Source: the human T2T-CHM13v2.0 reference genome, Homo sapiens. From it: a stretch of DNA of 64,000 nt. Made by a program: the position numbers and the translations under genes. The notes under the pieces are model-generated. The model was not told the DNA's origin. It saw nothing but the letters and a program-made list of their open reading frames with translations, and searched no databases. This document shows, piece by piece, positions 1 to 64,000 of this stretch (its first letter is position 1; every line of letters starts with the position of its first letter). Location: assembly GCF_009914755.1 (NCBI RefSeq), contig NC_060938.1; one strand, written 5' to 3'.

Positions 1-19
1 GTGAATTTGATCCTGTCAT
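1..19 (-). pseudogene. Start of L1 ORF2 (endonuclease N-terminus MTGSNS..)
   Basis: Reverse complement of 1-19 is ATGACAGGATCAAATTCAC, 63 nt after the ORF1 stop. Confidence 0.9.
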
Positions 20-82
20 TATGATGTTAGCTGGTTATTTTGCTCGTTAGGTGATGCAGTTTCTTCCTAGCCTCGATGGTCT

Positions 83-1099
83 TTACAATTTGGCATGATT
101 TTTCAGTGGCTGGTACCACTTGTTCCTTTCCACGTTTAGTGCTTCCTTCAGGACCTCTTTTAGGGCAGGCCTGGTGATGACAAAATCTCTCAGCATTTGC
201 TTGTCTGTAAAGTATTTTATTTCTCCTCCACTTACAAAGCTTAGTTTGGCTGGATATGAAATTCTGGGTTGAAAATTATTTTCTTTAAGAATGTTGAATA
301 TTGGCCCCCACTCTCTTCTTGCTTGTAGAGTTTCTGCCGAGAGATCCACTGTTAGTCTGATGGGCTTCCCTTTGTGGGTAACCCGACCTTTCTCTCTGGC
401 TGCCCTTAACATTTTTTCCTTCATTTCAACTTTGGTGAATCTGACAATTATGTGTCTTGGGGTTGCTCTTCTCGAGGAGTATCTTTGTGGCATTCTGTGT
501 ATTTCCTGAATCTGAATGTTGGCCTGCCTTGCTAGATTGGGGAAGTTCTCCTGGATAATATCCTGCAGCGTGTTTTCCAACTTGGTTGCATTCTCCCCAT
601 CACTTTCAGGTACACCAATCAGATGTAGATTTGGTCTTTTCACATAGTCCCATATTTCTTGGAGGCTTTGTTCTTTTCTTTTTATTCTTTTTTCTCTAAA
701 CTTCCTTTCTCACTTCATTTCATTCATTTCACCTGCCATCACTGATACCCTTTCTTCCAGTTGATCACATCGGCTCCTGAGGCTTCTGCATTCTTCACGT
801 AGTTCTCGAGCCTTGGCTTTCAGCTCCATCATCTCCTTTAAGCACTTCTCTGTATTGGTTATTCTAGTTATACATTCGTCTAAATTTTTTTCAAAGTTTT
901 CAAATTCTTTGCCTTTGGTTTGAGTTTCCTCCTGTAGCTCAGAGTAATTTGATCGTCTGAAGCCTTCTTCTCTCAACTCGTCAAAGTCATTCTCCATCCA
1001 GCTTTGTTCTGTTGCTGATGAGGAGCTGCTTTCCTTTGGAGGAGGAGAGGCGCTCTGCTTTTTAGAGTTTCCAGTTTTTCCGCTCTGTTTTTTCCCCAT
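83..1099 (-). pseudogene. L1 ORF1p (338 codons) with a single in-frame nonsense codon at codon 130
   Basis: ORF-track pieces 710..1099 and 83..643 share one frame and span 1017 nt; TGA at 712..710 where the consensus has CGA (CpG decay). Confidence 0.93.
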
Positions 1100-2137
1100 C
1101 TTTGTGGTTTTATCTACTTTTGGTCTCTGATGATGGTGATGTACAGATGGGTTTTTGGTGTGGATGTCCTTTCTGTTTGTTAGTTTTCCTTCTAACAGAC
1201 AGGACCCTCAGCTGCAGGTCTGTTGGAGTTTGCTAGAGGTCCACTCCAGACCCTGTTTGCCTGGGTACCAGCAGTGGTGGCTGCAGAACAGCGGATTTTC
1301 GTGAACCGCGAATGCTGCTGTCTGATCCTTCCACTGGAAGTTTTATCTCAGAGGAGTACCCGGCCAGCCGTGTGAGGTGTCAGTCTGCCCCTACTGGTGG
1401 GTGCCTCCCAGTTAGGCTGCTCGGGGGTCAGGGGTCAGGGACCCACTTGAGGAGGCAGTCTGCCCATTGTCAGATCTCCAGCTGCGTGCTGGGAGAACCA
1501 CTGCTCTCTTCAAAGCTGTCAGACAGGGACATTAAAGTCTGCAGAGTTTACTGCTGTCTTTTTGTTTGTCTGTGCCCTGCCCCCAGAGGTGGAGCCTACA
1601 GAGGCAGGCAGGCCTCCTTGAGCTGTGGTGGGCTCCACCCAGTTCGAGCTGCCGGGCTGCTTTGTTTACCTAAGCAAGCCTGGGCAATGGCAGGCGCCCC
1701 TCCCCCAGCCTCGCTGCCACCTTGCAGTTTGATCTCAGACTGCTGTGCTAGGAATCAGCGAGACTCCTTGGGTGTAGGATCCTCAGAGCCATGTGTGGGA
1801 TATAATCTCCTTCTGCGCCGTTTTTTAAGCCCATCGGAAAAGCGCAGTATTAGGTTGGGAGTGACCTAATTTTCCAGGTGCTGTCTGCCACCCCTTTCTT
1901 TGATTAGGAAAGGGAACTTCCTGACCCCTTGCGCTTCCCGAGTGAGGCAATGCCTCACCCTGCTTCAGCTCGCGCACAGTGTGCTGCACCCCCTGTCCTG
2001 CGCCCACTGTCTGGCACTCCCTAGTGAGATGAACCCGGTACCTCATATGGAAATGCAGAAATCACCCGTCTTCTGCGTCGCTCATGCAGGGAGCTGTAGA
2101 CCGGAGCTGTTTCTATTCGGCCGTCTTGGCTCCAGCC
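1100..2137 (-). promoter_or_regulatory. L1 5'UTR: internal sense promoter, antisense promoter firing on +, retained ~129-bp ZNF93-binding segment (~1225-1353)
   Basis: CpG-containing L1PA 5'UTR; the segment between two GGAGT repeats (1225, 1353) is the block deleted in younger L1PA3-L1HS. The YY1 core is changed to AAGACGG. Confidence 0.8.
1687..1869 (+). CDS. L1 ORF0 (antisense 5'UTR ORF), truncated to 60 aa; in frame with an upstream ATG at 1312 (185 aa)
   Basis: MAGAPPPASLPPCSLISDCCARNQRDSLGVG..SEKRSIRLGVT* matches the known 71-aa primate ORF0; premature TAA at codon 61. Expression unknown. Confidence 0.8.
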   Translation: MAGAPPPASLPPCSLISDCCARNQRDSLGVGSSEPCVGYNLLLRRFLSPSEKRSIRLGVT

Positions 2138-4127
2138 AGGATCCTTTCTTATCCATGACTTTTGAGAGTTTGATTAGTAAATGCCTTGAAATAGTCTTCT
2201 TTGGGTTAAAATTGCTTGGTGTTCCATGACCTTCTTGTAGCTGGATATCTTTCTCTTAAGTTGGGAGAATTTTCTGTTATTATTTATTTGAATACATTTC
2301 TACCCTGATCTGTCTCTCTAGTTTCTCTTTCAGGCCAATAACTATTGGATTTTCCTTTTGAAGTTATTTTTTAAATCCTGGAAATGTGTTTAATTCTTTT
2401 TTATTCTTTTCTCTTTTGTTTCCTCTGGCTGTGTATTTTCAAATAGACTGCCTGCAAGATCACTAATTCTTTCCTTTGCTTGACCATTTCTGCTAATGAG
2501 AGACCCTGATGCATTTTTAATGTATCAATTGAGTTTTCCAGCTCCAGAATTTCTGCTTGAATTTTTTTTGTTATTTCAATCTCCGTTAAATTCCTCTGAT
2601 AGGATTCTAAATTCCTTCTCTTTGTTTTCTTGAAGCTCATTGAGCTTTCTCAGAATGGCTAGTTTGAATTCTCTGTCTGAAAGGTCACATATCTCTGTCT
2701 CTCCATGATTGGTTGTTGGTGCCTTATTTAGTTCATTTGGTGAGGTCATGTTTTCCTGGATTTTTTTATGCTTTTGGATAATTGTCAATGTCTGGGTATT
2801 AAAGAATTAGGTATTTAATCTTTGAAGTCTGGACTTCATCCTTCTTAAGAATGCTTTCCAGAAATTCAAAGGGAATTTTGTGTTGTGATCTAAGTCTTTG
2901 GTCACTGCAGGTCTATCTGCAGTATGAAGTGCTCCAAGGCCAGGAATACTGTGGCTCTTGCAGACTCTTACACCTTGGGTTGCTTCGATACCATTGAGGA
3001 GAATTCCCCACATTACCTGGCAGTCTTTCATTCTTTTCATTCGCATTCCCCCAAAGAGAAAGAGTCTCTCTCTCCATGCTGGAGTGCCTGAAGTTGGGGG
3101 ATAGGTGACCCAAGCACCCTCATGGCCACTATAGCTGGGACTGCAGTGGGTCACACCTGAAGCCTGCACATTTCTGGGTCCTGTCCAAGGCCCATGGTGA
3201 CTACTGCCTAGATACTGCTGATTTTATTCAAAGCCTAAGAGCTCTTTAGTAAGCCAGTAGTAAATCCTGCCAGTAATGGATCCTTTCCTTCCATGCAGGA
3301 CGTTCCCTTCTGGCCCAGGGTAAGTCTAGAAATGCTGTCCAGGAGCTAGGGCTTGGAATTGGGGGCTTCAGGAATCTGCTTGGTGCTTTAATGTGGCTGA
3401 CCTGGTACCCAAGTTGCAAGACAAAGTTCTCTTTACTCTTCCCTCTCCTTTCTACAAGTGAAAGGAGTCTCTCCTGAGCTGCACTTCCTGGAGATGAGGT
3501 AGAGGTGATCCAAGCACTTCCTTGGCTAACACAACTGGTGTCTCGCTGGATTGCATGCATTCCAATTCCACTGGCTGTGAATCTAGTGCAGCAACTGGAC
3601 TTTCCCAAGATTGCAGTCCTTGTAGCCACACTACCTTTCAAATATATTCAAGACCTCAGAGCTCTTTAGTTAGTTGGTGTTGTAGCTAGCCAGAACTTGG
3701 ATTCCTGCTGCTGTGACAGAGAATTCCTTTTAGCTGGTGCTAGTTTAAATGCTCCCTCTGTGGGCACTGACAGAATTCTTCCCTGTGTTGTGTTCTGCTG
3801 TGACAGGGCTATGCTGAGTTCCAGTGCAAAGTCCCAGAATCTGTTCACTCTACTTCCCCTGTACACACAGATTCTCTTTTCATGCAGTGTGGTGCTGCTG
3901 GGAGATGTAGAAAAAGTGGTATAGTTAATGCAAGATTAATGCAAGACTTTCCTTCCTAACCTCTTCAGTGCCTCTTTCCTTGATATAATGTTAAAACCAG
4001 GCAATGTGATAACTCATCTGATTTTTGGTTCTTATGAAGGTGTTGTGTGGATGTTTGTTCAATATGGTGTTCCTGTTGGGGGACAGCTGTTGGAGGGTTC
4101 TATTCAGCCATCTTGCTTCACCCCCCC
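2138..4127 (-). mobile_element. Old L1 (L1MA1-4/L1M1 type) 5'UTR plus N-terminal ORF1, interrupted by the L1PA3/4
   Basis: 5' terminus GGGGGGGTGAAGCAAGATGGCTGAATAGAACC at ~4127; ORF1 remnant QENMTSPNELNKAP..EICDLSDREFK (2576..2788). Confidence 0.85.
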
Positions 4128-4599
4128 AGCTAAAAAAAATTAAGTAAGATATCTTCTTTCCACACTGGAAACATGGTCTGGTGTATGTCAGTGGCTGTTA
4201 GTCTTTTAAATCCAAAATGTTTAAAAAATACTCAACTGTTTATGTTTGGAAAAACTGCTGCTTTGTGCAGTAGCTTGAGTATGTGCCATAAAAATTTGAT
4301 CTCTAGTGCTACTATACCTATAAGATGTTATGGCGGCATTGCAATTATAATAGTTCTGTTGATATCATAATTGCTCTGAAGAGCCATTACAATGTAAATA
4401 TGCAAGTGCTTCTGACAAGCTGTGCTGTTAAATTAAGCTACCTCAAACAAACTAAATATAATAGTGTGGATATAACAAGCTGCTGAAGAAGTGGTGTTGA
4501 AGACACTGCCTTCCTTCTTTGCTAAATGAGTAGGGAATAAGGAAGCAAATTGTTTGTATTTTAGTTTAAGAATTAAAGTAGAACCACAAACCTACAAGG

Positions 4600-4745
4600 G
4601 CCTAAATAGTCATTTAGCTCATCCCTTTTACTTTTGAGAAAAGAGGAAGAGGCACAGGTAGGTTAAATAACTTACTTGAGGTTTCACAGCTAATGGCCTA
4701 ACCAGAACTAGAATTTGAGGCTTGACTTCTGTTCAGAATTTCTTT
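4600..4745 (-). mobile_element. MIR fragment
   Basis: gaggcacaggtaggttaaataacttacttgaggtttcacagcta resembles the reverse complement of the MIR core. Confidence 0.65.
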
Positions 4746-4868
4746 CACTAGATAATTCCCATTCAGCAACAAAGTGACTTCAAGTAAATATAGTTGTTCT
4801 AAAATACATGTTGTTTCTCCATTTTGGGGAAAGTCTTATTCCCTGTCCTCTTATAAAATCTTAATCAT

Positions 4869-5257
4869 TTTATCAGTCTGTTTTTACTCTGCTGTAAAGA
4901 AATACCTCAAACTAGGTAATTTATTAAAAAAAAGAAGTTTAATTGGCTCAGGATTCTGCAGACTGTACAGGAAGCATGGCTAGTGAGGCTACAGGAAACT
5001 TACAATCATGGTGGAAGGTGAAGAGGAAGGGGGCATGTCTTACATGGTAAGAGCAAGAGGAGGAAAGAGTGGGGAGAGTGGGGAGAGGTGCCACACACTT
5101 TTGAACAACCAGATCTTGTGAGAACTCACTATCATGAGAACAGCAAGGGGGAAATCTGCCCCCATCATCAAACCACCTCCCACCAGGCCCCTCCTCCAAC
5201 ATTGGGGATTCAGTTTGACATGAGATTTGGGTTAGGACACAAATCCAAACCATATCA
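4869..5257 (-). mobile_element. MSTA-like MaLR solo LTR
   Basis: Minus strand starts TGATATGGTTTGGATTTGTGTCC..CAAATCTCATG; 5-bp TSD ATCAT (4864-4868) / ATCAC (5258-5262). Confidence 0.9.
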
Positions 5258-5790
5258 ATCACCATGTACCTTGTTCTTCAAATGAGGGTGAAATGTTAAC
5301 TAGTTTTTTGTTTCACTGGCAAAACTAACCCAAATTAACAGTAGAATGCTCTTCTCATATAAATAAAAAGATTTTGGTGGGATAGAAGAAAATGCCTTCT
5401 GAAACAGTATTGGACTATCCCTTTTCCAGGAGGGTAATCAGGTGACTGCCTGGGAACATGTTCTTTCTGGCCATTGTAGGATAGGGACAAGGAAAGCTTG
5501 GGGCAGTGGATTAGTGAGGTCAGCAGAGGCCTGCTAGCCTGGATATTTAACTAATCATGGTATTTGGGAGTGGCCTGCTTGTTGGTCCTAGATCAACTGC
5601 ATAATGAAAGAACTAAAGAGTTTGAAATGTTAAATTTTATTTTGTAGAGCATTACACATTTTAGTGAAACATTTCCATTGGAAACTGTTGATATAGGCTT
5701 CATTTCTCATGTTTCCTTTCCATAAAATTAAGTGTGGGTAAGAGTAAGCAACTCCAGGAGAAGGCAGAACATCTTAATTTAGTGATTTAT

Positions 5791-5936
5791 TAATTAAATA
5801 TATATATTTTGAAAGGGGGTCGTGCTTTGTTTCCCAGGCTGGAGTGCAGTGGCATGATTGCAGCTCACTGCAGCCTCAAACTCCTGGCTCAAGCATTCCT
5901 CCAGTGTCAGCCTTCTAGGTAGCTGGGATTACAGGC
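5791..5936 (-). mobile_element. Alu right monomer (FRAM or truncated AluJ)
   Basis: cccaggctggagtgcagtggcatgattgcagctcactgcagcctcaaactcctgg; degenerate TSD aatttagtgatt / aatttggtgatt. Confidence 0.85.
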
Positions 5937-6029
5937 AATTTGGTGATTCTTCATTAGTGATTTTAACTAGTGATTCCTTAGAGATAGCTGTTAAGCAACC
6001 ATTGACAATTATTTGAAAAGTTACGGTTA

Positions 6030-6290
6030 TGTGTACTTTGTAGGAGAATCCTGGAGCACCTTGAGAGGGCAAAACCACAGCTGGCTTCCTTCACAAAGTG
6101 GCACTTGAGCTAACCTCAAACTGAGAAAGTAGTAGGAAATAAAGAGGCACAGAACAGAGGAAGACCTTTCCAGCAAAGGGCAAAGATCTCAAAGTATAAA
6201 GGAATATGGCTTATTTAAGAAACAGAAAAGGTTATTATAGCTGGGAAGCAGAAAAAAGAACAGGAATGGCCAGAAAAGAGGCTCATGAGA
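6030..6290 (-). mobile_element. L2 fragment
   Basis: Purine-rich L2-like motifs (gcttccttcacaaagtggcacttgagct..ttccagcaaagggcaaag). Confidence 0.45.
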
Positions 6291-7304
6291 GTGATCATCA
6301 GATGATGCTTAGTAATCAGATATTTAATAAACTATAGATGTATATGTATTTGAGGCAGTTTGATTTTTAAAGAATATAGTGGAATGACATTTTAAATTAA
6401 AGGTTTTGTACTTCTAAATATTTCACTGAAGAGAGATTAACTGAGAGAATATTAGGAAAGAATATATTGATGTGTGAAGTTAATAATAGGCTTGATAAAT
6501 TAGTTAATTAGTTGATATTTTATGAATGAGTATATTTCAAAATCAAGAAAGATCAATTATTTTATTTACAAGCAAATGTAACACATGCCTAACTTATAAT
6601 GGAGTGCATTAAATAATGAAACAGATTGATTTTAGTTATCACCGTCCTTTCCCCAAGATGAGACATACTTGATTTTTTCTTTTCTAATAATTCATTATTA
6701 TTGAATTAGCTTTGTTTATTCATTCAACATTTTCCTCATTTTTCTTACTCTTGGTTGATTATATTCTGAAAGATTGCAACTTGTCAGTTTGAAAATAATT
6801 TTAAAAGTTATTTAACTCTAAATTGGTTGATTCATGTCTCAAACTTCAGAGTAGTTTGCCATAGGTGCTGCTGGGAAATATATACTAACTGGCTATTGAA
6901 GTAATGATAGGAGATGATCAAGCAACCAAAGGGAGTAAAACTTGTGACTGAAACTTTTAAATACAATTTTCTGATGAAAAGTCAGCCATTAAAAATAGTT
7001 TAGCTCTATTTTTAATGACATAAATTTACTAATGCATTTTATTTGCAAACTTAATAATATTAAATAAAAATCCCTGTATTGCCCAGCCTTAAATAGTAAT
7101 AATATGGTTACTTTTAACTGGTTTTTATTATACTCTTTTTTGAAAAACTGGTAGTCATATGATAACACATCCCATTACCAGTGTAGGAGTCAAATTGAAT
7201 ATTTGTTATTTTTTATACTTCCCAGATAAATTTATTATTTAGGTATTCACATGTTTCTAATATGGGGTCATGTCTCAAACAGGTGCAGATGCAGATGGAC
7301 TTTG

Positions 7305-7690
7305 TAGTGAGCATCAATCGACGGCCAGGTGCTGTATTGGGCACTACAGCACAGTCAGGAGCTTATCAAGACAGGAATGATATTTATGCTCATGAGACTT
7401 ACAGTCTGGGTGGAGAGAAAGACATTTTAACTAATTATTTAAAATACAGTATCAAGTTTACAAGAACACATGAAGAAAGGGAACTAGCTTTATTTGGTGT
7501 GGTCCTGAGCGGGTGAGGGCACCCAGAAAAATCTTTCTTCTGTAAACTACATTTAAGCAGAAAGCTGCAGATAATTACAAAAGAAAAATGGGCTAAGTGG
7601 GAGGAGCCCTTGAGGAAAGGCCTTGAAGTGGAGGGAAGTGGGATCAGGTCAAGGGACTAAAAATTCTAGGCAGAGGCCAGTGAGTGAGAG
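7305..7690 (-). mobile_element. L2 3' fragment
   Basis: gagcatc..ccaggtgctgtattgggcact..gctcatgagacttacagtct resembles the reverse complement of the L2 3' end. Confidence 0.6.
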
Positions 7691-8377
7691 CCACCAAAAG
7701 TCAAGTATTGCCACCTTCACCACTCTACCTGCAGAGATTCTTTCTCTTCAGATATTAAATTTGTTGTTAAGATTTTTTTAGGTTCTTTTTACTTAACAGA
7801 TTGAGAAAAATAAAAAAAAATGTTATTTTCACTGCCTTTTCTTCTCTTATGCCAAACATTGAAGATCATGAAAATTTGCTTGCTTCCAAAGAATCATGAA
7901 AAACTGGGATTTAAATTGGACTGTTTCACAAGAATGAAATGTAAAAAGCTTTCCAGGAAAAGATGAAAATAGAAGAAATTATACAAGGAGGAGTGGGAAT
8001 TATCTTTTTTGTATTTTTTTTAACTGAAGTCAGGGAAGACATCACAAAATATGAACCAGGATTTTCAAAGCTTGAACATTTAGGTATAGATTCTAATTTG
8101 CCCACAGACTTAAATTTGCAGAAAAAACAGGCAGGCTAAATGGTGTTTGTCTCAGGCCAAATCTGCCACATTGTACCTACAGAGTCTAGTCTACTTTTGG
8201 GCAGGACTATTTTAAAATATGTCAGAAAGTAGAATATGTTCTTTTTTAAAAAACTGAAAAACATTTCATGCTGTATAAACTTCAATTTATTGTCAAAGAA
8301 TTGTGATTAAATTTCCATTATGCTTCCTGCTGTATTACTTTTACAAACTGCTTCTCACAGGCTAGGCAGAGACAGAG

Positions 8378-8610
8378 GCAATATAGCTTACAAGTTAGAA
8401 AAAGACTCTGACCATAGATTGCTGGGGGTCCTATCCTGGCTCCTCCAATTACTGGCTGTGTGCCCTTGGACAAGCTTCTTGAATCCTTTTTGTTTAAAAG
8501 GGATAAATATTATACCTACTTCATGGAGTCAGTGATGAGGATTAAATGAGATAATATGTAATGCATAGAGGAGTGCCTGGCATATAGTAAGCAAAAAGTA
8601 AACATTAACT
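8378..8610 (+). mobile_element. MIR, near full length
   Basis: ttactggctgtgtgcccttggacaagc..tacctacttcatgg..gaggattaaatgagataata..gtgcctggcatatagtaagc. Confidence 0.85.
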
Positions 8611-11600
8611 GCAAAAAGACCTTAGACTTCCTGTGTCTGCTCAGGTGCATGCACTAGTACAGTGTAAGTCTGGTACAATAAACCAGGGAGGAGAAAGAGG
8701 TCTCTCTTACAGCCTTGAGAGGTGACATAAATTTAATAGTGGTCAGATGAAAGGCTGGTAGTGCTGCTATTGTTTTATTTTCTGTAGAAACTATAGTTAA
8801 TGGCCCCCCACCTTAAAATATTTTATGAAATAAAAACATTCAGATTATGCCTTGCTAATTTTACAAACTCAAGTTCAGTGAATCAGGGAATGTGAAGCTT
8901 TGTTCAGGATTGATATGTAGAGGAGGCTTATACTTGTTCCTGTCTTACTACAGGATATGAGTGTTGATCCCACAAGAGGCTGTGATTTCTTTGAATTTAG
9001 GCTTAGATAAAATAACAAAAGGTGAGATTTGTTGATCCTACCTATACTCAATCCCTCATCTTTCTCATTTCCTTTTTAAAAAATCTCTAAAATATTTAAA
9101 AATAAAACCATGATATACTAGTTATCATCTGCTCCCTATTTACTGTCCTCCTTTTATTCCTTCTTCAAACCTTTCCTGTTGTCCTTGCTCCTCGACTGCC
9201 TTCTTAGATCCTATACTTTCTCATCATCTTAATCTGTGTCCTCCTTTCTCTGAATCCTGCCTATCTTTTCTTCATATTGAAGAGAGAAATGGGAAATGTT
9301 AGCTTGGGCCAGAAGTAAGGAGAGAGAAGGAAAAGAGCAAAATGTAGCAAAAAGGGAGAGGTGGTCCTAAGAGACACATTAAATATATCTGGCTTATGCA
9401 CTGAATCCTCAACTCCGGCTTTTGCTGTGCATTTCTTGGACATAAACATGTTTAATCTTCTATTTGTTTGAGATGATTTGTGTATTATAATTCACTATTT
9501 CTAATTAGGCTGATTTTTGTTTCTCTCTTTTTTTTCTTTTTCTTTTCATCAAGAACATAGAAGAAAAGGGACAGAATGAGATCAGAAAAAAAGGAGGTAA
9601 AATCTCTGGAAGAGCCTCTCCCCTGTTTGTCTTTATTTTATAATTTTATATTTATTTAGCTGATAAATTACTGTTGCACTCCCAGAGTTCAGATTTGCTC
9701 CATCACAGGACCATTTATTTTTCATGTAGGGAGACCATTTACCTGACCTGCTTCCCCTGGTTCGCAGTGGTCCTAGTGAGCTGCTGTCTGACTCTGGCTG
9801 TTTAGACCTTTGCCACCACACCCCATCCCAGCCTGGCAGTGAAGATCCATCTCACGATGCTCTGACTCAATGTCTGGCATCCTCCTGAGCGGCAGGCCCG
9901 CAGCTCACTTCACTGAACCTTTTTGTGCTAAGACCTCTCCTGAGCCCTGTTGAAAAATGTCAGACAAATTCATGGACTATGTGTATTAGCATGTTATCAG
10001 AGAGGACTAAAATCTAAGTTACCATGCTCGCCTGTTGCTAAGCAGTGTCCTCAAGGCGGCCTTAAGCCCCTACTGGGTCTCAGAGGAAGAGCAGTTCATA
10101 GAAAGTTTTCACATCCTGGTAGCCACACAGGTAGCTCTCTATGGGCACTAACTTCCTCTGCCAGTCTTTGTTTTTGCTTTCCGCTCTATCTATCAGGAAC
10201 ACCTTTCTTGTCCTGGTCTAATTGTCAGTACCTAGCCTACACATCTTTCCTGACACTGTGCTGGGTCAGTTATACGTGATTTATGTGGCAGAGAACCATG
10301 CACACTCTTCTATCACAGGGCTTTAAACATTTGGGTCTGATTTTGTACAGACTGAACTGTCTACTCCTATGTTCCCACCATTCTTGAAACTCCTTCAGAG
10401 AAGGCCCATGCTCTCTTTATTTTGAATTACTAGCACTTTGCACATCACTTGGAACCTTGTAGGTAATCAACCCAGTATTAACATGTTGCAAGAACATGCT
10501 GTCTATGGTGGGAAGACTAGTAGAGAAAATTTTGGGGCAGGTGACAGAGGTTTTGAGGGGAGGCAAAGAACCACGTGTGGACTATGTAGTAGTATCCCAG
10601 ATGGTGTTGTTGAAGATGCTGTTTCCAGGATCTGTTCCTAAGCTCAGATAATTATTCTTTGAAGGCATTATTTTGTACATATCTGCAATTAAATAACCTG
10701 AATGATCGTGTCTTTATTTTTATATGTGTGGCATAAGAGACAATGTGATTGATTTCCTGAGAATAGGCATTTTTAATCTTACATTTCTATTTTTTAAAAT
10801 TTCTTCGCTGAAATATCAATTTTGGGTTAAACAGTTTTGGCTTTTATGTGTAAGCTAATATATCTTCTCAAAGTTTCAATCTTGACTTTTCATCATTTTC
10901 TCTCATTATTTTAGCTTGCTTGTAGCATTGTGGGTGAAGAAGGTCCATGTAGAGAGGTCATTTCTTTGTCCTCTTGCCCCAGGTGGGACAGCTGTGTCAT
11001 CCAGACAGTTGGCCAGAATCTTGTAGAGGGACATGATGAAAGCTTGTCAATCTGTTCGTCAGTCTGTGTTTTGAAGCAAATGACTAGTTTAGAAATCCTT
11101 ATAGTAAAAGTCAGTTCAAATACTAACCCCTTGTTGCTTTATCTCAGTTCTATACTGCACAGAAATGATTTTAAACACTGGCGATTATAAATTGGTGCAA
11201 GAAAGAAAATGTAATCACTTATAATGTACATTCTAAATGGTGTGCACATGTATGTTACTATTTCTCTTTGAAATATTATAGTTTCTCCCATTCAGTCCAA
11301 GTAGGAAAATAAACTAGGAATAAACAGATCTATGGATTCTCTCTACCATATATTATATAGATATTTGAGGCACATGGTTGATTAAAAATGCTACTAACAA
11401 TATCTATATTGTTTTGAGAAAAAGTAAACCAAAAATAAAAAATAACTTATACCAGTATTGCATGTTAAGAAAAATTAAGATCTAACATATCCACTCACCT
11501 AGTTTCTAATATTCATCTTGTCTGTAGTTTGATCTTGGATAAGAGTCACTTTTTCAATGTTAAATCCAGACAACTCTTTGCTCTTTGCATCTTTAAAATG

Positions 11601-12294
11601 TTTTATCAAGCATATGTTAGTAACATTTCTGTTAATTGTCTCTGAATATACTGAAAAACTTATGTGAACGTAGAATTGTTACTTAAGTAGGATTGGAGGC
11701 CTGCAGAGCAGATTGTAAATTTTGCAATTGCATTTTAGAGCCGGCTCAACCTAGCTTATAATTATTTTCTTGGCTTTTATTCATGTAATGGACATGGGTG
11801 GTTTCTGTGAGCACCAGATTGAAATGAATATTGAAGTTTGTATTTCTTTACTTGAGAAGAGTGACTTTTCCAGTTAGGCCCAAAACACAGCCCTCCTTAT
11901 GGACAAAAATAATCAGAACATTCTTCAAAAAGTATATTTCAGCCCTTCATCATATTAACAATGGAATGAAGGTTGAGAACTGCTCCCTAAAAAAGTGATT
12001 CTTAGGGTTTTGATGTGAATTTTTCACATATAGAAATATGGCATAATTGCTTTTCCATCCTCCTCCCCTCCTCTGTCCTATATTCCTCCTTTCTTTCCCT
12101 GCGTTTGGTGAGGTTAAGCAACTCTGATGAAAATGTAAAAAGTAAAATTTAAACTTTATTTTCCTTAGTTTACATTAATTTATTTTCTAAGTAACTGTAT
12201 GGTATATAAATTCCAGTGTAAGAACCAATTTGTATCCCATAAAATCAGTGTGATTTGTACACATACTTCCAACATACATATTTAAAATGTTTAT

Positions 12295-12877
<583 letters not shown>

Positions 12878-12921
12878 AAATATTTATTTTTAATAAGTCT
12901 TTAGTATTCCATGGTGTGTGT

Positions 12922-13040
12922 GTGTTAGCCATAACCCTGTTCTTTGACATGGATCATTTTCAACATTTAAAAAAATTTATAACTTTAAAAAAAATGTTGA
13001 AAATGATCCATATGTCAAAGAATAGGGATGTAGCTAACAC
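12922..13040. repeat. Inverted repeat, ~47/49-bp arms with a 23-nt A/T loop
   Basis: Left arm gtgttagccataaccctgttctttgacatggatcattttcaacattt; right arm reverse-complements to gtgttagctacatccctattctttgacatatggatcattttcaacattt. Confidence 0.95.
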
Positions 13041-13441
13041 TCATTGGAGAAGTTGATTTTTTCTTTGTTTTTGGATAATATCTTTAAGTCACAGTGTGCA
13101 AAGAAGAATTGGATTGGTGCATAGAAGAAATGTTATAATACTTGTTTCTTTCATCCAATAAGCAATTGCTGAACACCATCTGTGCCTAGTCACTAAGGTT
13201 ATAGATGTAAATGAAGTATAATTCTTGCTTGCAGTTCTTAGTATGATTAATGAGGGTAGGGGAATATACATGTAAGATAGAAAACAAATACTTGATGCAA
13301 AATGCCAAGTGCCATAACAGATGTGAAAAATATCTGTTCTTTTGGTTCCTAGAGGAGGTGTGATAGCAAAGAAATATAACATAGTAAAATAAAAGACAAA
13401 AAAAATGTAAGACAAAGGAAAATGTCTTTTCAGGTGGGTCT

Positions 13442-14003
13442 TGTGGTGGTTAATTTTCTGTGTCAATTTAACTGGACTAAGGGATGCCCAGATAGGTGGT
13501 AAAATATTATTGCTGGGTGTGTCTGTGAAGGTGTTTCTAGAAGAGATTAGCGTTTGAATCAGTAGATGAAGTAAAGGTCACCCTCAGCAACGTGGGTGGG
13601 TATCATCTAATCTACTGAGGCCCCAGATAGAACAAAAAAGTGGAGGAAGAGTAAATTTGTTCTCTTTCTTCTGGAGATGAGACATCCATTTTCTCCTACT
13701 CTTGGACATCAGAACGCCAGGTTCTCAGGTCTTCAGACTCTTGGACTTGACAACAGTGACCCATCAGTTTCTCGTGGCCTTGGACTGAGAGTTATATCGT
13801 TGGCTTTCCTGGTTCTCAGGCCTTTGGACTTGGAATCAGACTAAATTATACCATCTTCTTCCCTGGTTCTCCAGTTTGCAGACAGCATATTGTGGGACTT
13901 CTTGGCTTCCATAGTTGCATGAGCAAATTTCTTTAATAACTTTCCTCCTATATATCTCTATTTATCTTATTGGTTCTGTTTCTCTGGACAACCCTGACAT
14001 ACA
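13442..14003 (+). mobile_element. MLT2 (ERVL) solo LTR, MLT2B/C-like
   Basis: TGTGGTGGTTAATTTTCTGTGTCAATTTAACTGGACTAAGGGATGCCCAGATAG .. TGGTTCTGTTTCTCTGGACAACCCTGACATACA. Confidence 0.9.
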
Positions 14004-14202
14004 TGGAGGAACAGTGAAAAGTTTGGGAACTGTGGGGAATGAGACTGGATTCATAGGCTGTGAGAGATCCTGTGTCATTAAAGAAACTTGAGCTTTAGCC
14101 TGTGGACAATAGAGGGTCAGCAGGGTTTACCAGAACTCCTTGTGACAATCTGGGGGCAAACAGGCAAATGGTGTGAATGACAACAGCAAATACTATGTAA
14201 CC

Positions 14203-14360
14203 CAGTGGTTCTCAAACTTTGATGTGATTCAGAGTCACTTGGAGAGCTAATCCAGACATAAAAATGAGGCTTACTGAGGTAGAATAGGGCACATACCTCT
14301 GGATTTTGCCAAGTCAATTTCCAGGTAATTCTAATAGATGACAAGGTTTGAGAACCACTA
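14203..14360. mobile_element. MER5A-type hAT-Charlie MITE
   Basis: TIRs CAGTGGTTCTCAAAC / GTTTGAGAACCACTA. Confidence 0.85.
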
Positions 14361-14951
14361 ATGCATATGTGACAGCCATTGTATGACTCACTTTCGGCAG
14401 CAAAGAAACTTCATTTCACACAAAATTAGAACAAGACAATTTAAGTATTTAACAAAGTCACTAAAATAACACCAAAGTAGAATACCATTTATAACTTCAT
14501 GCATCCTGCTTTCCCCAACTCTCTTTTTATGTACTTAAATGAGTTGTAATATAGACTCTCTATGCATTGATTTCTTTACTTTTACCTTCCTCATGGCCTT
14601 GTTATAGTGAGTAAAAAGTTAATATACATAAATTTTTAGAATTGTATCTGGCACATAGTAAGGTTTAAAATATCTCAAATTTGTTTCCTCTAAACTCCTA
14701 CCCTCCCTGCTCTTTCTCCCACTAGTTTTCTTAGCTCTTGAATTTTTCATGGTTCATCTCTCACTTTCTTAACTGATTCTCGTTTTTGTTTTGTTTTCCT
14801 GCCAGCTGCTATATGTGCTATATGTTCTCAGCATAAATCTTACAAGCCCCTCTGGCCTCTCTTAGGCTTCTAGATTTGATAGTTAGCCCGCTTTAACACC
14901 ACAAAAGGCTTAAGACTTTTTCCCTTAAAATGGAGATTCTAAGAAGATTTT

Positions 14952-15288
14952 TGTTGTTGTTTGTGTGGTTTTTTTTCTTTTCTTTTTTTTTTTTTTTTTT
15001 GAGATAGGGTCTCACTCTGTCACCCAGGCTGGCTGGAGTACATACAGTGGTTCAATCACAGCTCATTGCAACCTCAAATTCCCGGGTTCAAGTAATCCTC
15101 CCATCTTACCTACTGAGTAACTAGGAATACATGTGTGTGCCATCACGTCTGGCTAATTTTTAAATTGTTTTTGTGGAGATGGGGGTCTCACCAGCCCAGG
15201 CTGGTCTTGAACTCCTGGCTTCAAGGGATCTTCCTGCCTCAGCTTTCCAAAGTGCTGGGATAAAGGCATAAGCCGCCAACACCTGGCC
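14952..15288 (-). mobile_element. AluJ
   Basis: Dimeric, J-type (tcacagctcattgcaacctcaaattcc); TSD aagaag(a/g)tttt. Confidence 0.9.
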
Positions 15289-15519
15289 CAAAGAAGGTTT
15301 TAATTGAATCATTTTTCTTTTGACTAAAATTATATCAAAAGAATCTTTGATAATAAATACTTCACTCAATTAGATTCCTTTATCTGATAGAGTTTCTGAC
15401 GGCTCACATACTCCATGGTGGTCCTTAAAGCCCTACTCCCATCATGTAGTTCAATTTTAATGTCTCTTTGACATGAACCCATGCCCATGTTGACACTGTT
15501 TGGTCAATAATGATGATGA

Positions 15520-16030
15520 TAATAATTATAACTATTAATATTTATTGCATGCATATTATATGTAAAACAATAAGACTTTTACATGCATTAAACATGCAGA
15601 AAACACCACACTGTCCTAACCCCCTTTTAAATATTATTTATTTAATCCTTACAACTGTTCAGTGACATAGGTCCTACTGTGACCCAGTTTGGGAAAGAAG
15701 TCAGGTAACTTACAAGCTTACCCAGCAAGTGAGCAAAGGACCTGAGTCTAGATCTGAGCTCCCACCCAACCAATGCTGACTGCCTCTCACACTTCCTATA
15801 ACTATCCTGCTTTCTGCTAAGTGTATTCATAATAATTGAAAGTATAGTATGTTTCATATAATTCTCAAACCACCCTATTCAGTAGGTATATTGTCATCCC
15901 TATTTTATAGGTGAGGAAAAATGAGTCTTGGAGAGACTGATTTGACCAGCTTTGTAAAACTAGTAAGTGGCAGAACCCACATTAAAACACAGGTATTAAT
16001 AATATGATCTTAGCTCCTGGTATATTTAAC
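15520..16030 (-). mobile_element. Two tandem MIR fragments
   Basis: tcatccctattttataggtgaggaaaaatgag..actagtaagtggcagaa, plus a second degenerate copy at ~15520-15790. Confidence 0.65.
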
Positions 16031-16049
16031 AGTATGATAAATGAATCTC

Positions 16050-17040
16050 TTCCTTTTCTTCAGAGCTAAACTTCTCAAATCATTTCAGCTCCATCTGCTT
16101 TACTGGATTCTCAGCCTCTGCATCTCTCCTGAATGTTGACATTTCCTCAGACACGTGTCCGAAGCTCCCTTCTATGACTTCAGTAGCTATCTATGTAGCT
16201 ATTCTTCCTCTACAGCTCTACCCACATCTTGCTCTTGTGCTCAGACCCATATACCATATACATCTACATTTCACTGGGCTATTTGCACCTCACATACAGG
16301 ATGTCCCACATAAAATCATCTCCCCAAAAACCTGCTGCAGCTTCAGTTTACCTCTATCTCAGTGATTCATACCACTTTCCTCACAGTTGCCTAATCCAGA
16401 AGTTGGGGGATCATCTTTAAGACTTTGTTCTCTTTTATCACCCAAATCCACTTGTTATAAACCTCAAATTTATACTTCCAAATCCACCTAATGTTCTCCA
16501 TTTCTGCTCTACTATCTTGTGCCACCACCGTCTCTTGACTGAGTTACTGTAATAGCCTTCTAACTAGCATCCTAACTCTAATCTTGTCCCAATCTATTTA
16601 TTTATTAATACCAACAGAGACTTTTAATATATGAAAAAATAATTATCAAATAATCAAATAACTTATGGTTTATAGGGCCCACCATCATGATGCTGTCACT
16701 GACCTTTTCTTATCACTCACCACTTTCCCACCCCATATTCTATATTTCAGCAATACTGAGTTGCCTTCAGTTCCTGGAAGTCATTGCATCCTCTTTCTTT
16801 GGAAAAGATAACATATTGTTCTCCTTGCCTCAAAATACTCTTTTCCCTATTCATCTCTCCTCACCTTTCACCTTGCTAAATTATCCTTATCCTTTAGAGC
16901 TCTGCTTAGAAAACCCTTCTCCTGCAAGATTATGCTTGACACCCTGAACAATTGTGGGTATTTTTCTATGTATTTTCTGCCAGATGTTCCTAGGTATGCT
17001 TCCCAAGAGTCCCCAACATAATTACATGTCGCCTCTATTT
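16050..17040 (+). mobile_element. L2 fragment
   Basis: Pyrimidine-rich L2 motifs (ttactgtaatagccttctaactagcatcct; ttggggatcatcttt). Confidence 0.65.
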
Positions 17041-17041
17041 C

Positions 17042-17387
17042 TTCTGTAGACTGAATGTCTGTATTGCCCCCAAATTCATGTGTTGAAACCAAATCTCCAT
17101 TGTGATGGTATTAGTAGGTGGGGACTTTGGGAAATAACTAAGTAATAAGGTACAGCCCTCAATATGGGATTGGTGCTCTTACAAAAGGAACTTCAGAGAG
17201 CTTTATTGTTCCTCCACTATGTGAGGACACAAGAAGAATACAGCCTTCTATGACACTGGATTGATGTTTGGCCCTCACCAGACACTTGATCTGCCAGCAA
17301 CTTTAAACTTGGACTTCCTAGCCTCTGGAACTCTGAGAAATAAATTTCTGTTGTTTATGATCTATCTAGCCCAAAGAGACAAAAGCA
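17042..17387 (+). mobile_element. MLT1A/MLT1A0 MaLR LTR
   Basis: gactgaatgtctgtattgcccccaaattcatgtgttgaaa .. ggacttcctagcctctggaactctgagaaataaatttctgttgttta. Confidence 0.85.
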
Positions 17388-17399
17388 TGTGTATTGATG

Positions 17400-19280
17400 T
17401 CTTTTCAACAGTTTTAGAAAAATTTTTAGAAAATTCTTGGTCATTGTCTTTTCAAATATTAATTCTACTCCATTGTCTTTGTTCTCTGCTCATGGTCCTA
17501 CAATTAATTATAATGTATATTATAACTTGTTACAATGCCTTCTCTCTTATCCTCTCTTCTATATTTTTCATGCTTTTCCTCTCTCCTTCATTATGTTCAA
17601 GATATTCCAGTATATCTTCCAGTTAACTAATTCTCATTTCACCAGTGTCTGTTTTGTTTTAAAATGCATCCTCTATGTTCTTAATTTTAATTGTATTTCT
17701 CAGTGTTAAAATTGCTATTTAGTTTTGCTTCATAACTATGTCATTTTTATAGTTTCTCATTCTTTGCTTAAAAGTGAATCTTTTATTTATTTGATAAGCA
17801 TAGTTATTTTAAAATCTATGCCTGGTAATTCTCATATCTATAGCCTTGGTGGCTTTGTTTTTATGGTCTGCCAATTCTATTCATTCTTGTTTATGTTGTC
17901 TTGGTATTTTCATTTGCCATTTTTTATTGTTTGTCAGACATCATATTGAAAAAACCCTTTGCAAAAAATTTAAGTCCTATCATGATGTTATTTTTCTTTA
18001 GAGATGACTGGTTCATTCTGCCAAAGCATGTGGGTACAGTAGCAATTTGGATATTTAGTAATTGTTTTTCTTGGGGCCATGCATAGAAATGAAAGTTGGA
18101 CTGCAGTCTGTGCAAGGTTTATGTTACTTCTGATTCACTCTAATTTTCTTTTTCTTTCTTTCTTTCTTTTTTTTTTTTTTTTGGATCACTGAAACAAACA
18201 TATTGGGGCTCCATCCCATTGTGGATTCTGGCTTCTAACTCCAGGTTTTCAAAAGTACTGCTTCCCTTCTCATCCATCTCTTCTGGAATTGGCAAATGCC
18301 CTCAGGGGTCAAGCAACCACCAATAACGGGTTTACTTTTCTGGGTATGTCTGTCATATATCATGGCTATAATTCTTCACTACAATGTTAGCTCTCTTATG
18401 CATTCATGTAGATAGTTTTAATGCATTTTATATTTTGAAGCTCTTCTAATTGACCTAAGAGAGTTGATCTGAACTCACTCATTTATCATTTCTGAATGTG
18501 GAAGTTCAATTTTGCTTTCTTTTATTTTCTACTTAAGTATGTTTTTAATAGTAAGATGATTCTTAAAGAAGTGTAGAGGATAGACTGGAGGAGGGGAAGA
18601 ACATATAGTTAACACCAAATGGTTTCCAAAGCAGATATACCCATTGGCACTTCCACTAGCATTAAATGAAAGTTACAGTTCTTCCTTGCGTATTTCTTTA
18701 ACCTTGTTTGCCTGGCTAAGAATCCCTGAAAACTATCTTGTGTGTAAAACAATGGATTCTGTCTTCGTTATAGGAGCTGAACTTCTGATGTGTGGATGGG
18801 AGGGGAGATGGCATATGGCCTGGTGAAATAGGTAAGTAGCTTTTTTGGCGGGGGTTCATGCAGGCTTCTGGCTTACATTAAGAGCTATAAAAATATTGCC
18901 TGGTTTTCTGGCACCAGTGCCTACTCAAAATGTATCATCGGAACTTATCTTCAGAACTTATTTAGAATATTATCCTGGGGATAAATGCTAGTATTACCCT
19001 CAAATATTCTGTTCTTCAATAATTACCTGGTAGGACCCCATGGCCCTCTCCTGTCTTCAGCTCCCCAGCCCATGTCTGTATCCTTCTCACAATTTCTATG
19101 GTTGGCTGGGAAAACGACCTCAATTGGAAGTTCCCTCTTGTCAGTTGTGTGTAGTCATGGGTTTTTAGTCATTGGATTTGCCCATTAATTTATTCTCATT
19201 TGTTATATATTTTCCAGGAATTCTTCATTGTTTTTTCTAGCATTCATTTGGTTACTTCCAGTGTTTTAAAATAAAATATT
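17400..19280 (-). mobile_element. Ancient L1 (L1ME/HAL1-like) fragments
   Basis: T-rich degenerate L1 antisense motifs (gaaaattcttggtcattgtcttttcaaatatt; ccagttaactaattctc; catagttattttaaaatctatgcctggtaatt). Boundaries approximate. Confidence 0.5.
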
Positions 19281-19283
19281 TGT

Positions 19284-20975
19284 CACAAACAAATGAAAAA
19301 ACATTCCATGCTCATGGATGGGAAGAATCAATATCGTGAAAATGGCCATACTGCCCAAAGTAATTTATAGATTCAATGCTATTCCCATCAAGCTACCACT
19401 GACTTTCTTCACAGAATTAGAAAAAACTACTTTAAATTTCATATGGAATCAAAAAAGAGCCTGTATAACCAGGGCAATCCTAAGCAAAAAGAACAAAGTT
19501 GGAGGCATCACGCTACCTGACTTCAAACTATACTACAAGGTTACAGTAACCAAAACAACATGTTACTAGTACCAAAACAGACATATAGACCAATGGAACA
19601 GAACAGAGTCCTCAGAAATAACACCATGCATCTATAGCCATCTGATCTTTGACAAAACTGACAAAAACAAGCAATGGGGAAAGGATTCCCTATTTAATAA
19701 ATGATGTCGGGAAAACTGGCTAGCCATATGCAGAAAGCTGAAACTGGACCCCTTCTTTACACCTTATACAAAAATTGACTCAACATGGATTAAAGACTTA
19801 AACATAAGACCTAAAACCATGAAAACCCTGGAAGAAAGCCTAGGCAATACCATTCAGGATACAGGCATGGGCAAAGACTTCATGACTAAAACACCAAAAG
19901 CAATTGCAACAAAAGCCAAAACTGACAAATGGGATCTAATTAAATGAAAGAGCTTCTGCACAGCAAAAGAAACTATCATCAGAGTGAACAGGCAACCTAC
20001 AGAATGGGAGAAAATTTTTGTAATTTATCCATCTGACAAAGGTCTAATATCCAGAATCTACAGAGAACTTAAACAAATGTACAAGAAAAAACAAACAACC
20101 CCATCAAAAAGTGGGGCAAAGGATAAGAACAGACACTTATCAGAAGAAGACATTTATGCAGCCAACAAACATATGAAATAAAGCTCATCATCACTGCTCA
20201 TTAGAGAAATGCAAATCAAAATTGCAATGAGATACCGTCTCACGCCAGTTAGAATGGCTATCATTAAAAAGCCAGGAAACAACAGATGCTGGAGAGGATG
20301 TTGAGAAATAGAAGTGCTTTTACACTGTTGATGGGAGTGTAAATTAGTTCAACCATTGTGGAAGACAGTGTGGCGATTCCTCAAGGATCTAGAACCAGAA
20401 ATACCATTTGACCCAGCAATCCCATTACTGGGTATATACCCAAAGGGTTATAAATCATTCTACTATAAAGACATACACACACATAAGTTTATTGCAGCAC
20501 TATTCACAATAGCAGACTTGGAACCAATCCAAATGCCCATCAGTGATACACTGGATAAAGAAAATGTGGCACATATACACCATGGAATACTATGCAGCCA
20601 TAAAAATGATGAGTTCATGTCCTTTGCAGGGACATGGATGAAGCTGGAAACCATCATTCTCAGCAAACTAACACAGGAACAGAAAACCAAACACTGCATG
20701 TTCTCACTCATAAGTAGGAGTTGAACAATGAGAACACATGGACGCAGGGAGGGGAACGTCACACACGGGGGCCTGTTGGGGGGTGGGGGGCTAGGGGAGG
20801 GATAGTATTAGGAGAAATACCTAATGTAGATGACAGTTTGATGGCTGCAGCAAACCACCATGGCACATGAATACCTGTGTAACAAACCTGCACGTTCTGC
20901 ACGTGTATCCCAGAACTTAAAGTATATATATATACTAAAGTATATATATATATACTAACAAATGTATATATATAT
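19284..20975 (+). mobile_element. 5'-truncated L1PA7-like element; tail converted to (TA)n
   Basis: ORF2 C-terminal remnants (19318..19569, 20356..20724); 3'UTR ggctaggggagggatagtattaggagaaatacctaatgtagatgac; residual TSD ATATTTGT on both sides. Confidence 0.92.
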
Positions 20976-21660
20976 ATATTTGTTAATAGTCTTTCATTTT
21001 TAGGGAGAGGAGGTAAATTTTGTATACTTAGAAATCTTGATATAGAAATGCTCCATAAATTTTTAAAGTAATTATCATTGATATATTTCAAAATGGCTAT
21101 TTTTGTAACTTCTGCTATTTATGCTGTCACCAAGCAAATAATGCACACCCCCAAGAGAATCTAAAAATAATAATTGCTTGTATGTACATTTCCAGTCCCC
21201 TGTCTGTTCTTCATTGTTTTATCTTGATAGTCTTAAATTTATCTGAAATTAAATGTTCAAATTTTATGTTAGTGAAGCTATGTTATTTAATAAATGTTTA
21301 ATTAAATAATGTTTACCTTAGTTTTCCTCATTTTCAAATCTGTTTATCTTTTATTAATATTTTTCATCTTCTAACTCCCATGCTTTATTATTTTGACTAT
21401 TACGTCTGTAAGAATCGTTCCAGGTTTTGAAATATTCTTCTACTTTTGAAGAGAAAACTCTGTTGCTTTTTACTCTCTTTGTAGTATCAATTCTATCCTT
21501 TTTACATTTTTATAAATTTTTTTTCAAGCTTTTAAAATTATAGTCTGAGGGAAAAGGAAAAACCCTTATTTTCTTATTATCTTATTATCTCTAATTATCT
21601 CTAATTTAAGTATTGATTCTTTTCCTTTTAGATTGCACTGGTAATGTGGTATCTAATTAC

Positions 21661-21894
<234 letters not shown>

Positions 21895-22781
21895 TCAGAT
21901 GGTGAGAATAATAGGTAGTAATAGAAAAAGAATGCTTCAGAGGGAAACTAAATATGGGTTGGTTCAACATCCTCCTGTTAGAAGTGAAGATATTTTTAGG
22001 CTTAGCAAGGTTGAGAGACTTGTTCAAGGTTGAATAACTTATTCAAGGAAACTAAATTGATGACAGACTTAAAATGAGATACCATGTCTTTTGCATCCTA
22101 GAGTAATTTTTGTACATTTAAAACTACGCTTCTGCACAAAGTTTTAGTAGCAAGCATATCAAAGCATTTTTGTAACTGGTTTCTTGGCACCACTATTATC
22201 TGCTGCTGTAATTAGATTCCATTTCTTCTCCACTTGTCTTGAGCAGTCTGTACCTTTCCCTCATGTCCTTTGAAGTTTCTGCAGATAGTTAAAAACAATT
22301 TATTTTTTACTTAAACTAAGAGAGAAAGAGAGAGAAGGAAAATGAGCACCCATAAATGTTTAACTGTGTCCTTATTTAAAAAATTTTTAAAATATTTTTT
22401 AGGGCAAGGTAAATTTTTATCATCAATGTGTTAATATTTAGTTTTCTTAACCTCGAATTCTGTAAAATATTATATATATTTTATGATGAATTTCATTTTA
22501 CTTATACTATAATTTGATGATTTAAAAATTTCCTATATTACAAATGGTGGCAGTATAAATGATTTTGTAAAAAAGTGGTTTTTAAAAACTTCTTCCTAGA
22601 TGTAAAAGAAAAAAAATACCCCAAACCAAAAATAACCTTAATGTTATTGTGAATTTTTAATCTTCTGGTATGACTTACTTTATTCGGAAGTAACTTCTCA
22701 TTAACGTTATTATTTCAATCTTATATGGGGATGCTTTTATTTTAGAAGAATTTGTTGTCTAGTTGGGTGAGTTATTTTTAA

Positions 22782-23899
22782 ATATTTATTTTAGGTTTGG
22801 GGGTACATGTAAAGGTTTATTACATAGACAAACACGTTTCACAGAGGTTTTTTTTGTACATATTACATTACCCAGGTATTAAGCTCAGTACCCAGTAGTT
22901 ACCTTTTCTGCTCCTCTCCCTCCTCCCATCCTCCCCTCTCAAGTAGACCCCAGTGTCTGTTGTTTCTTTCTTTGTGTTCATAAGTTCTTATCATTTAACT
23001 TCTACTTATATGTGAAAACATGCAGTATTTCATTTTCTGTTCCTGTGTTAGTTTGCTAAGGATGATGGCCCCCAGTTCCATCCATGTACCTGCAGGGATC
23101 ATGCAAAAGACATGATCTTGTTCTTTTTTTTGGCTGCATAATATTCCATGGTATATATGTACTACATTTTCTTTATCCAGTCTGTCATTGATGGGCATTT
23201 AGGTTGATTCCATGTATTTGCTATTGTAAAGAGTGCTGCAATGAACATTCACATGCATGTGTCTTTATGGTAGAATGTTTTATATTCCTCTGGGTATATA
23301 CCCAGTAATGGGGTTGCTAGGTTGAATGGTAGTTCAACTTTTAGCTCTTTGAGGAATCACCATACTGCTTTCCACAATGACTGAACTAATTTAAACTCCC
23401 AAAAACAGTGTATAAGGGCTCCCCTTTCTCTGCAGCCTTGCCAGCATCTGGTTTTTTTTTTTTTTTTTGACTTTTTAATAATGGCCATTTTGGCTGGTGT
23501 GAGATGGTATCTCATTGTGATTTTGATTTGTGCTTCTCTAAGGGTCAGTGATATTGAGCTTTTTTCCATATGTCTTATGGCAACATGTATGTCTTTTTTT
23601 GAGATGTGTCTGTTCATGTCCTTTGCCCACTTTTTAATGGGGGTAGTTTGTTTTTCCTTTGTAAATTTAAGTTCTTTATAGATGCTAGATATTAGACCTT
23701 AGTCAGATGCATAGTACATTTTCTCCCATTCTGTAGTTTGTCTGTTTACTCTGCTGATAGGCTTTTTTTTTTTTTTTTTTTTTGCTGTGCAGAAGTTCTT
23801 AAGTTTAATTAGATCCCATTGTCAATTTTTGCTTTTGTTGCAATTGCTTTTGGTGTCTTTGTCATGAAATCTTTGCTTTTTCCTATGTCCAGAATAGTA
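22782..23899 (-). mobile_element. 5'-truncated L1PA14-16 type element
   Basis: 3'UTR ttaggtttgggggtacatgt..caagtagaccccagtgtctgttg; ORF2 C-terminal remnants (22995..23198, 23357..23617). Confidence 0.85.
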
Positions 23900-24289
23900 C
23901 GGACAAATGAGTTCTAAAATAATTGTAGAAATATACACAATTTGTGTTCCTCTTAAACTTCTACATAGTATTTTTTAAAAAATAAGATTAATTTGAATAT
24001 AAAAAAACAACCAATTAAGAGTATTCATTTATTGATGAAGGAAAAAACACTAACTTAATCTAATTGTATTAAGTACCATTACTTACCATCCTGGGATATG
24101 TGGGCATACAGAAAAGATATATGTAAGGCATAGATACAAGGATAAAAAAGTGACACACACACACTCACTAATGCACAAATACTGACATTTTCTGGCCTTC
24201 TCATTCATCAAGTCATAGCCTCATTGGCCTGTAAAATTTATAGTCATACTGGATTTTATACAGTTACTTTAAAACACTATATTATAATA

Positions 24290-24820
24290 CAAATTCATGC
24301 CTTTTCCTGTAATGTTCCCTCTGTCTAGAACATCACTCCCCCTTTTCTCTCCTGATTTACCTACTTGATTGCTTACCTAGCTGTAAAGATTCAGTTGAAG
24401 GGTCACTTCCTTTATTGCAGTCCTTCCTAGTAACTCCTTCCCTTAATGCACCATTAAAAATAGTCCCTTTCTCTGTGATCCTTCTGTACTGTATACATAC
24501 ACCTTTTGTTAGAGCTGGGACCATTTGATTGCTCTAAAGATCTGCAACAGCAAAAAAGGAGTTGTGTGTCTGTGATCATTTATGGACTTCATTATGTATT
24601 AGGTAATTTTCTATATAGAAAAACACTTATTTGCCAAAATCTGTAGGGAAGAATATAAAATATTAACTGATCAACTGCCCCCCACAGTGGACCTTTGTTT
24701 TCTTCATTGTGAACTACTTGAGAAGAGGGAGTATGTCTCATTCATTTTTTAATTTTTTTCTCCTTAGAAAGGTATCTTATATATAGAGGAATTCAACAGA
24801 TGTTTGCTGAATGAATGCAT
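24290..24820 (+). mobile_element. L2 fragments
   Basis: aatgttccctctgtctagaacatc; 3' end caacagatgtttgctgaatgaatg. Confidence 0.6.
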
Positions 24821-24873
24821 GAGCACTCAGAGATTGTGGTATATAGTGTAATTTTGTTGATTTCCTTGCTTAA

Positions 24874-25344
24874 TGTGCTGTGTATTTCCCATTTGCCCCT
24901 CCAGGTCTATTCTCTGCCCTTACCTACTCTTCTGTCTGCCCTGGGGGCCTGACTTTTAAGGCTTACGTTAATGGGCTCTCTTGTCCTCTGGCTCCTGGTT
25001 GAGGTTTATCAATGGGGAATCCTGGAAGGAGATTGGAGAGAGGGAGGGTTTATTTCTGGCTCTTTTCTTGTGAGGTCACTTCAGGTTAGTTGTACTCCTC
25101 ATTGAAGATCTTTGCTCCCCTCAAGGTAGTTTCTCTACAGGATTCCTTCCTTCTTGGATATAGTAACTACTCCCTTCCCTCATCCCTTTGGTCAACGCTT
25201 CTAAGTTACTATACTACACCATCTTTTGTGGTTTCTCTACACCTTAGTTATACCTTTGTAATTAGTCCCTTTAAAAAAATTTTTTTTTGAATTACCCTAG
25301 TTTGAATGTCCCATTTGTTTCTTTTTAGGATACTAACTGGTAAA
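24874..25344 (+). mobile_element. LTR33-like ERVL LTR
   Basis: atttgcccctccaggtctattctctgccc..aatgggctctcttgtcctctggctcctggtt..acctttgtaattagtccctt. Confidence 0.75.
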
Positions 25345-25389
25345 TCCAGCAATGATTCTGCCTTTTTTCTTTTATGAAATTCCTTTTTT

Positions 25390-25757
25390 ACTTTCAAGAA
25401 CAGACTGCCACCATGTGTAATTTATGGGGCTGATCCCATCCCACTACTCCAGGGATTGACACATGAATCAGACTCTGCCAGAGTATCCATAGCCCTAGAT
25501 TGAGTTATTGGTTTATGGGTGGGCTCAGGATCAGAATCTTTCCTCCCCCTTGCTATTTTTGCTAGAATTACTGGAAAGGAGGCACTCTCTCCTGAAATAA
25601 GTAAGCCTGGATTGTCTGGAAGCCATCTTTGCCTTCATGCAGACAAAGTGTTCATAAAAATGAAGCCAATGTAAAGGAATACTAGAAGAGGAAGAAGACT
25701 TAGGTCAGTTTGAGTTCAGTCTCTGCACTTTGTAGCTGAAAGAATCTCAGTCAATAA
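25390..25757 (+). mobile_element. Old MLT1 (J/K/L-like) LTR
   Basis: ggggctgatcccatccc..gtaagcctggattgtctggaagccatctttgcc..ctctgcactttgtagctgaaagaatc. Confidence 0.55.
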
Positions 25758-26654
25758 ATATTATCATTGCCATCCTCAAACTATTGTTGTGTGTTAGAAA
25801 CTGGGCAAGGGAAAATGACTGTATCTGAAGGATGTGTTGTGCTAACTTATGACAAAAAGTCTAAAGAACAGAGGTCATTTTGTTTCTGCATATGTCTACA
25901 TAACTATTAACTTGTGATTGTCAAAATATAAACAATAATGATTCTAATTCTGAATGCTTGTAAGTTTATCTGTATTAGGAAACTCATCTGTGTAAAATTT
26001 TCTTAATACCTTATGGACTCAATCTTTACCACTAGTCTTATATATTTTGGTTTTCCAGATAGTGTTCTATTTTTCCACCTGGAAAATATACGTAAGCTTT
26101 GTCTTTTCATTCCTCTATAGGCCATTATTTTTCAGTAAAGATAGATGGGTTTAGACTTAGTTTGAAAGAATCCATCATATTGACTTCACTTGTGATCTAC
26201 GTTTTATTTTCACTTAAATCTCCAGAGCAGGAAACCTACCAGTTGCACTAACTCTTCTGTTAGTGAGAATTCTGGATGGCGCAGACAGCAAATTGCCAAA
26301 TGCAAATAAAATATGCTGTTGAAAATGTTCTGTTTCTGGCTGCACCTCAGAATAATTCAAACTTGCTTGTTTCCTCAAGCAGGAGTTTAAAGTAAGTAGT
26401 TTAAAGGAAGTATTTGCTTAGACTTCAGCCAATTAAATATGCTGAGTCTTAGAATTCAAAAGTCATGGTTGTATTTTTATTCAAATGAGCCTAAACATTC
26501 AAACCATGTTTCTCTTTTCATAGGAAATAGAAAACAAAACATTGTGTTTATTTTTAAGGTTTTAGAATGAAGATGTTGTTTCTTGATCTATTTAGAAGCT
26601 AATAAAAGAGTTACAAACTTAAGTTTGTTAGTGTCAAGTTATTATTTCGGAAAC

Positions 26655-33614
<6,960 letters not shown>

Positions 33615-50143: not shown

Positions 50144-51477
50144 TAAATCTTTAAAGCAACCAACTGTGTTGCTAGGTGAAGAGGGCCAATAGCCACAAAA
50201 TAGTAGTCTTCGATCTGGGACGGCTGAGTGTGGCAGAGTCTCAATGGAAGGTCATCTTGGTACACTTGATGGCTGACCTGGCTATTTGTACAGTTGATGC
50301 TTAAAATCCTTAGCAGTATTCATAAGATTATATCACCATTAATAGTAACACACATACTGCAGTATACTCTAAAGTTTCTACTTCAAAGAAATTTGTCATT
50401 TGCTAAATTTTACATAAAGGCAAAGCAACATTGACTATTTTAGTAGCTATAAAAAATGTATGCCCTTACTGGCTATCCTCTGTGGAAACTTTGAATTGAC
50501 AATTAATTTGGAATTTCATTTATTATATTGTTCCAGCTAATGCAGTTTGAAGAAAGCAATAATCAAACTCTTGAGTTTTTTCTCTTTATATTAAAATAAG
50601 GTAAGTGTTTTTCAGTTTTCTTTATGGATTGATATTGACTACATGTTATTACTGACTTATGAAATTATACAATAAATTGTTCATGTGTGTAGAACATTTG
50701 TCTCTTTGAAGGTATATAAGGGATAGAGAAAATATCTAAGTATTTACAAAGTATTTGATGAGATTAAATAATCCTATTACCACTAATTTGTTGCTGGTGG
50801 CATTTGTGGGCAAATATGTAAGAAAAAGAGGGTTGATGTACAGATTCAGCCTCTTGGGCCTTCGGCCTGCCATTTTGACAAAATACAAAAGCTTTCCTAG
50901 AGCTGAAGGACAAGTGGGAATCATGTACTTCCACTGCAAAAAAAAAAAATTTGTTTGAGGGTATAATTTTGCCTGGATTTTCTTTGATTTATAAAGGATT
51001 ACTTGCCTGGCTTTGTTTGTTATACAAATATAGGTGACATTTGTAGCATGTGTTCTAGGATTTGGTTGCAAAAAATTTTGTGAGGGACTTAAGTGGCTAT
51101 TCCCTGAAATACCAGGTGTGAAGAAAGTAATTGCAGGAGACAAAATAGTTGCTTGAATAATGAATTTTTCTCATTCCTTCTCCCCAGGATTTCAAATTGG
51201 AGAATATTAGGGTAGCCTCAGTCAAGGTTCAGCGGCAAAGGCAGGAAATAGGGCTTAAGAAATAAAATGACCTTTAAGAAAGATAGAGTCCTGGTTGGAC
51301 AGGCCTAACATAAAGGACCAAAGGTTTGTGAAAGACAACTGGTTTTCTAACAGTTTGTGTGTGGCTGAGACCAGTTACCCTAGTGTGGCGGTTTGCAAAC
51401 TGGCATGCATAGGACTCTCTTGGAGGGATTGGTAAACACCGATATTTGAGCCTCACACCCAGGCTTTCCCGTAGTTT

Positions 51478-53260
51478 TCTATCTAGGGCAACTATAGCTT
51501 TACAAAGTGTATGTCTTAAATTATAATATTGGAAAGTCAAAATTCCTCCTGGATCCATGGGCTGAAGAATGGATATTGTATTAGCAGGTATGAAAACAAC
51601 ATTAATCTTCTTGTACCCCTCCATCAGAACCCTTGGGTAACAAGGTATATTGTCAATGAGCAGTAACATTTTGAAAAAAAATCTTTTTTCTAAGCAGTAG
51701 GTCTCCATAGTGGGCTTAAAAATATTCAGGAGACCATCCTGTAATCAGATGTGTGGTCATCCAGGCTTTGTTTTTCTGTTTACAGAGCACATGCAGAGTA
51801 GATTTAGGTTAATTTTTAAGGGCCCTAGGATTTTCAGAATGGTAAATGAGCATTGCATCAACTTCAGGTCACAAGCTGCATTAGCCCCTATCAAGAGAGT
51901 CGGCCTGTTATTTGAAGCTTTAAATCCAGGCATTGACTTCTCTTCTTTAGCTATGAAAGTCCTAGACAACATCTTCTTCCAATCGAAGGCTGTTTTGTCT
52001 ATATTAAAAATCTATTGTTTAGTGTAGCCACCTTCATCAATGATCTTAGCTAGATTTTTTGGGATAACTTGCTGCAACTTCTGCATCAGCACCTGTTGCT
52101 TAAACTTGCACTTGTATGATACGAAGATGGCTTCTTTCCTTAAACCTCAAGAACCAACCTGTGCTAGCTTCATACTTTTCTTTTGCACCTTCCTCACCTC
52201 TCTCAGCCTTGACTGAATTGAAGAGAGTTAGAGACTTGCACTGGATTGGACTTTGGCTTAAGGAAATGTGGCTGGTTTGATTTTCCATCTAGACCGCTAA
52301 AACTTTCTCCATATCAGTAATATGGTTGTTTTGCTTTCTTATTATTTGTATTTACTGGAGTAGCACTTAGAATTTATTTATTTTATTTTATTTATTTAAT
52401 TTTTTTTGAGACGGAGTCTCGCTTTGTCATCCAGGCTAGAGCGCAGTTGTGTGATCTTGGCTCACTGTAACCTCTGCCTCCCGGGTTCAAGCAATTCCTT
52501 GCCTCAGCCTTCTGAGTAGCTGGGATTACAGGCGTTTGCCACCACGCCCGGCTAATTTTTGTATTTTCAGTAGAGATGGGGTTTCACCATCTTGGCCAGG
52601 CTGGTCTTGAACTCCTGACCTCGTGATCCACCTGCCTCGGCTTCCCAAAGTGCTGGGATTACAGGCGTGAGCCACCGTGCCTGGCCTGAATTTATTTTAA
52701 GAACTTTTTCTTTGCATTCTGAACTTGGGTGTTTGGTGCAAGAGGCCTAGCTTTCTGCTTATCTTGGTTTTCGACATGCCATCCCTATTAAGCTTATTTC
52801 TAGCTTTGATTTAAGGTGAGAGATGTGCAACCCTCCCTTTCACTTGAACACTTAGGGGCTATTGTAGGGTTATTAAGTGGCCTAATTTCAATAGTGTTGT
52901 GTTCCAGGGAATAGAGAGGCCTGAGGAGAGGGAGACAGATGGGGGAACAGCCGGTAGGTGGAACAGTCAGAACACACTCAACATTTATGAAGTTCCTCAT
53001 TCTATATGGACATCATTCATGGCTCCCACAAACAATTGTAATAGTGTCATCAAAGATCACTGCCCACAGATCATTATACATAATAGTAATGAAAATGTTG
53101 GAATTATTGTGAGAATTACCAGAATGTGACACAGAGACAGGAAGTGTGCACATGTTGAAAAAATGGCACTGATCGGCTTGGCTTAAGGCTGAGTTGCCAC
53201 AAAACTTCAATTTGTAAAAAGCTGAATATCTGTGAAGTGCAATGAAAGGAGGTATGCCTA
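51478..53260 (-). mobile_element. Tigger1 (pogo family), 3'-truncated, decayed transposase
   Basis: 5' TIR TAGGCATACC (consensus CAGGCATACC) next to TA; transposase remnants [55 protein letters not shown]. Confidence 0.93.
52380..52686 (-). mobile_element. AluSg-like, nested in Tigger1
   Basis: Full dimer; TSD GAATTTATTT at 52370-52379 and 52688-52697. Confidence 0.93.
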
Positions 53261-54889
53261 TACATCATAGTTGATATGATCTGTTTAGAGTAAATACATT
53301 TATGCATATTGAAATTCTCTTCTCATGTTCTGCATTTATCTACATAAAAATGTAGTGTACTAAGTTTATTTAATTGACTAATTACTATTGCATTATCTTT
53401 CAGCCTTTGTCTTTTTTCTCCTTCTCTATTTGGTGGATCATTTTACTCCTCCCATTATTTTATCTGTTAATTTGACTTGGCTTTATAGTCAAATGTTCAC
53501 TCAGTTAATAATATAAAACCTTTCTGATATATTTTTGGTCGTTTTACTGTCTACACCTTAGCTAGATAATACAAAGTCGAAGACGTTTCACACTTTTTGA
53601 AACTTTCATTGCTTCTCTTAATTTTCACATAGTTTAATTTTTACTCACCTATTATTAGTCTCTGTAGAATTTGTCTCATGAAAGAACAACATCGATGCAT
53701 TTTTGGCATAGTTTTCTTTATTGCTAGGACATAGTATGCTCGGTAGTGTAGGCAATAAATTGGCTTTGTTTTAGTAACTACCAGCAAAAGTTCTACATAA
53801 CTACATAATTTAAAAAATTTTTAAGAATTGAAATCTCTCGAAATGTTGATCTTGTGAGATTACACAACGTTTACATATTAAGGTCTCAATAAAGATTTTG
53901 TTCAAATATGTTTCTAAGCCTCTTTATGGGCTTTAGATCTGTCCATATTAGTAATCTTCTTTGGAAACAGAATCAGGAAAGGACCTCTTCTAAAGACTCT
54001 TTGGGTTAAACTACCTTAAAAGAGAAGCACTCTTGTGGACCTGATAAAGGTGAATTTTGCAAGTTTTTGCGTTTTATTCAAGGCAAGGAATTTAGACAGA
54101 AGAACCATAGGAGAAACACTTGCTTTGAGTTTCTGAGTTAGGCAGAAAATGTGTTCACAGTGGCTCTGGTCTTTGTAAATATAGAACAAATTAAAGAATT
54201 AGTAGTGTAATTAATTAATAATGCTATGAGAGAACATTTCTCACTAATTCTTCTGTAACTCAGAAGTTCACACTAAAGTTGGAAGCTATGCTGCCCTGTG
54301 GAGCCCATTCCTTTTATATTGCCTGCTACTTGTTGGAGTGCCTGTCTCTGCTTGGTAAAAAGAGCATCAGGCTGAGTCTTCAGGAGGAAAACCCCAACAG
54401 TGTTTAATTAGATAGGTAAACTTCCACGTTTGATCATGCAGCTGGAAAACTTAATAGTGAATTAAATGTTGGACGTATACATTGTCATTGCCCATCTGTT
54501 TGCAACCAAACATAAACTAGAGAACACTCTCCTAGCTTCTTTACCTCACTGATAAGGTCAGAAAATGTTTGAATGGAAGCACCAGAAAGACTTTTCTGTG
54601 AGGGAAATGATTACACATGAAAGTGTAAATTCTGGTTCTGTTCATGCTAGTTTATTTTATAGTCTTCAGCTTCCTGTAGGAGAATACAATTCACTTGAAA
54701 GAAAATAGCGTAGAGGAGGAAGTGAGGAACTGCACAAGGGCAGAAATCAGCAGGGCAGTGTGGGTGATGCATGTGTGCATGCACATGTATGCGTGTAGGG
54801 AGCAGGAGAGCTGGAAATGTGGGTCAGGAATGAAATAAGAAAGGTGTTTTTTTTTTTTTTTTAAAAACACAATATTGTAAGAGTTAATA

Positions 54890-54895
54890 TTTATT
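54890..54895 (-). terminator. Polyadenylation signal used by the transducing L1 transcript
   Basis: TTTATT on + (AATAAA on -), 27 nt upstream of the poly(A) that starts at 54862. Confidence 0.85.
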
Positions 54896-54928
54896 AAAAA
54901 TTCACATGTAGTTATAGTAAATACATGA

Positions 54929-55302
<374 letters not shown>

Positions 55303-55407
55303 ACAATATTCTTAAAGTTGCTTCAGTGAGGTCACACATTTTCCCTATTATAGCTATTTCTTACAGTCTTCTTTTAAAATATAACTTTTTTTCATTATTC
55401 TTTTCAG

Positions 55408-55522
55408 TTAGGGAAAGATGGCTGTGTCTCCAAGTTTATTAACAGAGATGCTTTTGAGTTAAATCGGGAAGGATACTGGAGGTTCCTCAAAGTGCATGCT
55501 CTTGTTACAGAAGACGGAACAG
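55408..55522 (+). pseudogene. OVOS2: Isolated 115-nt exon of an ovostatin / alpha-2-macroglobulin family gene (MG3-domain region, equivalent to the A2M exon encoding LNSHGC..EEGT)
   Basis: ttcttttcAG|TTA..ACAG|GTaatg; translates LGKDGCVSKFINRDAFELNREGYWRFLKVHALVTEDGT(G), aligning without gaps over 38 aa to A2M [38 protein letters not shown]. Assignment to ovostatin is from memory; OVOS1 versus OVOS2 cannot be resolved. Confidence 0.82.
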
Positions 55523-55931
55523 GTAATGCTTTCTTTAAGAAGCCAGACCCCAATGGATATCACTGTCTCATTCGAATTGTTACCTGATTGCCAACTATAC
55601 AATGTTAATACAATCATTTTCCCTGAGGGCTTTTCACTGGGTTCGTCTGATTCAAATTCTGAATGTTTCATATATCAACCAAAATTTTCACACACATGTT
55701 GATGTATGGTCAAGTACTAAATTCAAATAAGGCTACAATAGAAGTAAGAATGCCAACTTTTTTTCCCATTAAATTTGTGATAATTTATTACACAGTAATA
55801 CAAAACAAATACAATCCCAATGCTTTATCTGAGTCATAGAAATTTTGTTCTCTAGGAAAGAAAACATAATTATATAGTTTTAGGAAAATTTACTAATTCT
55901 TATTTCTTTTTTTATTATTATTATACTTTAA

Positions 55932-58434
<2,503 letters not shown>

Positions 58435-61169
58435 ACAACGAGAACACATGGACACAGGAAGGGGAACATCACACTCTGGGGACTGTTGTGGGGTGAGGGG
58501 AGCGGGGAGGGATAGCATTAGGAGAAAGGTCTTTTTATCTATGCAGAGCAACTTGTACATTGACCTAGGCCTGCGGTTTCAGACAGTGCTCCAAGAGCCC
58601 TTTCAGGCACCTGTGTGGTAGTGGGAGGGAATGGGGCTTTGGAATCCTTATCTTCATTTCAGTCAGCGTTAATATACATATTGTATAAATTTTGTTTCTT
58701 CTTATCCTCTTTGTTAAACAAAGTGCTTTGCAGCTTTCATATTTACCCTTGGTGGTTATGCCTTTGTTCCTAGTCTGGGATAATATTTTAATTTTTGTCA
58801 TGTAGTCATTAAAACCATGTGTTACTGTCTTAGTCTATGACTTGCTTGGACCACTGTGTTTATTTTGGTGCTTCACATTCTTCTTTCCTAATAAAATAAT
58901 TTTTGATTGAATAATCAGAATGATTCCTGGGGAGGCTCTAGTCCTTTCAGCCTATCTTCCCTTTTAGGATTGCATGCCATAAAATCCTGAATATCTCTCT
59001 GAACTTTCAAATTCTTGACTTACTCTAGTCTGGACTTATATCAAGCCGTCTACTTCAACCTTTCCCTTGCTGGTCATCGTAAGCCTCTGTGTGACAGGGC
59101 CCTTGAACCCTTAAATTCATGTCACTTTTGCTTCACCAACCCATTCATTTTTTGACCTTAAGTCTCTAAATAGTTTCTAGACTTTCTTGGTGCTCAAACT
59201 ATGAAGACTTGTCCCATGCTTTGTTTGCACTGAATGAGACACAAGAGCTGATAGAGTTCCTCGTTACAACTGTGTCTATTTTGTGTCCTGTCTCAGTAGT
59301 GTATTCTAGAATGGGCTCAGGAATGTTACAATATCATCACAATACTTTTCATTTCCTTCCTCCCACTAATTTCTAGTAAAATATTATTCTTTGTTGATTT
59401 ATTTCTATTGCAATTACCTTCTACCTGCCCAGTGAGTTTTTTGTTTGCTTGTTTATTTTTTTAATAGGGTAACTCATTTTATTGTTATATTTGAAATATA
59501 GGCATATTCTAGCAATTATCAATACTACCTATATTGTCATAGTAATTAGGCTACATTACAAATTTAAGCTTGATTATTTCAATTCAATCTTGATTTTCAG
59601 GGCTATTTACATAGTTCTGCAGCTATGTTAACTTCAGCAACTATAAGTAGCATCTATGATCTTTAAAGTTGTTTCCTCATGGTAATTGTTAGATACATAC
59701 TCTCCAGTTAGATTTTCTGGTAGGCCGATGGGAGAGATATGTTGGGCAGGATAGAATTTTCAGCATTTCTCAATAGACATAGAAATGATTTTCTACTCTG
59801 TGTGCAGAGTTAAGCATTCATAATGTAGAAGTTCAGTTGAGAGGCCTCTTTTAAAAAGAGTGGCAGAAAACATGAGAAAAAAGTGGGAAAGTTTGCTAGT
59901 CTTGCACACCCTTGGGGATTTGGCATGCTTCACATGTGATAAAACTTGATTAATTTTTCTCCTTTGTGGATCACAGTTGGGGACCCCACCAGACTGAGGT
60001 ACACAATTATATTCATCCATCGCAAAACAAAACTAAAACTGTAACGAATGTATTTGAAGAGAAATATGAAAGAAATGAGATGTAGTATGACTTGTTCATT
60101 TTGGCATGGTCTTATGAAATTTGCTTTTGCTTATATAAGTAGGTTCAGTTAGAGTGGTTCTGCTACAGATGACCATTAATTACTATTTAATTTATTGGTA
60201 GTTTAAAAACCTGATTTATTTGATCAAGTGGAATGATGTAGATTATTCTTGATAAACACTAGTTCAATATTATAATTCATGCTTTTGAGGATCATGACCA
60301 GTTTATCTTTAGAAATAGACATTATCTCAGTAGATGCTTTTCCTCTCTTTTTTCCTCCTTGTTGAGATGATTTTAGCATTAGTGCTCATATGCACAGAAT
60401 GTTCACTCTCATCATTTCATTGCTCTTGATTTTGTTTTAAGTAGTGATTTTGACCCTTTTGTTTATCACTGTTTGAGGTTGTTTGTTCATTTCTAGTGTT
60501 ATTGGGGGAACTGAATGAACTAGATTGTTCTAGTTCAGCTATGTTATGGTTTCTTATATTTTAACAATACCTTCTCCATCCACCAAGGAAAATGGATGGA
60601 AACCTTCCATAGTAGGTGAGCTCTATAATGGTTTTCATCAGGTGAAAGCATGACAAAGCCTTCTGATGAGACTGAAGAGAAATATATAAATAAAAACACA
60701 ACTGCTGCTTGAGCTCTTCCTGCAGATGGCACTGGTGTTACTTGGATAAAGAACATTTTTGTGTTCAGCAGCTTTTAGTACATTGTGCACACTGGAAAGG
60801 CTCATACATACCAGGAAACTAAGTAGATGTTTTGTAATAAGTGCTCACTTATCTGTGCATGATTGAACCCCAGCATGGTTCAACCCGTCCTTTTGGAGGT
60901 CTGCTTTTCAATGAATGCATTCACATGGACAATAAAATCTGATGCAGTACTCTTTTTGACTAGGGAAGAGACCTACCACTAAAATCACATAAAAAAGTAA
61001 ACCTCCAGGACCAGTCTCCCAGTTGCATCTGCTTGAAAAATCCGGCCTAGTCTGAGAATGCATAAATATCACAGGGGTTTGAAGGGAGATATCATGATTT
61101 TTTAAAGTAAAAATATGTTATTCTGATAAAATCCTGGGAGATTTATTCTGGTAATCTTAAAAGTGAATT

Positions 61170-61520
61170 CGACAAAGATTTATTGAACACTTATGTAAGG
61201 CAATGCATTGTGCCAAATTGCTACAGAAGGTTCAAAGATGAAAAACAGAAAACAAACATGATCTGTATCTCCTCAGATCTCTCAAGATAATTGCAAAAAC
61301 AGACATAAGCGCAAAGATGTGAGATGCAAGTTAGTTTGGTAAGTGATATAAAAATTACCAGTAAGATGTTATTGGAGTAAGGGAGGGGTATCAAAGAGGA
61401 TTTGAGATGGGCTGTGAAAGAAGGGAATATTCAGTGGAATATGAAGTGGGGAAGAGACAAAGTAAGAATTTTCAATAAGGGAACTGTACGAGCAAAGGCA
61501 TAGTAGAGAACAGTATTCTG
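61170..61520 (-). mobile_element. L2 3' fragment
   Basis: atttattgaacacttatgtaaggcaatgcattgtgcc..ggatttgagatgggctgtgaaag. Confidence 0.6.
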
Positions 61521-61554
61521 TTTGGGTTTAATGATTTATTTAAGGACTGATACA

Positions 61555-61960
61555 CTCAAGGCTCCCTGTAAGTTGCTCTAAAATATGACTCTATACCACT
61601 TTCTAATTTTGGGCTCCTGGGCATGTTAGTTAACCTCACTGTGCCTTTGTTTCCTTGTTTCTAATGGAGGGTAGTAAGACTACCTCCCTGAAAAGGTTTC
61701 TGAGAGGATTAAATGAGCTAACATATATATAGTGCCTGACCATAGTAACAAATATTACTGTCATTATAAAAATAAATATTGGATGGGCACATTTTATGCC
61801 AGTCATTCTACAAGGAGAATTCTAATTCTATCAGGAGACTAAGAATTAGGTATCATCACAGTTGTACAAGTAACAACATTTAGGTTTAGGTAGATAAATT
61901 AACTTGCTAAAGATATTACAGAATAGGTTTGTACTCAGGCCAAGTCTATCTTTTTTTCTG
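61555..61960. mobile_element. Two MIRs, tail to tail (+ at ~61555-61770, - at ~61780-61960)
   Basis: gggcatgttagttaacctcactgtgcct..gaggattaaatgagctaa..agtgcctgaccatagtaa, then a degenerate reverse copy (aggtttaggtagataaattaacttgc). Confidence 0.6.
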
Positions 61961-61999
61961 CTTCATTTTTCACTTTTTATATAATAAGTTGATTGTAAT

Positions 62000-62850
62000 C
62001 AGTCTGTGTGGTGAGTGGGTGGAAAGGAGCTTCAGTGACTTAAGGATGGTAGGGGCCCAGAGCAGAAGCCTTCTGATGCTTGGCCAAGGGTTTAATCTTT
62101 ATTTGTTATGCAATAGAAAATTACTTATGGGTTATCATGAACACCACCTGTCTCCTTTGGCAAAGAGTGAAAGATAGTTGTGACCCATAGAAGACAATTA
62201 ATAAGTGTGACTTAAGGCTAATTAAAAAAATTTCAAATATTAACTGAGGGGTTTCTTTTAGTTTAGAGGAGGGAACACAGTAGTAGTTTGAAGAATTATA
62301 GTCAGCAAAGGAGAGTGAAAAGAAACAGATGAAGGAAAGGAGAAAGCAATAGGATATTTTGGGAAAGGCACAGGCATGATGGCTGAGTGAACTCAAGGGA
62401 GTGATTAGCAATGACAAGTGCAGAAAAGAAATGGAATAGAATGTAGACCACTGTCAGAAGAGTGTTGGTGGAGGAGTGGGAATAGACACTGTGTGGTAGT
62501 AGGTTGAAGAGTGACTGTGAGGTGTATTGTGTGAGAGGGAATTTAGACTGCTTCTTTGAGGAGTTGACATTCTTCATTATGAAGAGAGAGAAGAGAGGCA
62601 GCCCCAAAGGTGTCATCGTAATCATTTTTATTGTGTGTATATGCATGTGTTTTTCTCTTAGGGATGGGAGTGCATTGATAGTATTGAGGAAGCTGCCAAT
62701 AGAGCTGAAGCCAGAGAATGAGAGGTGAGTGATGGTCAGGGAGGTGATAATAGTGAATGTAGCCAGAGGCTAAAAGGGATTAGTCATCCAGTGCAATGAA
62801 GATTGGAAAGTAGGAAGGTGACACGAGAATAAGATTGTGGGTGTAGAGTA
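62000..62850 (-). mobile_element. L2 fragments
   Basis: Purine-rich L2 motifs (gtgttggtggaggagtgggaatagac..aggttgaagagtgactgtgaggtg). Confidence 0.55.
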
Positions 62851-64000
62851 TTGAAGGAGAAACTTTTTGCTTCACGGAAAAAATAGTGTGGCCAGAGGCT
62901 ATTAAATACATTCTGAATTCTCATATGTGACACATAAATCCCTTAACTAATTCCTCAGTTTTAATGTCCTACTCCTTCAACGTGCTACACCACCATTTTA
63001 GAACTGTTACCAAATGCTATTCATATCCTGTATTTTGGCATATGGTGTCCTCAATATTAGAAGGTTTTTCTTTCAGATCCTCTATGGTTCAAGTATAGTT
63101 TAATATCTCTCTTCTGTGGTCCACTGGGTCTTGAATTCTCTAAATTCCCTCCGAGTAGACTTCATTAGATCGAGAGCATCTTAATAACAAGGACCATTTT
63201 CCAACATAGTTTTGTATTCTTATCACTTAGCATACAGTAGTTGTCCAATAAAATTTGTTGAGTCTAAATTTCATTTTCCAAAGTAAGACATTTTGTGTTT
63301 TTAAGTTTTTGTGGTGATTTAGGATTACTCCAATTTATATACTTTCCATTTGTAAAGCTGAATTAGAAGCAGACTTGATTTTAAAACTGGTGAAAATGAT
63401 ACTTTACTTGCTAAATCACTCTCTTAAATGCACACTACCTTTGCTTTTTGATTTGGTGTGTGTATCTGTGTGTGAATTATGGGTCATCAACAAGCGTTAA
63501 ATATATTAAGGGTAGAATTTTAGTCTTAATTTTTGAATCTACAACAAAGGCTTGCTAGACTCATGATCAATAAATGCCTGACAAGCAACTAGTAAACTTT
63601 TGTTTGTACTCTGTTATGTACTATGTATGCGTCCAGAATCTTCTTGGAGGGTTCATTTTATATCCCTGTGTCTGAGTTACTTCTCTGTGAAATGACTTCC
63701 TCCACTGACTTCTGCACAATTATAGTTCAGAATTAAGGAGGCTATATTTGATTAATAATTTCTGCTTATAGAAGAAAAGTACTATGTAGATGAATATTCA
63801 ACAAGGAAAATGTTCTTAGTCATATGCTGGCCTATTCAGTGGGTGAGTAAAATGAGTACTATAATCTGTCACAACCATCTTTGTATGCAAAGTTTAGTAA
63901 TAAATCATAGAGGATTTTGCTTTTATTTAAATGAGCATAGGCCTATTGCCTCTGTTCTTTAAAAGTTCAGTTCTCTCTTATTTAGAACACTTTTTATTTG

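What the first reader, a model, noticed from the sequence alone, without database searches (positions are those of the whole stretch)
54838..58536. L1 3' transduction that carried an intact ovostatin/A2M-family coding exon into this locus (exon shuffling visible in the sequence)
Seen: one insertion bounded by a 14-bp TSD (AGAAAGGT[G/C]TTTTT, 13/14 identical; minus-strand cut site AT/AAAAAG). Along the L1 strand it reads: inverted L1 body, last ~120 nt of L1 with the source element's short A-tail (55902-56021), ~1.04 kb of non-L1 DNA, AATAAA (54895-54890), then 27 nt later a new poly(A) and the TSD. The non-L1 DNA holds a 115-nt, phase 0-to-1, stop-free exon with polypyrimidine-AG and GTAATG that aligns ungapped to an A2M MG3-domain exon. 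I saw no other A2M-family exon in the 64 kb. Established: L1 reads through its weak poly(A) signal and mobilises 3' flanks. Inference: the source is a full-length L1PA3/4 lying antisense in an ovostatin intron ~380 bp downstream of this exon. Because the exon was antisense in the L1 RNA, it was not spliced and kept its intronic flanks and both splice sites.
Basis: partly seen in the sequence, partly recalled or inferred. Interest (0 to 1): 0.93.

Follow-up and report, generated by a model that had tools for sequence, protein, structure and literature searches.

The report
L1 jump carrying an ovostatin exon
An old, dead L1 retrotransposon on human chromosome 14 dragged along two pieces of foreign DNA picked up in two successive jumps, the second piece holding a complete coding exon of an ovostatin gene from chromosome 12, which now sits unused in a gene desert.

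Summary
One insertion (54838-58536) is bounded by a 13/14 target-site duplication. It holds an L1 with a twin-priming inversion, then non-L1 DNA that ends in AATAAA plus a poly(A).

The non-L1 DNA has three origins, not one:
- 143 bp next to the L1 come from chr2:212.707 Mb (98%).
- About 590 bp come from chr12:31.062 Mb, separated from the chr2 piece by an A7 run.
- A 307-bp Alu inserted later; chr12 carries its empty site.

The chr12 piece holds the 115-nt exon with both splice sites. Its 38 residues match primate ovostatin-like proteins at 36/38 (residues 286-323: end of the MG3 domain plus linker).

Best reading, about 0.85: a two-generation 3' transduction, chr2 to an ovostatin intron to chr14. 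Both progenitor L1s are absent from this genome, and both donor sites read as clean empty sites with L1-endonuclease-like junctions. The flanks are unique to chr14, so this is not a segmental duplication. No gene is annotated at the destination, so the exon was moved but not shown to be reused.

The human parent exon now carries an in-frame TGA where the chr14 copy and 8 of 8 homologues have Leu.

This is a clean new example of a known mechanism, of moderate interest.

The parts
54838..54851 (.). Left copy of the 14-bp target-site duplication (AGAAAGGTGTTTTT)
   Evidence: Read directly. Pattern search: 2 matches in the window, 0.31 expected.
54852..54862 (-). Terminal poly(A) of the inserted RNA, seen as a T run on the + strand. 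Up to 6 of the A's could be templated by chr12.
   Evidence: chr12 reads TTTTTTAAAACAC at the matching place.
54863..54995 (-). Distal part of the chr12 (ovostatin intron) tag. It holds the polyadenylation signal AATAAA (54890-54895 as TTTATT) used by the second read-through.
   Evidence: 54857-54995 matches L002 2089-1950 at 91.7%; matches chr12:31062331-31062453 (-) at 90%; 4 mismatches in 123 aligned bases.
54996..55302 (-). Alu that inserted after the L1 event. Its own TSD is ACAATATTCTT, at 54985-54995 and 55303-55313.
   Evidence: chr12 has a single ACAATATTCTT with the two flanks contiguous (L002 1950-1960 overlap). The family name AluY is recalled, not tested.
55303..55757 (-). Proximal part of the chr12 tag: about 95 bp of upstream intron, the exon, and about 235 bp of downstream intron.
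   Evidence: chr12:31061871-31062319 (-) at 95%; 95.0% over 463 columns; 17 mismatches in 449 aligned bases.
55408..55522 (+). Complete 115-nt ovostatin coding exon (38 codons plus 1 base), antisense to the L1. The AG acceptor with its polypyrimidine tract and the GTAATG donor are kept.
   Evidence: translation; 8 ovostatin-like proteins at 71-95%; 36/38 to the Pongo protein P0002; corresponds to P0002 residues 286-323.
55758..55764 (-). Internal A7 run: remnant of the poly(A) tail of the first transduction event. It sits at the junction with chr12.
   Evidence: chr12 reads GCCAATTT/ATTGA at the junction, so up to 3 of the 7 could be target T's.
55765..55907 (-). chr2 tag from the first-generation transduction. 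On the L1 strand it has its own AATAAA 19 nt before the A7 run.
   Evidence: chr2:212707044-212707180 (+) at 98%; 55765-55907 at 97.9% over 143; 3 mismatches in 137, no gaps; chr2 is contiguous with no poly(A), so it is the donor.
55908..56021 (-). Last ~115 nt of the L1 3' UTR, with a short A tail (6-7 A).
   Evidence: segment B matches the 3' ends of 5 of 5 other L1 copies at 93.7-98.3%.
56022..58522 (+). Inverted L1 body (ORF2 from the reverse-transcriptase region to the start of the 3' UTR). The reading frame is broken into several pieces.
   Evidence: 95.3-96.4% to other L1 copies. RVT_1 on the + strand; 9-12 nt of L1 are missing at the inversion junction. The 3-nt AGA overlap with the TSD at 58523-58525 comes from the alignment end at 58525.
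58523..58536 (.). Right copy of the target-site duplication (AGAAAGGTCTTTTT)

Best explanation
This is the fixed, dead product of a two-generation L1 3' transduction.

1. A full-length L1 once sat at chr2:212.707 Mb. Its transcript ran through the weak L1 poly(A) signal and ended 143 nt downstream, at an AATAAA in the chr2 flank.
2. That RNA inserted, antisense, into an intron of the ovostatin gene at chr12:31.0619 Mb, about 241 bp downstream of a coding exon.
3. This second L1 was transcribed in turn. Its transcript ran through both earlier poly(A) sites and about 590 nt of chr12 DNA, crossing the exon on the antisense strand, so the exon was not spliced out. It ended at an AATAAA in the upstream intron.
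4. That RNA was inserted on chr14 by target-primed reverse transcription at a TTTTT/AT nick. A second priming event from the other target strand (twin priming) inverted 2.5 kb of the L1 body.
5. An Alu later landed inside the chr12 tag.

Shown: the anatomy, the three origins, the empty donor sites and the identity of the exon. Inferred: the order of events, the former existence of the two progenitor L1s, and the age. The age is roughly that of the great-ape radiation, with about 1-1.7% change per lineage.

The exon has no demonstrated use at its new site.
For: **One TPRT insertion.** A 13/14 TSD sits exactly at the two ends, with a TTTTT/AT nick site and a terminal poly(A) 27 nt after AATAAA.

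**Twin priming.**
- The L1 3' end is on the minus strand and the L1 body on the plus strand, both within one TSD.
- 9-12 nt of L1 are missing at the internal junction.
- There is a 3-nt AGA overlap between the L1 and the TSD at the outer end.

**Two tags from two chromosomes.**
- 55765-55907 matches chr2:212707044-212707180 at 98%.
- 55303-55763 and 54857-54995 match chr12:31061871-31062453.
- Neither tag has any further long copy in the genome. Of the 20 rows, one is the window itself, two are the donors, and the other 17 are 40-59-bp partial matches.

**Each tag ends as a polyadenylated read-through should.**
- The chr2 tag has AATAAA 19 nt before the A7 run.
- The chr12 tag has AATAAA 27 nt before the terminal tail.

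**Both donor loci read straight through, with no poly(A) and no L1.**
- Their junctions fall at L1-endonuclease-like sites: chr12 ATTT/AT and chr2 TTCT/AT.
- TTT/A sites make up only 39 of 3449 positions (1.1%) of the chr12 locus on that strand.

**The divergence of the two tags is compatible with one age.** chr12 differs at 21/572 and chr2 at 3/137 (Fisher p 0.60). The L1 body has 12 private changes in 1282 columns, similar to the 10-21 seen in four related copies.

**Flanks.** Both flanks outside the TSDs hit only chr14.

**Exon identity.**
- 8 of 8 database hits are ovostatin-like proteins.
- The chr12 locus holds matches to residues 24-671 of the Pongo protein in order on the minus strand, 11 rows.
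- MG3 exons lie 3 and 8 kb upstream of the parent exon.

**Published precedent.** A chain of transductions that leaves two tags is described in PMC13009371 (passages seen).
Against: - **Neither progenitor L1 is present in this genome.** The chr2 and chr12 sites are empty, so the two intermediate steps are inferred, not seen.
- **The internal A runs are very short.** They are 6-7 nt at the L1 end and at most 7 nt between the tags.
- **The chr12 junction needs a substitution.** One T-to-C change (55757) is required to read as ATTT/AT.
- **The divergence order is not what the model predicts.** The chr2 tag is nominally less diverged (2.2%) than the chr12 tag (3.7%), though it should be the older event. 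The difference is not significant.
- **No outgroup genome was available.** Presence or absence at the chr14 site in other primates, and therefore the date, is untested.
- **The 38-residue peptide alone is weak evidence of family.** It matched no Pfam family and no solved A2M-family structure. Its family assignment rests on full-length ovostatin-like proteins.
Confidence: 0.85

Rival explanations
1. Template switching during one reverse-transcription event. Reverse transcription began on a polyadenylated RNA antisense to the ovostatin intron. At a T-rich point, the enzyme jumped to the poly(A) tail of a separate L1 read-through RNA from chr2. On this reading no L1 ever sat in the ovostatin intron.
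For: - The chr12 site is empty in this genome.
- The A run between the tags is only 7 nt at most.
- The cDNA end ...CCAATTT would pair with a poly(A) tail.
- L1 chimeras formed by template switching are described in the literature (recalled, not read here).
Against: - It needs an independent, polyadenylated antisense transcript of an ovostatin intron that L1 proteins captured in trans.
- The junction falls on a TTT/A site, which covers only 1.1% of positions there, as endonuclease nicking predicts.
- The chr2 site is empty as well, so a lost progenitor has to be assumed in any case.
Confidence: 0.09
2. One L1 in the ovostatin intron, about 380 bp from the exon, transduced about 1.04 kb of contiguous ovostatin DNA.
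For: The terminal AATAAA, the poly(A), the TSD and the ovostatin exon are all as described.
Against: - 55765-55907 matches chr2 at 98% and does not match chr12. chr12 diverges completely beyond GCCAA(TTT).
- The Alu is absent from chr12.
Confidence: 0.02
3. DNA-level duplication (segmental duplication or repair patch) of ovostatin DNA into chr14 next to a pre-existing L1.
For: None beyond the shared sequence.
Against: - The shared DNA stops exactly at a poly(A) on one side and at an A run on the other.
- One TSD encloses the L1 plus both tags.
- Flanks of 738 and 764 bp outside the TSDs match only chr14.
Confidence: 0.01

Closest known systems
L1 3' transduction (Moran 1999, Goodier 2000 and Pickeral 2000, seen only as references in PMC9311842; survey of 3202 genomes in PMC9311842, passages)
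   Same: Read-through of the L1 poly(A) signal. Unique 3' flank carried behind the L1. A downstream AATAAA, a new poly(A), and one TSD around everything.
   Different: This is an old, fixed insertion whose donor elements are gone. The carried DNA includes a whole coding exon with both splice sites.
Multigenerational (serial) transduction and L1 transduction families (PMC13009371 section 10, passages; PMC6425141, passages)
   Same: Two tags in tandem behind one L1. The tag next to the L1 comes from the older donor and the outer tag from the intermediate insertion.
   Different: The published cases read here are young (germline-polymorphic or somatic), and their donors are still present. Here the chain is millions of years old, and both donors are represented only by empty sites.
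Twin-priming inversion of L1 (Ostertag and Kazazian 2001; seen only as a reference in PMC4859970; mechanism recalled)
   Same: A 5'-truncated L1 in two opposed segments inside one TSD. A small deletion (9-12 nt) at the internal junction. Microhomology (AGA) where the second primer annealed.
   Different: The first cDNA had to cross about 740 nt of transduced RNA before it reached the L1.
Natural exon mobilisation by retroelements: dispersed CFTR exon 9 copies, an ATM exon, and SVA-transduced AMAC1 copies (all recalled, no paper read here)
   Same: Genomic copies of a coding exon or gene moved through an L1-driven RNA step.
   Different: A different gene and locus. No sign here that the moved exon is expressed. 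Whether those cases include two-step chains is not known to me.

Membership tests
L1 3' transduction inserted by target-primed reverse transcription | One target-site duplication encloses the L1 plus the non-L1 DNA | tested here: met
   A 13/14 TSD at 54838-54851 and 58523-58536. These are the only 2 matches in the window.
L1 3' transduction inserted by target-primed reverse transcription | The non-L1 DNA starts right after the L1 3' end and tail, and ends in a poly(A) preceded by a polyadenylation signal | tested here: met
   The L1 3' end at 55908-56021 is followed by the tags. AATAAA at 54890-54895 lies 27 nt before the tail.
L1 3' transduction inserted by target-primed reverse transcription | The carried DNA matches a unique locus elsewhere, and that locus lacks the poly(A) | tested here: met
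   chr2:212707044-212707180 at 98% and chr12:31061871-31062453 at 90-95%. Both are contiguous with their own flanks.
L1 3' transduction inserted by target-primed reverse transcription | A full-length source L1 lies directly upstream of the donor sequence | tested here: not met
   There is no L1 at either donor junction in this assembly. Lost, never-fixed progenitors explain this, but it is an inference.
L1 3' transduction inserted by target-primed reverse transcription | An endonuclease-type nick site (TTTT/A-like) at the target | tested here: met
   chr14 TTTTT/AT, chr12 ATTT/AT, chr2 TTCT/AT. The background frequency of TTT/A sites is 1.1%.
Serial (two-generation) transduction | Two tags from different loci in tandem, separated by an A run, each with its own poly(A) signal | tested here: met
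   chr2 tag, then A7, then chr12 tag. AATAAA lies 19 nt and 27 nt before the respective A runs.
Twin-priming L1 inversion | Two L1 segments in opposite orientation within one TSD, nearly contiguous in L1 coordinates, with a small deletion or duplication at the junction | tested here: met
   In 5 of 5 related L1 copies, the inverted body ends 9-12 nt before the point where the 3' segment starts.
Ovostatin / alpha-2-macroglobulin family coding exon | The translation matches family proteins in the frame bounded by the splice sites | tested here: met
   8 of 8 hits are ovostatin-like proteins at 71-95%. It aligns ungapped at 36/38 to Pongo residues 286-323.
Ovostatin / alpha-2-macroglobulin family coding exon | The exon lies in the MG3 domain | tested here: inconclusive
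   The peptide alone hits no Pfam family and no A2M structure. By position in P0002 it covers residues 286-304 of the MG3 match (216-304) and then the linker before MG4 (342-435).
Exon shuffling (moved exon used by a gene at the new site) | The exon is spliced into a transcript at the destination | not testable with these tools
   The hub's RefSeq table lists no gene over 54838-58536. None of the 8 database proteins has the two residues private to chr14. No RNA data were available.

The most novel reading that the evidence does not exclude
The exon still has an open frame and both splice sites. It could be spliced into an unannotated chr14 transcript in some tissue or in some ape lineage. That would make this a completed, natural case of exon shuffling by a traceable two-step L1 chain.

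A weaker but likelier version: the chr14 copy is a dated snapshot of the ovostatin exon before the human gene acquired its in-frame TGA.
Probability: 0.04. Interest if true: 0.75.

Novelty: new member of a known kind. Interest (0 to 1): 0.4.

Why it matters
L1 3' transduction was proposed long ago as a way to move exons between genes. Fixed germline examples that carry a whole coding exon with both splice sites are rarely shown base by base.

This one is unusually legible. The TSD, the twin-priming inversion, two successive tags with their own poly(A) signals, three endonuclease-like junctions and a later Alu together record at least four retrotransposition events in 3.7 kb. They also trace an L1 lineage through two progenitors that no longer exist.

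The case does not show new biology. The exon sits in a gene desert with no evidence of use.

The copy also preserves the ancestral Leu codon at the place where the human chr12 exon now has a stop codon. That is a small aid for dating the decay of the human ovostatin gene.

Tried and rejected
- **Direct family assignment of the 38-aa peptide.** The PDB sequence search gave only chance hits to HigB toxins (E 0.057 and worse). Pfam gave 0 families at E up to 10. The assignment came from full-length proteins instead.
- **Other A2M exons in the window.** None were found. Genome scans with the MG3 and A2M Pfam families gave no chr14 row among 24 and 18 rows.
- **Sibling insertions carrying either tag.** None were found in this genome. 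The 17 short extra rows (82-93%, 40-59 bp) all map to query 445-507. They look like an old repeat inside the chr2 tag and were not pursued.
- **Segmental duplication.** Rejected.
- **An apparent age conflict.** BLAST gave 95%/91.7% for chr12 against 98% for chr2. The conflict dissolved on global alignment, which gave 3.7% against 2.2% substitutions (p 0.60). The lower BLAST figures counted gap columns.
- **L1 subfamily.** No repeat library was available. I compared the element with 4-5 related copies only and did not assign a subfamily.
- **Literature search for this event.** 'ovostatin' + 'retrotransposon' gave 1 unrelated paper. 'OVOS2' + 'transduction' + 'LINE-1' gave 0 papers. These searches do not cover subscription journals or supplementary tables of transduction surveys, which I did not open. 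The event may be listed there.
- **Pickeral 2000 (PMC310862).** Not held.
- Row 2 used chr12 coordinates off by two bases and is out of frame, so it should be disregarded. It was redone correctly.
Full report
**What is in the sequence**

On the + strand, 54838-54851 reads AGAAAGGTGTTTTT and 58523-58536 reads AGAAAGGTCTTTTT. With one mismatch allowed, these are the only two matches in the 64-kb window, against 0.31 expected from shuffles. They sit exactly at the two ends of one inserted unit.

Read along the minus strand, which is the L1 sense strand, the unit is as follows:

| Window coordinates | Content |
|---|---|
| 58522-56022 | 2.5 kb of L1 body, inverted, so it reads as L1 sense on the + strand |
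| 56021 to about 55908 | Last ~115 nt of the L1 3' UTR, with a 6-7 nt A tail |
| 55907-55765 | 143 bp of non-L1 DNA (chr2 tag) |
| 55764-55758 | A7 run |
| 55757-55303 | 455 bp of non-L1 DNA (chr12 tag, proximal part) |
| 55302-54996 | An Alu |
| 54995-54863 | 133 bp of non-L1 DNA (chr12 tag, distal part) holding AATAAA at 54895-54890 |
| 54862-54852 | Poly(A), 27 nt after the AATAAA |
| 54851-54838 | The other TSD copy |

**The L1**

- The + strand of 55932-56881 gives two open-frame pieces that match the reverse-transcriptase family RVT_1, with E 6.6e-17 and 5.2e-19. This is 2 of the 4 pieces tested. The frame is broken into several pieces, so the copy is dead.
- I compared the element with five other L1 copies fetched from the same genome. 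The body matches them at 95.3-96.4% and the 3' segment at 93.7-98.3%.
- In all five copies, the body segment ends 9-12 nt before the point where the 3' segment begins.
- The alignment of the body runs 3 nt (AGA) into the TSD.

Two opposed segments within one TSD, a small internal deletion and microhomology at the second priming site are the marks of twin priming. That mechanism is recalled; Ostertag and Kazazian 2001 was seen only as a reference.

**Where the non-L1 DNA comes from**

I searched the window's own genome with 55314-55901. It returned the window itself, chr12:31061871-31062319 (minus strand, 95%, query 1-449) and chr2:212707044-212707180 (plus strand, 98%, query 452-588). The remaining 17 rows were short partial matches of 40-59 bp.

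BLAST of 54600-58800 against the two fetched loci refined this:
- 55303-55763 and 54857-54995 match chr12. The two chr12 stretches overlap by about 11 bp.
- 55765-55907 matches chr2.
- No L1 match appears in either locus.
- 54863-54984 has only the chr12 match elsewhere in the genome.

So the '1.04 kb' has three origins.

The Alu is flanked by ACAATATTCTT at 54985-54995 and 55303-55313. chr12 holds one copy of that word with the flanks joined. The Alu therefore entered the chr14 copy after the event.

**The junctions**

- **chr2.** The donor reads ...TTACTAATTCTTATTTCT|ATCCAATGG. In the window, the same word is followed by the L1 tail. At the other end of the tag, chr2 continues into unrelated DNA with no A run, while the window has A7. 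On the L1 strand, the tag has AATAAA 19 nt before that A7.
- **chr12.** The donor reads ...GAATGCCAATTT|ATTGATT. The window reads GAATGCCAAC followed by TTTTTTT and then the chr2 tag. With one T/C difference, the junction is ATTT/AT.
- **chr14.** The target is TTTTT/AT.

All three junctions resemble the L1 endonuclease site. On the relevant strand of the chr12 locus, TTT/A occurs at 39 of 3449 positions, or 1.1%.

Both donor loci are thus clean empty sites of L1 insertions that are no longer present.

**The most economical account**

An L1 at chr2 read through into 143 nt of flank. That RNA inserted into chr12. The new L1 then read through its own tail, the chr2 tag and about 590 nt of chr12, and that RNA inserted on chr14.

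A chain of this kind, leaving two tags, has been described for a reference-to-germline-to-somatic series (PMC13009371, passages). Transduction families are well documented (PMC6425141, passages).

**The exon**

- 55408-55522 translates without a stop to LGKDGCVSKFINRDAFELNREGYWRFLKVHALVTEDGT.
- It is preceded by a polypyrimidine tract and AG, and followed by GTAATG.
- Alone, it matched no Pfam family and only chance hits in the PDB.
- A 42-residue window translation was searched among longer proteins. It found 8 proteins out of 8 candidates, all named ovostatin or ovostatin-like, from Pongo, Pan, Callithrix, Cynocephalus and three rodents, at 71-95% identity.
- The exon aligns without gaps to residues 286-323 of the 1451-aa Pongo protein, at 36/38.
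- In that protein, Pfam places MG3 at 216-304 and MG4 at 342-435. The exon therefore encodes the end of MG3 and the linker.

On chr12, the Pongo protein matches residues 24-671 in order on the minus strand between 31.048 and 31.078 Mb, in 11 rows. MG3 exons lie at 31070539 and 31065088, upstream of the parent exon at 31062112-31062225.

OVOS2 is placed at 12p11.21 in print (PMC2736806, passages). I did not see an annotation of CHM13 at this spot, so the gene name is a likely assignment and not a verified one.

The window holds no other A2M-family match.

**Parent against copy**

The two exons differ at 5 of 115 bases.
- The chr14 copy has two private replacements, Thr13 to Arg and Ser25 to Arg. 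Among the 8 homologues, 8 have Thr at position 13; at position 25, 7 have Ser and 1 has Asn.
- The human chr12 exon has TGA where the chr14 copy and 8 of 8 homologues have Leu.
- The remaining two differences are synonymous.

This pattern is what neutral decay of the copy would give. The stop on chr12 arose after the copy was made.

**Age**

- Global alignments give 21 substitutions in 572 aligned bases for chr12 against chr14.
- They give 3 in 137 for chr2 against chr14. The two figures do not differ significantly (Fisher p 0.60).
- The L1 body has 12 private changes in 1282 ungapped columns. Four related copies have 10-21, and 13 further variable columns were left unassigned.
- This comes to about 1-1.7% change per lineage. 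By recalled primate divergences, that places the event after the split from Old World monkeys and near the great-ape radiation.

**Alternatives**

- **Segmental duplication.** Excluded. The 738 bp left and 764 bp right of the TSDs match only chr14.
Excluded by the chr2 origin of the proximal tag.
- **Template switching.** A jump from an antisense ovostatin-intron RNA to an L1-chr2 RNA cannot be excluded, because the chr12 intermediate is not seen. It requires an extra, unobserved transcript, and it does not predict an endonuclease-like junction. I put it near 0.09.

**What it amounts to**

This is a real and very readable case of exon mobilisation by L1, with a two-step pedigree. It is not a case of exon shuffling in the functional sense.
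- No gene is annotated at the site (hub table).
- No database protein carries the residues private to the copy.
- No expression data could be consulted.

I found no paper that names this event. Subscription journals and supplementary tables of transduction catalogues were not searched.

Noticed in passing
G000 chr12:31062112-31062225 (minus); locus L002 1742-1855: The human parent exon of the ovostatin gene has an in-frame TGA at codon 18. The chr14 copy and 8 of 8 ovostatin-like proteins from other mammals have Leu there. Whether this stop is fixed in humans is unknown.
   Followed up: partly
G000 chr12:31.005-31.078 Mb (minus): Two A2M-family gene parts lie in tandem. Exons at 31.048-31.078 Mb match residues 24-671 of the Pongo ovostatin-like protein at 63-97%. 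A second set at 31.007-31.035 Mb matches at only 45-55%. No high-identity match to residues 672-1451 was listed, but that search used a stricter first look and may have missed rows.
   Followed up: partly
G000 chr7:9856444-9858996 (+); locus L018 3445-5997: An intronless 850-codon frame with one stop carries the MG1, MG2, MG3, MG4 and bait-region domains. It is a processed copy of the multi-exon gene at chr19:17.11-17.13 Mb, at 77-96% identity. I recall that gene as CPAMD8. The last ~65 residues of the frame match many loci and look like a repeat. It is an ordinary processed pseudogene.
   Followed up: yes
window 55765-55820: The first ~55 bp of the chr2 tag have 17 short matches (82-93%) scattered over the genome. 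This suggests an old interspersed repeat inside the tag. Its family was not identified.
   Followed up: no
window 54985-55313: The Alu inside the transduced DNA has a perfect 11-bp TSD and a TCTT/AA nick site. It gives a minimum-age marker for the L1 insertion. Its subfamily was not determined.
   Followed up: partly

What the first reader, a model, noticed from the sequence alone, without database searches (positions are those of the whole stretch)
55380..55530. The transduced exon is splice-competent and lies sense to the inferred host transcript
Seen: ~20-nt pyrimidine tract plus CAG, 38 open codons and a CAG|GTAATG donor, all on +. Inference: repeat-strand bias points to a + strand host transcript, so this could be a cassette exon. 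At 115 nt (not 3n) it would frameshift a coding host and act as a poison/NMD exon, or be tolerated in a UTR or lncRNA. It could also attract mis-mapped OVOS exome or RNA-seq reads.
Basis: partly seen in the sequence, partly recalled or inferred. Interest (0 to 1): 0.7.

Follow-up and report, generated by a model that had tools for sequence, protein, structure and literature searches.

The report
Ovostatin exon carried by an L1
A complete exon of the ovostatin pseudogene on chromosome 12, with both splice sites, was copied into a chromosome 14 gene desert as a passenger of an old L1 retrotransposon, and nothing here shows that it is used.

Summary
The sequence features are real. There is a pyrimidine tract and CAG at 55385-55407, a 115-nt unit at 55408-55522 with one open frame, and a CAG|GTAATG donor.

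It is a copied exon, not a chance pattern. It matches chr12:31062111-31062225 at 110 of 115 bases. That chr12 exon lies between MG3 and MG4 exons of an alpha-2-macroglobulin-like pseudogene beside DDX11, which fits OVOS2P. A2M's own homologous exon is also 115 nt with the same boundaries.

The exon sits inside a single L1 insertion on the minus strand, spanning 54838-58536:
- target-site duplications matching at 13 of 14 bases;
- a 2.5-kb inverted ORF2 segment, as in twin priming;
- the L1 3' end;
- a 143-bp chr2 segment, then a roughly 590-bp chr12 segment, each ending about 20-30 nt after an AATAAA and followed by an A-run.

An Alu landed in the chr12 segment later.

The exon is antisense to the L1 RNA, which explains why it arrived with its introns. 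The cassette-exon idea has no support here. No transcript is annotated across the site, the repeat-strand bias is 12 of 16 (two-sided p 0.08), and similar exon-like units recur in the window. It is a new example of a known process.

The parts
54838..54851 (.). Left target-site duplication AGAAAGGTGTTTTT. Its last T's merge with the poly(T) run.
   Evidence: A local alignment of the two flanks gives 13 of 14 identical bases with 58523-58536.
54847..54862 (-). Run of 16 T, which is the poly(A) tail of the insertion on the minus strand. The chr12 source has only 6 T here.
   Evidence: Sequence.
54863..55764 (-). Second (outer) 3' transduction. It is about 590 bp copied from chr12:31061871-31062459 (intron-exon-intron of the OVOS2P-like gene), interrupted by a later Alu. 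On the L1-sense strand it ends 26 nt after an AATAAA. The T-run 55758-55764 at its right end is the A-run separating it from the chr2 segment.
   Evidence: BLAST: 54858-54995 at 90.9% and 55303-55762 at 95.0% to L009. Per-part counts. Junctions read.
54996..55302 (-). Alu inserted into the chr14 copy after the transduction. It has its own duplication ACAATATTCTT at 54985-54995 and 55303-55313. It is absent from chr12.
   Evidence: chr12 is continuous across the site. Sequence.
55385..55407 (+). Inherited acceptor: pyrimidine tract (19 of 21) plus CAG.
   Evidence: 36 of 40 bases upstream of the exon are identical to chr12.
55408..55522 (+). The 115-nt exon relic, with frame 1 open for 38 codons. 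It is homologous to A2M residues 297-331 (end of the MG3 domain) and is antisense to the L1 RNA that carried it.
55523..55528 (+). Inherited donor GTAATG. The 9-mer CAG|GTAATG is identical in chr12.
55765..55907 (-). First (inner) 3' transduction: 143 bp copied from chr2:212707044-212707186. On the L1-sense strand it ends 19 nt after an AATAAA.
   Evidence: 97.9% identity over 143 bp. Junctions read.
55908..55913 (-). T6, the remnant of the L1's own poly(A) tail between the L1 3' end and the chr2 segment.
55914..56022 (-). Last ~109 nt of the L1 3' end, sense on the minus strand.
   Evidence: It aligns colinearly with the 3' terminus of a contiguous L1 in L009. It also matches other L1 3' ends in the window.
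56023..58527 (+). Inverted 5' segment of the same L1: ORF2 from before the RT domain to 8 nt short of the 3' piece. It reads sense on +.
   Evidence: RVT_1 on + at E 6.6e-17 and 5.2e-19. The ruler L1 shows that 58527 and 56022 are 8 nt apart in L1 coordinates.
58523..58536 (.). Right target-site duplication AGAAAGGTCTTTTT, followed by A. The nick site reads TTTTT/A.

Best explanation
The exon-like unit is a genuine exon of an ovostatin-type alpha-2-macroglobulin gene copy on chromosome 12 (OVOS2P by position). It reached chromosome 14 as passive cargo of one L1 retrotransposition event.

Inferred history:
1. An L1 sitting at chr2:212.7 Mb read through its own poly(A) signal and picked up 143 bp of flank.
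2. That element jumped into an intron of the ovostatin gene, antisense to it.
3. There it read through again and picked up about 590 bp, containing the 115-nt exon with parts of both flanking introns.
4. That RNA was then inserted at chr14 by target-primed reverse transcription with twin priming. This left an inverted 2.5-kb ORF2 segment, a 109-nt sense L1 3' end and the two transduced segments, flanked by a 14-bp duplication.

Because the exon was antisense in the L1 RNA, it was not spliced and arrived with both splice sites. At chr14 the splice signals are inherited sequence and do not show use. The unit most likely sits silent in an intergenic desert and has drifted neutrally since: 5 substitutions in 115 nt, and an Alu inserted 105 nt upstream.

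Shown: the homologies, the junction anatomy and the exon's identity. Inferred: the order of events, the lost source L1s and the lack of use.
For: 1. Source homologies. Window 54858-54995 and 55303-55762 match chr12 at 91-95%; 55765-55907 matches chr2 at 97.9%. Neither match continues beyond these ends.
2. Segment ends. Each segment ends on the minus strand at AATAAA plus 19 or 26 nt, followed by an A-run: T7 at 55758-64 and T16 at 54847-62. The sources have no such run or a shorter one.
3. Segment starts. The L1 3' end with its own short tail directly precedes the chr2 segment. Both segment starts coincide with T-rich/A sites in the source (TTTCT/AT and AATTT/AT), as expected where a progenitor L1 had inserted (read by eye).
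4. Twin-priming geometry. ORF2 is sense on + at 56023-58527 (RVT_1). Its far end lies 8 nt upstream, in L1 coordinates, of the start of the minus-strand 3' piece, measured on a contiguous L1. One pair of duplications, 13 of 14 identical, with a TTTTT/A nick site, flanks the whole. Passages of bioRxiv 10.1101/2024.08.27.596794 describe small internal deletions at the inversion as typical.
5. Exon identity. The chr12 exon lies on the same strand between MG3 hits (31070539, 31065088) and an MG4 hit (31055271). A second tandem copy has a 112-nt paralogous exon in the same relative place. The two-sequence profile finds human A2M residues 297-331 at E 0.0045 as the top PDB hits. A2M's exon is 115 nt with the same boundaries.
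6. Naming. DDX11-type DEAD_2 exons lie at chr12:30.96 Mb. This fits the DDX11+OVOS2 block described in passages of PMC12874980.
7. No host transcript. None is listed in the supplied annotation, and no paper in the library names LOC105370476.
Against: - No progenitor L1 lies next to either source segment in this assembly (no L1 homology in L009 1-4872 nor anywhere in L010). The read-through origin is therefore inferred from the offspring only.
- The chr2 segment is nominally less diverged (3 of 143 mismatches) than the chr12 segment (23 of 593). The serial order predicts the opposite, although the difference is not significant (Fisher p 0.45).
- After allowing for the duplication and the templated A's, only about 5 A's of the terminal tail are untemplated.
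- The name OVOS2P rests on synteny and recall. The antibody epitope quoted in PMC12874980 was not found in six frames of chr12:31.01-31.11 Mb.
- 'Silent' is an absence of evidence. No expression data could be consulted, and the core splice signals are as good as the parent's.
Confidence: 0.8

Rival explanations
1. One reading: the unit is used as a cassette, poison or terminal exon of a + strand transcript that runs through this region, for example an unannotated extension of the lncRNA LOC105370476.
For: The acceptor, donor and length are intact and equal to the parent's. The exon is on the same strand as the only annotated model upstream (annotation supplied with the finding). Repeats lean to the minus orientation, 12 of 16.
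Against: - No transcript is annotated across the site, and the lncRNA model ends about 35 kb upstream.
- The strand bias is not significant (two-sided p 0.077), and such bias does not show transcription.
- Six units pass the same crude criteria in 64 kb, 5 on + and 1 on -, so such signals are common decoys.
- One change (55377, C in the parent, A here) removes a TTTAC that could have served as a branch site. This is my reading and is untested.
- A + strand transcript would next meet 2.5 kb of sense L1 ORF2. From recalled literature, such sequence attenuates elongation and causes premature polyadenylation.
Confidence: 0.08
2. The same L1-mediated insertion, but built by template switching of the L1 reverse transcriptase between three separate polyadenylated RNAs (a chr12 transcript, a chr2 transcript and an L1 RNA), not by two successive read-through transductions.
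For: No source L1 is present beside either source segment in this genome. A-runs sit at each junction, where a switch onto a poly(A) tail could land. No other offspring carrying either segment was found in the genome.
Against: - The L1 is at the 5' side of the unique segments, the order that read-through predicts.
- Both segments start exactly at T-rich/A sites that resemble L1 endonuclease targets in their sources. A random switch point has no reason to do this.
- Three switches each landing on a 3' end is less parsimonious than two transductions. Transduction is reported in roughly 10-25% of L1 insertions (passages of PMC4862182; abstract of PMC13009371).
Confidence: 0.1
3. A DNA-level duplication (segmental duplication or repair patch) placed chr12 and chr2 pieces next to unrelated L1 fragments.
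For: The chr12 locus lies in a region described as rearranged and duplicated in African apes (passages of PMC12874980).
Against: Both pieces end at poly(A) sites followed by A-runs longer than in the sources. The L1 pieces have twin-priming geometry with an 8-nt gap. A 14-bp duplication with a TTTTT/A site flanks the whole.
Confidence: 0.02

Closest known systems
L1 3' transduction / exon shuffling by L1 (Moran et al. 1999; Goodier 2000; Pickeral 2000). These were seen only as citations and in review passages of PMC10760644, PMC4862182 and PMC9311842.
   Same: The L1 3' end with its own tail is followed by unique flanking DNA that ends at a downstream poly(A) signal and tail. Duplications flank the whole. 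An exon is carried to a new chromosome.
   Different: There are two successive transductions from two chromosomes. The exon is carried antisense, so both splice sites survive. No progenitor is left in this genome, and there is no evidence that the delivered exon joined a gene. In the TIGER survey, none of 280 germline transductions truly carried an exon; the 2 candidates were gene retrocopies (passage).
Twin-priming 5' inversion of L1 (Ostertag and Kazazian 2001). The paper is not held; it is described in passages of PMC10760644 and bioRxiv 10.1101/2024.08.27.596794.
   Same: An inverted 5' segment joins a sense 3' segment. There is a small internal deletion (8 nt) between the two in L1 coordinates, and a single pair of duplications.
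   Different: The poly(dT)-primed product consists mostly of transduced DNA (about 750 nt) with only 109 nt of L1. The internally primed product (2.5 kb) is the longer one, whereas the preprint reports the opposite as the average.
Orphan transductions (Solyom 2012; Tubio 2014), seen in a review passage.
   Same: Most of the sense-oriented product is non-L1 sequence.
   Different: It is not a true orphan: 109 nt of L1 3' end and an inverted ORF2 segment are retained, and these identify the carrier.
Dispersed CFTR exon 9 copies attributed to L1 (Rozmahel 1997; Ejima and Yang 2003). This is recalled and was not read here; the phrase occurs in one listed paper, which I did not open.
   Same: An exon with flanking intron sequence is copied to other chromosomes next to L1 sequence.
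   Different: That case gave many copies. Here one copy was found genome-wide.
Intronic or intergenic pseudo-exons and poison exons (general knowledge).
   Same: Good-looking acceptor and donor at exon-like spacing, with a length that would shift the frame.
   Different: This one descends from a real exon. No host transcript is known, so 'poison exon' has no gene to act on.

Membership tests
L1 3' transduction | The L1 3' terminus with its own poly(A) remnant is directly followed by non-L1 unique DNA in the same orientation. | tested here: met
   L1 3' end at 55914-56022 (-), T6 at 55908-13, then the chr2 segment at 55765-55907.
L1 3' transduction | The transduced segment ends at a downstream poly(A) signal and carries an untemplated A-tail. 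| tested here: met
   AATAAA plus 19 nt plus A7 for the chr2 segment. AATAAA plus 26 nt plus an A-run of 16 for the chr12 segment, against 6 in the source.
L1 3' transduction | Target-site duplications and an endonuclease-type nick site flank the entire unit. | tested here: met
   54838-54851 against 58523-58536, 13 of 14 identical, nick site TTTTT/A.
L1 3' transduction | A progenitor L1 lies immediately upstream of the segment at the source locus. This feature corroborates membership and does not define it, because sources are often unfixed. | tested here: not met
   No L1 homology next to chr12:31061871 or chr2:212707186 in this assembly. This leaves template switching open as a rival.
Twin-priming 5' inversion | The inverted and sense parts come from adjacent positions of one L1, with a small deletion or duplication at the break. 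| tested here: met
   Positions 58527 and 56022 map 8 nt apart on a contiguous L1 used as a ruler. ORF2 orientation was confirmed by RVT_1.
Exon of an A2M-family (ovostatin, OVOS2P) gene | Near-identity to a chr12 segment that lies in gene order and on the same strand between MG3 and MG4 exons. | tested here: met
   110 of 115 bases identical. MG3 at 31070539 and 31065088, the exon at 31062111-225, MG4 at 31055271, all on the minus strand.
Exon of an A2M-family (ovostatin, OVOS2P) gene | The peptide is homologous to A2M proteins. | tested here: met
   The window peptide alone gave nothing. The paralog peptide hits only human A2M 297-331 at E 0.33-0.39. The two-sequence profile reaches E 0.0045. 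The match is weak but specific and end to end.
Exon of an A2M-family (ovostatin, OVOS2P) gene | Exon boundaries, length and phase are conserved with A2M. | tested here: met
   The A2M exon at chr12:9088677-9088791 is 115 nt and reads ag|CTA...ACAG|gt.
Exon of an A2M-family (ovostatin, OVOS2P) gene | The locus is the one named OVOS2P. | tested here: inconclusive
   Synteny with DDX11-type exons at 30.96 Mb fits the paper's DDX11+OVOS2 block. The quoted OVOS2 epitope was not found in chr12:31.01-31.11 Mb, and no annotation of chr12 was available.
Functional cassette / poison exon | A host transcript spans the exon on the same strand. | tested here: not met
   The annotation supplied with the finding has no transcript over 20096-64000. 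No paper names the upstream lncRNA.
Functional cassette / poison exon | Spliced reads join the exon to other exons. | not testable with these tools

The most novel reading that the evidence does not exclude
The delivered exon is actually spliced into an unannotated + strand non-coding transcript of this desert, for example in testis. That would make it a natural, completed case of L1-mediated exon shuffling in the human germ line. The exon would have survived transport because it travelled antisense in the L1 RNA. A weaker but safer novelty also holds. The chr14 copy is a dated fossil of the ovostatin exon: it keeps Leu (TTA) where today's chr12 copy has TGA. The nonsense change in the chr12 gene copy therefore arose after the transduction.
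Probability: 0.07. Interest if true: 0.55.

Novelty: new member of a known kind. Interest (0 to 1): 0.3.

Why it matters
L1 3' transduction has long been proposed as a route for exon shuffling, yet fixed natural cases that carry a whole exon with both splice sites appear rare. In one survey, none of 280 germline transductions did so (PMC4862182 passage).

This locus is a clean, fully resolved example with two source loci, twin priming and a later Alu. It could serve as a test case for whether delivered exons get used.

It also gives a small time marker for the decay of the human ovostatin genes: the chr12 stop codon postdates the copy.

In practice it is a paralogous sequence to keep in mind when designing OVOS2P primers or probes. 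Read mis-mapping looks unlikely.

Tried and rejected
- The 38-aa peptide alone: 0 Pfam families at E up to 10. The PDB search gave only 5 chance-level HigB toxin hits at E 0.057-1.3 and no A2M. Homology was reached only through the chr12 paralog and a profile.
- 'Chance exon-like pattern' was considered, because 6 such units (5 on +, 1 on -) pass the same crude criteria in the window. It was rejected on homology.
- I first misread 55914-56022 as a + strand L1. This was corrected with a contiguous L1 used as a ruler.
- The naming check with the OVOS2 epitope quoted in PMC12874980 found no match with up to 3 substitutions in 100 kb of chr12. The epitope may be split by an intron or lie outside the stretch searched.
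- Ostertag and Kazazian 2001 is not held.
- Literature: 0 papers hold OVOS2 with transduction and LINE-1. 0 occurrences of LOC105370476. These searches cover only the held library.
- No splice-site model (MaxEntScan, SpliceAI), repeat library or other primate genome was available. Splice strength, L1 subfamily and the presence of the insertion in apes were therefore not determined.
- Supplements of the cited papers were not consulted.

Full report
**Observation**

On the + strand the window reads a 21-nt tract with 19 pyrimidines (55385-55405) ending in CAG (55405-55407). A 115-nt unit follows (55408-55522), then GTAATG. The frame starting at 55408 is open for 38 codons; the other two frames each hold two stops.

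On their own these features are not rare. I ran a crude census of the 64-kb window: YAG with at least 15 of 17 pyrimidines in -20..-4, a donor matching at least 7 of 9 positions, spacing of 50-250 nt, one open frame. It finds 5 such units on + and 1 on -. With at least 14 of 17 pyrimidines it finds 12 and 3.

**What it is**

A search of the window's own assembly shows that 55310-55762 matches chr12:31061871-31062323 (minus strand) at 95%. The adjoining 55765-55891 matches chr2:212707044-212707170 at 98%. No other long match exists in the genome.

BLAST against fetched loci extends the chr12 match to 54858-54995. The gap at 54996-55302 is an Alu that chr12 lacks. It is flanked by its own duplication ACAATATTCTT, so it arrived later.

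The exon is 110 of 115 identical to chr12. The donor 9-mer is identical, and 36 of 40 bases upstream of the acceptor are identical.

**Identity of the parental exon**

The 38-aa peptide alone finds nothing in Pfam. In the PDB it finds only chance HigB hits. Context and a paralog give the answer.

- Gene order. On the chr12 minus strand, Pfam MG3 matches lie at 31070539-622 and 31065088-213. MG4 matches at 31055271-492. The exon (31062111-225) lies between them.
- Paralog. A second, tandem A2M-like copy has MG3 at 31034508 and 31030850, MG4 at 31025318, and between them a 112-nt paralogous exon. That exon is 39% identical as aligned, and its donor is broken (G|GA).
- Protein homology. The paralog peptide's only PDB hits are human A2M residues 297-331 (E 0.33-0.39). 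A profile of the two peptides raises this to E 0.0045.
- Exon structure. A2M's own exon for these residues, chr12:9088677-9088791, is also 115 nt. It has the same phase and the same ag|...ACAG|gt boundaries.

So the unit is a bona fide A2M-family exon encoding the end of the MG3 domain. Its length, not a multiple of three, is a family trait.

**Naming the locus**

DDX11-type DEAD_2 exons lie at chr12:30.96 Mb, with two further copies at 9.28 and 9.41 Mb. This fits the 'DDX11 + OVOS2' duplicated block that passages of PMC12874980 describe. The same passages call OVOS1P and OVOS2P transcribed pseudogenes.

I therefore call the parent OVOS2P. The OVOS2 epitope quoted in that paper was not found in chr12:31.01-31.11 Mb, and I could not see chr12 annotation, so the name remains provisional.

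**How it got there**

Reading the minus strand from right to left gives the anatomy of a single L1 insertion.

1. 58523-58536 and 54838-54851 are duplications, 13 of 14 identical, with a TTTTT/A nick site.
2. 58527 down to 56023 is L1 ORF2 that reads sense on the + strand (RVT_1 E 6.6e-17 and 5.2e-19). It is therefore inverted relative to the rest.
3. 56022 down to 55914 is the last ~109 nt of the L1 in minus orientation, followed by T6. On a contiguous L1 in locus L009 used as a ruler, positions 58527 and 56022 are 8 nt apart. This is the geometry expected of twin priming with a small internal deletion (passages).
4. 55907 down to 55765 is the chr2 segment, ending 19 nt after an AATAAA. T7 follows.
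5. 55764 down to 54863 is the chr12 segment, ending 26 nt after an AATAAA. A run of 16 T follows, where chr12 has 6.

Both segments start at T-rich/A sites in their sources, as expected where a progenitor L1 had been inserted (read by eye).

The most economical history is two successive 3' read-through transductions, chr2 first and then the ovostatin intron. The final insertion at chr14 was 5'-truncated and inverted.

The exon is antisense to that L1 RNA. This explains why it travelled unspliced with intron on both sides.

**Weak points of this history**

- Neither source locus keeps an L1 in this assembly. Template switching between three polyadenylated RNAs therefore remains a rival, at about 0.1.
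- The chr2 segment is nominally less diverged than the chr12 segment (3 of 143 against 23 of 593 mismatches). This runs against the serial order, but the difference is not significant (Fisher p 0.45).
- A DNA-level duplication is very unlikely given the tails, the signals and the duplications.

**Age**

Pooled substitution divergence is 26 of 736, about 3.5%. Using recalled primate divergences, this is of the order of the human-orangutan distance, so perhaps 10-20 million years. This is an inference.

It is close to the time at which PMC12874980 places the African-ape DDX11+OVOS2 duplication. I cannot say whether the source stood at 12p11 or at the ancestral 12p13 locus. The 12p13 ovostatin remnants have no copy of this segment.

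**State of the exon**

The five differences from chr12 are at 55410, 55445, 55460, 55482 and 55512.

- At 55460 the window has TTA (Leu) where chr12 has TGA. The paralog and A2M also have Leu there. The chr14 copy therefore keeps the ancestral codon, and the chr12 stop arose later.
- At 55445 the window's Arg is the derived state, since Thr is found in chr12, the paralog and A2M.

This pattern fits neutral drift in both copies.

- Nothing annotated crosses the site. The only + strand model ends at 20095 (annotation supplied with the finding), and no paper in the library names it.
- The repeat-strand bias exists only as a trend. Alus are 7 minus to 2 plus, and L1s (by 3' end) are 5 minus to 2 plus. 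Together that is 12 of 16, two-sided p 0.077. Only Alu and L1 ORF2/3'-end homologues were counted.
- Core splice signals equal the parent's. Similar decoys recur in the window, and one upstream change (55377) removes a possible branch-site motif; that point is my reading and is untested.
- Use as a cassette or poison exon is therefore possible but unsupported. I put it at about 0.08.
- Mis-mapping of OVOS reads is unlikely. Every 100-nt tile over the exon differs from the parent at 3-7 positions.

**Comparison with what is known**

The locus is an instance of L1 3' transduction with twin priming. Both are well described (review passages). The exon-carrying aspect was demonstrated experimentally by Moran et al. 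1999, which I saw only as a citation.

Natural germline examples appear scarce. In the TIGER survey the two exon-overlapping candidates among 280 transductions turned out to be gene retrocopies. I found no paper linking OVOS2 with L1 transduction.

It is a new member of a known kind and of modest interest. It would become more interesting only if junction reads showed that the exon is used.

Noticed in passing
window 46910-49342: A second L1 of similar type (94.7-96.4% identical to the one studied) also shows twin-priming anatomy. It has a minus-strand 3' part at 46910-49056 and an inverted + strand piece at 49055-49342. In L1 coordinates the two overlap by about 5 nt.
   Followed up: partly
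L009 5113-5226 (chr12:31062112-31062225, minus): The parental OVOS2P-like exon carries an in-frame TGA at codon 18, where the chr14 copy, the tandem paralog and A2M all have Leu. Its +1 frame is open instead.
   Followed up: yes
L011 404-517 (chr12:31026703-31026816, minus): A tandem second A2M-like copy at chr12:31.025-31.035 Mb has the homologous exon at 112 nt, one codon shorter. The donor GT is changed to GA, which fits a decayed gene copy.
   Followed up: partly
window 54996-55302: An Alu in minus orientation with a 24-T run and the duplication ACAATATTCTT was inserted into the transduced chr12 segment 105 nt upstream of the exon's acceptor. On a + strand RNA it would present an antisense Alu next to the exon.
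   Followed up: partly
L010 5045-5094 (chr2:212707044-212707093) = window 55765-55815: The first ~50 bp of the chr2-derived segment belong to an older dispersed repeat. There are 18 further genomic matches at 82-93% identity. The AATAAA used to end the first transduction lies inside this repeat.
   Followed up: no
window, both strands: Acceptor-like sites (YAG after at least 14 of 17 pyrimidines) are twice as common on + (74) as on - (35). This probably reflects the poly(T) tails of minus-oriented Alus and L1s. Two of the five strict exon-like units on + (30902-31072 and 34058-34231) overlap Alu-type or masked repeats.
   Followed up: partly
chr12:9354307-9354393 (minus): At the 12p13 ovostatin remnant, only the first MG3 exon gives a Pfam hit (with a TGA). 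No MG3 second part, MG4 or copy of the studied exon was found there. This fits the rearrangement described in PMC12874980.
   Followed up: no
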